Virus record (IMG/VR): IMGVR_UViG_3300030376_005231
Span: 678-64,677 of that record
Source: a virus
Lineage: Duplodnaviria; Caudoviricetes
DNA length: 64,000 nucleotides
Direction: 5' to 3' (one strand)
Both the position numbers and the translations under genes were made by a program. Shown here one piece after another: positions 1-64,000 of the stretch; the stretch's first letter is position 1; the number at the start of each line of letters is the position of its first letter. The notes under the pieces are model-generated. The model did no database searches and had not been told where the DNA came from. It saw nothing but the letters and a program-made list of their open reading frames with translations.

Positions 1-25
1 TTGCTAAAATTTAATATACTTTACT

Positions 26-1645
26 ATGAATCAAATTAAAATGCCATCAGGCTTTAATCCCAAAGAATTATCCTTTGGCGAAAACGGAAGAGGAAAACTT
101 ATCTCCGGAATTACACAAATCGCAAATGCAGTTAAAAGTACATTAGGTCCGAGAGGGAATACAGTTCTTATCGAATCACAATATGTAACAGGCGGGTTAA
201 CCGTAACTAAAGACGGAGTAACTGTAGCTAAGGCTGTAGATTTATTAGACCCGGTTGAGAACCTTGCGGTTCGTATGATGAAGCAGGCAGCTGACAATAC
301 TGCAACCTCTGCGGGTGATGGTACTACAACAGCAATTGTTCTTACTGAAGCATTAGTAAAGCAGGGTGATGCTTTGATGGATGATACCACAAACAGAGCT
401 GAGGTATTAAGAGAGATAGTAAAAGAAACTGAGAATGTAATAGGTCAGTTAAAAAAATCTTCAAAGCGAATTACTAACAAGCGTTTAATGGACGTAGCTA
501 TTATTTCTGCTAACAACGATAAGGCTATAGGAAAAGTTATTGCTGATACTTATAAGAAGGTAGGTAAAAACGGAATAGTTACTGTAGAGAAATCGGAATC
601 TAGTGAAACTTATAGCGAGACCACAAACGGAATCAAAATTGAGAGAGGGTGGACATCGCCATTGTTTATTAATAATCAAAAGAAAGACGAGTGTATATTA
701 GAAAACGTACATGTATTAGTAAGTGATGCTGAGATATCAAATGTATTAGCAATAGAAAATATACTAAAACCAATTATTAACGAGCAAAAGAAATTATTAA
801 TCATCGCACCTATGTCTGTTAATGTTGTAAATACTTTAGCAGCTAACGTAGTCAAGAATGGTTTACAAGTATGTGTTATAGGTCCTCCGCAGTTTGGATA
901 CAAACAACATGAACTTATGCAAGACATTGCAGTATCGGTTGGTGCAAAATACTTTTCTGAAAAAACAGGTGACGACTTATCATTAATTTCGTTTGCCGAC
1001 TTAGGTCATGCAGACAAATGTATAATCGGTAAAGAGTCTAGTATATTGATTAAATCAACTGAGTCTGTTGCTAATGTTGAAGACAGGGTTACGCAACTAT
1101 GGCAAGCACATGAAATTGCTACAAACAAAAATGATAAAGATTTTATACTATCTCGTATAGCTTCATTAAGCGGTGGTATTGGTGTTATATATGTAGGAGG
1201 TCAAACAGACATAGAACAAAAAGAACTCTATGACAGAGTAGATGACGCAGTCTGTGCAGTACGTTCAGCACTATTAGAAGGAATATTACCGGGTGGTGGA
1301 GTAGCATTGTATGATATAGCTATTAAACATAAAAGCGAAATTGATAAAAAATCAAAAAAAATTGCTGACGCAATTTTGTATAGTGCATTATCCGCACCAT
1401 TAGCTCAAATTTTAGAGAATGCCGGCAGCACTATAGAAGAACATTATTCAGCAAACAAAACTGACGGTTGCGGTTATGATGTAAAGAACGAAGTAAAAGG
1501 CAATATGATTGATATGGGAATCATTGACCCAATGAAAGTAACTAAGAATGCTTTACAGAATGCAGTTTCTGTAGCAGTAACTATATTATCTACTAACGCT
1601 ATTATAACAATGGCAAGAACATACGAATCAAATGATAGCAATTAA
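26..1645 (+). CDS. groEL: Chaperonin GroEL (Cpn60), phage-encoded
   Basis: STLGPRG, TKDGVTVAK, GDGTTT ATP-binding motif, RIASLSGGIGVIYVGG, RVDDAVCAVRSA, GILPGGG, GIIDP.KV; lacks the C-terminal GGM tail. Confidence 0.97.
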   Translation: MNQIKMPSGFNPKELSFGENGRGKLISGITQIANAVKSTLGPRGNTVLIESQYVTGGLTVTKDGVTVAKAVDLLDPVENLAVRMMKQAADNTATSAGDGTTTAIVLTEALVKQGDALMDDTTNRAEVLREIVKETENVIGQLKKSSKRITNKRLMDVAIISANNDKAIGKVIADTYKKVGKNGIVTVEKSESSETYSETTNGIKIERGWTSPLFINNQKKDECILENVHVLVSDAEISNVLAIENILKPIINEQKKLLIIAPMSVNVVNTLAANVVKNGLQVCVIGPPQFGYKQHELMQDIAVSVGAKYFSEKTGDDLSLISFADLGHADKCIIGKESSILIKSTESVANVEDRVTQLWQAHEIATNKNDKDFILSRIASLSGGIGVIYVGGQTDIEQKELYDRVDDAVCAVRSALLEGILPGGGVALYDIAIKHKSEIDKKSKKIADAILYSALSAPLAQILENAGSTIEEHYSANKTDGCGYDVKNEVKGNMIDMGIIDPMKVTKNALQNAVSVAVTILSTNAIITMARTYESNDSN

Positions 1646-1889
1646 TAAATACATTATAGTAGAAAATATTAAAGAAGAACTAAAGACAGAGTCAGGACTG
1701 TTATTATCCGAACATGACGCTGACCAATTTAGATATAGAAAAGCTAAAGTTATAACTCCCGGCACAGAAGTAAAGTCAATTAATAGTAATGATATTATAT
1801 ACTATGATAAGCGTGCAGGATATCAAATGGTGCTTGAAGGAACAGCTTGTACTATTATTCGGGAGCAAGACGTTGTTGTTGTTGTATAA
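1632..1889 (+). CDS. groES: Co-chaperonin GroES (Cpn10)
   Basis: 85 aa; mobile loop KTESGLLLS; KVITPGTEVKSINSNDIIYY; ends TIIREQDVVVVV; overlaps groEL stop. Confidence 0.9.
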   Translation: MIAINKYIIVENIKEELKTESGLLLSEHDADQFRYRKAKVITPGTEVKSINSNDIIYYDKRAGYQMVLEGTACTIIREQDVVVVV

Positions 1890-2289
1890 CTTTGTTCATC
1901 TCTTTTATTTGATTACGATAAACTTTGTCAGTATAAGATACATTGCTTTTAAACATAGGATTAGAAGTAGGAGATTCAGGAATAGAACCGCCTTCTAGTT
2001 TTTCATAAATAGAATGTATCATTCTGTTTGCTTTAAAACTTAAACTGTAGAGCGTTTTATTTTTACCTACTCTTTTACGAAATACTTCTATCCAACCTCG
2101 TTTGAGTAGTTGGTCAAAACGATTTACATTCCAACTTAATAATTCGTCAAACTCCTTAAACTTATCTTTACCAAAATATTTTTCTGAATATAAAAATAAT
2201 AACATGTCTAACTCTCCTGTTGATATTTTATATTTTGATTTTACAAAATAACGAACAACTCTCCAATATTTTAAATAATCTTTTTGCAT
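1855..2289 (-). CDS. Putative winged-helix (MarR-like) DNA-binding protein
   Basis: ELDMLLFLY...FDQLLKRGWIEVFRKRVGKNKTLYSLSFKA resembles a wHTH recognition helix plus wing; lone - strand gene in a + strand region. Confidence 0.5.
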   Translation of the reverse strand: MQKDYLKYWRVVRYFVKSKYKISTGELDMLLFLYSEKYFGKDKFKEFDELLSWNVNRFDQLLKRGWIEVFRKRVGKNKTLYSLSFKANRMIHSIYEKLEGGSIPESPTSNPMFKSNVSYTDKVYRNQIKEMNKVIQQQQRLAPE

Positions 2290-2327
2290 TTAATTAAATT
2301 TGTATCTTTGTCAAAAGTAATAAAATT

Positions 2328-2615
2328 ATGAAGAAAACCGTAAACATAAAACCGGCAGACGAAAACAATGACAATAACGACAACAACTTCTCAAAGCTTA
2401 TTGCAGATTATTTAAAATCACAACAAGATGCAAAAGATAATGCAAAAGATGATGCTTCTGTTAATGATAAACCAAACAAACCAATTAATTTGTCTGCATT
2501 TACTCAAAACAAACAAACACGACAAAGAGTTACAGGTCTTAGAAGCATAGGGGATACTAGGTCTAGAGTAAAAGGCTCTATAAGAAATAGAAGTAGAAAT
2601 ACTAAAAAAGCATAA
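2328..2615 (+). CDS. Hypothetical protein, acidic N-half and basic C-half
   Basis: ORF track; TATCTTTG promoter motif at 2303-2310. Confidence 0.6.
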   Translation: MKKTVNIKPADENNDNNDNNFSKLIADYLKSQQDAKDNAKDDASVNDKPNKPINLSAFTQNKQTRQRVTGLRSIGDTRSRVKGSIRNRSRNTKKA

Positions 2616-2743
2616 TGAAAGAATATAAAATAGTTAAAATGAAACATCTAGCTGTATTGCTAATATTAAATACAATGATGATGATGTTAATAGAATATTG
2701 TGCTTAAAATTAATTTTTTTTTTATTATTAATTTTACCAAATA

Positions 2744-2872
2744 ATGGCGAGAAGAGCAAATGTAGTTACGTTTTCAAAACGAAAAAGAAAATCACATCCT
2801 CACAGCAAAAATGCTAGTGTAGGACAAACAGGATATAAAAAACCATATAAAGGACAAGGAAGAAATGGCTAG
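2744..2872 (+). CDS. Basic microprotein, 42 aa (MARRANVVTFSKRKRKSHPHSK...)
   Basis: Translated by hand; AT-rich leader; overlaps next ATG. Confidence 0.6.
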   Translation: MARRANVVTFSKRKRKSHPHSKNASVGQTGYKKPYKGQGRNG

Positions 2873-2981
2873 AAAAAAGAAAATGAAAAACCCATGTTGG
2901 AAAGGATTTGTTGCATACGGAATGAAAAAAGGTAAAGGCGGAAAGCCTGTTCCTAACTGTGTTCCTAAAAAGAAAAAGTAA
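2865..2981 (+). CDS. Basic microprotein, 38 aa, with CWKGF...KGGKPVPNCVP motif
   Basis: Translated by hand; TAATG coupling to next ORF; motif resembles small proteins of marine phages. Confidence 0.75.
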   Translation: MARKKKMKNPCWKGFVAYGMKKGKGGKPVPNCVPKKKK

Positions 2982-3100
2982 TGGCAAAAAAATTTAAAGC
3001 CCATAACATGTACAGTAAAACAGGTTTAGTAAAAAAAGCTACAACCATGAAGCAACATTTAGCGTTAAAGAAAAAAGGATATACGCATAAAAAGAAGTAA
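2981..3100 (+). CDS. Basic microprotein, 39 aa (MAKKFKAHNMYSK...HLALKKKGYTHKKK)
   Basis: Translated by hand; TAATG overlaps at both ends. Confidence 0.75.
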   Translation: MAKKFKAHNMYSKTGLVKKATTMKQHLALKKKGYTHKKK

Positions 3101-3381
3101 TGGCAATAAGAAAGACTACGAAGGGTAAAGGTGCAAATTATAGACCTACAAAAAAAGGAGCAGGAATGACGAAGAAAGGAGTTGCCGCTTATCGTAAAGC
3201 AAATCCCGGTTCTAAATTAAAAACAGCTGTTACCGGTAAAGTTAAACCGGGTAGTAAAGCTTCTAAAAGAAGAAAGTCATATTGTGCTCGTAGCTTAGGT
3301 CAATTGAAAAGAAGTAGTGCGGCAACACGAAACGACCCTAATTCAAGAATTAGGCAGGCAAGACGCAGATGGAAGTGTTAA
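3100..3381 (+). CDS. Basic protein, 93 aa (GMTKKGVAAYRKANPGSKL...RRKSYCAR...RRRWKC family)
   Basis: ORF track; very K/R rich; pattern resembles a marine phage family. Confidence 0.8.
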   Translation: MAIRKTTKGKGANYRPTKKGAGMTKKGVAAYRKANPGSKLKTAVTGKVKPGSKASKRRKSYCARSLGQLKRSSAATRNDPNSRIRQARRRWKC

Positions 3382-3427
3382 AACGATATAGAAAAATAAT
3401 AGTATCTTTGTAAAATAAATTATTGCA

Positions 3428-3583
3428 ATGAGTGCATTTAAAAAAATGGTAAAAAAGTTGATGGCTCAAGGAAAGTCTGAGCAAGCAGCGAAAAAAATTG
3501 CTTATTCTATTGGCGTAAACAAATACGGTAAGAAAGGAATGGCAAGAAAAGCTCAAGCAGGAATGAGACGCAGAAATGCTTAA
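3428..3583 (+). CDS. Basic microprotein, 51 aa (MSAFKKMVKKLMAQGKS...)
   Basis: Translated by hand; TATCTTTG at 3403-3410 just upstream. Confidence 0.7.
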   Translation: MSAFKKMVKKLMAQGKSEQAAKKIAYSIGVNKYGKKGMARKAQAGMRRRNA

Positions 3584-3606
3584 TTAATAATAAAAAAAAA
3601 GAAAAC

Positions 3607-3804
3607 ATGGCACAAGGTTATAACGCTAGACTAAATGAGTCCTTAGGTATGAAACACAAAGGTCCTCACAAACAAAGTATGAAAAGTAGAAGAGATGAAT
3701 CTAAAGCAATGTCTAAAAAAAGATATGGACATGCATATGGTGGAGACCATTCTATGAAGTACGAAAAACATTTAGGTTCTAATTCAAAACACTTTAGAAA
3801 ATAA
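3607..3804 (+). CDS. Basic His-rich microprotein, 65 aa
   Basis: ORF track; A-rich leader. Confidence 0.7.
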   Translation: MAQGYNARLNESLGMKHKGPHKQSMKSRRDESKAMSKKRYGHAYGGDHSMKYEKHLGSNSKHFRK

Positions 3805-3950
3805 TGGGAAAAGCTTTAGTTTGGTTAGGAAATAAAATTAGCACATTATGGTGTAATTTTCAATGTTTTTGGAATTGGTTAGTACAAAAGCTTCTTTTTA
3901 ACGTAGAAAGCTGTCCAAATAAATTATGTACATGTAATGACAAAAAGTAA
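3804..3950 (+). CDS. Cys/Trp-rich microprotein, 48 aa (MGKALVWLG...WCNFQCFWNW...CPNKLCTC)
   Basis: Translated by hand; TAATG coupling. Confidence 0.6.
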   Translation: MGKALVWLGNKISTLWCNFQCFWNWLVQKLLFNVESCPNKLCTCNDKK

Positions 3951-4101
3951 AGGAGTAGGAGATACTATAGAAAAAATAACTAAAGCAACCGGAATTAAAC
4001 ACCTTGTAGGTGCTACAGCAAAAGCTGTAGGAATAAAAGATTGTGGTTGTAATAGCAGAAAAGATTCTTTAAATCGAATGTTTCCTTATAAAAAAAACTA
4101 A
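3937..4101 (+). CDS. Microprotein, 54 aa (GVGDTIEKITKATGIK...DCGCNSRKDSLNRMFPY)
   Basis: Translated by hand; GDT.EK...DCGC..RK..LN motif resembles small proteins of Bacteroidota phages. Confidence 0.75.
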   Translation: MTKSKGVGDTIEKITKATGIKHLVGATAKAVGIKDCGCNSRKDSLNRMFPYKKN

Positions 4102-4130
4102 TATAAACAAAACCCTTAAAATAAAAAAAA

Positions 4131-4826
4131 ATGGCAACAATACCAAATAGTCAAAAATTCCATACCCTAGCAGGTACGGTTGAAACAGAGAACAGAGGTT
4201 CTGCTGCATTAAATGCACAAAGAACAATTTATACAATGCAAGACATCCTAGATACTGTAACAGTAGGCGGGGGTGTTGATGGTTCAGGAACTGCAGGCAA
4301 AATATCTAAATGGATAGATGCTAATACAGTTGGTGATTCTATCATGGCAGAAACAACAGGTTTAATTACTGTAACAGGTGGATTAACAGCAACAGGAGAC
4401 GTAAACTCTGCAAATGTTACTGCATCTGCAGCTGTAGCAGCTGTAAGTTTAGAAGCTAGTGGAAACGTAACAGGAGTTAATATGACTGCTTCAGGAAACA
4501 TGGCTGCAGTTGATATGGCAGCATCAGGAAATATGACTGCTGTAAATGTAACAGGTTCAGGAGTAGTAGCAGGAAATTCTTTAACTTCAGCATCTACATT
4601 AAGTGTATCAGGAGCAGTAACAGGTGTTACTAATCTTACAATGAACGGAATTTTATCTAGTGCATCTTCAGTTGTATCAGAAGCGTTTTCTGTAGCAGCA
4701 ATGCAAACAGCACCTGCATCAGCAACAGCAGCAGGTACAGCAGGAGCTATAGTATTTGCATCAGATGCAATTTATGTTTGTGTAGCTGCAAACACTTGGA
4801 AAAAAGCAGATTTATCAACTTTCTAA
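4131..4826 (+). CDS. Putative short fibre/spike or capsid decoration protein
   Basis: 11-aa repeats (GNVTGVNMTAS type); C-terminal TAPASATAAGTAGAIVFASDAIYVCVAANTWKKA module typical of virion fibres. Confidence 0.6.
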   Translation: MATIPNSQKFHTLAGTVETENRGSAALNAQRTIYTMQDILDTVTVGGGVDGSGTAGKISKWIDANTVGDSIMAETTGLITVTGGLTATGDVNSANVTASAAVAAVSLEASGNVTGVNMTASGNMAAVDMAASGNMTAVNVTGSGVVAGNSLTSASTLSVSGAVTGVTNLTMNGILSSASSVVSEAFSVAAMQTAPASATAAGTAGAIVFASDAIYVCVAANTWKKADLSTF

Positions 4827-4837
4827 ATATATAAAAT

Positions 4838-4945
4838 ATGCCTAAAGTAGGAAACAAAACATATTCTTATACTGCAAAGGGTAAGAAGGCTGCTAAGAAA
4901 GCTGCTAAAAAAAGAGGTTTGAAAGTCAAATCTAGGGGATATTAA
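4838..4945 (+). CDS. Basic microprotein, 35 aa (MPKVGNKTYSYTAKGKKAAKKAAKKRG...)
   Basis: Translated by hand; histone-H1-like KKAA repeats. Confidence 0.75.
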   Translation: MPKVGNKTYSYTAKGKKAAKKAAKKRGLKVKSRGY

Positions 4946-4962
4946 TTAATAAATAAAATAAA

Positions 4963-5811
4963 ATGTCTTATTTAAAAAACATGATTAATGGAATGACAGC
5001 GTTAGAGGTAATACCTCATGACTCGCTGTATATCCCAAATCCTGCTCATCTTATTGTAGCTGATACTCAAGATTTTCAATCTAATGATAGGTTAGTAGAT
5101 ACAAGTATCGCTGTTACAATATGGACAGGAACTACAGATGGAGCTTCAGTAGCAGATGAACTTAATGATGATTCTGAAAATTTTATTTTAAACTCAACTC
5201 AAGCTCAAGCAGGTGCAATAGTAGGAGCAGGAAAGTTTGTAAAAAAAGGTAATGTTGTATTAAACACTACTGATAGTACAGAGCATATAGTTTCAGCTGT
5301 TAAAGATTCTAACGCATCATTTTCTAGTAAACTTTTACTTGATTCAGGAGTTCCAACAGGAAAAGCTTATACAGTACAAGGCGAAGGCTTTGTGTCAAGA
5401 TATGGCGTTAAAGAGGGAGACATTGTTATTAACAGAGGAACGCCATCAATGGCTCAAGTTGTTAGTGTAAAAGATGATAGGACTATACTTTTAAGTGCTA
5501 ATATTTTTGGAACAACAGGTGAGAAATATGAATTATACTCAGCTAATCCTCCACAAGGTGCAGGTGCAGACCCATCACAAGCTCAAGGGTGCTTAGTGTA
5601 TGTGGGAACAACTACACCAATAAAACAGGATGTTGACCAATCAGCGGCAGGAACAGATGACCCAAGATATGTTAATATAAAAGTAAAAACTGTTGGAGGT
5701 CAAGATGTTGTATTTAATAATTTCCCTGTGGGAGAAGTATTACCTGTTCAAGTGGTTCAGGTTTATGCATCGCCTGCAATAGCAAACGCAAGAATTATAG
5801 CTCTTTGGTAA
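4963..5811 (+). CDS. Hypothetical virion-associated protein
   Basis: ORF track; beta-rich with an internal duplication; ends G.VLPVQVVQVYAS...IIALW. Confidence 0.55.
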   Translation: MSYLKNMINGMTALEVIPHDSLYIPNPAHLIVADTQDFQSNDRLVDTSIAVTIWTGTTDGASVADELNDDSENFILNSTQAQAGAIVGAGKFVKKGNVVLNTTDSTEHIVSAVKDSNASFSSKLLLDSGVPTGKAYTVQGEGFVSRYGVKEGDIVINRGTPSMAQVVSVKDDRTILLSANIFGTTGEKYELYSANPPQGAGADPSQAQGCLVYVGTTTPIKQDVDQSAAGTDDPRYVNIKVKTVGGQDVVFNNFPVGEVLPVQVVQVYASPAIANARIIALW

Positions 5812-5900
5812 TAAATAAATAAAATAAAATTATGTACACACAATCAAATACTTGGTCAGAAGATATAACGTTTACTTACGTTTATAAAAGCATGTAAAGA

Positions 5901-6206
5901 ATGGCAACTAAGATTGGTGAAGAAACTAACATAACATTAGACTTGAAGACAATAGCAATGATTATTGGCTTCACCATCTCTTTAGCCACTATGTGGTTTT
6001 CACTAAAAGCTGATATTGCATATGCTGCAACACAACCTGAACCTGAAATTACTAAAATAGAATTCTCTTATAAAGACCAAATAATTAGGGCAACAATTGA
6101 AGGAGTGCAGTCCGATATGTCTACTATTAAAGAAGATGTTGGTGAAATAAAAGCTCAATTAGATAAAATGGATGCTCGTTTATATCAACTAACAAAGGAA
6201 AGATGA
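5901..6206 (+). CDS. Single-TM plus coiled-coil membrane protein (i-spanin/holin-like architecture)
   Basis: Hydrophobic IAMIIGFTISLATMWFSL followed by heptad coiled coil. Confidence 0.55.
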   Translation: MATKIGEETNITLDLKTIAMIIGFTISLATMWFSLKADIAYAATQPEPEITKIEFSYKDQIIRATIEGVQSDMSTIKEDVGEIKAQLDKMDARLYQLTKER

Positions 6207-6538
6207 GACTATGGATAGTATTATTGATTTTATTTACATCTACCCTACATGCACAATATAAAGATGGAATTGTAGTAATACAATATACAGCTGACTTTGT
6301 AAAAGCTGCTGAAGTAAATCTTGATAAGCTTGAAGGAGCTGACCAAATTCGTCTTTATCTTACAGACCATCCCAAATTATTTAAAAAAAATAATATAGTT
6401 TACTTACCAACAGTTATCTTGTATCATAATAGAAAAACTATTATACGAGTTGAAAGTGATATTACATTGCAATTACCGGAAAACACATTAGACACAATAC
6501 AATATCATATAAATAAAATAATAAAAAGTAAATTTTAA
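6203..6538 (+). CDS. Secreted thioredoxin-fold-like protein without CxxC
   Basis: Signal peptide ending LHA|Q; IVVIQYTADF...LFKKNNIVYLPTVILYHN pattern matches a Trx fold. Confidence 0.55.
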   Translation: MRLWIVLLILFTSTLHAQYKDGIVVIQYTADFVKAAEVNLDKLEGADQIRLYLTDHPKLFKKNNIVYLPTVILYHNRKTIIRVESDITLQLPENTLDTIQYHINKIIKSKF

Positions 6539-6541
6539 ATT

Positions 6542-7801
6542 ATGAATAGAAAACAAAAAACAGAAGAGTTTGCAGTCAATGCTATTATGTATTTAGTAAT
6601 AATAATTTTATTATCAGTATTTACATTTAATCTACAAGCACAGGTTGTGACACAAGATGATTTAGTAATTCAAAATAAAGAATCTGTATTTAAAAAAGTA
6701 TATGATGATTTTTTAAAATACGGAACTTTTTATGTTGCAGGTAATATAAATAATCCTTATCAAAAACAAAGTATAGATTACGTTGTAAGAACAAATCCTA
6801 GTGGCAGTTTGTATGATGTACCTGTAGTAGAAAATGCAACTAATTACGACCCTTTTGATTATCGTTATGGATTTGGAATTAGACGTATTGCTCGCTTTGA
6901 TTATGAAAATAAAGAAAAAGCATATTATGATGGTACGGAAAAAAATGTAGCATTATCTGCTCCTACAGCAGCTTTTAATGGATTTGAATACATGTTTCAT
7001 TGGGAAAAAGAAAGAGAGAGAGGTGAGGTATTTACAAACCATCGTTACTTTCTTAGGCATACGGGTAAGTATCACATTGCTAAAATAGAGTCAAGAGAAG
7101 AGGGTAATGTAGGATTTAAATATAGTTCAGCTGAAATTAGAGCTCGATTACCTATTGGAAAAAAGTTTAGTATATCAGCCGGAGTTATAGCAAGAACTCA
7201 TGACCAAGCCTTTGGATATAATCCTGTAGAAATATGGTTAAACGAAACTGATGCAGATGGATTTGCATTAAACGCTTGGTATACTTTAGGTTTTGAATAT
7301 GGTTATGATGATATTTATTATACTCAAACAGACCAATTAGGTAATGAAATTTCAGATTGGTATTGGATAGACGAAGAGGGAACAATAGTAGCTCATACAG
7401 ATTTAGAATTTCGTGAGACAGTTTTTGCTGATTTAATGAATCGATATAATAGAGAACAATGGGATATGTTAGATGCTTTTGCAGAGTATGCTCCAATTGT
7501 CGGAGCTGATTTTTATACTTATAATGAAAAAATGTGGGTACATGCATATGCAAATTATATACTTCCGTATCATTCATATTTTAAAGGTGACGAAGCTTTT
7601 AGTTATTTAAATAGAAATAATTGGGGGTTAGGTGGATTAAAGATAGACTCAGAATTAGAGCAATGGGAAGACTATCAATTTGGATTAATTATGGGGTGGA
7701 AACTTACTTCTAAATTAGGTATATTTGTAGAAGGTGAATATACTAAATTTTGGGATACAGAAATTTTTAACTCAACAGTAGGATTAAATTTTGAATTATG
7801 A
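6542..7801 (+). CDS. Putative outer-membrane beta-barrel protein
   Basis: Signal/TM segment ending LQA|Q; alternating aromatic beta-strands; ends GIFVEGEYTKFWDTEIFNSTVGLNFEL. Confidence 0.6.
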   Translation: MNRKQKTEEFAVNAIMYLVIIILLSVFTFNLQAQVVTQDDLVIQNKESVFKKVYDDFLKYGTFYVAGNINNPYQKQSIDYVVRTNPSGSLYDVPVVENATNYDPFDYRYGFGIRRIARFDYENKEKAYYDGTEKNVALSAPTAAFNGFEYMFHWEKERERGEVFTNHRYFLRHTGKYHIAKIESREEGNVGFKYSSAEIRARLPIGKKFSISAGVIARTHDQAFGYNPVEIWLNETDADGFALNAWYTLGFEYGYDDIYYTQTDQLGNEISDWYWIDEEGTIVAHTDLEFRETVFADLMNRYNREQWDMLDAFAEYAPIVGADFYTYNEKMWVHAYANYILPYHSYFKGDEAFSYLNRNNWGLGGLKIDSELEQWEDYQFGLIMGWKLTSKLGIFVEGEYTKFWDTEIFNSTVGLNFEL

Positions 7802-8256
7802 GAATAAGCAAACATATAACATATGCAGAAGCAATACATTCTAACACAGCAAAAAGAAAAAGAATAGATAATACTCCAAACCCAACACAAGTTGACACTA
7901 TGAAGTTAACCGCTGAAAAAATATTTGAACCTTTAAGAGAATGGGTTGGAGGACCTATAAAAGTGAATTCATTTTTTAGGTCAGTTGCTTTAAATGAAAA
8001 AATTGGCGGAGTAGCTTCCTCACAGCATTGTAAAGGTCAAGCAATTGACCTTGATGATGTTTATGGCTATAAAAGTAATGCAGAAATGTATTTGTTTATA
8101 AAAGAGAATTGTGATTTTGACCAATTAATTTGGGAGTTTGGTACAGACATGAACCCTAATTGGATTCATGTTTCTTATGTATCAAAAGAAGAAAATAGAG
8201 GTAGATGTTTAAAAGCCTATAAAGAAGATGGTAGAACTAAATATAAAGTAATATGA
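7798..8256 (+). CDS. Endolysin, peptidase M15 family
   Basis: NSFFRS..LNEKIGG..SSQH.KGQAIDL and WIHVSY zinc-ligand motifs. Confidence 0.9.
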   Translation: MRISKHITYAEAIHSNTAKRKRIDNTPNPTQVDTMKLTAEKIFEPLREWVGGPIKVNSFFRSVALNEKIGGVASSQHCKGQAIDLDDVYGYKSNAEMYLFIKENCDFDQLIWEFGTDMNPNWIHVSYVSKEENRGRCLKAYKEDGRTKYKVI

Positions 8257-8669
8257 TAGAAATACTAACAAAATTATTCGGAGGTGGTGCAAAAAACATT
8301 GCGGGTTCGCTTACAGGTATAGCGGATAAATTTATAAGAACGAAAGAAGAGAAAGCTGAATTTGAAAAACAAATGACAGAAATCTTTATTAATGCAGAAG
8401 CTGAACAACAAAAAAACGTTACAGAACGTTGGAAAGCTGATATGGCAAGCGACAATAAACTTTCAAAATCAGTTCGTCCTGTAACATTAATATTTTTATT
8501 TGTATCTACTGTGGTGCTTATTTTTATTGATTCAGGATTTATTAACTTTGCAGTTGACGATGAATGGAAAGAACTTTTAAAAATGCTGCTTATAACAATT
8601 ACCGCAGCATACTTCGGAGGAAGGTCTTACGAAAAAGGTAATAAAATAAAACAAAATGGCAAAAATTAG
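8253..8669 (+). CDS. Holin (3TM holin-like)
   Basis: RWKADMASD..LSKSVRP.TLI, TM helices, AYFGGRSYEK; directly after endolysin. Confidence 0.8.
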   Translation: MIEILTKLFGGGAKNIAGSLTGIADKFIRTKEEKAEFEKQMTEIFINAEAEQQKNVTERWKADMASDNKLSKSVRPVTLIFLFVSTVVLIFIDSGFINFAVDDEWKELLKMLLITITAAYFGGRSYEKGNKIKQNGKN

Positions 8670-9375
8670 TACATATCCCTTATCAACCCCTGTAGTAGGG
8701 TCTGATAAATGGATTGGAACAGATGCACAGGCAGCAACAAAAAACTTTTCTGCTAGTGCTGTTTCAGTTTTTATCAATGAATACAATAAGATTGAGAGTC
8801 AATCTTTGAGATATAAATATAAAGACATGGAAGCGGGTGATGTAAGATTAGCCGGTACTATAACTTTTGATGACTTAAACACAGGAACTGTTCCTTTTAG
8901 TAGTTTAACACAATTTAAATTGAGTAAACAACAAATTAATAATGCAGTAGATGTTAGTACATATTATACTAATCCTTTATTACAGTCAACGGTATTAATA
9001 TCTAAATGTTCTGACCCTTCTACATTCGGATTATTTGAATGGGATGCGGCAGTTCAAGATGGTACAGAAACTAATTTTTGGAACATAGATGTTACTTATG
9101 CTACAGGTTATGGGAGTCTCGAAGATAGTAAAGATTATTTCATATCTTTGCTAACATATAAAGGTGACCCTGCGACAACGTATATTCATCCACAAAATGT
9201 AGCTTCAGCTACATGGACGATAACACACAACTTAAATTCGTATCCATCGGTTACTGTTACTGACTCAGCTAACACACCGTATGCGGTAGGATTTGGTTCA
9301 GTAACATATAATAGTGCAAATCAGTTAACCATAGTGTTTTCAGCTGCGTTTGCGGGAAAAGCATTTTTAAATTAA
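8656..9375 (+). CDS. Tail/fibre attachment protein
   Basis: N-terminus MAKISTYP...D.WIGTD resembles that of 16296; C-terminal ATWTITHNLNSYPSVTVTD module. Confidence 0.6.
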   Translation: MAKISTYPLSTPVVGSDKWIGTDAQAATKNFSASAVSVFINEYNKIESQSLRYKYKDMEAGDVRLAGTITFDDLNTGTVPFSSLTQFKLSKQQINNAVDVSTYYTNPLLQSTVLISKCSDPSTFGLFEWDAAVQDGTETNFWNIDVTYATGYGSLEDSKDYFISLLTYKGDPATTYIHPQNVASATWTITHNLNSYPSVTVTDSANTPYAVGFGSVTYNSANQLTIVFSAAFAGKAFLN

Positions 9376-9388
9376 TAAATAAAAAAAT

Positions 9389-11731
9389 ATGGCAATTAGA
9401 TTTTTAAACAACCTAGATTTAGGCACTAACGAGATACAAAACGTAAAAGCTCAAAACCTAGCATCTGACCCTGCGGGATATGCAGGTCAGTTTATATTCA
9501 ACACTACATCTAACACATTTAAATACTATAATGGTTCAGGTTGGGTTAGTTTAGATGGTACAGGAGACATTTCAGCTGTTGTTGCAGGTGCGGGTCTATC
9601 CGGTGGTGGTACATCAGGAAGTGTTACTTTAGCTGCTGATTATGCAGGAACAGATAATATTATCTTAGCTGCAGGAGACGGAACAGGTGTTACTGTAGCA
9701 ACCGGTGATAGATTAATGCTTTCAGACGCAACAGATAATGCGGTTAAATATATTAATGTAAGTCAACTTCCTTCTTCAGGAGGTACTGTTACAAGTGTAG
9801 CATTAACAGAATCAGGTAATGCATTGACTATTACAGGTAGTCCAATTACTTCTTCAGGAACACTTAATATAGCAGGAGCAGGAACTTCAAGTCAAGTTGT
9901 ATTAGGAGATTTAACATTAGGTGATTATTTTACAGGTACTGTTACAAGTATTGCGGTTACAGGCGGAACAGGAATTGGAGTTTCAGGTTCACCTATAACA
10001 TCTTCAGGAACTATAGCATTATCAAACACAGGTGTAACTTCTATTGTTGCCGGTACTAATGTTACTATAAGTGGTGCAACAGGTGAAGTAACAATTAATG
10101 CGTCTACACAAGGTGATATTACAGGTGTAACTGCAGGTACAGGATTGTCCGGTGGTGGTACTACAGGTTCTGTTACTTTAAATGTTGACTATATTGGAGC
10201 TGATAATATTATTGAAGCAGCACCTGACAAATCAGGAATTACTGTTGCGACAAGTGACAAGATTTTATTATCGGATGCTACTGATAATAATGCAGGTTAT
10301 ATAACCGTATCACAATTACAAACTTCTATTGGTGGTGGTACAGTTACAAGTGTAGCTGCTTCAGGAGCTAATGGAATTACCGTTTCCGGTTCTCCAATAA
10401 CAAGTTCAGGAACACTAGCATTTGGAATTTCTGCAGGAGGTATACAGAATGACAGACTAGCTAACAGTACAATAAGTGGTGTTTCTTTAGGAAGCAACTT
10501 GGCAAGTCATACTGTTAGTAGTGGACTTTCAGGAAGTTCATACAATGGTTCTACAGCTGTAGAATGGTCTGTAAATTATGCCGGAACAAGTAACGTTATT
10601 TTAAGCGGAACTAATGATGCAGGTAGTGCAATAGGTACATCTGATAAAATTCTAGTAAGTAATTCATCTAGTAATGCTGTAGAGTATCATAATGTATCTG
10701 ACTTACCTTTTGATAATTCAGGTGGTACGGTAACTTCTATAGCAACTCCGACAGACGGTGGTTTAACAGGAGGTACAATAACTACTTCAGGAAGTTTAAG
10801 ACTTAAAAACTATGCTTCATTAAGTGCGAACAAGGTATTGAAATGGGATAATAGTAACAATCAGTTAACTGACTCCCTAATGACAGATGATGGTTCAACA
10901 GTAACTATCGCAGGTAACTTAACAGTTAATGGAACAACCACAACAATAAATTCTACTGTAGTATCTATAGCAGATAATATGATGGAATACGCTAACGGTA
11001 ACGATGTTGCCGGTGGTGGTGCTAATTCACTAGACATTGGTTGGTTTGGTAATTATGTAATATCTAGTACAGATTACTATCCTGCTATGTTCTATGATGC
11101 ATCAGCATCTACAAGTGCAACAGCTCCTAAATTTAGATTAGGTAATGCTACATCTAAACCGGGTAATACAGCAACTATAGCAAATGTAGGAACATTAATA
11201 GCAAACGTTGAGGGTACAATTACCGGTAACGCATCAACAGCAACTAAACTTGCTACTGCAAGAACAATAGCTCTTACAGGAGACGGTGCATGGTCAGTAT
11301 CTTTTGATGGTTCGGCTAACGTAACTTCAGCTTTAACACTTTCTACTGTAAACAGTAATGTTGGTAGTTTTGGAAGTGCATCAAGTACTTTAAGTGCGAC
11401 AGTAAATGCTAAAGGTTTAGTTACTGCAATGTCAGCATCTGCAATAAGTATTACAGCATCACAAGTATCTGATTTCTGTACAGCTGTTGAATCATGTATT
11501 GGTTCAAGCCATACGTATGCACAGAATATTGGAAATGGTTCTGCTACATCTTATACAGTATCTCACAACTTTGGAACAAGAGATGTGATAGTACAAGTAT
11601 ACGATACAGCATCGCCTTATGATACATTATATTTAGAAGTTCAAAGAACGAGTACGAATGCCTTAACATTATTAAGTACATCAGCAATTTCGTCTAACGG
11701 AGCAAGATGTTTAGTGACTAAGGTGGCATAA
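9389..11731 (+). CDS. Tail fibre protein
   Basis: G/T/S rich; repeated GTVTSVA and AGTGLSGGGTSGSVTL motifs; C-terminal VSHNFGTRDVIVQVYD module. Confidence 0.85.
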   Translation: MAIRFLNNLDLGTNEIQNVKAQNLASDPAGYAGQFIFNTTSNTFKYYNGSGWVSLDGTGDISAVVAGAGLSGGGTSGSVTLAADYAGTDNIILAAGDGTGVTVATGDRLMLSDATDNAVKYINVSQLPSSGGTVTSVALTESGNALTITGSPITSSGTLNIAGAGTSSQVVLGDLTLGDYFTGTVTSIAVTGGTGIGVSGSPITSSGTIALSNTGVTSIVAGTNVTISGATGEVTINASTQGDITGVTAGTGLSGGGTTGSVTLNVDYIGADNIIEAAPDKSGITVATSDKILLSDATDNNAGYITVSQLQTSIGGGTVTSVAASGANGITVSGSPITSSGTLAFGISAGGIQNDRLANSTISGVSLGSNLASHTVSSGLSGSSYNGSTAVEWSVNYAGTSNVILSGTNDAGSAIGTSDKILVSNSSSNAVEYHNVSDLPFDNSGGTVTSIATPTDGGLTGGTITTSGSLRLKNYASLSANKVLKWDNSNNQLTDSLMTDDGSTVTIAGNLTVNGTTTTINSTVVSIADNMMEYANGNDVAGGGANSLDIGWFGNYVISSTDYYPAMFYDASASTSATAPKFRLGNATSKPGNTATIANVGTLIANVEGTITGNASTATKLATARTIALTGDGAWSVSFDGSANVTSALTLSTVNSNVGSFGSASSTLSATVNAKGLVTAMSASAISITASQVSDFCTAVESCIGSSHTYAQNIGNGSATSYTVSHNFGTRDVIVQVYDTASPYDTLYLEVQRTSTNALTLLSTSAISSNGARCLVTKVA

Positions 11732-11751
11732 ATAATTTAATTTAACACCTT

Positions 11752-14700
11752 ATGGCTATAAGATTTTTAAGGGGTCAATCTATAACAGGTACATTATCTG
11801 TTAGTAGTACTACGACTCTTGCAGCGGCAACGGTTTCAGCTCCATCAACAGGTGATGATTCTACAAGAATCCCTTCTACTGCGTGGGTAAAAGACCAAAA
11901 TTACATAACGTCAGCTAGTTTACCTACTGTTAATAATAGTACAATAACTTTTACTGCAGGAACGGGTCTTACCGGTGGTGGTACAATAACCTTAAATCAG
12001 TCTTCTAATGAAACGGTTACCTTTAATAACTCCATAACTAATAACAATCAGTTAACCAATGGAGCAGGGTATACCACAAACACAGGTACAGTTACAAGTG
12101 TAGGAATATCTCATGGAGGAAATGCGTTTAATGTAGGCTCAGCAGTAACTACGTCAGGTACTCTTGCTATTACAATGGCAGGAACTTCTTCACAGTACGT
12201 TAATGGAGCAGGTAATCTTACTACTTTTCCATCAATACCACAAGGTGATATTACTGCTGTTGTAGCAGGCACAGGTATGTCAGGTGGCGGAACTTCAGGG
12301 TCAGTAACTTTAAATTGTACAATTACTAATAACAATCAGTTAACCAATGGAGCAGGGTACATGACCGGTTTTGGTGTAGCAGCAGTTATTGGTGGTTCTT
12401 CATTTACTATTAGTAATGGAGAGACATTAAGTTTAGTTGGTGGTACAAATATCACAGCTACATTTAATTCTTCTAATGAAAGTATTACGTTTAATAATGA
12501 TATAACAAATAATAATCAATTAACTAACGGAGCAGGATATATAACGTCAGGTAGTTTGCCTACTGTTAATAACGCAACAATTACTCTTACAGCCGGTACA
12601 GGATTAACAGGTGGTGGAACGATTACGCTGAATCAATCTTCTAATGAAACAGTTACATTTAACAACTCCATAACCAATAATAATCAGTTAACTAACGGTG
12701 CAGGATACACTACAAATACAGGTACAACAACAGCTTCTAACACACAAACTTTCACTAATAAATCAGGTAATATTAGTCAATGGACTAATGATGCGGGTTA
12801 CACTACAAATGTAGGTGATATTACAGGTGTTACAGCAGGAAGCGGTTTGTCAGGGGGAGGAACTTCCGGTACTGTAACTTTAACTAACTCAGACAAAGGT
12901 TCATCTCAAAACATATTTAAAAACATTGCAGTAAGTGGACAATCAACAGTTGTCGCTGATAATAACAACGACACATTAACTTTGGTTGCTTCAGGTGGAA
13001 TGACTATTACTACAAACGCTAGTACAGATACTATTACATTTAATCCTAATGATGATAATGATAATTATTATGTAACAAGTGGTTCATATAGTAATGGTAC
13101 TTTAACATTAAACAGACAAGGTTTAAGTGCTGTCTCAGTAACAGGATTTCCAACAGATAATGACGAATTATCTAATGGTGCAGGATATATAACTTCAGCA
13201 TCTTTACCTACGGTGAACAACTCTACAATTACCTTTAGTGCAGGAACAGGATTAACAGGCGGAGGTACAATAACCTTAAATCAATCCTCAAATGAAACAG
13301 TTACATTTAATGCGAGTAATAATGGTACTGTAACAAGTGTAAACTTTAAAACAGATGGTACAGCTTTAAATGTAGCTTCTAATAGTATAACTACTTCAGG
13401 AACTATGACAGGTGTGTGGCAAGGTAGTTCTTCGGAGTACGTTAATGGTGAAGGTGATTTAGTATCATTCCCAAGTATACCACAAGGTGATATAACAGCA
13501 GTTGTGGCAGGAACAGGAATGAGTGGAGGTGGTACTTCGGGTAGTGTTACATTGAATTGTACAATAACTAATAATAATCAGTTAACCAATGGAGCAGGAT
13601 ATATAACAGCTTCGTCAACTGACACACTTACAAATAAAAGTGGTAATATTAGTCAATGGACTAATGATTCAGGATATTTAACATCTGCAGGCTCTATGTC
13701 TTCATGGATTCTCAAAGAGGGTAATGGTACAGAAACAAGTACAGTAACTAATGGAGAAACTGTAACTTTTGCACAAGGAGCAGGTATACAAACAGAGCTT
13801 ACATCTACATCAAGTGGTGGTACTCTAACTATTTCCAACACAATAACAAACAACAATCAGTTAACTAACGGAGCAGGATATACTACCAATACAGGAACTA
13901 CTACTGCTTCAAATACTCAGACATTTACCAATAAAAGCGGTAATATATCCCAATGGACTAATAACAGCGGATATATAACTTCAGCATCCCTACCTACTGT
14001 TAATAACGCAACAATTACTCTTACAGCAGGAACAGGTCTTACCGGTGGTGGTACAATAACTTTAAATCAGTCTTCTAATGAGACCGTTACATTCAATGCT
14101 ACAAATAATGGTACAGTAACGTCTTCTAGTGGAGCTGATAATAGAGTGGCTGTATTTACAAGTGCTACTAATATTGAGGGTGACTCAGGATTCTTATATA
14201 GTGGTGGTCAAATTACTGCAAGTAGTATTGGTGTTGATGATGTATTTTTAACAGCAACAGCAGCATCATCAGCGGGTTCTGCCTTTTGTGTTATTGAAGC
14301 AACACAGATAGTAACTAGAACCGCTGCTCAAGTGCGTTCTGATATTGGTGCGGCATCTTCATCTTCTATCAATAATCCTACAATAACTTTTACTGCAGGA
14401 ACAGGGTTAACAGGTGGTGGTGCAATAACTCTTAATCAATCCTCAAACGAGACAGTTACGTTTAATAATAGTATTACTAATAACAATCAATTAACTAACG
14501 GAGCAGGATACACTACAAATACAGGAACTGTAACAGGAAGCGGCTCATCAGGTAGAGTAGCTTATTGGAACTCATCTTCAGGAATTACTTCAGATTCTGA
14601 TTTAACTTTCAATGGTTCAAGTTTGACAGTTGGAGGAACTGTAACTTCTACACAAGGAGATTTTCAATCTAATGGTGAAGTAGTTATGAGTAGTTCTTCA

Positions 14701-15267
14701 AATTCAAGTGTATTGCTACTAGGTGATGCTTTTGAGACAGACGGAATATCTCAAATTCAATTTAAAGCAGCGGGAAGTATGCAGATGGAAGTAGATGATG
14801 GTTCAATAAATGCATCATCTAATGTTGACCTTACAATGCAAGGCGGAGATATAAGGCTAACGGGAGACACTAATATTAATTTAGACGCATCACTTACTAC
14901 AAATCAAACTTCAGGTATTGTACTACCTTTTGGTTCAGGTTCTGTTACAGGTGGTAAATTTTATTATTTTTCAGGTTCGTCTTGGAGTCAAACAGATGCT
15001 GATAGTGAAAATAGCAGTAAAGGATTATTAGCATATGCAAAAACTTCAGGAACTGCTTCTTCAAATAGAATGCTTTTACAAGGAATAATTTATAAAGCAA
15101 GTCATGGATTTGTTTTAGGAACTCCTTTATATTTATCAACTAATCAAGGAGATTTACAAGCAACAGCTCCTTCAGGTACAAATGATGTTGCAAGAGTTGT
15201 CGGATATGCAATAGATACTAATCATATTTATTTCAATCCTGATAATACTTGGGTTAAAATAGCATAA
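11752..15267 (+). CDS. Long tail fibre with NNNQLTNGAGY repeats
   Basis: Many internal repeats (SLPTVNN.TIT.TAGTGLTGGGTITLNQSSNETVTFN, TNKSGNISQWTND.GY); distinct C-terminal domain. Confidence 0.85.
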   Translation: MAIRFLRGQSITGTLSVSSTTTLAAATVSAPSTGDDSTRIPSTAWVKDQNYITSASLPTVNNSTITFTAGTGLTGGGTITLNQSSNETVTFNNSITNNNQLTNGAGYTTNTGTVTSVGISHGGNAFNVGSAVTTSGTLAITMAGTSSQYVNGAGNLTTFPSIPQGDITAVVAGTGMSGGGTSGSVTLNCTITNNNQLTNGAGYMTGFGVAAVIGGSSFTISNGETLSLVGGTNITATFNSSNESITFNNDITNNNQLTNGAGYITSGSLPTVNNATITLTAGTGLTGGGTITLNQSSNETVTFNNSITNNNQLTNGAGYTTNTGTTTASNTQTFTNKSGNISQWTNDAGYTTNVGDITGVTAGSGLSGGGTSGTVTLTNSDKGSSQNIFKNIAVSGQSTVVADNNNDTLTLVASGGMTITTNASTDTITFNPNDDNDNYYVTSGSYSNGTLTLNRQGLSAVSVTGFPTDNDELSNGAGYITSASLPTVNNSTITFSAGTGLTGGGTITLNQSSNETVTFNASNNGTVTSVNFKTDGTALNVASNSITTSGTMTGVWQGSSSEYVNGEGDLVSFPSIPQGDITAVVAGTGMSGGGTSGSVTLNCTITNNNQLTNGAGYITASSTDTLTNKSGNISQWTNDSGYLTSAGSMSSWILKEGNGTETSTVTNGETVTFAQGAGIQTELTSTSSGGTLTISNTITNNNQLTNGAGYTTNTGTTTASNTQTFTNKSGNISQWTNNSGYITSASLPTVNNATITLTAGTGLTGGGTITLNQSSNETVTFNATNNGTVTSSSGADNRVAVFTSATNIEGDSGFLYSGGQITASSIGVDDVFLTATAASSAGSAFCVIEATQIVTRTAAQVRSDIGAASSSSINNPTITFTAGTGLTGGGAITLNQSSNETVTFNNSITNNNQLTNGAGYTTNTGTVTGSGSSGRVAYWNSSSGITSDSDLTFNGSSLTVGGTVTSTQGDFQSNGEVVMSSSSNSSVLLLGDAFETDGISQIQFKAAGSMQMEVDDGSINASSNVDLTMQGGDIRLTGDTNINLDASLTTNQTSGIVLPFGSGSVTGGKFYYFSGSSWSQTDADSENSSKGLLAYAKTSGTASSNRMLLQGIIYKASHGFVLGTPLYLSTNQGDLQATAPSGTNDVARVVGYAIDTNHIYFNPDNTWVKIA

Positions 15268-15268
15268 T

Positions 15269-15952
15269 ATGGCAACAGTAAACGCTTCAAAATATGGGTA
15301 CATGGAAAATGCATCTACTGAAAGTTTTGCAGAAGTTAGAAATGGTTCAACGGGATATGGTATTTCAAATCAGCCTACCTCTTCAAATGTTATAGCAGTA
15401 AGAAGAAACTATGTTACCGGAGGTAAAGGGAGTGAGTGGACGTTAAAAAGGTCATGGTGGGCATTTGATGTAAGTTCATATGCATCTGATACTATTACAG
15501 ATTTGAGATTATATTACGACCCAACTACATTTACATCATCTAATTTTCCTATCGCAGTAGTTAAGTCAACAGCTCAAGGAAATGCAAACTCTAATTTAGT
15601 AGCAGGTGATTGGGATAGTGTGGATTTTAATACAGTATATGCCGGTGGTGCAACTACATATTGGGCAGATACAAATAATTTAAGTTATTGGTCGTTAAAT
15701 GCAAATGCTGTTTCGGCTTTTACATCTAATTATGTTAAAGTTTGTGTTATGTGGTATCAAGATTATGCCAATATACAACCAACTCTTACAGGAATTCAAA
15801 ATGGTTATCAAAATTTTAGTACTATACCCTATTTAAGTTTTACTGCAACATCAGCCGGATATGAAAATAATGTGGCAGGAGTATTAAATTCAAATATAAG
15901 TAGAGTTGTAGGTTTACCAAAAAGTGCTATAAGTAAAGTCTCCGGTGTTTAA
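15269..15952 (+). CDS. Putative fibre tip / receptor-binding-associated protein
   Basis: Follows fibre; beta-rich; ends with ISRVVGLPKSAISKVSGV. Confidence 0.5.
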   Translation: MATVNASKYGYMENASTESFAEVRNGSTGYGISNQPTSSNVIAVRRNYVTGGKGSEWTLKRSWWAFDVSSYASDTITDLRLYYDPTTFTSSNFPIAVVKSTAQGNANSNLVAGDWDSVDFNTVYAGGATTYWADTNNLSYWSLNANAVSAFTSNYVKVCVMWYQDYANIQPTLTGIQNGYQNFSTIPYLSFTATSAGYENNVAGVLNSNISRVVGLPKSAISKVSGV

Positions 15953-16011
15953 TTTAAAAAGTAGTATATTTGTAGAATAAAAATAATGTTAAACAATTAA
16001 AATTTAATCAA

Positions 16012-16296
16012 ATGGCAAAACAATTAGAAGAACAAGAATTAAAATCAATTCAAGACGCACAAATTAGCTTTAATAAAAGCAAAATGCAATTAGCTGATAA
16101 TGCTTTACAGCATCAAGCTATTATAAAAGAAATTGATAAAATTAAATCTGATTTCGCAGTATTAGAACAAGATTTAATAACTAAGTACGGACAAGACAGC
16201 AGTATCAACATGGAGACCGGTGAGGTTAAAAGTGCTGAGGAAATAAAAGCTGATGAAGAAGAAAAAGAAAATAAACCTCTAGAAAAAGTAGAATAA
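16012..16296 (+). CDS. Coiled-coil protein, possible fibre assembly chaperone
   Basis: Acidic coiled coil ending L..KYG..SINMETGE; TATATTTG at 15965. Confidence 0.6.
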   Translation: MAKQLEEQELKSIQDAQISFNKSKMQLADNALQHQAIIKEIDKIKSDFAVLEQDLITKYGQDSSINMETGEVKSAEEIKADEEEKENKPLEKVE

Positions 16297-19200
16297 TGGC
16301 AAAAATTAGCGACACTACGAGTTATCCCAATATCGCACCGGTTGGTGACGATTATTTAATATTAACAGACAAGGATTCTGCGTTAGCAACAAAAACAGTT
16401 ACTGTAGAAAATCTTGGTGTTTATTTATTTGGGAATATACCGGGTTCGTTAATTCCTGCACTTGACGATACATATGATATCGGTTCTGCTTCTAAAGAGT
16501 GGAGAGATTTATATATCGATGGTGTTGCTCGTATAGATGATTTACGAGCTGATGTAGGAGAAATAATAACACTAACTGTTCCAACAAGTTTTGTGCTTAG
16601 CGGAGCGGTTAGTGGTTCATCATTAATAACAGCTACGACTTTATTAGGAGCTTCAAACACAAACATTGCAAGCACACTTGCAATAAAAACTTATGTAGAT
16701 ACTGCTATAGGAACTGTAGATGATTTATCTTGTTCTTATGATACTAGTACAACATCAGTAAATATACCAACACAATCATTAAGAATATTAGGAACAGCTA
16801 ATCAAATCACAACAACAGGTGATGGTGCACAAACAATGCAGCTAGCATTCCCAACTAACATAACAACACCGGGTCAATTAAATAGCACAGGTATAATAAT
16901 TCCTGTTACTGATAAGAACGTAAATCTTGGTGGAACAGCTAACAGATGGCAAAATTTCTTTACCGAAAACATTGCAGATGCAGGAAACAATTTAGGTACA
17001 GCTACGCAGTTTTTAGGTAAAAATTCAGGTGGTACAGCATTAGAATGGAAAGATGTTCCTAACGAAGATTTAAATATTAGATTAACTTCTTCAAGTTCTA
17101 TTACATTTACAGTTGACTTAGCAACTCAAAGTTTAGGGTTGGTAGGTACAACTAATGAAATAGAAACAGTAAATGCTACTAATCAAACAGCGGCTTTTAG
17201 ATTAGCTCAAGACATTACTACAAGAGGTCAGTTAAATTCTAAAGGAATTATAATCCCTGTTACAGACCTAGATACTAATTTAGGTGGTACATCAAACAGG
17301 TGGCAAAACTTTTTTACTCAAAATATTGCAGACGCAGGAAACAATTTAGGAACAGCCGGACAGGTTCTTGCTAAGAATGCAGCTAATACAGGATTAGAGT
17401 GGATTACTAATGGAGCGTCTGACACATTAAATGTAAGCATATCATCCGGTGGAGCTACAGCAACCTCTATTGATTTACCTACACAAAAACTTTCTTTAGT
17501 AGGAACTGCTAACGCTATTGAAGTTACAAATCCTGTAGCTCAAACTATAGCCTTCAATTTACCTTTAAATATTACCACAAGAGGTCAGTTAAATTCTTTA
17601 GGACCGATAATCCCTACATCTGATGCAACTGAAAATTTAGGTAGTACTGTTAATAGATGGCAGAATTTCTTTACTCAAAATATTGCAGATTTAGGCGACA
17701 ATTTAGGAACTGCAGGTCAAGTTCTTGCTAAGAATGCAGCTAATACAGGGTTAGAGTGGGTTAATGAAGCGAATGATAAAACATTAAGTATAAGTGACGG
17801 TTCAACTGCAGGAAGTGTAGATTTACCAACTCAAACTTTAACTTTTACAGGAACAGCAAATCAAATAGAAGCTGTCGTATTAAATCAAGGGGTTACTTTT
17901 GCATTCCCGACTAACATAACTACAGCGGGTCAATTAAATAGTGGAGGTGCAATAATCGCTACAGCTGATGCTACACATAATCTTGGTAGCACAGTTAACA
18001 GATGGTTAAATTTATTTACTACTCAAATAGTTGATAAAGATGATTTGACAGGTGGAGCGGCTCAAATTTTAACAAACGATGCGGCAGGAACTGCAATGAC
18101 TTGGACTACGGGTGGTACTGCTACGCAAGTGTTGGCTAAAAATTCAACTAATGATGCATTGGTTTGGGTTGATAATAATGAATATAGTAGTTGGAAAATA
18201 AGTGATGACCAAACTCCTCCACACCAAACAGCTGTAAATGATTTAAGTACTGTTGTTATGGCAGGTACAACAGGTCAGATAAAAACTCTTGAGAATGCAG
18301 GAACAGTAACTTTTAGTTTCCCTACAAATATTACAACACCGGGTCAATTAAATAGTGGAGGTCCAATGTTGCCTTCAACTGATTTAACATTTAATTTAGG
18401 AGGAACAAGTAATAGATGGTTAAATTTATTTACTAATCAAATAGTAGATTCAGGTAATAATACGGGTGGTGCAGCTCAAATTTTAACAAACAATACATCT
18501 GCAAATGCAATGATTTGGACTACAGGTGGAACTGCAGGTCAACTTTTAGCAAGAACTGCAAACAACATAGAGTTAGAATGGGTTGACATGGATGACTCAA
18601 GTTTAGAGTTTTTAGGTGATACCAATACAGGAACACCTACTGTAGATTTAAATTCACAAAGTCTTTCAATTCTTGGAACTGCAAACGAAATAGAAACTGT
18701 TGGTGTTAATCAATCTTTAACAATTGCTTTACCAACAAATATAACAACTAAAGGACAACTTAATAGTACAGGAATTATAATTCCTGTTACAGATAAAGAT
18801 ATTAATTTAGGGGGAACAGTTAATAGATGGCAGAATTTCTTTACAGAAAATATAGCTGATGCAGGTAATAATCTTGGAACTGCTAATCAAATATTAGCTA
18901 AGAATGCAGGGAATACAGGTTTAGAGTGGAAAGATAGTAATTATGATATATTAGAAGTTACTACAACAATAACTAATGCTCAGATGTTAGCTATTGGTTC
19001 AACACCTATACAAGTTGCTCCTTCTCCGGGTGCAAACAAATTAATTGCTGTTGTAGAATGTTTATGGAAACTAGACTATACAGCTCCTGTATTTGATTTT
19101 GCAGCTGACCCTTTTATTAGATATGATAATGGTGGAGCTAATACACAATACAGACCTTTTGGAGCTTTTGATAACGGAATTGTAAATGGTGCTGCTGATT

Positions 19201-19355
19201 TTTATCAAGCTGTACCTCCGGTTCAAAGTCAAGGAAATGCTAATGGTCAAATTTTAGTAAACAATGGATTGTTTTTTACAGCAGCAGCAAATCCATCTCA
19301 GGGTGGAGGAACTTTAACTTTTAAAGTTAAATATAGAGTAGAAGACGCATTCTAG
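16296..19355 (+). CDS. Tail fibre protein with long tandem repeats
   Basis: About six copies of GQLNS.G.I.P..D...NLG.T.NRW.N.FT..I.D..N..G...Q.L.KN. Confidence 0.8.
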   Translation: MAKISDTTSYPNIAPVGDDYLILTDKDSALATKTVTVENLGVYLFGNIPGSLIPALDDTYDIGSASKEWRDLYIDGVARIDDLRADVGEIITLTVPTSFVLSGAVSGSSLITATTLLGASNTNIASTLAIKTYVDTAIGTVDDLSCSYDTSTTSVNIPTQSLRILGTANQITTTGDGAQTMQLAFPTNITTPGQLNSTGIIIPVTDKNVNLGGTANRWQNFFTENIADAGNNLGTATQFLGKNSGGTALEWKDVPNEDLNIRLTSSSSITFTVDLATQSLGLVGTTNEIETVNATNQTAAFRLAQDITTRGQLNSKGIIIPVTDLDTNLGGTSNRWQNFFTQNIADAGNNLGTAGQVLAKNAANTGLEWITNGASDTLNVSISSGGATATSIDLPTQKLSLVGTANAIEVTNPVAQTIAFNLPLNITTRGQLNSLGPIIPTSDATENLGSTVNRWQNFFTQNIADLGDNLGTAGQVLAKNAANTGLEWVNEANDKTLSISDGSTAGSVDLPTQTLTFTGTANQIEAVVLNQGVTFAFPTNITTAGQLNSGGAIIATADATHNLGSTVNRWLNLFTTQIVDKDDLTGGAAQILTNDAAGTAMTWTTGGTATQVLAKNSTNDALVWVDNNEYSSWKISDDQTPPHQTAVNDLSTVVMAGTTGQIKTLENAGTVTFSFPTNITTPGQLNSGGPMLPSTDLTFNLGGTSNRWLNLFTNQIVDSGNNTGGAAQILTNNTSANAMIWTTGGTAGQLLARTANNIELEWVDMDDSSLEFLGDTNTGTPTVDLNSQSLSILGTANEIETVGVNQSLTIALPTNITTKGQLNSTGIIIPVTDKDINLGGTVNRWQNFFTENIADAGNNLGTANQILAKNAGNTGLEWKDSNYDILEVTTTITNAQMLAIGSTPIQVAPSPGANKLIAVVECLWKLDYTAPVFDFAADPFIRYDNGGANTQYRPFGAFDNGIVNGAADFYQAVPPVQSQGNANGQILVNNGLFFTAAANPSQGGGTLTFKVKYRVEDAF

Positions 19356-19367
19356 TAATTTAATATA

Positions 19368-19592
19368 ATGGACATAAGAAAGATTTCTGTAGGTCCTGAT
19401 TATAAGTCAGGTGCTATGCATTATTTAGTAGGGCAAGAAGTTTTAGGTGGTAACTATGTTATTCATTTAATAAAACATGATTTAAAAAATCAAACTTTTA
19501 TTATATATATAATTCAAGGAGAAGAAATAAAACTTTGGAAGTCTTTTAATCACGCTATGCCAATATCAATCGAATATAATATAAATTTTTAA
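19368..19592 (+). CDS. Hypothetical protein (MDIRKISVGPDYK family)
   Basis: ORF track; lies before the packaging module. Confidence 0.7.
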   Translation: MDIRKISVGPDYKSGAMHYLVGQEVLGGNYVIHLIKHDLKNQTFIIYIIQGEEIKLWKSFNHAMPISIEYNINF

Positions 19593-19606
19593 TCTAATGA
19601 AATCAC

Positions 19607-20170
19607 ATGCAATCACCTCACAGCTTTATTGTAGAACCATTAAAAGGGAAACGTTACGATAATACTAAGAAATTAGGAGAGGTAGATTTTATAGTAAGCA
19701 CTTCTCAAGAAGACCATAAGTTTTCAAATCGTTTCGCTAGAGTAAATTCTTTACCTTTAAATTATTGTGGTCCTATAAAAATTAACGACCTTTTATTAGT
19801 ACATCATAATGTATTTAAAATATATTATGATATGAAAGGGCATGAAAAAAGTGGTAAAAGTTATTTTAAAGATAATTTATTTTTTATAGATAATGACCAA
19901 TTTTTTTTATATAAGTCTGATGATGAGTGGTATGCACATGATAAGTATTGTTTTGTAGAGCCTGTAAAATCTAAAGATTATTATTTAGATAAAGTGGTTA
20001 AATACGAACCTTTGATTGGTAAAATTAAATATCCTAATCAAGAGCTTATAAATCATGGTGTAAAAGTTGGTGATGAAGTTGCCTTTCAACCTGATAGTGA
20101 ATATGAATTTACAGTTGATGGAGTTCTTCTTTACAGAATAATGTCTAAATTTATCACAGTAAAGCTATGA
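19607..20170 (+). CDS. Tandem GroES-like (two Cpn10-like domains) protein
   Basis: Domain 1 FIVEP...ARVNSLP...IKINDLLLV; domain 2 YCFVEPV...GKIKY...GVKVGDEVAF..DSEYEFTVDGVLLYRIM. Confidence 0.6.
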   Translation: MQSPHSFIVEPLKGKRYDNTKKLGEVDFIVSTSQEDHKFSNRFARVNSLPLNYCGPIKINDLLLVHHNVFKIYYDMKGHEKSGKSYFKDNLFFIDNDQFFLYKSDDEWYAHDKYCFVEPVKSKDYYLDKVVKYEPLIGKIKYPNQELINHGVKVGDEVAFQPDSEYEFTVDGVLLYRIMSKFITVKL

Positions 20171-20442
20171 GCAATAAAGATGTTAAATTAAAAATAATAG
20201 AAGCAGCAGAAAAAGCTGTTGAAGAATTAATTAATGTAGCAAAAGAAAAAATTGTTACAGGAACAGAAGATGATGTTTCAGCTGATAGATTGAAAAATGC
20301 AGCAGCTACAAAAAAGTTAGCAATATTTGATGCTTTTGAAATATTAAGTAGAATAGAAATAGAAAGAGACGCATTAGAAACTGAAGGAGTAAAAACAAAA
20401 ATTAATACCAATCAAGGATTTGCAGAACGAAGGTCTAAATAA
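20167..20442 (+). CDS. Putative terminase small subunit
   Basis: Small helical protein directly upstream of and overlapping the large terminase. Confidence 0.5.
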   Translation: MSNKDVKLKIIEAAEKAVEELINVAKEKIVTGTEDDVSADRLKNAAATKKLAIFDAFEILSRIEIERDALETEGVKTKINTNQGFAERRSK

Positions 20443-22663
20443 AATATACACTACACTTGTAGATGTTATTCCTAAATCTGTTTTAACAAATAAAAATAGA
20501 GCAAAAACTTGGGAATATGGTTTTAATGAAAAGTACGGTATTGTTATAATATCTCGTACAGGTCAAATAGGAGAAATAATCCAAATAAATGGTGTAGATA
20601 TAGCGTTGCCATTACAACCAAAAATCATTACAAAAAGACATACTGATAAATCTCAACAATATTGGGAACGACAAGAATATCCTAAAGTATTAAAAAGAAT
20701 TACATCTATATTTCAATGGAATGATATGCCTTCTGCATTTAAAAATCAATGGGTAGATTATATTGAAAATGAATTTGACCGCAGAGAAGATGGACATTGG
20801 TTTTACAATAATGGCAAGCCAACTTACATAACGGGTTCACATTATGTATATCTTCAATGGACAAAAATAGATGTTGGTTTTCCTGATTATAGAGAAGCCA
20901 ATAGATGGTTTTTTATTTATTGGGAAGCATGTAAAGCTGATATAAGAAGTTTTGGATTATGTTATTTAAAAATTAGACGTTCCGGATTTTCTTTTATGGG
21001 TTCTTCAGAATGTATAAATACAGGAACATTAGCTAAAGATTCTAGAGTTGGAATATTATCTAAAACAGGTTCTGATGCAAAAAAAATGTTTACAGATAAA
21101 GTAGTTCCAATAGGAACTAATCTACCTTTCTTTTTTAAACCTATTCAAGATGGTATGGACAAACCTAAAACTGAATTAGCTTTTAGAATTCCTGCTTCTA
21201 AGATTACTAAAAAAAATATGTATAACGTTGAGGATGAAGAACTTGACGGATTAGATACTACAATAGATTGGAAAAATACAGATGACAACTCCTATGATGG
21301 AGAAAAATTATTATTATTAGTTCATGATGAAAGTGGAAAATGGTTAAAGCCTAATAACATTTTAAATAATTGGAGAGTTACTAAAACTTGTTTACGATTA
21401 GGTAGTAAAATAATTGGTAAGTGTATGATGGGGTCTACGTCTAATGCATTATCTAAGGGTGGTGGAAATTTTAAAAATCTTTATGAAGATTCTGACCCAA
21501 CAAATAGAAATGCTAACGGTCAAACTAAATCAGGTTTATATAATTTATTTATTCCAATGGAATGGAATATGGAGGGGTTTATTGACAGATATGGTATGCC
21601 TGTTTTAGAAACACCTAAAGAACCTGTGTTAGGAATTGATAATGCAATGATTAAAATAGGAGCAATTGAGTATTGGCAAAATGAAGTTGATTCATTAAAG
21701 TCAGACCCTGATGCGTTAAACGAATATTACAGACAATTTCCAAGAACTGAGTCTCATGCTTTTCGTGATGAAAGTAAGCAGTCATTATTTAATTTAACTA
21801 AAATATATCAACAAATTGATTATAATGATTCTTTAATTATGGAACATCATGTTACTAAAGGAAGTTTTTATTGGAAAGATGGAATTAAAGATTCTTTAGT
21901 AATGTTTAGACCTGACAGAAACGGTAGGTTTATGGTAGGATGGACACCAAAAAAATCTTTACAAAACAGACATTATGTAAAAAATGGAAAAAAATATCCT
22001 GCTAATGAACATATCGGTTCTTTTGGTTGTGATAGTTATGATATATCCGGAGTTGTAGGTGGAGGAGGTTCTAATGGAGCTTTGCATGGAATGACTAAGT
22101 TTAATATGGACGATGCTCCTTCTAATGAATTTTTTTTAGAATATGTCGCAAGACCTCAAACAGCTGAGATATTTTTTGAAGATGTTTTAATGGCGTGTGT
22201 ATTTTATGGTATGCCATTATTATGTGAAAATAATAAACCTCGTCTTTTGTATCATTTTAAAAACAGAGGATATAGAGGTTTTAGTATGAATAGACCTGAC
22301 AAAGTATTTAATAAGTTATCAAAAACAGAAAGAGAATTAGGGGGTATACCAAATTCAAGTGAAGACGTAAAACAGTCTCATGCATCTGCTATTGAGTCTT
22401 ATATTGAAAAACATGTTGGTTTGGATTTTGAAGGAACGTTTAGAGATAGTGAAGATATGGGTATAATGCCATTTATTCGCACCCTTGAAGATTGGGCAAA
22501 ATTTGATATATCAAATAGAACAAAATTTGATGCTACAATAAGCTCAGGATTGGCTATTATGGCTAATCAAAAACACCTTTATTTACCTACCAAAAAAGAG
22601 TCAAAAATAAGCATTAACTTTGCAACATACACTAACACAGGAACTTTAAGCAAAATATTATAA
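20420..22663 (+). CDS. terL: Terminase large subunit
   Basis: Walker A-like LKIRRSGFS, Walker B LLLVHDESGK, motif C MGSTSN, nuclease FGCDSYD and FDATISSGLA. Confidence 0.9.
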   Translation: MQNEGLNKIYTTLVDVIPKSVLTNKNRAKTWEYGFNEKYGIVIISRTGQIGEIIQINGVDIALPLQPKIITKRHTDKSQQYWERQEYPKVLKRITSIFQWNDMPSAFKNQWVDYIENEFDRREDGHWFYNNGKPTYITGSHYVYLQWTKIDVGFPDYREANRWFFIYWEACKADIRSFGLCYLKIRRSGFSFMGSSECINTGTLAKDSRVGILSKTGSDAKKMFTDKVVPIGTNLPFFFKPIQDGMDKPKTELAFRIPASKITKKNMYNVEDEELDGLDTTIDWKNTDDNSYDGEKLLLLVHDESGKWLKPNNILNNWRVTKTCLRLGSKIIGKCMMGSTSNALSKGGGNFKNLYEDSDPTNRNANGQTKSGLYNLFIPMEWNMEGFIDRYGMPVLETPKEPVLGIDNAMIKIGAIEYWQNEVDSLKSDPDALNEYYRQFPRTESHAFRDESKQSLFNLTKIYQQIDYNDSLIMEHHVTKGSFYWKDGIKDSLVMFRPDRNGRFMVGWTPKKSLQNRHYVKNGKKYPANEHIGSFGCDSYDISGVVGGGGSNGALHGMTKFNMDDAPSNEFFLEYVARPQTAEIFFEDVLMACVFYGMPLLCENNKPRLLYHFKNRGYRGFSMNRPDKVFNKLSKTERELGGIPNSSEDVKQSHASAIESYIEKHVGLDFEGTFRDSEDMGIMPFIRTLEDWAKFDISNRTKFDATISSGLAIMANQKHLYLPTKKESKISINFATYTNTGTLSKIL

Positions 22664-25099
22664 ATGAAAGATATTAAGATAGATATAACGTCCACAGGAT
22701 TCCCGAGTCAGTTTGTTTCAGATGCAGAAAAAGCAACCGCTGAGTTTGGATTACAAATAGGACAGGCTATTCAATATGAATGGTTTAGAAGAGATGGCGT
22801 TGGTAGTAGATATTATAGCCAATGGGAAAATTTTAATCGACTTAGGCTATATGCAAGGGGAGAACAAAACATTGGCAAGTATAAAAACGAACTAGCTGTA
22901 GATGGAGATTTAAGTTACTTAAACTTAGATTGGTCTATAGTTCCTGTTATTCCTAAATTTGTAGACATAGTAGTTAATGGTATGTCAGATAGACTTTTTA
23001 AAGTTGAAGCTTACGCTCAAGATGCAATGTCGCAACAAAATAGAAGTAAATATCAAGATGTAATTCAAGGTCAAATGGCAGGTAAAGACATCCTGTTAGA
23101 TATACAAAAAGATTTTGGTGTTGACCCTTTTATTACACAACCTGATAGTCTTCCTGAAAATGATGAAGAACTTTCGTTATATATGAATTTGAATTACAAG
23201 CCTGCGGTGGAAATAGCTGAAGAAGAAGCTATTAATACTTTGTTTGCTGAAAACCACTATCAGGACATTCGTAAACAAATTGATTATGATATTACAGTTT
23301 TAGGAATTGGTTGTGCTAAACATGAATTTTTACCGGGAAGTGGTGTGACAGTTAATTATGTTGACCCTGCAAACCTAGTTTATAGTTATACTGAAAACAA
23401 ACATTTTAAAGATTGTTTTTATTGGGGTGAAATTAAAACTGTACCAATTATAGAATTAATTAAGATTGACCCTACTTTAACTCCTGAAGATTTAGAAGAA
23501 ATAAGTAAATACAGTCAATCTTGGTATGATTATTTTAATACTGCACAGTATTATCAAAACAGTATATTTTATAGAGATACCGCAACTTTAATGTATTTTA
23601 ATTATAAGACCACAAAAGAATATGTGTATAAGAAAAAGAAATTAGATGGTGGCGGTTCAAGAGTAATAGAAAAAGATGACCAATTCAATCCTCCTGACGA
23701 AGTAATGGAAGAAGGAAATTTTGAAAAAGTAAGTAAAAGAATTGATGTGTGGTATGAAGGTGTTATGGTTATGGGAACAAACTTTATATTAAAATGGGAG
23801 TTAGCGGAAAATATGGTTAGACCAAAATCTGCTTCTCAGCATGCTATTTCTAATTATGTAGCTGTAGCTCCTAGAATGTATAAAGGAAATATAGAGTCAT
23901 TGACTAGAAGAATGATTCCATTTGCTGATTTAATTCAAATTACACATTTGAAGTTACAACAAGTAATTGCTAAAGTAGTTCCTGACGGTGTATTTATAGA
24001 TGCTGATGGATTGAGTGAAGTTGATTTAGGTACAGGTAACGCATATAATCCTGAAGATGCATTAAGGTTGTATTTTCAAACAGGTAGTGTTGTAGGTAGA
24101 AGTTATACTCAAGATGGTGAGTTTAATAATGCTAGAGTTCCTATTCAGCAATTAACTTCTAATAGTGGAGCTAGTAAAACACAAATGTTGATTACTAATT
24201 ATAATCATTATATGGATATGATTAGAACAGTAACAGGATTGAATGAAGCAAGAGATGGCTCTACTCCTAGTCCTGATGCATTAGTTGGTGTGCAAAAACT
24301 TGCCGCATTAAATTCTAATGTAGCAACTAGACATATATTAGAAGGTGCGTTATATATTTATAGAACTTTAGCTGAAGCTTTGTCTTATAGAGTTGCTGAC
24401 GTTTTAGAGTATTCTGATTTTAAAGAAGAGTTAGTTAATCAAATTGGTAAATACAACACTTCTATATTGGAAGAAATATCTGATTTATATATATATGATT
24501 TTGGAATCTTTATTGAGGTTTCTCCTGATGAAGAACAAAAAGCTATGTTAGAGCAAAACATACAAATGGCTTTATCTAAACAAGATATTAATTTAGAAGA
24601 CGCTATTGACATTAGAGAATTAAGAAATATTAAATTAGCTAATCAATTGTTAAAATTAAAGCGTAAACAAAAAGCTGAAGACGACCAAAAGAAAGAAGCG
24701 ATGAAAATGCAAATGCAAGCGAATGTTAATATGAAATCTCAACAAGCTGCAGCTGCAATATCTATGCAAAAAATACAAGCAGAATCTCAAGCTAAAATGC
24801 AATATCGTCAAGCTGACATTGCTTTTGAAATTGAAAAAATGAAAATAGAAGCTGAGCTAAAAGCTGATTTGATGGATAAAGAGTTTCAGTATAATATGCA
24901 AATAAAAGGTCAAGAGTCTGAAGCATTAGGTGCTAGAGAAAAACAAAGAGAAGAAGCAAAAGCTTCAAGAATTAGTCAGCAAAATACTCAGCAGTCAAAT
25001 TTAATAAATCAAAAGAAAAACAATCTACCTCCGCAATCATTTGAATCTAATGAGGATAGTTTAGATGGTTTTAATTTAGCTGAATTTGACCCTAGATAA
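22664..25099 (+). CDS. Portal protein
   Basis: 811 aa right after terL; RLYARGEQ, VIPKFVDIVVNG; long Q/K/E coiled-coil C-terminal barrel typical of podovirus portals. Confidence 0.85.
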   Translation: MKDIKIDITSTGFPSQFVSDAEKATAEFGLQIGQAIQYEWFRRDGVGSRYYSQWENFNRLRLYARGEQNIGKYKNELAVDGDLSYLNLDWSIVPVIPKFVDIVVNGMSDRLFKVEAYAQDAMSQQNRSKYQDVIQGQMAGKDILLDIQKDFGVDPFITQPDSLPENDEELSLYMNLNYKPAVEIAEEEAINTLFAENHYQDIRKQIDYDITVLGIGCAKHEFLPGSGVTVNYVDPANLVYSYTENKHFKDCFYWGEIKTVPIIELIKIDPTLTPEDLEEISKYSQSWYDYFNTAQYYQNSIFYRDTATLMYFNYKTTKEYVYKKKKLDGGGSRVIEKDDQFNPPDEVMEEGNFEKVSKRIDVWYEGVMVMGTNFILKWELAENMVRPKSASQHAISNYVAVAPRMYKGNIESLTRRMIPFADLIQITHLKLQQVIAKVVPDGVFIDADGLSEVDLGTGNAYNPEDALRLYFQTGSVVGRSYTQDGEFNNARVPIQQLTSNSGASKTQMLITNYNHYMDMIRTVTGLNEARDGSTPSPDALVGVQKLAALNSNVATRHILEGALYIYRTLAEALSYRVADVLEYSDFKEELVNQIGKYNTSILEEISDLYIYDFGIFIEVSPDEEQKAMLEQNIQMALSKQDINLEDAIDIRELRNIKLANQLLKLKRKQKAEDDQKKEAMKMQMQANVNMKSQQAAAAISMQKIQAESQAKMQYRQADIAFEIEKMKIEAELKADLMDKEFQYNMQIKGQESEALGAREKQREEAKASRISQQNTQQSNLINQKKNNLPPQSFESNEDSLDGFNLAEFDPR

Positions 25100-25157
25100 T
25101 ACTTAAAAAAAAGTAATAGTAAATGTGTAACTTTGTAATAAATTAAAATTAAATCAA

Positions 25158-26246
25158 ATGAATTTAGAAAACATTAAAGTAAGAGAGGTTTCTGCACCTG
25201 AAAAGGGCAAAGCTGAAATTGAGCAAGAGCTTTTAGATAAGAGTGCTCTACAAACAGAAAATACAACTGAAAGTGATAAAGCACCGGAAGTTGAGAAAAA
25301 AGAAGAAAATAATGTTGAACTGACTGATAGTTCAGTAAAAGATTATTTAGAAAAAAGATATAATAAGTCTATCGATTCATTTGAAGACTTGTTAAAAGAA
25401 AGAGAAGAGCAGCCGGAATTACCGGAAGATGTTTCTTCCTTTTTAAAATATAAAAAAGAAACAGGTAGAGGAATCAACGACTATGTTAAATTAAACAGAG
25501 ACTTTGAGGAAATGCAACCTGATAATTTGTTAGCTGAATATTTTTTAGCAACTGACGAAGCTATTGATTCAGAAGATGTAGATGCATTATTAGATGACTA
25601 CAGATTTGATGAAGATGTAGATGACGCTCAGGTAATAAAGAAAAGAAAGCTAGCAAAAAAGAGAGCAGTTGTTAAAGCTAGAAAGTATTTTAACGAACAA
25701 AAAGAACAATATAAACAACCCCTTGAGTCAAGAACGGTTGCTAGTTCTAATGATAGTGAAGAGCTTAAAGCATATAAACAATTTGCAGAGAGTGCAAAAA
25801 GCAAAGAGGAGACGGCTAGAAAAAATTCTGAGGTATTTCAACAAAAAACCAAAGAAGTTTTTTCAAATGAGTTCAAAGGTTTTGAGTTTAAAGTAGGTGA
25901 TAAAGATGTCACTTATAGTCCGGGAGATGTATCAGAATTACTATCTAAACAATCTAATGTTATGAATTTTATAAATAAATTCATGGATAGTTCAGGTCAA
26001 ATGAATGATGCATACGGATACCACAGAGCTTTATCACTTGCCATGAATCCTGAAAAGTTTGCCAAGTTCTTTTATGAACAAGGTCAATCGGATGGTGTTA
26101 CTGACGTAGTTCGTAAAACAAAAAATATAAATATGAAAGTTAGAAACACACCCGAAGTAGGAACTACTAAAGGAGGAATGAGAGTAAGAGCTTTAAATAC
26201 CGATTCAGGTCGAGGTTTAAAGATTAAAAGTGTAAAACGAAAATAA
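25158..26246 (+). CDS. Scaffolding protein
   Basis: Acidic helical protein between portal and capsid; basic C-terminal tail. Confidence 0.7.
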   Translation: MNLENIKVREVSAPEKGKAEIEQELLDKSALQTENTTESDKAPEVEKKEENNVELTDSSVKDYLEKRYNKSIDSFEDLLKEREEQPELPEDVSSFLKYKKETGRGINDYVKLNRDFEEMQPDNLLAEYFLATDEAIDSEDVDALLDDYRFDEDVDDAQVIKKRKLAKKRAVVKARKYFNEQKEQYKQPLESRTVASSNDSEELKAYKQFAESAKSKEETARKNSEVFQQKTKEVFSNEFKGFEFKVGDKDVTYSPGDVSELLSKQSNVMNFINKFMDSSGQMNDAYGYHRALSLAMNPEKFAKFFYEQGQSDGVTDVVRKTKNINMKVRNTPEVGTTKGGMRVRALNTDSGRGLKIKSVKRK

Positions 26247-26272
26247 TAGTCTAACAAAAAAAAATTAAAATT

Positions 26273-27727
26273 ATGGCAGTATTAGCAGCTCCAACGTTTC
26301 AATTGCAGCCAAGTGCTCAGCAAGTAGCGTTGTCGTCAAACTATATTACCAATACTCAATTTAACTTTTTGAATCAGTATCTACCGGATACTTATGAAAA
26401 AGAGTTTGAGAGATATGGTAATAGAACAGTATCATCATTCTTAAGAATGGTTGGTGCTGAAATGCCTTCTAACTCAGACCTTATCAAATGGGCAGAGCAA
26501 GGAAGGTTACATATTAAATATGTAAATTGTGTACTAGGTGGTGCAGCAGCGGGTGCAGCAGCGGAAACTTTTACAGTTCCTGCAGCTCAAATTGACCCTG
26601 CAAGACAACCATCAGGTTCAGTAGCACCGGCAGGTGCAGCAGGACAAATCGGTATCAGAAAAGGTCAAACAGTAATGATTTCTGATGATACAGCAGGTTC
26701 TGCATTAAATAACAAAGGTATCGTAACAGCTGTAACAGCTACTACATTTACTGTTAACTTCTACGAAGCAGCAGGATTAGCAGCTTACGCAGGAACAGTA
26801 TCTGTATTTATTTATGGTTCTGAATTCAAAAAAGGAGTTAATGGAATGGAAGGTGGATTAATATCTAACGATTTCATCTTTGAAAACTCTCCAATTATCT
26901 TAAAAGATAAGTACCAAGTATCAGGTTCTGATATGGCACAAATTGGATGGATTGAAATTCAAACTGAAGATGGAGCAAATGGATATTTATGGTATCTTAA
27001 ATCAGAGCACGAAACTAGATTACGTTTCGATGATTACTTAGAAACAGCTATGGTAGAAGCTGTACCGGCAGAAGCAGGTTCAGGTGTTGCTACTCAAGCA
27101 GTTTATGCAGATGCAGGTAACAAAGGTTCTGAAGGTGTATTCTATGTAGTAGAAGCTAGAGGAAATGTTTGGGGTGCAGGTAATCCTACTGATTTAGCAG
27201 GATTCGATAGCATTATTTCAAGATTAGATAAGCAAGGTTCTATTGAAGAAAATGTAATTTTCGTAAACAGAAACTTCTCTTTTGATATTGATGATATGTT
27301 AGCAGCTCAAAATTCTTATGGTGCAGGTGGTTCATCTTATGGACTATTTGATAACGATGAGGAGATGGCGTTAAATTTAGGTTTCACAGGATTTAGAAGA
27401 GGTTATGACTTCTACAAGTCTGAGTGGAAATACTTAAATGACCCAACAATGAGAGGTGGATTAATTGGTGGAGCAATCAACGGACTTTTAGTTCCTGCAG
27501 GTTCTACTACTGTTTATGACCAAATACTTGGTAAAAACGCTAAGAGACCTTTCTTACATGTTAGATATAGAGCTTCAGAAGCTGAAGACAGACGTTATAA
27601 GTCTTGGATTACAGGTTCTGCAGGTGGAGCAAGCAACAAAGATTTAGATGCAATGGAAGTTAACTTCCTATCTGAAAGATGTGTTTGTACTCTAGGAGCT
27701 AACAACTTCTTCTTATTTAAATCATAA
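26273..27727 (+). CDS. Major capsid protein
   Basis: 484 aa after scaffold; QYLPDTYEKEFERYG, WAEQGRLH; highly expressed codon style (TTC, AAC); followed by strong terminator. Confidence 0.88.
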   Translation: MAVLAAPTFQLQPSAQQVALSSNYITNTQFNFLNQYLPDTYEKEFERYGNRTVSSFLRMVGAEMPSNSDLIKWAEQGRLHIKYVNCVLGGAAAGAAAETFTVPAAQIDPARQPSGSVAPAGAAGQIGIRKGQTVMISDDTAGSALNNKGIVTAVTATTFTVNFYEAAGLAAYAGTVSVFIYGSEFKKGVNGMEGGLISNDFIFENSPIILKDKYQVSGSDMAQIGWIEIQTEDGANGYLWYLKSEHETRLRFDDYLETAMVEAVPAEAGSGVATQAVYADAGNKGSEGVFYVVEARGNVWGAGNPTDLAGFDSIISRLDKQGSIEENVIFVNRNFSFDIDDMLAAQNSYGAGGSSYGLFDNDEEMALNLGFTGFRRGYDFYKSEWKYLNDPTMRGGLIGGAINGLLVPAGSTTVYDQILGKNAKRPFLHVRYRASEAEDRRYKSWITGSAGGASNKDLDAMEVNFLSERCVCTLGANNFFLFKS

Positions 27728-27745
27728 TAAGAGTATATATTAAGA

Positions 27746-27774
27746 GGGAGGATTAACCTCCTCCCTTTTTTTTT
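27746..27774 (+). terminator. Rho-independent terminator after capsid gene
   Basis: GGGAGGA-TTAACC-TCCTCCC followed by T9. Confidence 0.9.
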
Positions 27775-27803
27775 AAAATTAAATTAAATTAAAATATAAT
27801 AAA

Positions 27804-28550
27804 ATGAAAAATAAAAAAGAATATGTAGATAAAGTCTACAGACTAAAAGGAGATAAAGCTCCTTTAGCTTTTATGTTAGCTTCTCAACATAGTAAAAGAT
27901 TTCCCTTAATGCATTTTGATACTGATGAAGGTGTTAACAAACCTTTGCGTTATGCTAAAAATCAAAAGTCACCTTTTGTGGATGACCAAGATGGTAACGT
28001 TATATTAGAACCTATAATATTTGAAGATGGTATGTTAAGCGTGATTAAAGAAAATCAAGTGTTACAAAAATTTTTAGCTTTACATCCTCAAAACGGTGCA
28101 TTGTTTGAAGAAATTAATAAAGGAAAAGAAGCAGCTCAAGACGTTGAAGAAATGTATGCTGAGGTTGATGCTTTAATTTTAGCTAGACAAATGACGCTTG
28201 CTCAATTAGAAATGATTGGTAGAGTTTTATTTGGAGATGTTAATAAAATGTCTACAGCAGAATTAAAAAGAGATATGTTAGTTTTTGCAAGAAATAATCC
28301 TGCAGATTTAATTAACATAGTTAATGACCCTATGTTAAAATTACAGTCTAAAGTTCAAATGTTTTTTGATAACAAATTGTTAATATATAAAAATAACAAA
28401 AGAGATGTACATTTTAATACATCGTCTAACAAAAAACGAATGGTTACAATACCATTTGGCGAAGACCCGCTATATATAGTATCTTCTTATCTTCAATCAG
28501 ATGAAGGCGTGGAAGCATTAAAACTGCTAGAAAAACGTTTAGAAAAATAA
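27804..28550 (+). CDS. Conserved virion-module hypothetical protein
   Basis: ORF track; LRYAKNQKSPFVDDQ motif; directly after capsid gene. Confidence 0.7.
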   Translation: MKNKKEYVDKVYRLKGDKAPLAFMLASQHSKRFPLMHFDTDEGVNKPLRYAKNQKSPFVDDQDGNVILEPIIFEDGMLSVIKENQVLQKFLALHPQNGALFEEINKGKEAAQDVEEMYAEVDALILARQMTLAQLEMIGRVLFGDVNKMSTAELKRDMLVFARNNPADLINIVNDPMLKLQSKVQMFFDNKLLIYKNNKRDVHFNTSSNKKRMVTIPFGEDPLYIVSSYLQSDEGVEALKLLEKRLEK

Positions 28551-28559
28551 TAAATTAGA

Positions 28560-28592
28560 AAGGGGTTAAAAAAATTAACCTCTTTTTTTTTT
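28560..28592 (+). terminator. Rho-independent terminator
   Basis: GGGGTTAA-AAAAA-TTAACCTC followed by a long T tract. Confidence 0.75.
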
Positions 28593-28618
28593 GCTTATCT
28601 TTGTAGAAAAGAATACAG

Positions 28619-29356
28619 ATGATACAACAAGTTTATGACGCTGTTCTTGCTATATTAAACAAAAATAATTACGGATATTTATCTCCGGCTGATTTTAATT
28701 TATATGCTAAACAAGCTCAGTTAGATTTATTTGAAGATATTTTTTATCAATTCAATTATCAGATTAACAAAGAAAATGTAAGGCAGTCAGGAACAGGTTA
28801 TGCAGATATAAAAAAAGGTTTAGTAGAAGTAATAGATATGTTTTCAGTTACTGCTGCTTTAACAACAGGTGTTAACAATACATATCAAATGCCATCGGTT
28901 GTCACAACAGGTTCTGATTTTTATTTTATAAACAAAATATTATGTTTCAAAGCTGATGGTGTTACTTATACGGGCGAAGCTGAAAGAGTAAGTCAAGGTA
29001 AAATTACATTATTAAACAATTCTTTATATACAGCACCTACAGAAACATATCCTGCTTACACTACACAAGGAAGCATTTTAACTGTTTTTCCTGCTACAAT
29101 AGTAGGACAGGGTCAAGTTCAGGCACAATACATTAGATATCCTGAAACACCTATGTGGACATATGTATCATTGGGTGCGGCACAGCAACCTCAATTTAGT
29201 GTTACGACAAGTTATCAAGACTTTGAATTACCTTTAGATTATTTTCAAGACTTGGTTAATAAGATTTTACAATTTGCAGGAATGGAAATAAGAGAAACTG
29301 AAGTTGTTCAGTTTGCATTAGGGCAAGACCAAATAGAAACTCAAGACGAACAATAA
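28619..29356 (+). CDS. Head-tail adaptor / tail ring protein
   Basis: LNKNNYGYLSP.DFNLYAKQAQ, AQYIRYP..P.W, ELP.DY...LV..IL pattern of podovirus tubular proteins; position. Confidence 0.65.
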   Translation: MIQQVYDAVLAILNKNNYGYLSPADFNLYAKQAQLDLFEDIFYQFNYQINKENVRQSGTGYADIKKGLVEVIDMFSVTAALTTGVNNTYQMPSVVTTGSDFYFINKILCFKADGVTYTGEAERVSQGKITLLNNSLYTAPTETYPAYTTQGSILTVFPATIVGQGQVQAQYIRYPETPMWTYVSLGAAQQPQFSVTTSYQDFELPLDYFQDLVNKILQFAGMEIRETEVVQFALGQDQIETQDEQ

Positions 29357-30279
29357 TGGCTTATATAAATCAATATCAATATTATACAAACAATAACACT
29401 AATCCTCAAGATGAGAATTGGGGTTCATATCAATATATTAGTTTAGAAGATATAATTACTAATTTTTTGTTAATGTATAATGGTAATCATTCTTTGGTAA
29501 ATAATGAGGAGAGATACAAAATATTGTTTCATGCAAAAAGAGCAATACAAGAATTAAACTACGATGCATTTAAAGAAGTCAAAGTATTAGAGCTACAGAT
29601 TAGTGATACATTACGATATGTACTACCATCTGATTATGTTAATTGGGTTCGTATATCTTTATCTTACAACGGATTACTAAGACCATTAGTAGAAAATGTA
29701 CAAATAAATAGTGCTAGTGCTTATCTACAAGATAACGCAGGTAATATATTGTTTGACCAAAATGGAAATATTTTAAAACCTGAAAATTCAGAGTTTACAA
29801 AAGAAAGATTACAAAACAAACAAAGAACACAGTATTTAAATCAAAATGCTCCTTACAATGGTTATTGGGGATGGGAAGTAGATGGTGCATGGTTTTTCGA
29901 CATGGCTATAGGAACATCTTGGGGATTAAACACAGAAACAGCTAACGCTAATCCTACTTTTCGTATTGATAAAAAAGCAGGTGTAATAAATTTTAGTTCA
30001 GCTATGAATGATAAATTAGCTATATTAGAATATATATCTGATGGTATGGAAAATGGTGACGACTCAAAAGTTTCTGTCAATAAATTATTTGAAGATTACA
30101 TGTATGCTTATATAGAATATGCTATATTGAATAGCAAGCTTGGTGTTCAAGAGTATGTAGTTAAAAGAGCTTTAAAAAGAAAATCATCACTATTAAGAAA
30201 TGCCAAGATTAGAGTAAGTAATATTCATCCGGGTCGTCTTATCCAAAACATGAGAGGTCAAGATAAATGGATAAAATAA
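29356..30279 (+). CDS. Tail ring/tubular protein
   Basis: Coupled to the previous gene; LPSDYVNWVRIS, LEYISDG; position. Confidence 0.6.
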   Translation: MAYINQYQYYTNNNTNPQDENWGSYQYISLEDIITNFLLMYNGNHSLVNNEERYKILFHAKRAIQELNYDAFKEVKVLELQISDTLRYVLPSDYVNWVRISLSYNGLLRPLVENVQINSASAYLQDNAGNILFDQNGNILKPENSEFTKERLQNKQRTQYLNQNAPYNGYWGWEVDGAWFFDMAIGTSWGLNTETANANPTFRIDKKAGVINFSSAMNDKLAILEYISDGMENGDDSKVSVNKLFEDYMYAYIEYAILNSKLGVQEYVVKRALKRKSSLLRNAKIRVSNIHPGRLIQNMRGQDKWIK

Positions 30280-30280
30280 T

Positions 30281-33200
30281 ATGGCAAATATACAAAAGAA
30301 TTTTATACAGGGTAAAATGAATAAAAGCGTTGATGAACGCTTAATTCCTAATGGTCAATATATAGATGCTTTAAATGTTAGATTAGGTTCTACGGAAGCT
30401 TCAGAAATTGGTTCAGTAGAAAACTCAAAAGGTAATACAAAAGTTACAACACTTTCTTTTAATGGAACTGATTTAAGTACAAATGCAAGATGTATTGGTG
30501 CTTATGAAGATGGTTCTAATGAAACCATTTACTTTTTTGTACATGACCCTTCTTATACTGTAGGAACTACAGGTAAAATTGATATGATTGTTTCGTTTGA
30601 TGAACAGAATGACATAACTACTTATCATGTAGTTACAATGAAAGAAGGAACAAGCGGTACTAATACAACTTTAAATTTTGACCCAAAGTTTTTAATACAC
30701 TCTATAAATAAAGTTGAAGACTTATTGTTTTTTACTGACAATATTAATCCTCCTCGTTTTATAAATGTTAAAAGAAATTATCAAGAACCTTTTAATAATA
30801 TAGATGTTACTACAGCTGAATCTTTATTGGTTATTAAAAAACCTCCTACTACAAGTCCTTCATTCAGTTTATTTAACTCACCTCAAGAAAATAATTATTT
30901 AGAAGACAAGCTTATTTGTTTTGCGTATCGATATGAATATCAAGATGATGATTATTCCGCTACTTCACAATGGTCAAAGCCTGCGTTTTTACCTAAACCC
31001 TTTTCTATAGGTATTGATGATAAGTTAAATAATGGTATGGAGAATGCTAGAAATGGTGTTTCCGTAACTTACAATACAGGAAGTGCTTTAGTAAAGTCTA
31101 TTGAGGTTTTGTTTAAAGAGTCAAATAAAAATACTATAAACGTAATAGATAAATTTGATAAAGCAGAAAATGGTTTTGTAGACAATCTAGATGTAACTTT
31201 TGAATTTGATAGTAATCAAATTTTTACAATATTAAACTCAGACCAACTTGGAAGATTATATGATGCTGTACCCTTAAAGGCAAAAACACAAACTTTAATG
31301 GGTAACAGATTAATTTATGGTAATTATATTGAAGGATATAATTTAACATCTTCTAATGGAGAGCCTATTAATTTAGATTATACAACAACACTTGTAAGCA
31401 AACCAATAGGATTAAACGATGTGCCTACAGCGTTAAGTGACGGAACATACACAATAGACACTACAGCAGGAACTCAAACAATTACTAATTCAATTATCAC
31501 ATTGGATTTAAGTGATTTTGATTTAATAACAGGTGCTCAAATATCTTTTGATATAAGACTTGTGCATTTTTCATTTACAGGAACTCCTGCTCCAAGTCAA
31601 ACAGTAGAACAATTAGATTTATCATTTACATATACATTACCAACAAATTATAATTCGGTTACTTCTTTAGTAAACTCTACAGAATTTCAAGCTACTGTAG
31701 GTCCGGGTCAGCCAATTTCAACTGCATGTTCTGCAGGAACAACTTGGACAGATGAATATAATTGTTTGATGCCAAATGTTTTAGGTTCTCTTTTTGCATA
31801 TACTTCAGGAATAGGTCCTGTTACTTATCCGGCAGTTGGTTCAATAACAGCTACGGTTTCAGGAGACTCTATTATTGTGCAGATTCCTGCAATGCAATGG
31901 GTAAATAATGTAACCACACCTACTCAAACAATAACAGAATATTTTAGTATTCAAACTAGCCAAGCAACTTTTCAAAAAATAAGTGATACAGAAAGCTTAC
32001 ATAGTAATAGAGACTATGCAGTTGGTATTGTTTATATGGATGATTTTGGTCGTTCATCTACAGCTTTACTAGCTCCTAACTCTTCAGTTCATGTACCATG
32101 TTCCGTTTCAGATTTTAAAAACAATATTGACATAGAAATACCTACAAATATGTTACCGCCTTTTTGGGCAAAAAGATATAAGTTTGTTTTAAAACCATCA
32201 GAAACTACATACGAAACTATATATAGTAATTTATTTATAAATGACCCAAATGCAGCAGGTTATTGGTTTTTGTTAGAGGGAGAGAATGTAGAAAAAATTT
32301 CTGAAGGACAAAGACTTAATGTTAAAGCTGATACGTCAGGCTCGGTAAGTAACTGTGCTGTTGCTACAGTTTTAGAAAAAGTTTCTCAACAATCAGGATT
32401 TATAAAATTTGATTCTTCTTTTTCTTCAAATCAAATAGATGCACCGGCAGGAACATACATGCGTATAGTTCCTAATGACTTTAATGTAATTTTAGATGAA
32501 GGAGCTGTTCAGTTTAAAGAAAATGAAAAGTGTACAGATAATTCAGGAAATTCTCCTATGGCTGCATGTTTAGTCAATCGAGGTGATACCTCATCGGGTC
32601 AGCCTTCCGGATATTTATATAGTGACTATACTATTCCTGAAGGTAGTCGTATAAAATTATATTTTAGATTTAGACGTTTAGGAACAGGTGATGGTAACAA
32701 TGCATGTGAAAGAAGAATTTATGAATTAGATTTAGATTTGGTTTCTTCAGCTAACTATGCTAATTTTCAAGAATGGTTTGATGGTGACAATATTGGATTG
32801 AGACTTGATGATGGATTATGGACAGGTGGAAGTACATCAGCCGGAAATCCTCCAACAAATACTTTATTATCTAATCGTACGTTTGCTTTTAATAACAGAC
32901 CTACAGAAGTTGAAGCAGGTATGACTGCAAATAGTGTAACTGATAATAAATATAGATTTGTAAGAAGTACTACAGATAATGGATTATGGTTATGTGCTAC
33001 AGGTACAGAAAGCTGTTCCGGTATTGGGCAAGGTAGTAGAAGGCGTTCATGTTCTAAAATTGAAGTAACTGTTTTTAGAAGTGAAGATACTATAATTTTT
33101 GAAAGTGAACCACAAGAATCTTTGCCGGATGTTTTTTATGAAGGAGACCAAAGCTATCCTATTATTTCAACTACCGGATTACATGGCGGTGGAACAGCTG

Positions 33201-34786
33201 CACAAATTCTTGCAGGAAATAGAACACAAACTACAGCAACTGCAGGTAAAATACAAACAACATTATTTAATTGTTATTCATTTGGAAACGGTGTAGAAAG
33301 TTTTAAAATATTAGATTCTATTGGTGGTCAAGAATTACAAGTTGGTAATAGAGTTACAACAACAGCTAATCAAGAATATAGAGAAGCTCATAGATTTGCA
33401 GATTTAACATATAGTGGCAGGTATAGTGATTTTTCAAATATTAATAGACTAAATGAATTTAATTTTAGTGTAGCAAATTATAAAATATTAGAAGATTCGT
33501 TTGGTCCTGTAGTTAAATTATTTGGTAGAGAGACAGATGTTTTGGTGTTACAAGAAGATAAAATTTCTTATGTATTAGCAGGTAAAAATTTATTAACAGA
33601 TTCTACAGGAGGAGGTGCGGTAGCGTCAGTTCCTGAAGTTTTAGGTACACAAATAGCAAGAAAAGAAGTTTATGGTATCAGTAACAACCCTGAAAGTTTT
33701 GTTTGTTATGGTTCTGACAAATATTTTACAGATTCTAAAAGAGGTGCTGTGTTACAATTGCGTGGTACAAATATGCAAAATGAACAGTTAGCTGTTGTTT
33801 CAGAAATGGGGATGCGTGGATTTTTTAGAGATTTATTTATTAATTCTTTTAATACACAAAAACTTGGAGGTTACGACCCATACATGAATGAATATGTTTT
33901 ATCGAACAATTGTATTTTATTACCCGCAGAAGCACAAGAAGAAAACTGTGGTATATCTATAAATTATGGACTTCTATCTCCATCAACACCACAATCATTT
34001 ATTGTAAGATTAGGACAACCAACGGGTCAAGTAGCAATAACGTATACTGCACCTATTCTTGATATTAATACTACTTTTAAAATTACAGTAGATTATGATG
34101 GAACTGAGGTTGTAAACACAGGTGATATAACAGGAGGTGGCACATCAACTTTTGATAAAAACAATTTACTTGTTAATACAGCTACAGTTAATGTTACAGT
34201 TTCAGGCGGTAACGCACAAAGTTTAGGATTATCTGTCAGCTGTCCACAAGCAGACCAAATTACAGTTAAAACTATTGTTGTTACAAGTGATTCAAGTTCA
34301 GGTTCTTTAATACATACTTATTATGATTATACTGATGCAGCTTTTCAATCAATGAGGACAACTCAATTTGTTCAGTTCGCAAGTGGTACAAGTCCGTTAG
34401 TTTCAAGCTTTGTAGAGGTAACAGGAGGTCAAGGTATTAATGCAATACCAACTGACAACTCGACAGTACAGCTAGGTACAGTATTTAAACCTTCAGATGA
34501 TTATGTGTTTGATACAACATCAGATAGGTTTGGATATTTAAGAAGTGCAACAAATTATAATAACAATTCAACAGATATAACGAATCTATTAACAGCTATA
34601 GATAGTGCGTCAAATTGGTTAACAACAAATACCACATTAGCTCCGGTTAATTATTATGGTGAGTTTACAATGCCAAACAATGATTTAGATTTTTTATATT
34701 TGGTATATGATTTAAGGTCAACCTTTAGATTACAAATGTGTTATTCACCTACAGGTGAGCAAGACGCTTGTTGTGGGTGTTCGTAA
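30281..34786 (+). CDS. Tail stabilisation / nozzle protein
   Basis: 1501 aa; F..GKMNKSVDERLIPNGQYIDALNVR N-terminus; beta-propeller-like motifs (LLFFTDNINPPRFINV, YGISNNPESF, YFTDSKRGAVL). Confidence 0.75.
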   Translation: MANIQKNFIQGKMNKSVDERLIPNGQYIDALNVRLGSTEASEIGSVENSKGNTKVTTLSFNGTDLSTNARCIGAYEDGSNETIYFFVHDPSYTVGTTGKIDMIVSFDEQNDITTYHVVTMKEGTSGTNTTLNFDPKFLIHSINKVEDLLFFTDNINPPRFINVKRNYQEPFNNIDVTTAESLLVIKKPPTTSPSFSLFNSPQENNYLEDKLICFAYRYEYQDDDYSATSQWSKPAFLPKPFSIGIDDKLNNGMENARNGVSVTYNTGSALVKSIEVLFKESNKNTINVIDKFDKAENGFVDNLDVTFEFDSNQIFTILNSDQLGRLYDAVPLKAKTQTLMGNRLIYGNYIEGYNLTSSNGEPINLDYTTTLVSKPIGLNDVPTALSDGTYTIDTTAGTQTITNSIITLDLSDFDLITGAQISFDIRLVHFSFTGTPAPSQTVEQLDLSFTYTLPTNYNSVTSLVNSTEFQATVGPGQPISTACSAGTTWTDEYNCLMPNVLGSLFAYTSGIGPVTYPAVGSITATVSGDSIIVQIPAMQWVNNVTTPTQTITEYFSIQTSQATFQKISDTESLHSNRDYAVGIVYMDDFGRSSTALLAPNSSVHVPCSVSDFKNNIDIEIPTNMLPPFWAKRYKFVLKPSETTYETIYSNLFINDPNAAGYWFLLEGENVEKISEGQRLNVKADTSGSVSNCAVATVLEKVSQQSGFIKFDSSFSSNQIDAPAGTYMRIVPNDFNVILDEGAVQFKENEKCTDNSGNSPMAACLVNRGDTSSGQPSGYLYSDYTIPEGSRIKLYFRFRRLGTGDGNNACERRIYELDLDLVSSANYANFQEWFDGDNIGLRLDDGLWTGGSTSAGNPPTNTLLSNRTFAFNNRPTEVEAGMTANSVTDNKYRFVRSTTDNGLWLCATGTESCSGIGQGSRRRSCSKIEVTVFRSEDTIIFESEPQESLPDVFYEGDQSYPIISTTGLHGGGTAAQILAGNRTQTTATAGKIQTTLFNCYSFGNGVESFKILDSIGGQELQVGNRVTTTANQEYREAHRFADLTYSGRYSDFSNINRLNEFNFSVANYKILEDSFGPVVKLFGRETDVLVLQEDKISYVLAGKNLLTDSTGGGAVASVPEVLGTQIARKEVYGISNNPESFVCYGSDKYFTDSKRGAVLQLRGTNMQNEQLAVVSEMGMRGFFRDLFINSFNTQKLGGYDPYMNEYVLSNNCILLPAEAQEENCGISINYGLLSPSTPQSFIVRLGQPTGQVAITYTAPILDINTTFKITVDYDGTEVVNTGDITGGGTSTFDKNNLLVNTATVNVTVSGGNAQSLGLSVSCPQADQITVKTIVVTSDSSSGSLIHTYYDYTDAAFQSMRTTQFVQFASGTSPLVSSFVEVTGGQGINAIPTDNSTVQLGTVFKPSDDYVFDTTSDRFGYLRSATNYNNNSTDITNLLTAIDSASNWLTTNTTLAPVNYYGEFTMPNNDLDFLYLVYDLRSTFRLQMCYSPTGEQDACCGCS

Positions 34787-34797
34787 AATAAAATAAA

Positions 34798-35745
34798 ATG
34801 GGAATAACGGTAAATTATTATTTAGATACAAACGATTTTCAAACAGCTACAGCTGTTTATACAGACAATGCTTTGTCCGTATTAGCACCTGATGGATGGT
34901 ATTCTTATAATAATAGATGGCGAAGACAAACAGGCGGTACGTTAGGTGCAGTTGGTGTATGTCCATCTTGTAATCAAGCGTGTTCATCACAACCTTTTTT
35001 AAGTGCCTTTTCATATTTTATGGGAAGTACAACAGAAGGTCCGGGTGTTTATAATTTAACAATTGATACAGGTAACGCAGCGGGAATTAGTAGAATGTTT
35101 CTTAGTCAAAACGCTAATGATTGTTATGGAATTCAAATAGTACATAACTCAACAGTAGTAAACGATTGGATTACGGGAGAAGGATATCAATCACCGGGTA
35201 ATAATGATGCCATATGGATGGGAGATACTTCACTAGCTGCAGGCACTTCAGTAACCAATCAACCATCGTTTACATGGAATGGCACATCGTGGGTACAATC
35301 CCCAACTAATGTTGGTTATACAGTTAATAGTACTACAAATTTTACAACAACACAAGACCCTAATAATTTAGCTGTATTTTCAAAAACTACAGCGGTTAGT
35401 ACGACTGTACAAATTACTGTTTTAATTCCTCCTTTATCAGTTTCAGGTGTTAATACAAACGTTTTATTTTCTCCGGTATGTTCTGCATTATTAGTTGCAA
35501 CACCTTATAACGCAACATCTTTTGCAAATCCTGTAGATGCATGTAATGCTACAGGAACAACTGATGACCTTTACATTGCTTCAGGAACTACTGCAGTAAA
35601 TAATTCACTTGTGAAGTATTCTTATGCATTTACAAACACATTTGGAACTTCAGCTGTAGGAGCGGGATATTATAAAACAAGTACGGGATATATGCAGGTT
35701 GATAGTAACGGAGTAGTAATCGATGTAGGCACATGTCCTCCTTAA
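34798..35745 (+). CDS. Virion structural protein (tail-associated)
   Basis: T/S/N rich; APDGWYS...RRQ.GG.L....CPSC motif. Confidence 0.55.
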   Translation: MGITVNYYLDTNDFQTATAVYTDNALSVLAPDGWYSYNNRWRRQTGGTLGAVGVCPSCNQACSSQPFLSAFSYFMGSTTEGPGVYNLTIDTGNAAGISRMFLSQNANDCYGIQIVHNSTVVNDWITGEGYQSPGNNDAIWMGDTSLAAGTSVTNQPSFTWNGTSWVQSPTNVGYTVNSTTNFTTTQDPNNLAVFSKTTAVSTTVQITVLIPPLSVSGVNTNVLFSPVCSALLVATPYNATSFANPVDACNATGTTDDLYIASGTTAVNNSLVKYSYAFTNTFGTSAVGAGYYKTSTGYMQVDSNGVVIDVGTCPP

Positions 35746-35755
35746 AATTTAAAAT

Positions 35756-36586
35756 ATGAGTTGTACAAACATGACAGTAAGTTATAGCGATGGTGTAAAA
35801 GGATTTCCTTCTTTTTATTCTTATCATCCTAATTATATGATAGGTATGAATAATTACTTCTATTCATTTGATAAGGGTAATCTTTACCGTCATAACAGCA
35901 ACGAAAGAAGAAATAGTTATTATGGAGTAGATTACAATTCAACCATTACAAGTGTATTTAATGAATCTCCTTTAGAAAATAAATTATTTAAAACAATTAA
36001 TTTAGAATCTGATTCTTCGTGGAGTGTAGATTTTACAAGCGATATACAAACTACAGGATATATAAACAGCACATCATTTGTTAAAAAAGAAGGTGCGTGG
36101 TTTGCGTATTTAAGAACTGAAGGTTCGGTTGCAGGAATAGGAACACCTATTGACAGCCAACAATATCCTTTACGCTCTATTATGGGTATAATGAATAGTG
36201 CAGCTAGAGGTGGTACTGTAGCTAATCCTATTGTACAATTTGATATTGGTGTAAACTCTAGTTTAGCTTCATATATAAATCCACAAATAAATGTAAATGA
36301 TTTTCTTTATTGGAGTGATTTAACAGGAACTAACGAATTAACTTACGCAGGCAAGATACAGTCTATAACTTACTCAGCTATTAATGGTATTGTAAGTATT
36401 TTAATTGATGCTGCGGGAGCTGTAGTTATACCTGCGGGAACATTATATTTTGCAGCTGTAAAAGACCAAGTTGCAGAATCATATGGTATACTAGGTCATT
36501 ATGGTAGATTTACTTTAACTAATAGTGATATTACAGCTACAGAGTTATTTGCTGTAGAGTCAGATGTTATGAAAAGTTATCCTTAA
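35756..36586 (+). CDS. Tail protein, similar to a nozzle C-terminal segment
   Basis: GFPSFYSY.P..M....N.FYSF..G.LY.HN, KLFKTINLES. Confidence 0.55.
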   Translation: MSCTNMTVSYSDGVKGFPSFYSYHPNYMIGMNNYFYSFDKGNLYRHNSNERRNSYYGVDYNSTITSVFNESPLENKLFKTINLESDSSWSVDFTSDIQTTGYINSTSFVKKEGAWFAYLRTEGSVAGIGTPIDSQQYPLRSIMGIMNSAARGGTVANPIVQFDIGVNSSLASYINPQINVNDFLYWSDLTGTNELTYAGKIQSITYSAINGIVSILIDAAGAVVIPAGTLYFAAVKDQVAESYGILGHYGRFTLTNSDITATELFAVESDVMKSYP

Positions 36587-36606
36587 AATTAGTATCTTTG
36601 TGCTAA

Positions 36607-37014
36607 ATGAAATTTAATGTAAGGGTACTTAGTGAAAGTGACTATGAAAATATCTTAGTAGGATGGTGGAAAGATTGGGAATGGACTCCTCCTGTTAAAG
36701 ATTTTTTACCTTTGGATGGGGTAGGTGGTTTAATTGTTGAGTGGGATGGAACTCCTGTTTGTGCAGGTTTTATTTATAATACAAACAGTAAGGTTGCGTG
36801 GATTGATTGGATAGTATCTAATAAAAAATTTAGAGAAAAACCTCACAGAAAAGACGGACTTAATTTGTTAATACAAACACTAACAGATGTAGCTCGAAAA
36901 ACAAAATATAAATATGTATATGCTCACAATAATAATATTAATTTAATAAACACATTTTTAGCTAACGGATATTTAAAGGGGAGTAAAAGTACAGAATTAA
37001 TAAAAAATTTATAA
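36607..37014 (+). CDS. GNAT-fold acetyltransferase-like protein
   Basis: GLIVEWDGTPVCAGFIY...WIDWIVSNKKFR...GLNLLIQTL...YKYVYA...LINTFLANGY. Confidence 0.6.
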   Translation: MKFNVRVLSESDYENILVGWWKDWEWTPPVKDFLPLDGVGGLIVEWDGTPVCAGFIYNTNSKVAWIDWIVSNKKFREKPHRKDGLNLLIQTLTDVARKTKYKYVYAHNNNINLINTFLANGYLKGSKSTELIKNL

Positions 37015-37949
37015 TGGGATTAGAAACAGCAGCAATATTAGGAATAGCAAGTTTAGCAATGTCTGCAGGAACTACTGTGGCATCAGGTGCAGCAGCAGCA
37101 AAACAACGAAGAATTCAAGCGGGAGCAGAAGAAGATGCTGACAGATTCATGAAAGAAGCTAGAGGAAAACTTGAAGTAAACGAATATGATGAGTTAAGTA
37201 TTAACAGCTTAGTTTATGACAATCAAAGAGAAGAGCTTTCTAAAGTTGGTGCAGCACTTATAGAAAATGCTCAACAATCAGATAGACCTAATATGGGTGC
37301 TCAATCAATTGTTGATGCAGTCAATAAAGCCAATACATCTATAACTGAAAAAGAAGTAAAAGAATTACAAGATTTAGATTTAGTTCAAGCTGAAGAAGCT
37401 ACAAGGAAAGGTGATATAGGTATACAATTAGATTTAGGTGAACTTGCAGGTGCACAAAAGAAAGCGGCTGATGCTGAAGAGCTAGCTCAAAAATTTAAAG
37501 GAGACTTTTTAAAGCAAATTCCTCAAACAGCGATGGCTGCAGTATCTACACTAGCTCCTGTGTTTGGTAAGAATGCTCAAACAAGAGGTATAGAAAATTT
37601 TGAGTTTGGTGGCATGACAGGTATTGAAGGAATACAATCTAAACTTAGTGACCCTGATTTTGTAGCATCTTTAGATGGTAAAGGGTTTGGTTCTCTTTCA
37701 GCAGAAGATATAACAAGTATAGGTGGTATGGAAGGTAATCAATTAGAAGATTTTATTAGAGGTAATTTATCGGGTGCTAACATGAAATATTTAATGAACC
37801 CTGATAAAGGTAATGCAAATCCTTTTATAGCATCGTCAAATCAATATAATCAAATGTTTAAGGATGCAGGATTGACGAGTGGTACAAATTCACAAGCAGA
37901 TTTAATTGCACAATTAGAAACTGCATTAGCAAAACTAAAGAAAGGATAA
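37014..37949 (+). CDS. Putative ejection (internal virion) protein
   Basis: N-terminal AAILGIASLAMSAGTTVASGAAAAKQRR, A/G-rich helical; position. Confidence 0.6.
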   Translation: MGLETAAILGIASLAMSAGTTVASGAAAAKQRRIQAGAEEDADRFMKEARGKLEVNEYDELSINSLVYDNQREELSKVGAALIENAQQSDRPNMGAQSIVDAVNKANTSITEKEVKELQDLDLVQAEEATRKGDIGIQLDLGELAGAQKKAADAEELAQKFKGDFLKQIPQTAMAAVSTLAPVFGKNAQTRGIENFEFGGMTGIEGIQSKLSDPDFVASLDGKGFGSLSAEDITSIGGMEGNQLEDFIRGNLSGANMKYLMNPDKGNANPFIASSNQYNQMFKDAGLTSGTNSQADLIAQLETALAKLKKG

Positions 37950-37950
37950 T

Positions 37951-39843
37951 ATGGCAACTAATTTTGGATACATAAGAAGAGACCAAGATGCTAGAGTAAA
38001 TTGGCAAGAGGTTGGCAAAAACGCTAGTGATTCTATACAAGCTGAAATAGACAGAAGACAAACTATTAAAGATGATATAGCTGCAGATTCTTCTGCATTA
38101 GATGCACAAATATATGAGAACATTGATAGCGATAACGCAGACCTTGCATCGGAAATGTTAAGTGTAGCTAATTTAGTTTCAGAAGCTAGGCTTCGTCAAG
38201 ACCAAGCCTTACAAAATGGTTCTTTAAAACTTAAAGACTACACCATTCAAAGAAACAACCTTAAACAGGGTGTCGCTAATATTAGCGAAATGAATAAATC
38301 TAAAATAAAAATAGATGCTGATTTTCAAGCATTAGTTCAAGACGGAACAATAAATCCACAATCGGTTGCTGTTAAAGCATACAACGAACAATTTGAAAAC
38401 CTAAACAATTATGGTGTTCAGTTAGATGAATTTGGAAATCCTTATTTAGCTAAAAGAATTAAAATAAAAGATGACGTTACCGGTGTTGTTACTGAAACTT
38501 TTTCTACTGACCCTAATGATATATACAGTATAAAAGGTGCAAGAGCAAACATGGGTCAAATATTAAAACAAAAAGATTTTACTAAAGCGGTAAAAGACTA
38601 TGCAGGTTTAGCAGGAACTATGTGGCAAAAATCAGGAGGAGGATTTAAATCTGTAGATGACGCATGGCAAAACAAAAACTTTAGAAAATTAATTGAAGCT
38701 GAAATTAGAGCTGATTTAACTAACCCTGATTTTGCATCAGGATTTGCAGGTCAGTATTTACAAGGTTATGAATATGCATTTTTAAAAGGAGATGAAAAAG
38801 CTAAAGCTAATCAGATTCCTTTAGTTCAAATAAATGGTCGTTGGACATTTGATACGGATAGTGCACAAGGTAAAAAGATTGTTAATGAGTCTGTTGAGAA
38901 GTTAATAGAGATGACTAGAGGTGGAATGTCTAGAGAAGAAGTTGGTTATAGTGCGTCTGAAATATCAGGTTTTAGAGAAAATAAAGTAGAAAGACAAGAT
39001 TTTGACGAAGATGTTTTCCAAGTAGGACAACTATATAAGGCTACATCGGAACAGCAAATAAGAGATGCTATGGTTTACTTTGGTCTTAAAAACGATAAAG
39101 AATATAAAGTAATAAGTTCAGATGGTAATACACTAACTATTAGTGATGGTACAGAGACTGTTACAATTGATAGAAATGTAGATGCTGAAAGTTTCATAGA
39201 GCAAGCAGGATTATTTTTAGGAGCTGATAATATAGGTAGAGCGAAAAAAAATAAGAGATATTTAGAGTGGGGATTTGAAACTGTAAATGGCAAACAAGTT
39301 CTAAGAAATCAGCCTTCGGTTATATCAGATGAAATTAATTTTACTATAACTCAAAATCCTAAAGCAGAAGAACCGGGTAAAATTATTACAAGTGCTTCGG
39401 TATTAGATGGAGAAGATTTAGTACCTGCTACTGAAGCTTTTAAAAAGAGTTATAAGGATAATCCATTTACAAGTATTAAAACTGAATTCGAAAGATTTGG
39501 TAAAGGTGAAGTTATAAAAGTACAAAATCAATTTAAAATTAAGATGCCGGGTGTTACAACAATGCCTTTAATTATTCCTAACAACCTATCTTATGAGAAG
39601 ATGTTAGAAATATTAACTGTATTAGAATCTAATTCTTCTATGAGTCAAAATGATGTGAACGAATTACTTGCTGTACCGATAAGCAAAAAACAATGGTTGA
39701 TAAGAAATGGTTATGCTACATTCGGTCAAAGAGGAGAAGACGCATGGAATGGTGGTAACGGAGGAGGTGGTTCTGACGAAAGTTCTGACGAAAGTTCATC
39801 TGAAAGTAATTTCAATTGGTCACAAGCTTCATCAGGCAACTAA
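37951..39843 (+). CDS. Putative ejection (internal virion) protein
   Basis: Helical 630 aa between ejection-like gene and giant gene. Confidence 0.55.
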   Translation: MATNFGYIRRDQDARVNWQEVGKNASDSIQAEIDRRQTIKDDIAADSSALDAQIYENIDSDNADLASEMLSVANLVSEARLRQDQALQNGSLKLKDYTIQRNNLKQGVANISEMNKSKIKIDADFQALVQDGTINPQSVAVKAYNEQFENLNNYGVQLDEFGNPYLAKRIKIKDDVTGVVTETFSTDPNDIYSIKGARANMGQILKQKDFTKAVKDYAGLAGTMWQKSGGGFKSVDDAWQNKNFRKLIEAEIRADLTNPDFASGFAGQYLQGYEYAFLKGDEKAKANQIPLVQINGRWTFDTDSAQGKKIVNESVEKLIEMTRGGMSREEVGYSASEISGFRENKVERQDFDEDVFQVGQLYKATSEQQIRDAMVYFGLKNDKEYKVISSDGNTLTISDGTETVTIDRNVDAESFIEQAGLFLGADNIGRAKKNKRYLEWGFETVNGKQVLRNQPSVISDEINFTITQNPKAEEPGKIITSASVLDGEDLVPATEAFKKSYKDNPFTSIKTEFERFGKGEVIKVQNQFKIKMPGVTTMPLIIPNNLSYEKMLEILTVLESNSSMSQNDVNELLAVPISKKQWLIRNGYATFGQRGEDAWNGGNGGGGSDESSDESSSESNFNWSQASSGN

Positions 39844-39854
39844 AACACAGGTTT

Positions 39855-42800
39855 ATGAATGAACAAGCATTACAAAATATTTATAGAGATGTTGTAAAAA
39901 ACCAAGACTATAGAGGTTCTAAAGAAGATTTTATAGCTCTTTTATCTTCAGACCAAGCTGCTTTTGACGACAGATTTGAGTGGGTTAACGGTGAAGGATA
40001 CAAGGGAACTAAAGAACAATTTGCTGAACTTGTAGGTGTAACGATGCCTGTAAAAAAAAAAGAAGAAGAGGTCGAGGTTGTGGAAGATACTACAGATACT
40101 TTTGTAACGCCTTTAGGAAATATAGAAATAAACAAAAGAAGCGAACTTCCCCTAACAGAAGAGGAACAACTTTCAATTTCCGAATCTTTCAAAGAAAATA
40201 TACAATCAAAATCACTAGAGAGTGATACTCCTGATGTAACTCAAGCAAGAGAAATAGTTAACGCATTTACACTTGAATCAAACGAATTGATTGATGCCTT
40301 GACAGCACAAAATTTATCTGACGATATAGAAGCAGCAGAGCTTGAAAAAATATTTAAACGTACAGAAACCAACAGTCCATTAGGTATGCCTACTGAAGAA
40401 ATGTATAGGCTTATTGAAGATGGTGATAACTTAGCGGTTGACCTTGCTGAAGAAAAAAAACAAACAGCTATTGAAAAAAAGAAAGCTGAAGAAATGAAAA
40501 AATTTCATGAGGATAATGAACTTGCTGAATTTAATGCTGAAGCCGAACAAAACAGAGTAAAAAATTTAAAAGAACTTAATAATGATTTAAAGACTATTAC
40601 TACTGAATTAATTAATGAAGATGATAATAGTAGTACAATTAAAATATTACAAGACAAGTTTGGTAAATATGATTTAACATTTACAAAAAAAGGAGGGCAA
40701 GTTGCTGTTAGAAAAAATGACGGAAGTGCAGAAGAAGTTTTTGATTTAGACCCTTTATTTGGTTTTGAAACCACAGGGGAGGGAGCTATATCTTTTTTAG
40801 GAAGAAAAACTGACATAGCACAGGACATGCAAAATTTTATTCGTAATAATGCTAATGACCCTGCAAGAGTAAACGAGTATAATGAAAAAGTAGATTTTGT
40901 CACAAAAGCATTACAAGCTCAAAGCATGCGTGTCGGTGAACGTTTAAACGATGACGGTACAGTTTCATCTCACTTAATGGCAACCTTTGAAGAAGACGGT
41001 AAGTTTTTAGTAGCACCTACTTTGTTTCCTAAAGATGATGATAATCAAGCAAGATTTAGCAACAATTGGATACAGCTTGAAGGAGAAGCTGCTTTGGAAA
41101 AAGCAAAGGAACGAGGTGAGGTAATTGCTTTCGATACACAAGAAGAAGCTGATGAGTTTGCTAAAGGTTCATGGAAGGGAGTAACAACAATAGATGCAGA
41201 AGCTCAAAAGTTTTATGCTGAAAGAGGATTAGATTATTTACCTTTAAAAGAATCTTATAACAATTATCAGAGCATAAGAGATGAAATAGATTTTATAGAA
41301 GATGTAGACCCGTCAACATCCTTTAAAGATTTAGACCCTAGATTTCAACTTAAATATAAAGACTTATATGTAAACGATAAATTGCGTCCTGACATAGATG
41401 AGTATTTAGAAGGATTAAAAAGCAAAGAAGATGTTCTGTTTGATTTAGCAACAAATAATGATGTTAAAAAAGCAAGAGAAGATTTTGATGTTTATTTAAG
41501 AAAAAAAGAAGATGCTCTTGTTAATGAAGCTATTGAGATTAATAAAGTTGTAAAGCCTGAAATAGATAAGTTACAAGAATATTCATTAGTTAGATTTGGC
41601 TACGCTCCTATGGAGCTTTACAAAGCTGTTAATGAAAAGACTACACCACAAGAAATTAGAGAGATGACTGCTTTAATGGAACAACAATATAGTTTAGATT
41701 TTGAAAGACAGAATGCTGCATATGTTTATGAAAACAGTACTCTGTATTTAAGTAGAATGGAAAATAAAACTATTCAAGGTGAGTTCCGAGATAATTTAAG
41801 CGGCTTTACTAATGAGTTTTCTAATGGTCTTAAACAAGGTCATGCATCAAACGCTATATTACAATATACTATGGGAATAGATATGATAGGAGGGGGTGAC
41901 CCTGACGATATATATTCTATTGCTAATGCTATAGTTTCAGCAATGTCATCAAAAAATCCTCAACAAAGTAGAACGATGGCGGCATGGACTCAATCAAAAG
42001 GTTTTAAAGAAGCTTGGGATGTAATAGCATCTGACCCAATTGAATGGACAACACAATTAGCATCTAAAAGTATTGGTATGATGATGCCTTATGGTGCTCA
42101 AATAATACCAATAGCAGGTGGTAAAGGAACAGCAATAGGAGCAGGATATGGTGCGTATGGAGGTAACCCTGTAACTGTAGGAGCAGGAGCTCTTTCAGGT
42201 TTAGGTTATGGATTGCGAACAGGTTTTGCAGCCACTACTTATGCAATGGAATATACAAACTCTATAATAGAAGTTATTTCCGAAGAAGGCTATGATGTTT
42301 ATGACCCTGATTCTGTAGTTGCAGCTTTACAAGACAATAATGTATGGGAAAAGGGAGGAGCAAGAGGTCATGCAAGAGGTATACCTATTGCAATTATAGA
42401 TTATTTAACCATGAGCTTGGCAGGTAGAATATTTCAACCTGCTAATTATGTTATTACAAAAACAGGAGCTTTAAAAGCAGGTGGATTGTTAGTTGCTGAA
42501 AGAGCTGTTCTTGACCCTACAGGAGAAGCGATTGGCGAAACCTTTGCTCAAGTTAATGAAATAGCTTTTGGAACAGGAAGAACTGAATTAGATTATAAAG
42601 AAATTACTGCAGAAGCAGGTGGAGCATTTGGTAATCAAGGTTCGGCTGCGGCAATAAATATAGCTTTACTAACAAGCAACAAAAGAAGAAATCAATTAAT
42701 AGAAGATTTTACAGACCCTGATTTTTTAGCTACATACAACGAAGCATCAGATACTCAGATTATGAATTTTATTAATAAGATGCAAAAGCTAGGTAAGATT

Positions 42801-45800
42801 GATGAGTCTAGAGCTAAGTCAGTTAGTGATGTTTTGTCTGCAAAAAGAGATGCTCAAGAAACTTTAGGTGACAATGTAGATGCTGATGTTATGGCTAGAA
42901 TGATGAGACTAAAAGAAGCTAAATCAAATTTAACTTCAAGTCTAAACAGAAGAGAAGTTTTTGGTGATTTAATAAAAGCAATAAGCAAAGAGATGTCTGA
43001 GCTTGCTTTAACTAGAAAGCTTTCAGAAAATCCTGTTGAATCGATTGACCCTTTACAAGAAAGTAAATTTGATGGTTCTCAATTTAATAGATTTAAAATA
43101 GGAACTAGCACATACGAAACTCCTGAGCAATTTAAAAAAGCAATTGATGCGTTAAAGATTGATACTGAAAAAGGATATAACGCTTTAATGAAAAATGGAT
43201 TTTCTATAGATGCAAATATGGAACTCATTAATGAACTTAATGATTATATAGCAGCAAAAAAACTAGGAATAGAATTAAACATAAAACCACAAGAGGATGC
43301 CAATACAAAGCAAGAGACAGGCGAGGTGGCTAGCAGCCAACAGGAAGGACCTGTTCAACAAATGGAAGAACAAGTACCCGGTCAAAATCAAGAATCTACC
43401 GGAGAAAGTCAAGTCGAAGAAAAAGTAGAAGAAGTTAGTCCTGAAAACAGAGAAATTTTTGACCAACAAGTAGATGAATTAGAACAAGAGATAGATTCTA
43501 AAGTAGATTTTAGATTGAAGGATGATAACGTTGTAGAACCAAACAGGGATGAAGTTGAATCTATTACTGAAAAAATTAATGAGCTTGAAAGCGACAATGT
43601 AAGTGTTGAGATTGAAACTCAAGACTCTGATGTTAGTGTTGATGTTAATGAACTTAACAGTAGAACAGATACAGATTTAAATGAAACATCATTAGAGGTA
43701 GTGGACGGAGTGCCAACTATGTTTACTATTTCTGACCAACTTACAACAGGTAATGTTGTTAATCCTAATACAGGAAACACAGTAGATAATTTAAAAGGGT
43801 CTGTAGGTTTTAATGGAACAACAGGAAATGAAACATTTGCATGGGCGGGAACTACTGAAAAGAAGGCTAATGAAATGATTAATAAAGCCAATAGTATTTA
43901 TGAAGCTAACAAACCAACCTTTGAAGAGTTTTGGTCTAAGAATCCTGAATACAATGGTTTAGTACCCGTAAATGTAGTAAAGATGTCGCAAGACGGAATT
44001 ATTTCTAACGAAGCTATGTTTAGAGTGTTAGCTGATAATCTTACTAAGTTGCCTGAAGAAAATAGAGTAAAAGCATTAGAAGCTTTAAAGAAAGAAATTA
44101 AAAGCAGAAGAGATACAGCAGCTAAAAAGAAACCTTTTAATGATATAATAAAATTGTTAGAAGCTGATAACATTCAATCTATTGATAATGTAGTTGCTCC
44201 TGAATTTATAAATAAACTTTCGTTAGGTGCTAGAGTAAATTTAATGAATATAATAGGTTATGGAACGGTTAATAAGCCGGGTCAAACTAAAAAGGCAGGA
44301 ACTGTTGATGCTCGTTCTACAGTAACTACTGCACTATTAGAAAATCAAGATGATAGTAAAAGAGATTTAGTAAGCATTTCAAGTATTGCAGAAATTATTA
44401 CAGACCCACAAATGAAGAACGTACCTGAAGGTAGTGTTGTGGCTTTAGTGGGTGTTGATGTATTAAATCCTGAAGTGCTAGAAACAAATCATCCAAACTA
44501 TAAATATGGTGCTAAGGGAAAATCGATGGGTATTCTTAATAATCCGGTTTCTATGGAAAAAGCATATCCTGTAGCATACAAAAAAGCTATGGGAAGTTTG
44601 ATTGAAAAAGAATCACAAGGTAAAAAAGTAACAGGTAAACAATTAAGAACTAATCAAACGGGTATAGGTATTGGCATACCATCTAAAGATTATATTGGTG
44701 CATATGCAGACACACAAAGTAATATAAATAAATTAAATAATTTTTTAAATTTAGCATTTCCGGGTACTACAATTTTTGCAGATACAGAAACCTTTAATAC
44801 TGTTATGAGCTCTGAGGGTGTAATGAAATACTCAAGAGGTAAACAAACAGTATATGGTGTTACAGTTGATGGAGATATTTATATTAATCCTGATGTTCAT
44901 AATAGTGAAAGCGAACTATTTAATACAGCTATTCATGAGATGGGTCATGTTTGGACAGATTATATTCAGACTACTGAGCAAGGAAGAAAAATATATAAAC
45001 GAGGAGCTGCATTAGTTAAAAAAACAGAAGAGTATAAGCGTCAATTAAAAAAGTTTGATGGCAATGAAAAGAGAGCTGTTGATGAAACTATGGCTATTCT
45101 TATTGGTAATAAAGGTGAGACCATTGCAAACGCAACTTTAAAATCTAAATTTAAAGAATGGTTACTTGGTATGTGGAAGTATATCCAAAACCAATTTAAA
45201 ATGTCTAAAGATTTATCTGAAAACGAAATCCAAGACATGACTTTAAATACATTTATTGGAACAGCTTTAGCTGATATCTTTAGTGGTAAAGAAATAGAAT
45301 TGACTGATGTTCAACAAAAACAATTAAAAAATCCTGAAGCAGCATTTAAACAAGGTATATCACCTGAACAGGTAGTTATTAGAGGAAGAGAGATGGGAAT
45401 GCCTGATAACGTTATTGCAGAGGTGTTAAAAAGAAGAAACAAACTAACAGTTGAGCAGTCTAATGAATTACTAGCAACATCTATTCCTACTGCGTTTGCT
45501 AATGCAAAAGGTGGTATAAATGTAGGAGAGCAAATATTTAAACAGGTTGAGGTTGTAAGAAAAGACAGAGAAAAAACTTCTATTGGTAAGTTTAATAAAA
45601 AGGAACAAAGAGCTGCTAGAAAAAAAGATTTGCAAGACAACGAGTTATTTAGAAAACAACCTATAGAAAATCAAAAAGCCATGTTTGTGGCTTATGATGC
45701 GTTAGCAGGTACTAAAGCTAATAAAGAAATACAAACAGAAATAGATACAATATTAGCTGAAGCTAAAGCAATAAAGAAAAACGAAAAAGTATCTAAACAA

Positions 45801-48800
45801 CTAAGGAATAGATTCAAAAATTATATTAGAAGATTAATTCCTTCAGTAGATAGTTTAGGTAAGAAAGACTTAAACAATATATTAAAATCGTTAGCTGAAG
45901 TAGATACGGTAAACTTTGTTGCTGAGATAGGTAGAGTGCAAGAAATAGCTAGAGGGATACAAGAAAAACAAAGTAAATCTATAATACAAGACATAAAAAA
46001 ATACGTTAAGAAAAAAACTAAAACACCTCGTAGTAATAAAAAACCTAAAGCAGGTTCTGTAGAGTATCGTGGTGTAGAATATTTTAAGGTATTAGATAAA
46101 ATGTTAAACATGTCTCCTGAAGAATTAGCTGCAAAAAGACAAGAGCTAATCTCTAAAGAAATAGAAATAGAAAAAGCGTTAGAAAGAGAAGCTAATTTAA
46201 AAGAGAATCAAGACTTAACTAAAGCTGATGCTGTATTGTTAGCTGAAGCTGAAGTGTTTGAAAGATATTCTAATTTAGAGGGTAAAAGTCCTACAGAATT
46301 AGCTGACATTTTTAATAGCATAAAAGATGAAGCCAAACAATCTAGACAAAAATTATTAGAACGAAGAGCAAAAAGAGCTGAGCAATTTAAAAAAGTGAAA
46401 GAGGAAGCTGATTCTAGTATTAAGTCTAACTTTCCTATTCTTTTTAATGATGATGGTTCAACTAGAACTAGAAAAGAACTAGAAGATAAAAGAGCTGATT
46501 GGCGTAAAAGCTTAAAAGAAATGGGATTCATGAAAGGTGTAATGAAAGTTGTTGAAGATGTTCTTTTAAGTCCACTATCTAAAAACTTTAGAGGAGGAAC
46601 AAACATTACATCATGGATTAGACAATATAGTGACTCAATGATAAAACATTCTGCTAATTTATTTAACACACTTGATGGTAAGCGTGGCAAATTTTTTACT
46701 AAATATTTTCAGAGACCTTTGGCTGCTGCTAATTTCCGTAGAGAAAACGGTGTTAGGAGTACTAACAAAATAATAGACGATTTAGCAAAAGATACAGGAT
46801 TTAAAAACTATAGACAAGTATTAATTGAACTTTTAAAACTAGACAACATAGAGTTAAAAGGGAAAAGAGGGAAGTTTAACAATGACCAATTAATGTACAT
46901 ATATACTATAAGTCAAAATTCAGATGTAAGAAAAAGACTCATAGAGCAAGGTTATTCAGAAGAAGTTCTGCAACAAATAGAAGACCACTTAGGTCCTAAA
47001 ATTACTGACTTTGCTAAAAAAGTAGTTAATTATATGAGTGAAGATAGTTATAACTCTGTTAACGAAATATATTTAAGAAACAATGATGTTAACCTTGATA
47101 AAATAGAAAATTATTTTCCATTAGCCACAGAAGGTCTAGAAACTAAAAAAGACAGTATAGAACAAGAAGGTAATTTAACTGAAAGGTTTGCAGCTCAATC
47201 TCCTAGTTCTTTAAAAAGAAGAGGTTTAGATAGTAAAATAGATGAAAGTGCTAGATTTAGTACAGTTTTAGAAGACCATATAGATGATACAGAACGCTAT
47301 AAAGCTTATGCAGATATAGTACCTACATTTAATAGGTTGTTAAATTTAGATTCAGTAAAAATATTACTAGACCAAACCGGAACAACTAAACTTACAAATG
47401 ATATATTAAATGAATCTGTTAATGGACCTCCTAAAAGAGGTGGTTCAAGTAGACTAACAAATACTTTAGTAAGTGGATTTACAAGATATATTTTAGGATT
47501 AAAACTATGGCAAATTCCTAAACAAATGATATCGTTTATAGAAGCATTTAAAAATTTTAGATATAAGCCTAAAAATAAAGTTATAAAAGCTATTGATTCT
47601 GTTCCTGTACTTGGACAATTAACTGTTGAAGCAATTGACGCATTAACTTTTGTTGCACGATATGTTGAAGCAGTAGGGTTGACTATGCTAAGTAAAGAAG
47701 GCGGGGTAAAAACTGCAAGAAGAATTGCTGCAGGATTTGAAAATAGATTGAAAGAAGGAATTACAGGGAAAAATTTAGTAGAGTTATATTCAGGAATAAA
47801 AGAAGGACAAACAATTTCACTATTTGGAGGTGTTTATAAAGCGGTAGCAGGAAAAGATTTTAAATCAACTGTATTTACACTACCCGGAGGTAGAGAGGTT
47901 ACAGGTGCTGAAATACAAAACAGCATAAATGGTGTCGTTGGTGCGGGTACTTCTATTGGAGATATACTTGGTGTTATGGGATACATGGCTGTATACAATC
48001 AAGATATAGCAAATGGTATGAGTGAAGAACAAGCGACTATGAGATTTGTAGAATACAATTTAACACAACAGTCTCGAAGAGATATGGATAGAGCGGGTAT
48101 TCAGCGAGCAGTTTCTAAAAATGAAGGAGCTATTGGAGACTTAATTAAAACTATAACTATGTTTGGAAGCACAATGTATTTACAGTTAAATAACGTAGAA
48201 ATACATTCAAAAAATATTATTAAAGGAATGTTAGTAAAAGGTGAGAATGTGGAAAGAAGAGATGTAAGGGGTCTTTATTTAGCTTTTGGAGTAGCAAATG
48301 CTGCGTTTGCTGCAATGGCAAATATATTACTGTTAACAAAAGGAGATGAAGAAGATAAACTGCAGGCTGTTGAAGATGTTAAAAAAGCTGCATTGGGTCT
48401 TACTATTTTATATAGGCTTCCACTTTTCGGAGAAGCTATTGAACAAATAGCATATGCATGGGGATTGGATGAAAAAAAATATGGTCGTTCACAAACAGGT
48501 CCTGTTCAGCCTTTAAAAAGATTATTTTCTGAAGTTAATAACGGTCTTAATGATGAGGACTATTTAAATGCAATGAAACCTATAGCTGAATTTTATGCAG
48601 GATTTCAGTTTGAACCAATTGAGGGTGTTGTTGATATGATAAGCGGTGAGAGTGATGCTGAGACTATAGCAGCAGATATCTTAAATGTTCCTAAAAGTCA
48701 AAGACCGGGATATGCTAAGAAAAGAGGAGCAGGAGGAAGTAAAACACCGCCAATGTGGATGATTGAAGCTACAGGAGATAAACAGCTTATTAAAGAAATG

Positions 48801-48875
48801 AAAGAGCTAAACAAACAAAAAAGAGAAGCTAAGAAAGAATTTAATGATTTAAAGAAAGCTCTTAGAAATCAATAA
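39855..48875 (+). CDS. Giant polyvalent/ejection protein (~3006 aa) with zincin metallopeptidase domain
   Basis: Likely start ATG at 39855 (MNEQALQN) rather than 39816; GVTVDGDIYINP...TAIHEMGHVW (HExxH at ~44934-44948); G/A-rich membrane-like segment; helical C-terminal region. Confidence 0.75.
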   Translation: MNEQALQNIYRDVVKNQDYRGSKEDFIALLSSDQAAFDDRFEWVNGEGYKGTKEQFAELVGVTMPVKKKEEEVEVVEDTTDTFVTPLGNIEINKRSELPLTEEEQLSISESFKENIQSKSLESDTPDVTQAREIVNAFTLESNELIDALTAQNLSDDIEAAELEKIFKRTETNSPLGMPTEEMYRLIEDGDNLAVDLAEEKKQTAIEKKKAEEMKKFHEDNELAEFNAEAEQNRVKNLKELNNDLKTITTELINEDDNSSTIKILQDKFGKYDLTFTKKGGQVAVRKNDGSAEEVFDLDPLFGFETTGEGAISFLGRKTDIAQDMQNFIRNNANDPARVNEYNEKVDFVTKALQAQSMRVGERLNDDGTVSSHLMATFEEDGKFLVAPTLFPKDDDNQARFSNNWIQLEGEAALEKAKERGEVIAFDTQEEADEFAKGSWKGVTTIDAEAQKFYAERGLDYLPLKESYNNYQSIRDEIDFIEDVDPSTSFKDLDPRFQLKYKDLYVNDKLRPDIDEYLEGLKSKEDVLFDLATNNDVKKAREDFDVYLRKKEDALVNEAIEINKVVKPEIDKLQEYSLVRFGYAPMELYKAVNEKTTPQEIREMTALMEQQYSLDFERQNAAYVYENSTLYLSRMENKTIQGEFRDNLSGFTNEFSNGLKQGHASNAILQYTMGIDMIGGGDPDDIYSIANAIVSAMSSKNPQQSRTMAAWTQSKGFKEAWDVIASDPIEWTTQLASKSIGMMMPYGAQIIPIAGGKGTAIGAGYGAYGGNPVTVGAGALSGLGYGLRTGFAATTYAMEYTNSIIEVISEEGYDVYDPDSVVAALQDNNVWEKGGARGHARGIPIAIIDYLTMSLAGRIFQPANYVITKTGALKAGGLLVAERAVLDPTGEAIGETFAQVNEIAFGTGRTELDYKEITAEAGGAFGNQGSAAAINIALLTSNKRRNQLIEDFTDPDFLATYNEASDTQIMNFINKMQKLGKIDESRAKSVSDVLSAKRDAQETLGDNVDADVMARMMRLKEAKSNLTSSLNRREVFGDLIKAISKEMSELALTRKLSENPVESIDPLQESKFDGSQFNRFKIGTSTYETPEQFKKAIDALKIDTEKGYNALMKNGFSIDANMELINELNDYIAAKKLGIELNIKPQEDANTKQETGEVASSQQEGPVQQMEEQVPGQNQESTGESQVEEKVEEVSPENREIFDQQVDELEQEIDSKVDFRLKDDNVVEPNRDEVESITEKINELESDNVSVEIETQDSDVSVDVNELNSRTDTDLNETSLEVVDGVPTMFTISDQLTTGNVVNPNTGNTVDNLKGSVGFNGTTGNETFAWAGTTEKKANEMINKANSIYEANKPTFEEFWSKNPEYNGLVPVNVVKMSQDGIISNEAMFRVLADNLTKLPEENRVKALEALKKEIKSRRDTAAKKKPFNDIIKLLEADNIQSIDNVVAPEFINKLSLGARVNLMNIIGYGTVNKPGQTKKAGTVDARSTVTTALLENQDDSKRDLVSISSIAEIITDPQMKNVPEGSVVALVGVDVLNPEVLETNHPNYKYGAKGKSMGILNNPVSMEKAYPVAYKKAMGSLIEKESQGKKVTGKQLRTNQTGIGIGIPSKDYIGAYADTQSNINKLNNFLNLAFPGTTIFADTETFNTVMSSEGVMKYSRGKQTVYGVTVDGDIYINPDVHNSESELFNTAIHEMGHVWTDYIQTTEQGRKIYKRGAALVKKTEEYKRQLKKFDGNEKRAVDETMAILIGNKGETIANATLKSKFKEWLLGMWKYIQNQFKMSKDLSENEIQDMTLNTFIGTALADIFSGKEIELTDVQQKQLKNPEAAFKQGISPEQVVIRGREMGMPDNVIAEVLKRRNKLTVEQSNELLATSIPTAFANAKGGINVGEQIFKQVEVVRKDREKTSIGKFNKKEQRAARKKDLQDNELFRKQPIENQKAMFVAYDALAGTKANKEIQTEIDTILAEAKAIKKNEKVSKQLRNRFKNYIRRLIPSVDSLGKKDLNNILKSLAEVDTVNFVAEIGRVQEIARGIQEKQSKSIIQDIKKYVKKKTKTPRSNKKPKAGSVEYRGVEYFKVLDKMLNMSPEELAAKRQELISKEIEIEKALEREANLKENQDLTKADAVLLAEAEVFERYSNLEGKSPTELADIFNSIKDEAKQSRQKLLERRAKRAEQFKKVKEEADSSIKSNFPILFNDDGSTRTRKELEDKRADWRKSLKEMGFMKGVMKVVEDVLLSPLSKNFRGGTNITSWIRQYSDSMIKHSANLFNTLDGKRGKFFTKYFQRPLAAANFRRENGVRSTNKIIDDLAKDTGFKNYRQVLIELLKLDNIELKGKRGKFNNDQLMYIYTISQNSDVRKRLIEQGYSEEVLQQIEDHLGPKITDFAKKVVNYMSEDSYNSVNEIYLRNNDVNLDKIENYFPLATEGLETKKDSIEQEGNLTERFAAQSPSSLKRRGLDSKIDESARFSTVLEDHIDDTERYKAYADIVPTFNRLLNLDSVKILLDQTGTTKLTNDILNESVNGPPKRGGSSRLTNTLVSGFTRYILGLKLWQIPKQMISFIEAFKNFRYKPKNKVIKAIDSVPVLGQLTVEAIDALTFVARYVEAVGLTMLSKEGGVKTARRIAAGFENRLKEGITGKNLVELYSGIKEGQTISLFGGVYKAVAGKDFKSTVFTLPGGREVTGAEIQNSINGVVGAGTSIGDILGVMGYMAVYNQDIANGMSEEQATMRFVEYNLTQQSRRDMDRAGIQRAVSKNEGAIGDLIKTITMFGSTMYLQLNNVEIHSKNIIKGMLVKGENVERRDVRGLYLAFGVANAAFAAMANILLLTKGDEEDKLQAVEDVKKAALGLTILYRLPLFGEAIEQIAYAWGLDEKKYGRSQTGPVQPLKRLFSEVNNGLNDEDYLNAMKPIAEFYAGFQFEPIEGVVDMISGESDAETIAADILNVPKSQRPGYAKKRGAGGSKTPPMWMIEATGDKQLIKEMKELNKQKREAKKEFNDLKKALRNQ

Positions 48876-49275
48876 TTTTAAAAGGTGAATCTTTTTTATT
48901 GAAGTAAACCATTAACTCTTGGTCGTTGTATGAATGTGTTCTTGGTTTTCTACCACCCCATGTAACTAATCCTCTCATGTGTTTTACTTGACAATACACA
49001 ATCCCATCAAAACAACTCCATATCATAACAGGGTTTAATCTTTTATCAGCAAGTTTTACAAGTTTTCTAGCGGCTACAGGCAAAGGAAAAGCATCTTTAA
49101 CACTAGCTAGTCTACCTTTTACTTCAGCATAAGCTATGTGATTACCTTTGTTGTCAAAGATTTTAAAATCTATATCGTTGCGGTCAAGTTTTTTAAAGCT
49201 ACCATTAAATTTTTTTACAAATGTCTTGATAGCTTTCCTCTCTCTTTCTAAATCTTTTTCATTTTCAAACCTCAT
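48862..49275 (-). CDS. PD-(D/E)xK nuclease-like protein
   Basis: NDIDFKIF...AYAEVKGR motif. Confidence 0.6.
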   Translation of the reverse strand: MRFENEKDLERERKAIKTFVKKFNGSFKKLDRNDIDFKIFDNKGNHIAYAEVKGRLASVKDAFPLPVAARKLVKLADKRLNPVMIWSCFDGIVYCQVKHMRGLVTWGGRKPRTHSYNDQELMVYFNKKDSPFKIIDF

Positions 49276-49429
49276 CTATATCTGATTTAGTGTATATGTA
49301 TACACTATCTACATCACATTCTTCATTTGTACAGTTATAGTTACCTACCATACCACCTGCATCATCATCATAGTGAGAGTCGTGTTCACCACACCACAGT
49401 AGTTTTTCTTTACATTTAGGACATATCAT
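49265..49429 (-). CDS. Zinc-ribbon microprotein, 54 aa
   Basis: Translated by hand: MICPKCKEKL...YNCTNEECD (CxxC...CxxxxC); ATGA coupling to upstream gene. Confidence 0.7.
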   Translation of the reverse strand: MICPKCKEKLLWCGEHDSHYDDDAGGMVGNYNCTNEECDVDSVYIYTKSDIDEV

Positions 49430-50175
49430 AATCTCATCATTTTATTTATAGCAGTATGACCACCAAGAACAACACCGCAAGATATAGCTTGTTTTTTAAA
49501 GTTCTTAGCATAGGCAGCTGCGTAACTTTTAGCATCTACCCCACATCCCGTTTGCATTCCAAAGACTCTAAATTTCTTGCCGACAAACCATTGAACATAC
49601 GCAGAGGTGTGGGTGTGACCGCAAACGCTTGACATCATATTATTTTGTGCTTTTCTTGCCGCTTGACCTCCTTCTCCATGTTCGTACAAAACATTATCAT
49701 AAGCTATAGATTCTACCCAATTCCAATTTGGTGTGCCTAAGACTTCGTTATATGATTTTATCCATGCTGAAGGTATCCCCCCTGTCATTGCCTTCCTTGC
49801 AGCCATTCTATCATGATTTCCGATGCAAACATCTGCTATCGGGAATGCATCATACCATTCTTGAACCATTCTTATTGCATGCTTTAATTCTACACCCGGT
49901 GAATAACCATCCGGGTCAGGCTCATGATATGAAAAAGCGTGGTTGTCCAAAATATCTCCTATGTAAATTACTTGATTACAGTTGTAAGTAGCATAAACTT
50001 CTTTACAAAACTCTAAGTAACCATCTAAAACAAACGGAGCGTGTAAGTCTCCAATGACAAGTATTCTTCTTTCTTTTCTATTTAGGTTTTCAAATGCAAG
50101 TCTTTTGTTACCACTTAAGCGAGGTCTGATTTCATCTATATTATTTTTATCTCCTGTAAGTTCGTTAAATTTCAT
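49426..50175 (-). CDS. Calcineurin-like metallophosphoesterase
   Basis: IGDLH, IGDILD, GNHD, HG, GHTH motifs. Confidence 0.92.
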   Translation of the reverse strand: MKFNELTGDKNNIDEIRPRLSGNKRLAFENLNRKERRILVIGDLHAPFVLDGYLEFCKEVYATYNCNQVIYIGDILDNHAFSYHEPDPDGYSPGVELKHAIRMVQEWYDAFPIADVCIGNHDRMAARKAMTGGIPSAWIKSYNEVLGTPNWNWVESIAYDNVLYEHGEGGQAARKAQNNMMSSVCGHTHTSAYVQWFVGKKFRVFGMQTGCGVDAKSYAAAYAKNFKKQAISCGVVLGGHTAINKMMRL

Positions 50176-50353
50176 CTTCCATATTTTCTAATATAGAACG
50201 TAGCATTCTAATGTTATTCAAAACTTCTACTCTTAATTCAGGATATTGTTGTTCTACAAGGAGTTCGTAAATTTCATTGTTAGAGTCATGTATCTCGTTC
50301 ATCACAAAATTGATGTGTTTTAAACGTTCATACTCTACTCCTTTCTCGGGCAT
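50165..50353 (-). CDS. Hypothetical protein
   Basis: ORF track; tight packing. Confidence 0.55.
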   Translation of the reverse strand: MPEKGVEYERLKHINFVMNEIHDSNNEIYELLVEQQYPELRVEVLNNIRMLRSILENMEDEI

Positions 50354-50369
50354 AATTTAATCCATGTTT

Positions 50370-50906
50370 CTAATCATATATCCCATTGAATATAGTGTTT
50401 AACTTTTTTTCTATCACCGTTTCCGTATCAGGTCTTGTTCGATTTCTAATCATGTCAAATATAGTTTTAAACCTTTTGTCTTGATTATTATTCTCTTGAA
50501 GTTGTCTTTTAAGACCCTCTATTTCCAAAGATAATAATTTATTTCTATCTTCCAAACACAATACTCTGTTCTTTAGTTCATCTCGTCTTAAAATATCTAT
50601 AGATGGGTCAGTAATTTTATACATTCTAACACACATTTCGTATTTAGCAATTAAGTCTCTGTCGTATGTTAATAAGAATTTTATTTGTTTGAGATAGTGC
50701 ATGATTGTTGCATGACTTTCTAGGTTTAAATGAAAGGCTATAGCTTGATAAGTAACACCATCCTTTCTCATTAGCTGAGTAAAAACCATTCTTGCATTTA
50801 CTAAATTTCTTTTCCTTCCTTTAGCTCCAATATCTGTGTTAAAAACTTGGTTAATAACTTTTTTATATATACTAGCTTTTGTAGATTCTTTGTAGTATTG
50901 ATTCAT
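50370..50906 (-). CDS. DnaA domain IV (TrpR-like HTH) plus coiled-coil protein
   Basis: KGRKRNLVNARMVFTQLMR...YQAIAFHLNLESHATIMHYLK parallels R......ARQ.AMYL....S...IG..F.RDHTTV.HA. Confidence 0.7.
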   Translation of the reverse strand: MNQYYKESTKASIYKKVINQVFNTDIGAKGRKRNLVNARMVFTQLMRKDGVTYQAIAFHLNLESHATIMHYLKQIKFLLTYDRDLIAKYEMCVRMYKITDPSIDILRRDELKNRVLCLEDRNKLLSLEIEGLKRQLQENNNQDKRFKTIFDMIRNRTRPDTETVIEKKLNTIFNGIYD

Positions 50907-51246
50907 TTGGTTTTAAGATTTGATTTGAATTGATGTAATCTAAATATTTGTCAACATTTATAGAGTTTATGTCTATAAATATAGGAAATTCATTTGGTTG
51001 ATTTACATATTCTATTTCAAAAAAGAATGGAACTTTATATTTTAATACTCCTGCTACCTTTTGTGTATACCCTTCAACTTTCGGCAGAAGGTGTATATTG
51101 CACTCTAGCAAAACTATTATCGGAATGCTGTAATCTTCAGGCATATCTCTTAATGCTTCAGCTACATCATCTTCATATTCATAATGACTTACATCATCTT
51201 GAATCAAAAACTCAATCTCCTCTAAAAATTTCTGTGATGCATCCAT
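50872..51246 (-). CDS. Hypothetical acidic protein
   Basis: ORF track. Confidence 0.55.
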   Translation of the reverse strand: MDASQKFLEEIEFLIQDDVSHYEYEDDVAEALRDMPEDYSIPIIVLLECNIHLLPKVEGYTQKVAGVLKYKVPFFFEIEYVNQPNEFPIFIDINSINVDKYLDYINSNQILKPNESILQRIYKS

Positions 51247-51454
51247 GTTCTTCTAATTCTTTTAATCTATATTTTTGTAATGTTGACAGCCTTCCTTTAG
51301 CTGTCTTTACCTCACTAAACAAAACTTGGGAGTTAGGAGGTATTGCCACTAAATCCGGTATTCCGTTTTTATTAGTCTTAACTAATTTTAAAACGTAATA
51401 TCCTTTTGCTTCTAATTCTTTAATTCTTTTGCTTTGTATCTGTTGTTCAGTCAT
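51212..51454 (-). CDS. VRR-NUC nuclease (resolvase-like)
   Basis: EQQIQSK...NKNGIPDL...LFSEVKTAKGRLSTLQKYR. Confidence 0.9.
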   Translation of the reverse strand: MTEQQIQSKRIKELEAKGYYVLKLVKTNKNGIPDLVAIPPNSQVLFSEVKTAKGRLSTLQKYRLKELEEHGCITEIFRGD

Positions 51455-51633
51455 CCGTTTTTTCTATAATCCTCTAAAAATCCAATAAACACTATTAGAT
51501 TCATACTAAGCGATGACATAATCTCAATTACATCATGGTAATTATGAATGGATAGGTGTATGTGTCCTACCACCCAAAAGGGTATTGCTAGGTTTTCGCT
51601 TATCCATATAATTAAAAACCTAACGAACCTCAT
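51451..51633 (-). CDS. Small membrane protein
   Basis: Two hydrophobic segments. Confidence 0.55.
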   Translation of the reverse strand: MRFVRFLIIWISENLAIPFWVVGHIHLSIHNYHDVIEIMSSLSMNLIVFIGFLEDYRKNG

Positions 51634-51634
51634 A

Positions 51635-52867
51635 TTACAAATTTAAGAAATCTCTTTTGAAATGTTTTAAAGTGTAGTCCTTCTTACGGGTAACTGCTTT
51701 ATATATTTTATTTTCTATTCCTTTGTCAGAAAATATCCAATACACATTATTTTTCAATCTATTTTTTGTAGTCATTCTATCTCTCGATTGCCAATAGGAG
51801 GTAGCAGAAAAATCAATGTTATAGTAAACTAATGCATCGGCTTCCTTAAGACTAATACCTTCCCTCCCACTAACAATCTGAAGAGCTATATTTTTATCAG
51901 TCTCTTTGAAGACGCTTAATTCCGTTGAAATGGTCTCCCCATAAACTTCCTTAATAGCATTTAGTTCTTCCTTAAACTTATAAAAGATAGCAATCTTTTT
52001 ATTTGCAAATTTATTTTTAATAAACTTTGCTTTAGATAAGTCTAGAACCATTGAGTTACCACTTTCAAATTTAACTGTTCCTGAATAAATCTGATGAAGT
52101 TTAGACATAAGTTTAACAGGTGTGTCACCCATCAATACTTCTGTGTTACCTTCTACTACTAAATGTTTTTTTAATTTGTTTGCTAACTCGTAAGTTGATT
52201 CTTGTAAGCTAACATACAAAATTTCTTCGATTGTTTCTACCTTAAACCCTGCATTTTTTTGAGAAAAATTTATTGTGTAAGGTTGCATTTTATTAATAAT
52301 ATTTTCATGACCTTTTGAATAGTCTCTTATTTGCAAACCGCCTATTGGTTTTACTACCACCCTAACATAGTCATCAGAAAATCTATAAAAGTTTTTATAT
52401 TTGGAGAATGGATTGTTTGGTATCCCATAGACTTGATGATACATCTGACTAAATGATTCAGGCGTAGGTGTTCCCGATAATAGAACAACGTAAGGATTAC
52501 ATCCTTGAATTAATAGCTTAACTTGTTTAGCTCTCTTGCTTGGTTTAGGAAAAGCTCCCATTGAATGAGCTTCATCACATATGATGACATCCCATTGAGT
52601 GTTAGGTATCTTGTGAATACTTTCGTAATTAATTGTAGTTAAATTAAAGGAAGGATTGAGTAGTTGATAGTCATCTTCTATACTTGATATGGCTTTTTTT
52701 TTAGTAACAAATAACACATTTTTAGGATTAACTTCACTAGCAATACCTAAACTTGTAAGAGTTTTACCTGTCCTTACCTCCATAGCAAGGTAAACAAAAC
52801 CCCTCGTTAGAAGGGTTTGCTTACCAAGTTCTATGATGGTTTTTTGATATGGTCTAAGCTTCAACAT
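51635..52867 (-). CDS. SF2 (SNF2-like) DNA helicase
   Basis: Likely start MLKLRPYQ at 52867; AMEVRTGKT, IICDEAH, LLSGTP, SGREGISL, YWQSRDR. Confidence 0.9.
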   Translation of the reverse strand: MLKLRPYQKTIIELGKQTLLTRGFVYLAMEVRTGKTLTSLGIASEVNPKNVLFVTKKKAISSIEDDYQLLNPSFNLTTINYESIHKIPNTQWDVIICDEAHSMGAFPKPSKRAKQVKLLIQGCNPYVVLLSGTPTPESFSQMYHQVYGIPNNPFSKYKNFYRFSDDYVRVVVKPIGGLQIRDYSKGHENIINKMQPYTINFSQKNAGFKVETIEEILYVSLQESTYELANKLKKHLVVEGNTEVLMGDTPVKLMSKLHQIYSGTVKFESGNSMVLDLSKAKFIKNKFANKKIAIFYKFKEELNAIKEVYGETISTELSVFKETDKNIALQIVSGREGISLKEADALVYYNIDFSATSYWQSRDRMTTKNRLKNNVYWIFSDKGIENKIYKAVTRKKDYTLKHFKRDFLNL

Positions 52868-53265
52868 GTGTAGTAGCTGTTTGCTCTGTACAATCCACAA
52901 TTCCAAGAATCTTTATGAATGCCTTTAACAATGGCAGTCAAATGTGTTCTTGTGTGAATGATGTAACTTCGCTTCTTGTCTGCAGGAAACTTTCTTACCT
53001 CTATGGTTCTGTTCTTGCTGCATCGCTTAGGACTCTTTTTGTACCATCCTTTAGAATTTAGATACACACCATAAGTCTCTTCTGAGTTTGGTAAGTTTAA
53101 AGTTTTCTTAGAGAGTTCAAGAAGGTCGTTCCACACTTGTTTGTAAGGAATCCCTGTAGCATGTGCAATTGCTCTAAATACGCAATCACCCACCTGAGCT
53201 GATTTCTTAGTTTTCATAGGAACGAGTTTTTCTCTACCCCCGTAACTTTTTTCAAATTTGTTCAT
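52861..53265 (-). CDS. Hypothetical protein with GDCV.RAIA...HLTAI...DSWNC motif
   Basis: Cys/His/Asp spacing resembles a papain-like triad; own full promoter. Confidence 0.6.
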   Translation of the reverse strand: MNKFEKSYGGREKLVPMKTKKSAQVGDCVFRAIAHATGIPYKQVWNDLLELSKKTLNLPNSEETYGVYLNSKGWYKKSPKRCSKNRTIEVRKFPADKKRSYIIHTRTHLTAIVKGIHKDSWNCGLYRANSYYTC

Positions 53266-53307
53266 AATGTTATTTGTTTGAATTGTTTAACTAATATTAG
53301 TTGACTA

Positions 53308-53339
53308 CAAATATACGAAATTTAAACGACAATTCCAAA
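53308..53339 (-). promoter_or_regulatory. Bacteroidota sigma-70-type promoter
   Basis: TTTG-N20-TATATTTG on - strand. Confidence 0.8.
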
Positions 53340-53352
53340 TCCATTCGTATAA

Positions 53353-53601
53353 TTAAATTTTTCTATATTTATTTTTTGTCCAATTGTCTAACATATTTTT
53401 TATGTCCTGACATTTTTCGTAATCTTCTATATCCATAAAATATTGTAACATATTTTCTAGTACCTCTCTTTTTAAAGGATTGTTGATGTCGTGTGCAAAC
53501 CATCCATCTTCTAGAATATTTTTTACATCTATATAAATGTCTTTTATAATTAAGTTATAAGAATTTATCATGGCTTTATATACCATTTCTTCATCATCCA
53601 T
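53353..53601 (-). CDS. Hypothetical protein with UVR-like C-terminal motif
   Basis: LENMLQYF.DIEDYEKCQ.IK. Confidence 0.6.
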   Translation of the reverse strand: MDDEEMVYKAMINSYNLIIKDIYIDVKNILEDGWFAHDINNPLKREVLENMLQYFMDIEDYEKCQDIKNMLDNWTKNKYRKI

Positions 53602-56021
53602 TATAAATCCATTTTTGTATTATATTCTAATTCATGTTTGCTTCTGAATCTAATCCATTTACCTGCTGCATCTCTTCCCTCTTCAGGAGGTACGCCTTGT
53701 TTGAATATTCCATAAGCTGTTAACCATTTATAAAATCTTGTTCTTGAAATTGTCATTTTAGCCTTCGGTCCATAATCAGGATTTTCTTCTATAAAGTTAA
53801 AATACAAATCTTGTTTGCGAATTGATACCTGTGTTCTCAGTAGTTCGTTAGGTTCATGACCGGTAATTAATCCACACCATTCAATAAAGTCATGAGAGGT
53901 TTCAGCAGACAGCTGTCTTACTTTTAGATTTACAAATACAGATTGCATTAATCCGTTTTCTAAATAAAGCTGTAAACATTTAATCATATAGTTGTCAAAC
54001 TCACACCACATATCCTCATCCCAATCTCCAAACATTAATTTTCCAAATTCATCGAGAGGTGTAAAAGCTTTGTTATAATACTGATGTAGTTCTAGTTCCC
54101 ACTTTCTTCTTGCAAAAGAATTACCTGCACCTTTTATTGCATAGTTTGTAGTGATAGCAATTTTAGGAGATTTACTAAATGGTATTTTGATTGCATCTTT
54201 GTTCTTTTTTTCAAGCGTCAAACCTTCTGTAATTAAACTAAATAATCTCTCAAAATCAAAGTATTTTTTAACATCATCAAAACATAATATTTGTGTATCT
54301 GCTGAAACTAGCTGATATGCGAAGGAACGTTCAAATGTAAAACTCTTTCCATCTATAGTTACTAATTTTTTCATATGTGATAATGCATTCATAAATAATC
54401 CCTTGCCTGTTCCACCTTCAGGATTGTCACTAATTACCTCATCATTCAAAATTACAGCAGGACAAAATGATAGATTTTTGTATCCATGCATTAGAAATCC
54501 AATTGTAGATTCCATAGATTTTATTCTGCTTTCATTTTTAGCACAGATGTTTTCTATAAATTTTTTATAATCACAATTGTCAATTTTACATTCATTAAAG
54601 TCTCTGTCAATAACATGGTCTTTCCAAACAAAACCTCCTAAATCAATGTAGTCTATCATTGTTAAAGAACCTTTAGTTATTTTTACAGCACAATTTTTGT
54701 AATACAAATAGGATGTATCTTTACTATCAGCTATAAAGTATATGTTTACAGATGATAACAATGTTAAAAATTCATCTTTAAAAAATCTAGTTTGGTCTGC
54801 AAAGTAATTATAGATAGACAAATCATCTAGCTCAATTAATCCGCTCAATATAAAATCTTTAATTTCTTTTTCAGTAGTATGGTCTATAAGATTATTCTGT
54901 ACTCTAACAAATACATAATTTTTACTACCTTCAGGACAAAATTTATAGAATCCATTATCTTCTAAGTATTCTTTAAATAAAACATGTACTATTTTAATAG
55001 TTCCCTTATCGTTTTTTACCCAAAAAGTTTGATTATTATTAGACTCTTCAGCCTTGTTTAAGACTGAATCTATAATTTTAGAATCTAAGTTTGATTCTTC
55101 TAATTGAGTTCTTATTTCTTTTTTTGAAACACCTCTTCTTAATTTAGCTTTTACAGAATTTACCCTGTCTTCATCCATATAAAATTTAGTTCCAAAATTT
55201 GCTGTATTAGAATAAGCAGAATCAATAGTTCTTTCTATCTCCCTAGTTGGAAAATCTTTTGTACTAAATTGCCCAAGAACATAAGATGCTAAACTTTTAT
55301 TAATACCAAAATCATTAAGAGCTGAAGCTAACACAAAAGTATTTTGATTTCTTTGTCCTGAAGACATTGGATATTTTTTTGTCCACCATTTTAATAATAT
55401 ATCTACTATTTTATTTTCATCTGTAATAGGAATTGTTAAAGGGTCTACGTTTACATTTACTTCTACATATTCTTCTTCTTCAATTTTATCCCAAAGTTTA
55501 GAATTTTTATTGATGAAAATAATTGGGTCATATGATTCATAACAAACCCTTGATATATTTTTACAAGTCTTGTCAAAGTATTCAGAGTTAAAATACTTCT
55601 CTAATGAATTAAAGTATTTAGTGTGATTCTCTGCATCAGCAGGTATTTTAATTAAAACCTTTAATCCATTTCCTGATGGAGATATAAATACAGCGTACAC
55701 AAATTTGTTGTTGGATAAACTTTCTTTGTCTTGCATTAAGGTTTTAAAGTTGGGGTAACCATCAAAATCCAAACAAATAAATCCACTATGTTGAACGATG
55801 GATGTATCGGTTCTTTTGTTGAATATACCTGAAAAACATATAGCAGGTAATTTCTTTTTTATTTCGTTTCTTTCTGCTTTTTTCTTAAGTTTTCTAATTT
55901 GTTGCACAAGTGCCTTAGAATCAGAACCATCCTTTATTCTGTTTAGTATAACATCTATGTCTACATGGTAAGGAGCGATGGTTTCTTTAATATTTTTGAA
56001 GATTGTTACTTTCTGTGTCAT
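53601..56021 (-). CDS. Primase-helicase (VirE-N/BT4734-like + PriCT-1 + SF3-like helicase)
   Basis: KKKLPAICFSG.F, SGFICLDFD, FISPSGNGLK; GQRNQNTFVLA; Walker A GGTGKGLF, ILCFDDV, IAITTNY. Confidence 0.88.
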   Translation of the reverse strand: MTQKVTIFKNIKETIAPYHVDIDVILNRIKDGSDSKALVQQIRKLKKKAERNEIKKKLPAICFSGIFNKRTDTSIVQHSGFICLDFDGYPNFKTLMQDKESLSNNKFVYAVFISPSGNGLKVLIKIPADAENHTKYFNSLEKYFNSEYFDKTCKNISRVCYESYDPIIFINKNSKLWDKIEEEEYVEVNVNVDPLTIPITDENKIVDILLKWWTKKYPMSSGQRNQNTFVLASALNDFGINKSLASYVLGQFSTKDFPTREIERTIDSAYSNTANFGTKFYMDEDRVNSVKAKLRRGVSKKEIRTQLEESNLDSKIIDSVLNKAEESNNNQTFWVKNDKGTIKIVHVLFKEYLEDNGFYKFCPEGSKNYVFVRVQNNLIDHTTEKEIKDFILSGLIELDDLSIYNYFADQTRFFKDEFLTLLSSVNIYFIADSKDTSYLYYKNCAVKITKGSLTMIDYIDLGGFVWKDHVIDRDFNECKIDNCDYKKFIENICAKNESRIKSMESTIGFLMHGYKNLSFCPAVILNDEVISDNPEGGTGKGLFMNALSHMKKLVTIDGKSFTFERSFAYQLVSADTQILCFDDVKKYFDFERLFSLITEGLTLEKKNKDAIKIPFSKSPKIAITTNYAIKGAGNSFARRKWELELHQYYNKAFTPLDEFGKLMFGDWDEDMWCEFDNYMIKCLQLYLENGLMQSVFVNLKVRQLSAETSHDFIEWCGLITGHEPNELLRTQVSIRKQDLYFNFIEENPDYGPKAKMTISRTRFYKWLTAYGIFKQGVPPEEGRDAAGKWIRFRSKHELEYNTKMDL

Positions 56022-56197
56022 TTTAATGTTGATTTTATGTTGATTAAATTCTTATAAGTCGTTGATTATCAGTATAAGTGTTGAAAATGTAGTATATAAT
56101 AGTTTTTAAGAGTCAGAAAAAATAAATATAATTATAAAAAATCTTAATAGCTCTATAGAGAATGATAAAACTGACATTTCAACACAAAAAAAAGCTG

Positions 56198-56220
56198 AAA
56201 AAAGGAGGATTTCTCCTCCC
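56198..56220 (-). terminator. Rho-independent terminator after SSB gene
   Basis: GGAGGA-GAAA-TCCTCC-T6 on - strand. Confidence 0.8.
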
Positions 56221-56243
56221 TAATTCAACAAACAAAAACAAAC

Positions 56244-56513
56244 TTAAAAAGGTAAATCTGCATCTACCTTCGATGTTTCTTCTTTAGTTAGTTTTGGTAA
56301 TTCTCCATCATCCTTTACATATGGAGGAGACATTTTAATACTTACATATTTTTCTCCTGCTTGTGTGGTTGATGTCCATCCTGCTAACTCCACAACATTA
56401 CCTTCTAATGTTGTCGCAGAACCTACCATATCAGGTTTTGCATCAGAATCTTTGTATTGATTCTTAAACAAACTCCCTGACCCTGCTTTGTGTACATACT
56501 TTTCTTTGCTCAT
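56244..56513 (-). CDS. Putative single-stranded DNA-binding protein (DUF736-like)
   Basis: GSLFKN..K....PDM.G...ELAGW...GEKYVSIKM; acidic tail ending DLPF. Confidence 0.75.
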   Translation of the reverse strand: MSKEKYVHKAGSGSLFKNQYKDSDAKPDMVGSATTLEGNVVELAGWTSTTQAGEKYVSIKMSPPYVKDDGELPKLTKEETSKVDADLPF

Positions 56514-56700
56514 TTTTTTTAATTTTTATTGTTCGTTCCAAATGATTGATTGTTTCGATAATAAAATCAGTTTTATCATCTATACTATTAAAGGACATTG
56601 GAACTTCTATCCACATTATAGTACCTTTTGGAGTCTTTTTAGGAATGTATCTAGATACAATCTTCCACAAAGAACTCATTAATTTTTTCAGTTGCGTCAT
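56464..56700 (-). CDS. Hypothetical protein
   Basis: ORF track; start uncertain. Confidence 0.5.
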   Translation of the reverse strand: MTQLKKLMSSLWKIVSRYIPKKTPKGTIMWIEVPMSFNSIDDKTDFIIETINHLERTIKIKKNEQRKVCTQSRVREFV

Positions 56701-57373
56701 CAGAATAATATTTGTTATAAATTTCAGTTGCTTTTTTTACTTTTTCTTCTCCGTTTGATAATGCTTCAGGACTGACATCCCACCAAGATAATACTTTATG
56801 GTTCTTGTCAATCACTAAAAACTTTACAGGTTTACCAAACAGCTGTTGATATATATATGCTTGGCTATCATAATTATAATAAAAGCTATTGCGTTTAAAT
56901 TTAAAACTATCGCTTGATGTCTTTAAATCTATGACATAGTCTTTAGTAATTATATCAGCTTTGCCTTTCCAAAGATTTCCATGTAGCTCTGCAACAGCAG
57001 GAATCTCATACCTATTTGCAGGGTCATATATTAAAGATGCAAAGTGTTTGTTTGAATCAATAGTGTTAACCCACGATTTTATCTCTTTAGCTTCTTTCTC
57101 TAACAATAACATACTACCATCAGCACTTGCTTCTTTATATGCTTTAGTTGTTCTTGATGATACATCAATGATTGGAAAGTCTTTAGCTTTTTCAGGCTCT
57201 AGTATAAGCTGATGGAAATATCTACCTGCTAAAAAATTTTTATTATCCCCTTCATTTTTTTGAAATAAAGCAGGATGTTTTAACAGCTGACCAATATTTG
57301 AATTAGATAAATACTTCTTACCTACACCATTGTAGTATTCATGGTCATCTTTAAGTTGTTCTAGTATATCCAT
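56651..57373 (-). CDS. PD-(D/E)xK exonuclease (RecE/exonuclease VIII-like)
   Basis: LSNSNI, GRYFHQLILEP, WKGKAD, VIDLKTS, Y.YDSQAYIYQ. Confidence 0.88.
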   Translation of the reverse strand: MDILEQLKDDHEYYNGVGKKYLSNSNIGQLLKHPALFQKNEGDNKNFLAGRYFHQLILEPEKAKDFPIIDVSSRTTKAYKEASADGSMLLLEKEAKEIKSWVNTIDSNKHFASLIYDPANRYEIPAVAELHGNLWKGKADIITKDYVIDLKTSSDSFKFKRNSFYYNYDSQAYIYQQLFGKPVKFLVIDKNHKVLSWWDVSPEALSNGEEKVKKATEIYNKYYSDDATEKINEFFVEDCI

Positions 57374-57375
57374 GT

Positions 57376-57912
57376 TTATTTTATTAAAGACCTAACTTGT
57401 TTCTGTGTGTATGCATAATTATTTTCATCTAAATAATTTATAACAAACGCCATATTTTTATCTTCAGAACTTAATGATGCTATCCACTTTAAAAACATTG
57501 GTATATCTATATCTCTTTTTTCTTTAGGTTGAGACACAGGATATAAAGAAGGAGCAGTTTGTAATTCTTTCTGTTGGTCTTTTGCATTTTTAACTTCCTG
57601 AACAGAAGCTATTCCTGAATCTATTCCGATTCCAAAGTTAGCCAAAGCTCTACCCCATGCAGATGTTTCACAATTTTCAATGTGTGATGTTTTATTAATA
57701 AAACCTACACCTTTGATTTCCTCAGCTAAACCTGTTGCTACTATTTTACCTTCTGCATTAGAGATAACACCTTGAAGAAGAATAGAATTTTCAGTTTTCT
57801 CAATAACTTCTGTAACTAATGAAAAGTCTTTGTAGTTGTTTCTGAAATACTTTAGTCTTTCATGTACTTCAACATAATCTTTTCCTTGAATTTTAATTGT
57901 TTTTAATTTCAT
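57376..57912 (-). CDS. Single-strand annealing protein (Rad52/Sak-like)
   Basis: GKDYVEVHERLKYFR, INKTSHIENCETSAWGRALANFGIG; adjacent to exonuclease. Confidence 0.8.
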   Translation of the reverse strand: MKLKTIKIQGKDYVEVHERLKYFRNNYKDFSLVTEVIEKTENSILLQGVISNAEGKIVATGLAEEIKGVGFINKTSHIENCETSAWGRALANFGIGIDSGIASVQEVKNAKDQQKELQTAPSLYPVSQPKEKRDIDIPMFLKWIASLSSEDKNMAFVINYLDENNYAYTQKQVRSLIK

Positions 57913-57917
57913 AATAT

Positions 57918-58322
57918 TTATTTGATTGAATTAAACTTGTGTGAAACTTTGGAAAAACGATTTAATATTCTTTGTCTGTTTGATTTAAGACTTTGAATGT
58001 GTTTTGCGTTCTTACGAGTATTCACTTCCTCTCTTATTTTACGTTCTATTATATCTAATTTTGAACGATAATTAGACAAAGCTAATGAAAAAACTCCATA
58101 TCTCCATCCTTTTTCTATAAAAATTTTGATTGCATCGTCAGTAGCTAGTGTATAAAAATCTCCACCTTTAGTGGTGTTGTGTATAGAAATCTTTCCTGTC
58201 AAATGTATTTTTTCTATCCTAATTCCGTATAAGATTCTAGCTTCAGTACCATCTCCATCTAATGAAGCTGAGTAGTGGTCATCTTTGGCTTGTTTAAATA
58301 TTTGTTCTAGAGAGTAACACAT
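57918..58322 (-). CDS. Hypothetical protein
   Basis: ORF track. Confidence 0.6.
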   Translation of the reverse strand: MCYSLEQIFKQAKDDHYSASLDGDGTEARILYGIRIEKIHLTGKISIHNTTKGGDFYTLATDDAIKIFIEKGWRYGVFSLALSNYRSKLDIIERKIREEVNTRKNAKHIQSLKSNRQRILNRFSKVSHKFNSIK

Positions 58323-58615
58323 TCTTCTATTTTATTACACACAGCTATAAAATCTTTATCTTTTAACTTGTTTTGGTCTACTGATTTTAATCCATGTATA
58401 ATAGATGAATGAGTAATTTGATATCCACTATCTTTCATATATGTTTCTATGTATGCTATACGCATAGGTCTTTGTCTACATAAATAATATAACATATGCC
58501 TAGCATCTACAACATGCTTTGATTTATCTTTTGTAAATAATTGTTCTGTGGAAATGTCGTGTGCCTTAGCTACACTTTGAGCGTATTGATTAAATACATT
58601 TTTTTTATAATTCAT
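58307..58615 (-). CDS. DnaA domain IV-like HTH protein
   Basis: ISTEQLFTKDKSKHVVDARHMLYYLCR...ITHSSIIHGLKSV. Confidence 0.75.
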   Translation of the reverse strand: MNYKKNVFNQYAQSVAKAHDISTEQLFTKDKSKHVVDARHMLYYLCRQRPMRIAYIETYMKDSGYQITHSSIIHGLKSVDQNKLKDKDFIAVCNKIEECVTL

Positions 58616-58730
58616 TTTATTTGATTGGATTAAATTAGTGAGGGGTCTAAAACATTTAATATTAAGGATATCTTTATATCCGATTAAGTTAATAATTAGC
58701 GACCCCTCTACTAACCAACATTATGAACTG

Positions 58731-58762
58731 CAAATATAATAATAGTTTATTTCTTGTGCAAA
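58731..58762 (-). promoter_or_regulatory. Bacteroidota sigma-70-type promoter
   Basis: TTTG-N20-TATATTTG on - strand. Confidence 0.8.
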
Positions 58763-59070
58763 TTTTCTCTTGCAATAATTAATAAAATTAAGTAGCCACA
58801 CAAATCAAATAGGGTATCTTCTGTTGCATCCGATAATCCTCTGTTTTTTATTCTAGATAATTTGTCATCTATTCTAGCTGATAATCCTTCTACTGCATTA
58901 CCTTTAGCAAATATGTTTACAGGTGTTAAAGCTGAATTACCATACGCACTATTCTTTTCTAGTAGCATATGATATACTTTTGCTGACACTTCTTTTATCT
59001 TATCCTCGTTTGGATTTTTTTGTTTAGCCATTTTTAATATTTCTTTTCCGTTGTTTGCAAAATGATTCAT
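58747..59070 (-). CDS. DUF1599 / nucleotide-modification-associated domain 1 protein
   Basis: LLEKNSAYGNS...RIDDKLSRIK...DTLFDLCGYLILLII. Confidence 0.8.
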   Translation of the reverse strand: MNHFANNGKEILKMAKQKNPNEDKIKEVSAKVYHMLLEKNSAYGNSALTPVNIFAKGNAVEGLSARIDDKLSRIKNRGLSDATEDTLFDLCGYLILLIIARENLHKK

Positions 59071-59072
59071 AT

Positions 59073-59477
59073 TTATATTTGATTAGTTGGGTCTTTAGCA
59101 TATGAAAATACAATTAATTCAGATGCAAAATTATATAAGTCTTTTTCAGCTTCATCTTTTGTTTTGTAAGAATTAAAGTTGTTGTAATATCTCATATAAT
59201 ATTGTTTGCCTAATTGTTGAATTACAAAGCCACCTACATATCGGTATACAGCTGTTGCATCTTTTTCTATAACTAATCCCATGTCGGTAATTGATATGTC
59301 TGATTCGTAATAGTTTTTATTATATACAGAAGGTTTCATCTTTCTGCCTGTTGCCTTAAATTTAGAAAAGGACATTGGCTTCTTTGCACAATTAAATTGT
59401 TGAACTTTCTGTATGTAAGATTTGTTTGGTTTCTTTTGTAGCTTTTCATTAAGCACATCTTGGTTTAATATATTCAT
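59073..59477 (-). CDS. Hypothetical protein
   Basis: ORF track. Confidence 0.6.
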   Translation of the reverse strand: MNILNQDVLNEKLQKKPNKSYIQKVQQFNCAKKPMSFSKFKATGRKMKPSVYNKNYYESDISITDMGLVIEKDATAVYRYVGGFVIQQLGKQYYMRYYNNFNSYKTKDEAEKDLYNFASELIVFSYAKDPTNQI

Positions 59478-59484
59478 AGTTTAT

Positions 59485-59661
59485 TTATTTTAATGCATCT
59501 TTGGATTTAACCCACCATTGACCATCTATTAATTTTTTTTCTATCTTGTTCCAATCGTTAAAGATTTTCTTTTTTGATTGTCGGTGTTCGTTTACAAACT
59601 TACGCAATCTTTTATTCTCTTTAACTTGGTTCAAGTACATTGTAAATATTTTGTTATCCAT
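59485..59661 (-). CDS. Hypothetical protein
   Basis: Start re-assigned to MDNKIF, since the upstream ATG lies inside a terminator. Confidence 0.55.
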   Translation of the reverse strand: MDNKIFTMYLNQVKENKRLRKFVNEHRQSKKKIFNDWNKIEKKLIDGQWWVKSKDALK

Positions 59662-59671
59662 AATTTGATAT

Positions 59672-59699
59672 AAAAAAAGAGGAGACATAAGTCTCCTCT
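59672..59699 (-). terminator. Rho-independent terminator
   Basis: AGAGGAGAC-TTAT-GTCTCCTCT followed by a T tract on - strand. Confidence 0.88.
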
Positions 59700-59717
59700 A
59701 AATTAAAATTCAGTTAA

Positions 59718-59981
59718 TTAAAATGGTAAGTCATCATATGCGTAAACTTCAGGATTGCCTAAAACAGCAGGCTCTTCGTTTACTAATGTAACTTCATGCA
59801 AATCAATGTTTGGTGTGTTGTCGTTGTCTTTCTGTAATGCTCTCTCAAAATGTTCTGTTGTTGAGATTTCACAGATGACATGCGTTGCACCTTTCTTTTT
59901 GATTGTAATTGAATTGTTTGAATTGAATACGATATCTATTCCACTTGGTGCAAAGATATCAAAATAAGGATTTCTACTCAT
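59718..59981 (-). CDS. Hypothetical protein ending DDLPF
   Basis: ORF track; SSB-like acidic C-terminal tip. Confidence 0.6.
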   Translation of the reverse strand: MSRNPYFDIFAPSGIDIVFNSNNSITIKKKGATHVICEISTTEHFERALQKDNDNTPNIDLHEVTLVNEEPAVLGNPEVYAYDDLPF

Positions 59982-60040
59982 AATATTTATTTAATTTGAT
60001 TTATAATTAGTACAAAAATAGTATAAAAAATTTACAATTC

Positions 60041-60271
60041 CTAATTTTTAGAATAATATTTTTTTAATTTATATTTTTTCATGTCATTTTTTACAGGAAT
60101 ATATTTTTCAAAGACCCTGTGTAATGGTGTAACTTCAATCAGCTTGTTATTCAATTCCTGTTTACCACTATATTTAAAGTAATGGTCGAACTCAATTGTG
60201 TTGAGTTTGTGAAGCTGAAGCTCTGTTAATTTTTTCTTTTCAGAATTTATAAGGTAATGTGATAGATTCAT
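60041..60271 (-). CDS. Hypothetical protein
   Basis: Likely start MNLSHYL (ATGA coupling with upstream gene). Confidence 0.5.
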   Translation of the reverse strand: MNLSHYLINSEKKKLTELQLHKLNTIEFDHYFKYSGKQELNNKLIEVTPLHRVFEKYIPVKNDMKKYKLKKYYSKN

Positions 60272-60597
60272 AAACAGGATTGTATTATAATAAATATCAT
60301 AGTCAATACTAATCCTATCATAGACCAAAACATCATCTTATATTTAGATTCCATTTTTCTTTTGTATGATGATTCATTAGATTCAATCATTGATTTATTT
60401 CTCTCTGTATCATAGTAATACTTACTCTTTTCTGTACTGCCTATTACTTTATACTTTTTACCTCTAGTCATTCTTTTGGCTGTAGCAATTGCTTCAGCTT
60501 GGCTGTTGGCTTCTATCTCTATTGTGTTGACATCATATCCCATGTCATCATCTCCAACAAAGTTTAAGAACCAATATTCTATTTCATATTTATTCAT
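60268..60597 (-). CDS. Hypothetical protein with C-terminal TM helix
   Basis: IEIEANSQAEAIATAK motif; terminal hydrophobic helix. Confidence 0.6.
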   Translation of the reverse strand: MNKYEIEYWFLNFVGDDDMGYDVNTIEIEANSQAEAIATAKRMTRGKKYKVIGSTEKSKYYYDTERNKSMIESNESSYKRKMESKYKMMFWSMIGLVLTMIFIIIQSCL

Positions 60598-60598
60598 G

Positions 60599-60859
60599 TT
60601 ATTTAATTTTATTTATTATTAATTTTAGTTGGTCAATTACTATATCTAATGTCTCACCATCAGAAAGGTAGTGTTCAGATGTATCATCTTCTGAATGTTT
60701 TGGGTCTTCTACCATATCTATAAGGTTTTTTAGATGTGTTTGCTTGTTATCAATCTTATCAATGATGTAGTCAAACTTTTCACAGCCACACTTTGAATGT
60801 TCTTCCAAACAAGGTGTGTTGTCTCTCAAGTCTCGTAAGTCTTGCATTATATTTTCCAT
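60599..60859 (-). CDS. Hypothetical acidic protein
   Basis: Start re-assigned to MENIMQDL after an AT-rich leader; the track's extension runs through the tRNA-like element. Confidence 0.55.
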   Translation of the reverse strand: MENIMQDLRDLRDNTPCLEEHSKCGCEKFDYIIDKIDNKQTHLKNLIDMVEDPKHSEDDTSEHYLSDGETLDIVIDQLKLIINKIK

Positions 60860-60894
60860 AATATTTAATTTAAACTCTAGCAATATTGCTATTG

Positions 60895-60936
60895 TGGATA
60901 GGGGGGAATCGAACCCCCCTTGCACCATGCTATCCG
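60895..60936 (-). ncRNA. Minimal tRNA-like element (acceptor stem + GG loop + T-arm, no anticodon arm)
   Basis: CGGATAG-CATGGTGCAAG-GGGGG-TTCGATT-CCCCC-CTATCCA. Confidence 0.6.
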
Positions 60937-61221
60937 TTATAAATGTCCGCCTGTCTTTAATTGTGGACAATCATATCTCCATTCAGACTCTGACTCAGGT
61001 TCATTAAAAAATGAATTGTTATAAGAATTGGAATCTGAATCTGTACCAAATCCAAACTCATAATTAGCTTTACTAATTGCTTTATCTATTTTCTCATCAT
61101 AACCTAAATCATTATCTATTAAATAATCAGCAAGACTCTCGGCAGTTACATTGTCAGGAATCTCTATTTCTACCTCAGCAAATTTGTGGTAGACACTTCG
61201 TTGTTGTATTTTAACTATCAT
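60937..61221 (-). CDS. Hypothetical acidic protein
   Basis: Likely start MIVKIQQR. Confidence 0.6.
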   Translation of the reverse strand: MIVKIQQRSVYHKFAEVEIEIPDNVTAESLADYLIDNDLGYDEKIDKAISKANYEFGFGTDSDSNSYNNSFFNEPESESEWRYDCPQLKTGGHL

Positions 61222-61588
61222 AGTTTTCGATTTTATCAGCGAATTCACACGCTGTGTTATACAAATTATTATTATCTCCTTGAACATAATCAACAAAGTT
61301 TGTGTGCCATGTACAAGTCTTTTTAAGGTCTTCCATAATGCTATAAGTTAGTCGAGTATCATCATCTAACTTTAAGACTTCTTTATGTTGATTCTTATAT
61401 TTTTTGATATCGTTATAAAGCTCCATAACATTATCCCAAGACTCTTTTGTATCTTCTCTGTTCCAAGATATAGTATCTCGATGATGATTAGCTAACTCAT
61501 CTAACCACTCAGCTTCTAGCTGTTTAGCTTTAGATTTATGATAGTTAATATTCATTCTAATTTTTAATTCTTTTAATAAGTTTTCCAT
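61211..61588 (-). CDS. Hypothetical protein
   Basis: ORF track. Confidence 0.6.
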   Translation of the reverse strand: MENLLKELKIRMNINYHKSKAKQLEAEWLDELANHHRDTISWNREDTKESWDNVMELYNDIKKYKNQHKEVLKLDDDTRLTYSIMEDLKKTCTWHTNFVDYVQGDNNNLYNTACEFADKIENYDS

Positions 61589-61594
61589 AGTATT

Positions 61595-61750
61595 TTATTT
61601 TAATAAATTTTTAATTTCTGAAACATTGCATGTTCCCCACTTTTTGTAAACTTGTAGTAGGTATTCATTTGCTTCGTTAAATGATTTTTGGTTTGGTGGA
61701 TTATTAAATATTCTTATATATTTTGTAATCTCTGTTAGTTCTGTTTCCAT
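61595..61750 (-). CDS. Microprotein, 51 aa (METELTEITKYIRIFNN...)
   Basis: Translated by hand; fills the gap between neighbouring genes. Confidence 0.55.
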   Translation of the reverse strand: METELTEITKYIRIFNNPPNQKSFNEANEYLLQVYKKWGTCNVSEIKNLLK

Positions 61751-61753
61751 AGA

Positions 61754-61984
61754 TTAATTATTTAAGTTTTTAATGTCTTCTTTGTGTCCTAAGATTAAAC
61801 ATCCTATTATTAAATAACTAGACCCTAAAAAGAATGCTAGTGCAATCATCCATGCAAAGAAATCTGTTGCTCCATGAATGTCTGTTTGAAGGATGTGTAC
61901 TAGCAAGTTTGCTACCATCGTAATAACTCCTAGAGATACTAAGAATGTCAATCCGTTCGTAAAATAAATGTGTGATTTTTTCAT
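61754..61984 (-). CDS. Two-TM membrane protein
   Basis: Two hydrophobic helices; first gene after hammerhead 1. Confidence 0.65.
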   Translation of the reverse strand: MKKSHIYFTNGLTFLVSLGVITMVANLLVHILQTDIHGATDFFAWMIALAFFLGSSYLIIGCLILGHKEDIKNLNN

Positions 61985-62008
61985 AATGTATTAATTAAAT
62001 TTAAGTTG

Positions 62009-62057
62009 CTGTTTCATCCTTTTGGAATCATCAGTCGAGACACTCATCTCGATACAG
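62009..62057 (-). ncRNA. Type III hammerhead ribozyme, copy 1 (variant)
   Basis: CUGUA^UCGAGA-UGAGUG-UCUCGA-CUGAUGA-UUCC-AAAA-GGAU-GAAA-CAG; U.U replaces the usual G10.1-C11.1 pair. Confidence 0.75.
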
Positions 62058-62087
62058 GAGCAGTTTAGTATCTTACTCAGGATATCG

Positions 62088-62118
62088 CAAATGTACGAAA
62101 AATAAACGAAACTACAAA
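62088..62118 (-). promoter_or_regulatory. Bacteroidota promoter directly upstream of the hammerhead 1 module
   Basis: TTTG-N19-TACATTTG. Confidence 0.8.
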
Positions 62119-62119
62119 A

Positions 62120-62512
62120 TTACTCTGTAACTTCCTCTTCTTCTTCCTCTTCTGCCTTGTCAAATTTAATTGCAATATCAAACTTTTCATCTTCATCGAA
62201 TTGACCACATATCTCATCCCAAACATGTTCTTCAATAGCGATTGTTTCTCCACCATAACAGGAGTCTTGAATGTATTCTTTGAAGCTATCAATGAATCCG
62301 TATTCATCATAATGAATGTCATCACAGATGCTTGGATTAGAATTATTGTCTGATAGCACATACAAATCATAACCATCTTTTGAAGTCTCTGTCCATGCGT
62401 ATTTGTCTGCTGAACTGATTTCCCAAATTGAGTAGCCGATTTCTAGCTGAAAATCCATAGCTGTTAAAAATTCTTTAGTGTTCATTTCACTTAATTGTTC
62501 TCTTGTGTACAT
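62120..62512 (-). CDS. Acidic protein (130 aa) between the two hammerheads
   Basis: Start re-assigned to MYTREQL after AAATAACATT leader; D/E rich; ends EEEEEEVTE. Confidence 0.7.
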   Translation of the reverse strand: MYTREQLSEMNTKEFLTAMDFQLEIGYSIWEISSADKYAWTETSKDGYDLYVLSDNNSNPSICDDIHYDEYGFIDSFKEYIQDSCYGGETIAIEEHVWDEICGQFDEDEKFDIAIKFDKAEEEEEEEVTE

Positions 62513-62537
62513 AATGTTATTTATTAATTTAATATTT

Positions 62538-62586
62538 CTGTTTCGTTCTTTTGAACTCATCAGCACAAGCACTCACTTGTGGACAG
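62538..62586 (-). ncRNA. Type III hammerhead ribozyme, copy 2 (canonical)
   Basis: CUGUC^CACAAG-UGAGUG-CUUGUG-CUGAUGA-GUUC-AAAA-GAAC-GAAA-CAG; full catalytic core and GUC site. Confidence 0.92.
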
Positions 62587-62618
62587 GAGCAGTTTGGTAT
62601 CATGCTCAGGATAGTCTG

Positions 62619-63551
62619 CTATTTAAGGATTAAATCAACTCCTTTTCTAGCTTTGGTCATTGCTGATATTAACGCTTTCTCATGGCTAGATTTTATGAAC
62701 TTAATCCATCCGTTGATATACGCTTGACTCTGTCTCTCATGGTCTTTAGGATTTAGGTTGGCTATCGAAGTTAAATACATTGCACCAATCTCAGCTATCA
62801 ATTCTTCTTTTGAATAAGATACTTTGTCAGCTGTAACACCTACAAGTTTTCTGTCTAATCTAGATGAATGTCCTGTTGAATGAATCATCTCATGAAATAA
62901 AACTTTATAGAAATCATCTATCGAGGTACGCTTAACAAACTGCTCTTTAGTCGGCATTGTGATGGTATCTCTTGAAGGTGTATAGTAAGCAGAACCTTGT
63001 GGTCTCTCTACAATTTTAGGAGCGTTCTTGTATCCGTTTACAATAGCTTCAGCTGATTCTATTGGTTGAATGTCAAGGTTATCTTCACTCTCTGTTGGTA
63101 TCTCTCTACATGGTTGTATATTACTACATTGTGCAATATTAAATACTCTGAATTGTTTTAATTTAAATAATTTTTTAGCATCATCTTCCGTATAACCTGC
63201 CTTGTTTAGTGCAGTTAGATTAGGAAACCATTTGTCTTCTACTTTGTAAGAAACGTTCCAATGTACTATAATAGTTGACTTTTCTCCCTTCATAACGTTA
63301 CTGCCTAATTTCTTAGCTTCAGCAAAGCTAACCCACTCGTTAGATGCATAACCTTCTATAGATGCTGTAGCATTTAATATGAAGATGTTTACTCCGTTGT
63401 AAGCTCTCTTAGTAAATCTGTTAATAGGGTCTTGAATGTTTCCGTTTGAATCTGTCCATGCCTTGAACCAAGACATCCCTGATTTTTTTATCCCGTCTAA
63501 AACCTGTTTGTTGACAGCTTCGAAAACGTTGATTTTTGTGAATTTTTTCAT
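62619..63551 (-). CDS. ardC: ArdC-family antirestriction protein (ssDNA-binding N-domain + zincin)
   Basis: W.KAW...P.N..T.RAYNGVN...L, WVSF..AKKLG.NV.KGEKS, FRVFNIAQ, AYYTPSRDTITMP...F, LFHEMIHSTGH.SRL.R, YSKEELIAEIGA. Confidence 0.92.
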   Translation of the reverse strand: MKKFTKINVFEAVNKQVLDGIKKSGMSWFKAWTDSNGNIQDPINRFTKRAYNGVNIFILNATASIEGYASNEWVSFAEAKKLGSNVMKGEKSTIIVHWNVSYKVEDKWFPNLTALNKAGYTEDDAKKLFKLKQFRVFNIAQCSNIQPCREIPTESEDNLDIQPIESAEAIVNGYKNAPKIVERPQGSAYYTPSRDTITMPTKEQFVKRTSIDDFYKVLFHEMIHSTGHSSRLDRKLVGVTADKVSYSKEELIAEIGAMYLTSIANLNPKDHERQSQAYINGWIKFIKSSHEKALISAMTKARKGVDLILK

Positions 63552-63811
63552 AATGTTTTTTATTTATTTAATTATTAATATAATGCAATACTACAACTAT
63601 TATTTTAATTCTCGTGCATTTTTTGTATAAATTTTTATTTATTTATTTGTTGACTTTGTAACTCATTGATTGTCAGCACATTATGTCAGTACATTTCACT
63701 ACGATTTATTTACATGAAATTTAGGTTGAGGTGATGCACTCTTAAATCTCTTAGCTCCTAAGCAGATTATAAGATTTATATATGGATATATTAGAGGGAA
63801 GGTAGTGGTAT

Positions 63812-64000
63812 GGGGGTAGGTAGGTGGGGGTATGCGTTACGTTAAACGTACAGCAGTAGGTGGACAGGGGGGTAGGGGTAGAGGGTGTCAGGGGTCAGGC
63901 AAATTTGAAAAAAATCCGACTGCGATGGTGGAAAAAATTACCCCCCTAGCTTTTTAATTTTGATTTTCTTTTGGCGGGTTGTTGCGTGTGACGGGGGGGG
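63812..64000 (+). other. G-rich, GC-skewed non-coding terminal region with a G-quadruplex motif
   Basis: Many G runs in an otherwise AT-rich genome; G6-TA-G4-TAGA-G3-TGTCA-G4 at 63867-63894. Confidence 0.6.

Follow-up and report, generated by a model that had tools for sequence, protein, structure and literature searches.

Paired type III hammerhead ribozymes with a 5′ pseudoknot cap in an early phage operon and their likely role in dicing the transcript into end-protected mRNAs

Two co-oriented type III hammerhead ribozymes flank a small open reading frame (ORF) downstream of an anti-restriction gene in a marine phage genome, and we consider it likely that both are active ribozymes of a widespread phage cassette which dices the early transcript into end-protected mRNAs. 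The proposal builds on the sequence, structure, covariation, cassette geometry and distribution of the elements and their relatives, from which we infer cleavage, co-transcription and end protection. Comparative sequence analysis confirms both elements as genuine type III hammerheads, for which self-cleavage is predicted, and reveals a second RNA module, a compact pseudoknot placed directly before each cleavage site, whose position suggests how the newly formed 3′ ends might be shielded.

The stretch of DNA analysed here, referred to below as the window, comprises 64,000 nucleotides and represents nearly the whole of a 64,677-base IMG/VR virus record (IMGVR_UViG_3300030376_005231) that is rated 99% complete. 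The hammerhead locus lies about 2 kb from the right end of the record, and all local genes are encoded on the − strand (Table 1). The ardC-like gene that opens the operon matches Pfam ArdcN (5.6e-21) and MPTase-PolyVal (2.7e-27), as well as the anti-restriction protein family PHROG 7245 (1.2e-58). The product of the 130-aa ORF is strongly acidic, with a pI of 4.05 and 37 D+E as opposed to 8 K+R residues; it is an ORFan with homologues at 78–96% identity in relatives and 28–50% in more distant phages, and Pfam, PHROGs and a homologue search yielded no function for it. The 76-aa protein encoded after the second hammerhead is hydrophobic and represents the gene family most commonly found directly downstream of these hammerheads (12 of 119 cassettes). 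No terminator-like site was found between ardC and the 76-aa ORF. Because the best relatives of the phage's primase-like protein are found in phages of Flavobacterium, Nonlabens, Polaribacter, Cellulophaga and Maribacter, and because the start regions at the locus are A/U-rich and devoid of Shine-Dalgarno motifs, the host is likely a marine member of the Bacteroidota, with a lineage within the Flavobacteriia suggested. Megablast of the locus against GenBank phages returned no match, the GenBank phage closest by primase (MW202828.1, 70% amino acid identity) lacks the cassette, and a cassette scan of genome contigs gave two matches, both chance-like and inside coding sequence.

Every sequence statement of the original prediction, which had described two − strand type III hammerheads on either side of the 130-aa ORF, could be reproduced. 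The core is exact in either copy, with CUGANGA joining stems I and II and GAAA joining stems II and III, and the topology is that of type III, in which stems I and II are closed by loops and stem III is open. In both, stem I spans 6 bp and ends in the same 6-nt loop, stem II spans 4 bp and is closed by a 4-nt loop of A residues, and stem III consists of 3 bp (CUG/CAG in the two copies) plus a U:A pair. The layout of copy B is that of copy A shifted by 529 nt, and by coordinates both predicted cuts, together with the 529-nt product that they would release, are as originally assigned. The core-plus-GAAAC pattern occurs exactly twice in the 64 kb, both times on the − strand, where 0.21 occurrences are expected, and the 31-nt block 5′ of each copy is likewise present exactly twice in the window with none expected.

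Table 1. Features of the hammerhead locus, listed in the direction of transcription (positions refer to the window).
Feature	Position	Strand	Remarks
ardC-like anti-restriction gene, 310 aa	62619..63551	−	Gene nearest the right genome end; cistron upstream of hammerhead A
Pseudoknot cap A	62587..62613	−	4-bp hairpin 62613–62610 with 62601–62598; 8-nt loop
Cap A pairing	Loop bases 62607–62603 with 62591–62587	−	A-rich linker 62597–62592; 3′ strand adjoins stem III
Hammerhead A, type III	62538..62586	−	GUC triplet; predicted cut 62582^62581; G-C at 10.1/11.1
Hammerhead A parts	Stem III 5′ strand 62586–62584; U16.1 62583; C17 62582	−	Assigned from sequence
Hammerhead A parts	Stem I 62581–62576 with 62569–62564; core 62563–62557	−	Assigned from sequence
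Hammerhead A parts	Stem II 62556–62553 with 62548–62545; GAAA 62544–62541; stem III 3′ strand 62540–62538	−	Assigned from sequence
Leader A, 25 nt, A/U-rich	62513..62537	−	Hammerhead A to start codon of the 130-aa ORF
130-aa ORF	62120..62512	−	Between hammerheads A and B; downstream of ardC
Promoter-like motif, Bacteroidota type (TTG, 19 nt, TAnnTTTG)	62088..62117	−	Just 5′ of pseudoknot cap B; a lead only
Pseudoknot cap B	62058..62084	−	Hairpin 62084–62081 with 62072–62069
Cap B pairing	Loop bases 62078–62074 with 62062–62058, one G.U	−	Architecture as cap A
Hammerhead B, type III	62009..62057	−	GUA triplet; predicted cut 62053^62052; U.U at 10.1/11.1
Leader B, 24 nt, A/U-rich	61985..62008	−	Hammerhead B to next start codon
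Small hydrophobic protein, 76 aa	61754..61984	−	GRAVY 0.8; next gene after hammerhead B

At the gathering threshold, an Rfam scan of the whole window returned nothing. In E-value mode, the Hammerhead_3 model (RF00008), which had been named as a check on the original prediction, matched both copies (copy B at 30.3 bits, E = 2e-4; copy A at 18.1 bits, E = 0.69), but neither reached its cut-off of 48.5 bits. The elements share with this model the core, the topology with an open stem III and the loops on stems I and II, and differ from it in the 4-nt loop II, where the consensus loop is longer, in the 3-bp stem III and in the sub-threshold scores. By database evidence alone they would therefore be candidates, and the decisive support is comparative. 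A covariance model of the family detects only copies A and B in the window, at 90 bits each with the next best hit at 14, although scores of this size are expected given that both copies belong to the model's training set. In the nearest-neighbour minimum free energy (MFE) fold, the 3′ CAG pairs with the core CUG rather than with the stem III strand, so that an inactive conformer would compete with the active one; as single-sequence MFE prediction misses stem III and is uninformative for a 3-bp helix, this fold was counted neither for nor against activity.

Pattern scans of IMG/VR and of JGI/ENA metagenomes, in which the contigs recovered were mostly marine, provided a set of loci where a structure-based script identifies 130 family members on viral and marine metagenome contigs. 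In a gap-free alignment of 49 distinct members, the named structure is 89% paired versus 67% in shuffles, a percentage inflated because pattern matches with unpaired stems were discarded; of about 100 unique matches, 65 passed this filter, which random sequence would pass in about 2% of cases. The covariation score is 0.63 versus 0.21 in shuffles, none of 500 shuffles scoring as high, and falls to 0.13 or less when the pairing partners are slid. Stem I is paired in 100% of the members and shows double changes at all six of its pairs, stem II shows them at three of four, and the compensatory change originally noticed between the two copies is thereby borne out across the 49 relatives. The hammerhead core is invariant in this alignment, and loops I and II are nearly so (alignment columns 45, 46, 49 and 69–71), a pattern consistent with the loop I–loop II tertiary contact of fast natural hammerheads. 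Taken together, the compensatory stem changes, the many sense-strand G.U pairs and the invariance of core and loops argue for selection on a folded catalytic RNA. The search pattern had dictated stem III in the 49-member set; a pattern-free scan shows it to vary, with AUG/CAU and extended forms. Positions 16.1–17 read UC in 67 members, UU in 35 and UA in 28, while G at position 17, which the search filter excluded, never occurs.

The comparative data also bear on the U.U pair next to the core of copy B, which had been singled out as the weak point of the original prediction. In classical hammerheads, U.U at 10.1/11.1 lowers activity. Across the 130 family members, this position is occupied by G-C in 91 cases, U.U in 20, A.A in 18 and G.U in one, with no other pair observed; the mismatch is surrounded by covarying inner stem II pairs, and U.U is found in independent lineages. 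Since U.U or A.A recurs in 38 of the 130 members, the U.U of copy B represents a recurrent natural variant rather than a private lesion.

Directly 5′ of each hammerhead lies a conserved module, some 27 nt long, that was absent from the original prediction. Its architecture is that of an H-type pseudoknot, with a 4–6-bp hairpin, a near-fixed 8-nt loop, an A-rich linker and five bases that pair with the loop. Both the hairpin stem and the pseudoknot helix covary in the family, the latter with double changes at three pairs, and 50 of 65 modules hold the complement of their own 3′ strand, compared with 28.7 on average and 37 at most in 1000 permutations. The pseudoknot also has loop and linker bases that are invariant across phages of very different GC content. 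In both copies, the 3′ strand of the cap passes without a gap into that of stem III on its 5′ side, and the two helices could stack; elsewhere in the family, the spacer between cap and stem III ranges from 1 to 15 nt. Furthermore, nearly all of the 34 members that lie outside the upstream-pattern selection carry a GC-rich hairpin or a pseudoknot 0–3 nt before stem III. Judged from sequence, a stable structure right before the predicted cut, leaving a 3′ tail of about 5 nt or less, is the rule in the family.

The pseudoknot is also abundant on its own. A strict pattern for the pseudoknot alone matches at least 120 viral contigs, and among 148 further unique phage copies only two have a hammerhead-like core downstream. 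Whereas no tRNA genes were seen directly after the first pseudoknot-only loci, in the larger sample of 148 copies a tRNA gene begins 4–14 nt downstream in 18, of which 13 encode tRNA-Asp; 113 of the other 130 copies have an open frame at a median distance of 28 nt. The 5′ ends of tRNAs are RNase P sites. As the cap is widespread in phages and sits before such other RNA ends, it may be a general 3′-end or boundary element, and because it also precedes ORF starts by about 28 nt where no cutting site is known, it may have another or additional role besides end protection. E-value scans against Rfam 15, including the pseudoknot-only loci, matched the pseudoknot to no family, and we found no description of such a cap in the literature. 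Several candidate identities were also set aside. A tRNA-like minihelix ending in ACCA was rejected because ACCA follows only 14 of 149 copies, and a nut-like boxB/boxA antitermination site is argued against by the presence of up to six cassettes per operon and by the replacement of the pseudoknot with plain hairpins. The preQ1-I-like riboswitches are similar in architecture, but there is neither an Rfam match nor a gene association, and the idea is folded into the switch reading discussed below. Finally, the Drum motif was dropped as a relative of the cassette, as it is a terminator-linked and unrelated motif (PMC5737381).

Across most of the 119 cassettes with an assigned downstream gene, the distance from the ribozyme end to the next ATG is 17–28 nt, with a mode of 24–25 nt. 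The cassette can therefore be envisaged as a fixed succession of a stable 5′ structure (here the H-type pseudoknot), a cleavage site, the ribozyme body, an unstructured leader of about 25 nt and a start codon. In the model that we favour, a leftward early transcript would begin upstream of ardC and read through the cassettes, with each ribozyme cutting itself co-transcriptionally. The upstream mRNA would then end in a compact pseudoknot followed by a 5-nt tail with a 2′,3′-cyclic phosphate, and 3′ exonucleases and poly(A) polymerase would be expected to act poorly on such an end; a tail of 5 nt would be too short a toehold for PNPase, RNase II or RNase R. The downstream mRNA would begin with a 5′-OH and two hairpins followed by the standard leader, and would be a poor substrate for 5′-end-dependent RNases. 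The operon would in this way be diced into an ardC mRNA, an mRNA for the 130-aa ORF and a downstream mRNA, each with a stability and translation independent of its neighbours. Ribozyme-driven processing of this first operon had been put forward by the original prediction as a fallback, and it is consistent with all findings presented here. As a complication, the promoter-like motif 5′ of cassette B, one of eight of its type on the − strand of the window, may cause some transcripts to start there instead of arising by read-through.

The proposed model has parallels in several known systems. In phage T7, host RNase III cuts the early transcript at hairpins between cistrons, and the first-entering operon starts with an anti-restriction gene. 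By analogy, the present operon would share with that of T7 the leading anti-restriction gene, the inter-cistron cuts and the stable structure at the new 3′ ends, whereas the host protein enzyme and the hairpin of T7 would be replaced by a self-cutting RNA, 5′-OH/cyclic-phosphate ends and a pseudoknot 3′ cap. RiboJ, an engineered insulator derived from a plant satellite RNA, uses a hammerhead to standardise the 5′ end of a message; the two have in common a hammerhead upstream of the ribosome-binding region, while the element described here is a natural phage cassette with an added 5′ cap module. The closest precedents are the prophage arrays of Perreault et al. (2011; PMC3088659), in which hammerheads flank single genes or short gene blocks. 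That study reported that three arrays were cut in vitro and one, around ardA in Agrobacterium, in vivo, and that in Legionella ardA lies directly downstream of a hammerhead; it proposed operon- or gene-length mRNA processing and raised the circle/splice idea too. The present locus resembles those arrays in its co-oriented hammerheads within the intergenic spaces of a phage operon, in the variable genes that they enclose and in the adjoining anti-restriction gene, as in the triple array around ardA in Agrobacterium tumefaciens. It differs from them in its type III topology and minimal stem III, in the pseudoknot or hairpin fused to its 5′ side, in the constant spacing of about 25 nt that separates it from the start codon, in having ardC rather than ardA as the neighbour gene, and in that about 30% of the family carries U.U or A.A at 10.1/11.1, a type of candidate that the earlier pipeline rejected (PMC3088659).

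The same features could be read differently, with the cassettes acting as regulated or attenuated switches in which the pseudoknot and the non-canonical 10.1/11.1 pairs tune the timing or rate of cutting at each site and thereby the balance between polycistronic and monocistronic RNA in the course of infection; for this, the pseudoknot would bind a factor or ligand or compete with stem III. The restriction of 10.1/11.1 to G-C, U.U, A.A and a single G.U could suggest selected slower variants, the invariant loop and linker bases of the pseudoknot resemble those of ligand- or protein-binding RNAs, the alternative pairing of the core CUG competes with stem III, and some variants have a longer stem III that overlaps with the strand of the pseudoknot. 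Nevertheless, neither a ligand nor a protein partner nor any condition-dependence is known, the plain hairpins that stand in for the pseudoknot in many members point to a generic structural role, and the distance between pseudoknot and stem III varies between 0 and 15 nt. We therefore regard regulated switching as unlikely.

Further alternatives are best weighed against the organisation of the family. Co-oriented arrays of two to six cassettes are common, and their spacing of 315–1400 nt corresponds to one to three small genes. Many loci hold two copies, L076 and L118 hold four, and L088 and L106 hold six within about 5–6 kb; among complete relatives, a 65-kb genome carries three clustered copies and a 58-kb genome carries two. 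The proteins encoded downstream of the 119 cassettes fall into 60 clusters, and gene content between cassettes is fluid even at related loci. An extra 134-aa gene lies between ardC and copy A in L065, L109 and L113, the homologue of the 130-aa gene is present and copy A absent in L056, and the order in L118 is ardC, ribozyme, 92-aa gene and ribozyme, followed by the 76-aa and 130-aa homologues in one unit. Whether the enclosed gene varies in related contigs had been posed as a check on the original prediction, and it does, both in number (one to three genes) and in identity; with gene order differing among close relatives, the bracketed unit is not conserved. In addition, the upstream copy of L109 is a chimera whose stem I is that of copy A and whose stem II is that of copy B, a sign that the two cassettes have undergone short-patch exchange.

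In another reading, the cassettes persist mainly because they act at the DNA level as recombination handles, or as mobile boundaries by which small early genes are shuffled between phages, with ribozyme activity secondary or selfish. The recurrence of one cassette in front of 60 different protein clusters, the differing gene content among close relatives and the L109 chimera all speak for such exchange and lend some support to the remark in the original prediction that the repeats might serve as recombination handles. As the only selected function, however, recombination does not suffice: the RNA-level covariation of the stems and the invariant core and loops reveal selection beyond sequence identity, and adjacent copies share only about 60 identical positions, split by divergent stems, which makes them a poor substrate for homologous recombination. 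We consider it quite unlikely that the cassettes are maintained chiefly for this purpose.

The original prediction had favoured a protein-coding circular RNA, in which the 529-nt RNA (62581–62053) is rejoined by a hybrid hammerhead or by host RtcB. The unit does lie between two hammerheads of the same polarity, the cleavage chemistry would leave ends suited to RtcB or to reverse hammerhead ligation, and the identical inner stem III lets a hybrid ribozyme form on paper, with the 3′ end of cassette B placed on the body of ribozyme A. Cross-compatibility of this kind extends to 29 of 35 distinct adjacent pairs in relatives. A search for RtcB found none in the phage genome, and the control from Bacteroides thetaiotaomicron scored above the cut-off, so that a host enzyme is possible in Bacteroidota. 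Retrozymes and viroid-like RNAs provide a precedent, as two same-polarity hammerheads likewise release a unit-length RNA with ligatable ends (PMC4918200, PMC7761336); those RNAs are non-coding or replicative, their ends are brought together by rod-like or branched folds and their circles have been demonstrated, whereas the unit here is an ordinary mRNA of variable gene content. Against a dedicated circle, CUG/CAG is the family default, the observed compatibility is close to its background frequency and six of the 35 adjacent pairs are incompatible. Stem III is moreover minimal, which favours product release, and in the modelled ensemble of the 529-nt RNA the four hybrid stem III pairs have a probability of about 0.05 each, leaving the ends of the excised RNA without stable pairing to hold them together. 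The enclosed unit, as seen above, ranges from one to three genes and in L056 lacks its upstream ribozyme, and Perreault et al. (2011), who searched arrays of this kind for products that were circular or spliced, detected neither (PMC3088659). The hybrid hammerhead thus stands as a structural possibility, no positive evidence points to a designed circle, and rejoining of the 529-nt RNA appears very unlikely; the broader version, in which this RNA and the inter-ribozyme units of the whole family are rejoined into translatable circular mRNAs by host RtcB or by a hybrid hammerhead stacked on the cap, is highly improbable. If it were true, the circular mRNA would provide an exonuclease-proof message for the earliest anti-defence proteins.

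That one or both copies are inactive relics whose resemblance to hammerheads carries no present function could be argued from the sub-threshold Rfam scores, the U.U of copy B and the mutated hammerhead core of one relative (L019), yet it is extremely improbable given the intact full core of both copies, their retention, stems included, in close relatives, the family-wide covariation and the independent recurrence of U.U in lineages whose inner stem II pairs differ.

Dicing of the early transcript by active, capped ribozymes remains the reading that we prefer. The hammerhead class itself, its occurrence in arrays that flank phage genes beside an anti-restriction gene and the circle hypothesis are already known, whereas the type III sub-family below the Rfam threshold, the fixed geometry of the cassette, the U.U and A.A variants that adjoin the core and the pseudoknot cap, also abundant alone, appear to be undescribed. 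It follows that standard Rfam annotation misses this hammerhead family and that non-canonical U.U and A.A pairs beside the core appear to be tolerated in nature. To our knowledge, the role of bacterial and phage hammerheads has been an open question since their discovery in 2010–2011. The present family is unusually clear in its anatomy: cap, cut site, ribozyme body, fixed leader and start codon follow one another in as many as six repeats per operon, and no fewer than 60 gene families are found behind them. This repeated order makes mRNA dicing with end protection a directly testable model for what such ribozymes may do in their phages.

At the stem II pair beside the core (10.1/11.1), whose type was left free by the search filter, the 130 hammerhead members of the family in the fetched loci carry G-C in 91 cases, U.U in 20, A.A in 18 and G.U in one, while A-U, U-A and C-G are found in none of the 130. 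In a close relative, L109, where two cassettes lie 526 nt apart, the upstream hammerhead is a chimera that shares its stem I and flanks with copy A and its stem II with copy B of the window, a mosaic suggesting that the two cassettes have exchanged sequence by gene conversion.

The pseudoknot module, which directly precedes both hammerheads of the window, is also very widespread among phages in a hammerhead-free form (viral contigs L143-L262). Using a single strict pattern on viral contigs, we counted at least 148 unique copies among the matches listed; a tRNA gene begins 4-14 nt 3' of the module in 18 of these 148 (tRNA-Asp in 13 of the 18), and most of the remaining listed copies are followed by an ORF start about 28 nt past the module. 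The first base 3' of the module is A in 71% of the copies listed, and G is nearly absent from the four positions next after it. In some GC-rich phages (loci L017 and L020), a different structured segment of ~60-90 nt comes after the pseudoknot and a CUGU; it has no hammerhead core, and no Rfam family matches it.

With a pI of 4.05 and a net charge of about -29, the 130-aa protein encoded between copies A and B is extremely acidic; it carries a glutamate run at its C-terminal end, and in composition it recalls DNA-mimic anti-restriction proteins; searches for a family, a PHROG or a distant homologue returned none. Between its stop codon and the pseudoknot of copy B (cap B) lies a Bacteroidota-type promoter-like motif, the -7 box of which is kept in near relatives. 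Separately, the - strand of the genome's final 200 bases is strikingly C-rich and G-poor, with short repeated C-rich words, and may represent a terminal or packaging region.

Positions of the features discussed (window numbering unless a locus is named)
Feature	Position	Strand	Detail
Promoter-like motif	62088-62117	-	TTG, 19 nt, TAnnTTTG
130-aa ORF	62120-62512	-	
C-rich genome end	63800-64000	-	
10.1/11.1 pair, copy B	62027/62016		
Competing CUG/CAG fold	62538-62563 and 62009-62034	-	nearest-neighbour folding
Chimeric hammerhead	L109:2669-2752	-	
Pseudoknot modules without hammerhead (examples)	L197:11257-11290; also L160, L178, L229		
Pseudoknot + CUGU + different segment	L017:200-309	-	
Pseudoknot + CUGU + different segment	L020:1578-1700	+	

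Finally, in the predicted folds of both copies the core's CUG pairs with the 3' CAG in place of stem III, a modelled alternative that is an inactive conformer competing with that stem. If the pseudoknot stacks on stem III, this inactive conformer might become less favourable.

Follow-up and report, generated by a model that had tools for sequence, protein, structure and literature searches.

Two type III hammerhead motifs were found close to each other on the minus strand of the window, which is the whole stretch of 64,000 nucleotides of viral DNA that was analysed, and each of them was found to be preceded by the same short extension. This raises the question of whether the extension belongs to the ribozyme or is an element with a role of its own. 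The preliminary description had read it as a UAUC/GAUA stem whose loop pairs with a downstream UGCUC as an H-type pseudoknot, and had placed it in an allosteric variant of the hammerhead. The letters and the coordinates given there were exact on the minus strand: cassette 1 (62084-62053) contains UAUC-CUGAGUAA-GAUA-CUAAAC-UGCUC-CUGU-A and cassette 2 (62613-62582) contains UAUC-CUGAGCAU-GAUA-CCAAAC-UGCUC-CUGU-C. In a search of the window, AAACTGCTCCTGT was found to occur exactly at these two sites only.

The minus strand over 62640-61980 was found to contain, in this order, an ArdC-like gene, a cassette, a 130-aa gene, a second cassette and a 76-aa gene, each cassette consisting of a 27-nt pseudoknot module followed without a gap by a type III hammerhead (Table 1; every open frame of 180 nt or more was taken mechanically as an ORF). 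The ArdC-like protein matched the Pfam families ArdcN (5.6e-21) and MPTase-PolyVal (2.7e-27, a zincin domain) as well as phrog_7245, an anti-restriction family, and the 130-aa protein was without a family match in the Pfam and PHROG comparison. Module 2 begins 5 nt after the TAG of the ArdC-like gene (TAG, CAGAC, then UAUC). The AUG of the 130-aa gene was found 25 nt past hammerhead 2 and its stop codon 35 nt before module 1. The context of copy 1 thus differs from that of copy 2, with this longer distance from the stop codon and with the module directly behind a promoter-like sequence. Conservation of this promoter-like stretch was seen in L232, L275 and L297, which are close relatives, and some transcripts may begin at the knot, as judged from the sequence match; with six occurrences of the pattern TTTG-N19-TAcaTTTG in the window where 4.1 would be expected, the single match before module 1 is not significant by itself. 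A scan of the window for sigma-70 promoters and terminators gave no terminator, and promoter-like matches at the level of shuffled sequence. A candidate third copy of the module at 57548-57560 was rejected, being a partial match only and lying within coding sequence.

Table 1. Features of the two-cassette locus, with positions in the window
Feature	Position	Strand	Remarks
ArdC-like anti-restriction gene, 310 aa	62619..63551	(-)	stop TAG 62621-62619; upstream of module 2
Pseudoknot module, copy 2	62587..62613	(-)	sequence and covariation; exact match to the module-only search pattern
Type III hammerhead 2	62538..62586	(-)	core pattern; stems I, II and III covary in relatives
130-aa gene, acidic product	62120..62512	(-)	between both cassettes; stop TAA 62122-62120
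Candidate promoter, match to Bacteroidota pattern TTTG-N19-TAcaTTTG	62088..62118	(-)	ends 3 nt before module 1
Pseudoknot module, copy 1	62058..62084	(-)	sequence and covariation in relatives
Type III hammerhead 1	62009..62057	(-)	core pattern; RF00008 30.3 bits, full-length match
76-aa gene	61754..61984	(-)	AUG 24 nt past hammerhead 1

The pattern CTGATGA-N8-30-GAAAC was found in two places only in the window, against 0.14 expected, and no further hammerhead copy was found in the whole 64.7-kb virus record. The core was judged by the nucleotides C3-U4-G5-A6-N7-G8-A9 and G12-A13-A14, the A15.1-U16.1 pair and an H17 other than G. Both copies were found to contain CUGAUGA, GAAA, the U16.1/A15.1 pair and A or C as H17; their stems I and II each end in a loop and stem III is left open, as is characteristic of type III. 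Stem I contained 6 bp, followed by a stem II of 4 bp with an AAAA loop, GAAAC-AG and a stem III of 4 bp in both copies. In hammerhead 2, stem III is formed by CUGU (62586-62583) and ACAG (62541-62538) and C17 is at 62582, followed by stem I (62581-62564) with the loop UGAGUG, CUGAUGA at 62563-62557 and a stem II of GUUC/GAAC. In hammerhead 1, stem III is formed by CUGU (62057-62054) and ACAG (62012-62009) with A17 at 62053, stem I by UCGAGA/UCUCGA with the same loop UGAGUG, and stem II opens with a U10.1·U11.1 mismatch; in known type III hammerheads, U·U or A·A at this position likewise occurs naturally. The predicted cut sites are 62053|62052 for hammerhead 1 and 62582|62581 for hammerhead 2.

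Neither hammerhead was matched in a gathering-mode Rfam scan of the window, the scores for RF00008 (Hammerhead_3) being 30.3 and 18.1 bits and the gathering score 48.5; this shortfall is due to the short stem III and the loop lengths and not to the core. Hammerhead 1 shares 91% identity over a 45-nt stretch with the hammerhead of Bruynoghevirus phages, of which the PaP3 hammerhead has been reported to be active, and this reported activity gives, by analogy, indirect support for self-cleavage of both hammerheads of the window.

The module was found to fold as a compact knot of 27 nt, with a helix S1 of 4 bp closed by a C-G pair, a helix S2 of 5 bp (GAGYA/UGCUC), a 1-nt junction and an A-rich loop L3 ending in AAAC. 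Copy 2 contains UAUC at 62613-62610 as the 5′ strand of S1, followed by CU at 62609-62608 (L1), GAGCA at 62607-62603 (5′ strand of S2), U at 62602 (L2), GAUA at 62601-62598 (3′ strand of S1), CCAAAC at 62597-62592 (L3) and UGCUC at 62591-62587 (3′ strand of S2). Copy 1 contains the same UAUC/GAUA pairing in S1 (62084-62081 with 62072-62069) and the same L1 (CU), with CUAAAC as L3 and an S2 of GAGUA (62078-62074) and UGCUC (62062-62058) that includes one U·G pair.

Relatives were gathered by four scans in which neither S1 nor the 5′ strand of S2 served as bait: loop I with the core, the core alone, and AAAC at a constant spacing from the core, once in viral and once in metagenome contigs. At least 56 non-identical cassettes with the module of the window were obtained, falling into two length classes that were counted separately (alignments A2 and A3); selection of these classes fixed a part of the 3′ strand of S2 (T[GA]C[TC]) and left the 5′ strand and the outer pair unfixed. 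Counts from all scans given here are lower bounds, and proportions depend on the patterns used.

In the 56 cassettes the core positions of S1 and S2 were 99-100% paired with compensatory changes. All four core pairs of S1 were found to covary (for example AU:18/GC:7/CG:6, UA:18/AU:13 and CG:27/GC:4), and compensatory changes in S2 were found at three positions, namely the outer pair (GC/AU/UA/GU), the second (AU/GC) and the fourth (CG/UA/UG). When the partners were slid by 1-3 columns as a control, overall pairing fell from 94% to 29-47%. Both helices of an H-type pseudoknot are thus supported independently by covariation, and the UAUC/GAUA stem and the GAGYA/UGCUC pairing of the preliminary description have held up in the homologs. 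The relatives L242 and L319 provide an additional argument for the knot, since a hairpin of about 20 nt is inserted in their L3 and both S1 and S2 are kept. Nearest-neighbour folding of the isolated module gave -2.7 and -4.7 kcal/mol, no better than shuffled sequences, and pseudoknot-free folding gave S2 as a weak hairpin with z-scores that were not significant; this method cannot represent a knot, so that the case for it rests on the comparative evidence. With energies no better than those of shuffles, stability of the knot would need tertiary contacts.

Viral contigs were then scanned with a pattern for the module only (CCT-N-AGCA-N-G-N5-AAAC-TGCT), and at least 138 distinct copies were found in at least 130 contigs. 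A hammerhead was found behind the module in only 1 of the 138 copies among the viral-contig matches listed. At the positions left free by the pattern, well-formed S1 and S2 were present in 133 of the 141 viral copies listed, against 5% by chance, and in 83 of the 127 copies among the matches listed in genome contigs, for which bacterial and archaeal assemblies with one genome per species were scanned. About one third of the genome-contig matches are probably chance hits of the 16-base pattern, and statements on context therefore rest on the well-formed copies. S1 was also found to covary in 100 copies free of a hammerhead (UA:45/AU:30/CG:9 and GC:48/AU:19/CG:10/UA:8). The module is therefore an autonomous phage element that is independent of hammerheads, and the earlier view of an accessory domain specific to the hammerhead does not stand.

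The contigs with well-formed copies belong by assignment to at least 12 phyla, including Firmicutes, Bacteroidota, Cyanobacteria, Actinobacteria, Proteobacteria, Chloroflexi, Planctomycetes and Patescibacteria; the cultured Synechococcus phage S-CRM01 was found to contain one copy, located at 130828-130851 of NC_015569.1 and 6 nt before a tRNA-Asp. In Rfam no family was found for the module, including PreQ1 (RF00522), when the window and 30 module-bearing loci were searched in the gathering mode and at E<=10, and a search for a published description by topic and by motif sequence found none. The knot is thus apparently an undescribed RNA and a candidate RNA family missing from Rfam; it could be present among the unnamed candidates of large catalogues of phage RNAs (e.g. 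PMC10690425).

The preliminary description had also held that UGCUC can leave the knot and pair with an invariant GAGUG in loop I, thereby toggling between two partners and gating cleavage. This second pairing can be drawn in the window copies with five pairs, two of them G·U; in the family no pair of it was found to be changed on both sides, and the observed pairing was equal to that of shuffled controls. Loop I was not invariant, UGAGUG being present in only about one third of the family and UGUGUA in most of the others, and because of this 21 of 31 and 19 of 25 relatives in the two length classes lack the central U-A pair. Of the module-only matches listed, moreover, more than 99% have the knot and no loop I at all. 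A switching ribozyme with two mutually exclusive conserved pairings was not found, the comparative data reject it, and the allosteric hammerhead is considered extremely improbable.

The position of the module relative to coding regions was found to be strongly biased. In 38.8% of the copies the invariant CCU was preceded at 8-13 nt by the stop codon of an ORF on the same strand; random positions in these loci gave 2.3%, and the excess is thus 17-fold. The distance from stop codon to CCU showed a sharp lower bound, with a mode at exactly 8 nt and almost no copies at 0-7 nt, and at 8 nt the first paired base of S1 is separated from the stop codon by 4-5 nt. Of the copies linked to hammerheads, 46 of 54 were within 7-16 nt of a stop codon, again with the mode at 8, and all three stop codons were used (TAA 79, TAG 26, TGA 12). 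For a ribosome with the stop codon in its A site, 4-5 nt is about the closest position at which a structure can lie without being unwound, and we infer that the ribosome footprint accounts for this minimum spacing.

Such spacing would also be expected if the knot acted at the mRNA entrance of the ribosome standing at the stop codon, affecting termination, sliding or re-initiation, or insulating the RNA or gene downstream. The 17-fold excess, the sharp bound and the use of TAA, TAG and TGA alike are in favour of this link to translation, as are the topology, which resembles that of the compact frameshift knots of the luteovirus type, and the placement of the module directly before tRNAs, hammerheads and one DUF2800 RNA. 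The same spacing is, however, the nearest position at which the knot escapes unwinding, only about 40-46% of the copies adjoin a recognisable ORF end and copy 1 of the window lies at 35 nt, and signs of recoding were absent. Slippery heptamers numbered 8, without enrichment over the 7 of the control interval, and reading through the stop codon extended the frame by a median of 14 codons, which makes frameshifting or read-through unlikely; a stimulator of recoding was thus not recognised in the knot, although its spacing fits. Taken together, an action on the terminating ribosome is considered distinctly unlikely.

Downstream of the module, the start codon of the next gene was found to peak at 20-39 nt. 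A tRNA was present downstream in 17 of the 268 copies listed, most often tRNA-Asp, with the RNase P site at its 5′ end located 4-8 nt after S2, and in one case a DUF2800 RNA begins 1 nt after S2. Only a single A was moderately conserved downstream of S2, and more than 90% of the modules listed were followed by neither a tRNA nor a hammerhead. The genes upstream were diverse when enrichment of gene families was looked for, the largest group being phrog_1221 (13 of 113), and the others included genes for anti-restriction proteins, SSB, RIIB, RNR and head proteins.

The conservation of sequence, beyond that of pairing, over phages from contigs of at least 12 phyla would suit a specific binding site, in which CU of L1, GAGCA/UGCUC of S2 and AAAC of L3 are bound by a universal protein or a small ligand in the manner of an operator or a riboswitch. 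The size, the topology and the A-rich 3′ loop recall small pseudoknot aptamers, and an A/U-rich stretch and a start codon were often found 20-39 nt downstream. This explanation is nevertheless considered very unlikely: no Rfam match was found even at E<=10, PreQ1 included, a ligand pocket would scarcely fit at a junction of a single nucleotide, the flanking genes have diverse functions, and the knot is also located before tRNAs and ribozymes, where translational control would be senseless.

The module and the hammerhead were found to be directly adjacent. The earlier observation that the module adjoins a very short stem III was borne out, as the junction between S2 and stem III contained 0 nt in all 56 aligned cassettes. 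In the class with a stem III of 5 bp the extra nucleotide was found to pair with the 3′ strand (pair 36-86, 100% paired, four pair types); it is thus the fifth pair of stem III, and S2 always abuts stem III with no linker. Since the 3′ strand of S2 runs into a short stem III, a stabilising coaxial stack is geometrically plausible.

A structured neighbour was also found in phage hammerheads in general, of which at least 210 non-redundant type III examples were gathered by the core alone. In 79% of the 210 listed, a helix with 5 bp or more was found to extend as far as the boundary of stem III and to end there. Among the 204 phage type III hammerheads listed for these features, stem III mostly contained 4-5 bp and the distance from the end of the upstream helix to the scissile bond was 5-6 nt in 126. 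Most of the upstream helices were plain GC-rich hairpins, often with the apex GUGUC-UUCAAA-GACAC, and this hairpin is itself an autonomous repeat with 661 occurrences in the loci, of which 87 adjoin a hammerhead. The knot of the window was carried by about 4% of the phage type III hammerheads listed, and the metagenome set was found to contain other classes of pseudoknot at the same place, for example CCAG-uuc-GAGGGU-CUGG-auuaacaaa-ACCCUC and GAG...GAGAGGUU-CUC...AACCUCUC. These upstream helices, hairpin repeats and other knots indicate that phage hammerheads are regularly attached to a structured module that existed before them. The tail of 5-6 nt left after the cut was also found to match the spacer of 4-8 nt between the knot and the 5′ end of tRNAs.

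The constant abutment, the incorporation of the extra nucleotide into stem III without a linker, the frequency of helices at this boundary and the shortness of stem III would all be explained if the module were a helper of the hammerhead, with S2 stacked coaxially on the 4-bp stem III, in the manner of the plain hairpins of most relatives, and keeping the weak stem III together, aiding folding or cleavage or shifting the balance between cleavage and ligation. As a function of the module this is considered unlikely, because a hammerhead follows so few of the copies listed and the same abutment is predicted by selection for a short 3′ tail. The spacer of 4-8 nt before the tRNAs furthermore means that stacking cannot be the general function of the module.

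The explanation preferred here, at a probability a little below an even chance, is that the module is a compact knot at the end of a cistron, through which the upstream mRNA would receive a structured 3′ terminus followed by only a short tail. It starts from the pairing, the independence from hammerheads, the spacing from the stop codon and the spacing from the cut site, which are established. The phage would set the knot as near behind the stop codon as the terminating ribosome allows (4-5 nt) and a few nucleotides upstream of the next element, which is here a type III hammerhead. As the 4-bp stem III begins at the last base of the knot, self-cleavage would occur 5 nt past the knot, and the upstream message would thus end in the knot, a 5-nt tail and a 2′,3′-cyclic phosphate. 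After the cut by hammerhead 2, the mRNA of the ArdC-like gene is predicted to end in the pseudoknot and CUGUC. A stable structure halts RNase II and PNPase several nucleotides before they reach it from the 3′ side, and RNase R requires an overhang of about 7 nt or more; the T7 RNase III sites and the REP elements are known to stabilise upstream cistrons. The knotted 3′ end would make the upstream messages (that of the ArdC-like gene, then that of the 130-aa gene) resistant to 3′-to-5′ exonucleases, and the tail would be too short for such an exonuclease to engage. The downstream message would begin with the folded hammerhead body and a 5′-OH, about 24-25 nt before the AUG. Stacking of S2 probably aids the short stem III as a side benefit.

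At other loci the cut could be made by RNase P at the tRNA, and perhaps by host endonucleases; with more than 90% of the listed modules having neither tRNA nor hammerhead behind them, a downstream cut is suggested for a minority only. Further observations stand against protection of the 3′ end as the role of the knot. The sequences of L1, S2 and L3 are conserved across many phyla more strictly than a simple roadblock would seem to require; this strictness hints at a specific partner and keeps the ribosome-linked and the specific-partner alternatives alive. In addition, folding of the isolated module is weak and the stop codon preceding copy 1 is 35 nt away.

Hammerheads of phages have been known since 2011. 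Most of those listed here were found to sit directly behind a structured 3′-end module, which in the present locus is a tiny autonomous pseudoknot, and this knot stands out by its abundance, its sequence conservation across many phyla and its fixed distance from the stop codon. The arrangement suggests a model of ribozyme-based punctuation of mRNA in which the knot would protect the upstream message and the ribozyme body would cap the downstream one. As a wider proposal, held tentatively and somewhat below an even chance, the knot CCU-GAGCA...AAAC-UGCUC would represent a new, host-independent class of phage cis-acting RNA, a universal 'full stop' at the exit of coding regions that acts through the terminating ribosome or the 3′ exonucleases and is combined in a modular manner with hammerheads, tRNAs and other structured RNAs by phages of most bacterial phyla. 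At a size of 27 nt, or of about 80 nt if the hammerhead is included, the part is compact and could serve for gene insulation in synthetic operons.

Type III hammerheads are known to flank genes in phages and prophages (RF00008; Perreault et al. 2011, PMC3088659), and the present pair resembles them in the canonical core, in the closed stems I and II with an open stem III, and in the presence of several copies that bracket single genes of a phage operon (PMC3088659). The pseudoknots known from hammerheads involve the stems and loops I and II, whereas the knot described here is situated 5′ of stem III, beyond the limits of the ribozyme, and is an element independent of it. In having a structure between the end of a cistron and an endonucleolytic cut or 3′ end, the locus resembles the T7 RNase III hairpins and the REP/BIME elements (malE-malF), and this likeness predicts a differential stability of the upstream message. 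It differs from them in that the structure is a pseudoknot, is cut by a ribozyme or RNase P and is conserved in sequence across many phyla; protection is a proposal here. The PreQ1-I aptamer and the T4 gene 32 operator are likewise small H-type pseudoknots with an A-rich 3′ loop and are present in leaders, but the loop and junction lengths differ, RF00522 gave no match and the phage module is not tied to a single gene family. The -1 frameshift knot of the luteovirus BWYV contains about 28 nt; its L1 is 2 nt long and starts with C, its junction is a single nucleotide and its 3′ loop is rich in A. The phage knot is similar to it in size, in L1, in the junction and in the A-rich loop directed toward the minor groove of S1, as well as in its position 5-8 nt past the A-site codon. 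Unlike the luteovirus knots, it is present in DNA phages, where it follows a stop codon instead of a slippery heptamer, is not accompanied by an extended frame and is often located before non-coding RNAs.

The 27-nt pseudoknot module was found to be followed by structured RNAs other than the hammerhead. At locus L362, a DUF2800 RNA (Rfam RF02960, 159.9 bits; 260-445) was found to start 1 nt past the module, and the knot therefore prefaces further structured phage RNAs as well. Among the matches listed, tRNA-Asp(GUC) accounted for 11 of the 17 tRNAs directly behind the module and was by far the most frequent, with a phrog_1221 gene (no known function) preceding the module in several contigs. 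Locus L441 was found to contain three modules in tandem (7390-7600) bracketing short GC-rich structured segments, followed farther along by a partial tmRNA-like match (11486-11558). The arrangement resembles a small-RNA array that undergoes processing.

A variant of the module, present in L242 and L319, was found to contain an additional hairpin of about 20 nt, UACGUAAAACGAUACGUA, inside L3, while both S1 (AGAC/GUCU) and S2 (AAGCA/UGCUU) were kept.

In the window, a promoter-like sequence, which the close relatives L232, L275 and L297 also conserve, was found to stop 3 nt short of module 1, the copy directly 5′ of hammerhead 1. If this sequence were active, the knot would be the transcript start and the hammerhead would cut off a 5′-triphosphate leader of about 35 nt. 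At the end of the otherwise AT-rich genome, adjoining the early region, an unusual G-rich stretch (window 63790-64000, +) was found, with GGGG runs, repeats of GGTAGG and GGGGGGGG at its end; this stretch could represent either a repeat or the terminus of a genome.

In viral contigs of about 60 kb, the helix 5′ of most hammerheads was found to contain at its apex the hairpin GUGUC-N6-GACAC, typically GUGUCUUCAAAGACAC. This hairpin is a dispersed intergenic repeat in its own right, with a hammerhead behind only 87 of the 661 copies counted across the retrieved loci, and could represent a terminator or regulatory hairpin peculiar to phages.

Locations of the features in the window, retrieved loci (L-numbers) and database records
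Feature	Location	Strand	Basis
TTTG-N19-TACATTTG, match to Bacteroidota promoter pattern	window 62088-62118	(-)	sequence pattern
Module variant with L3 insertion	L242:2885-2972; L319:2885-2972	(-); (+)	
Module with tRNA-Asp(GUC) behind	L341, L357, L358, L372, L379, L397, L440; NC_015569.1 130828-130930		
Hairpin GUGUC-N6-GACAC	L063, L076, L078, many other loci; e.g. L063:3007, 4917, 5746		
Bruynoghevirus hammerhead	L335:640-760 = Pseudomonas phage phiIBB-PAA2, KF856712.1 about 1030-1150		

A hammerhead was also found in cultured Bruynoghevirus phages, and the records examined carried no annotation of it. Its stem III was abutted by a long-range helix, AAAGGGG...CCCCUUU, with the annotated orf01 start codon falling within the stem III 3′ strand, and its core was 91% identical to window copy 1.
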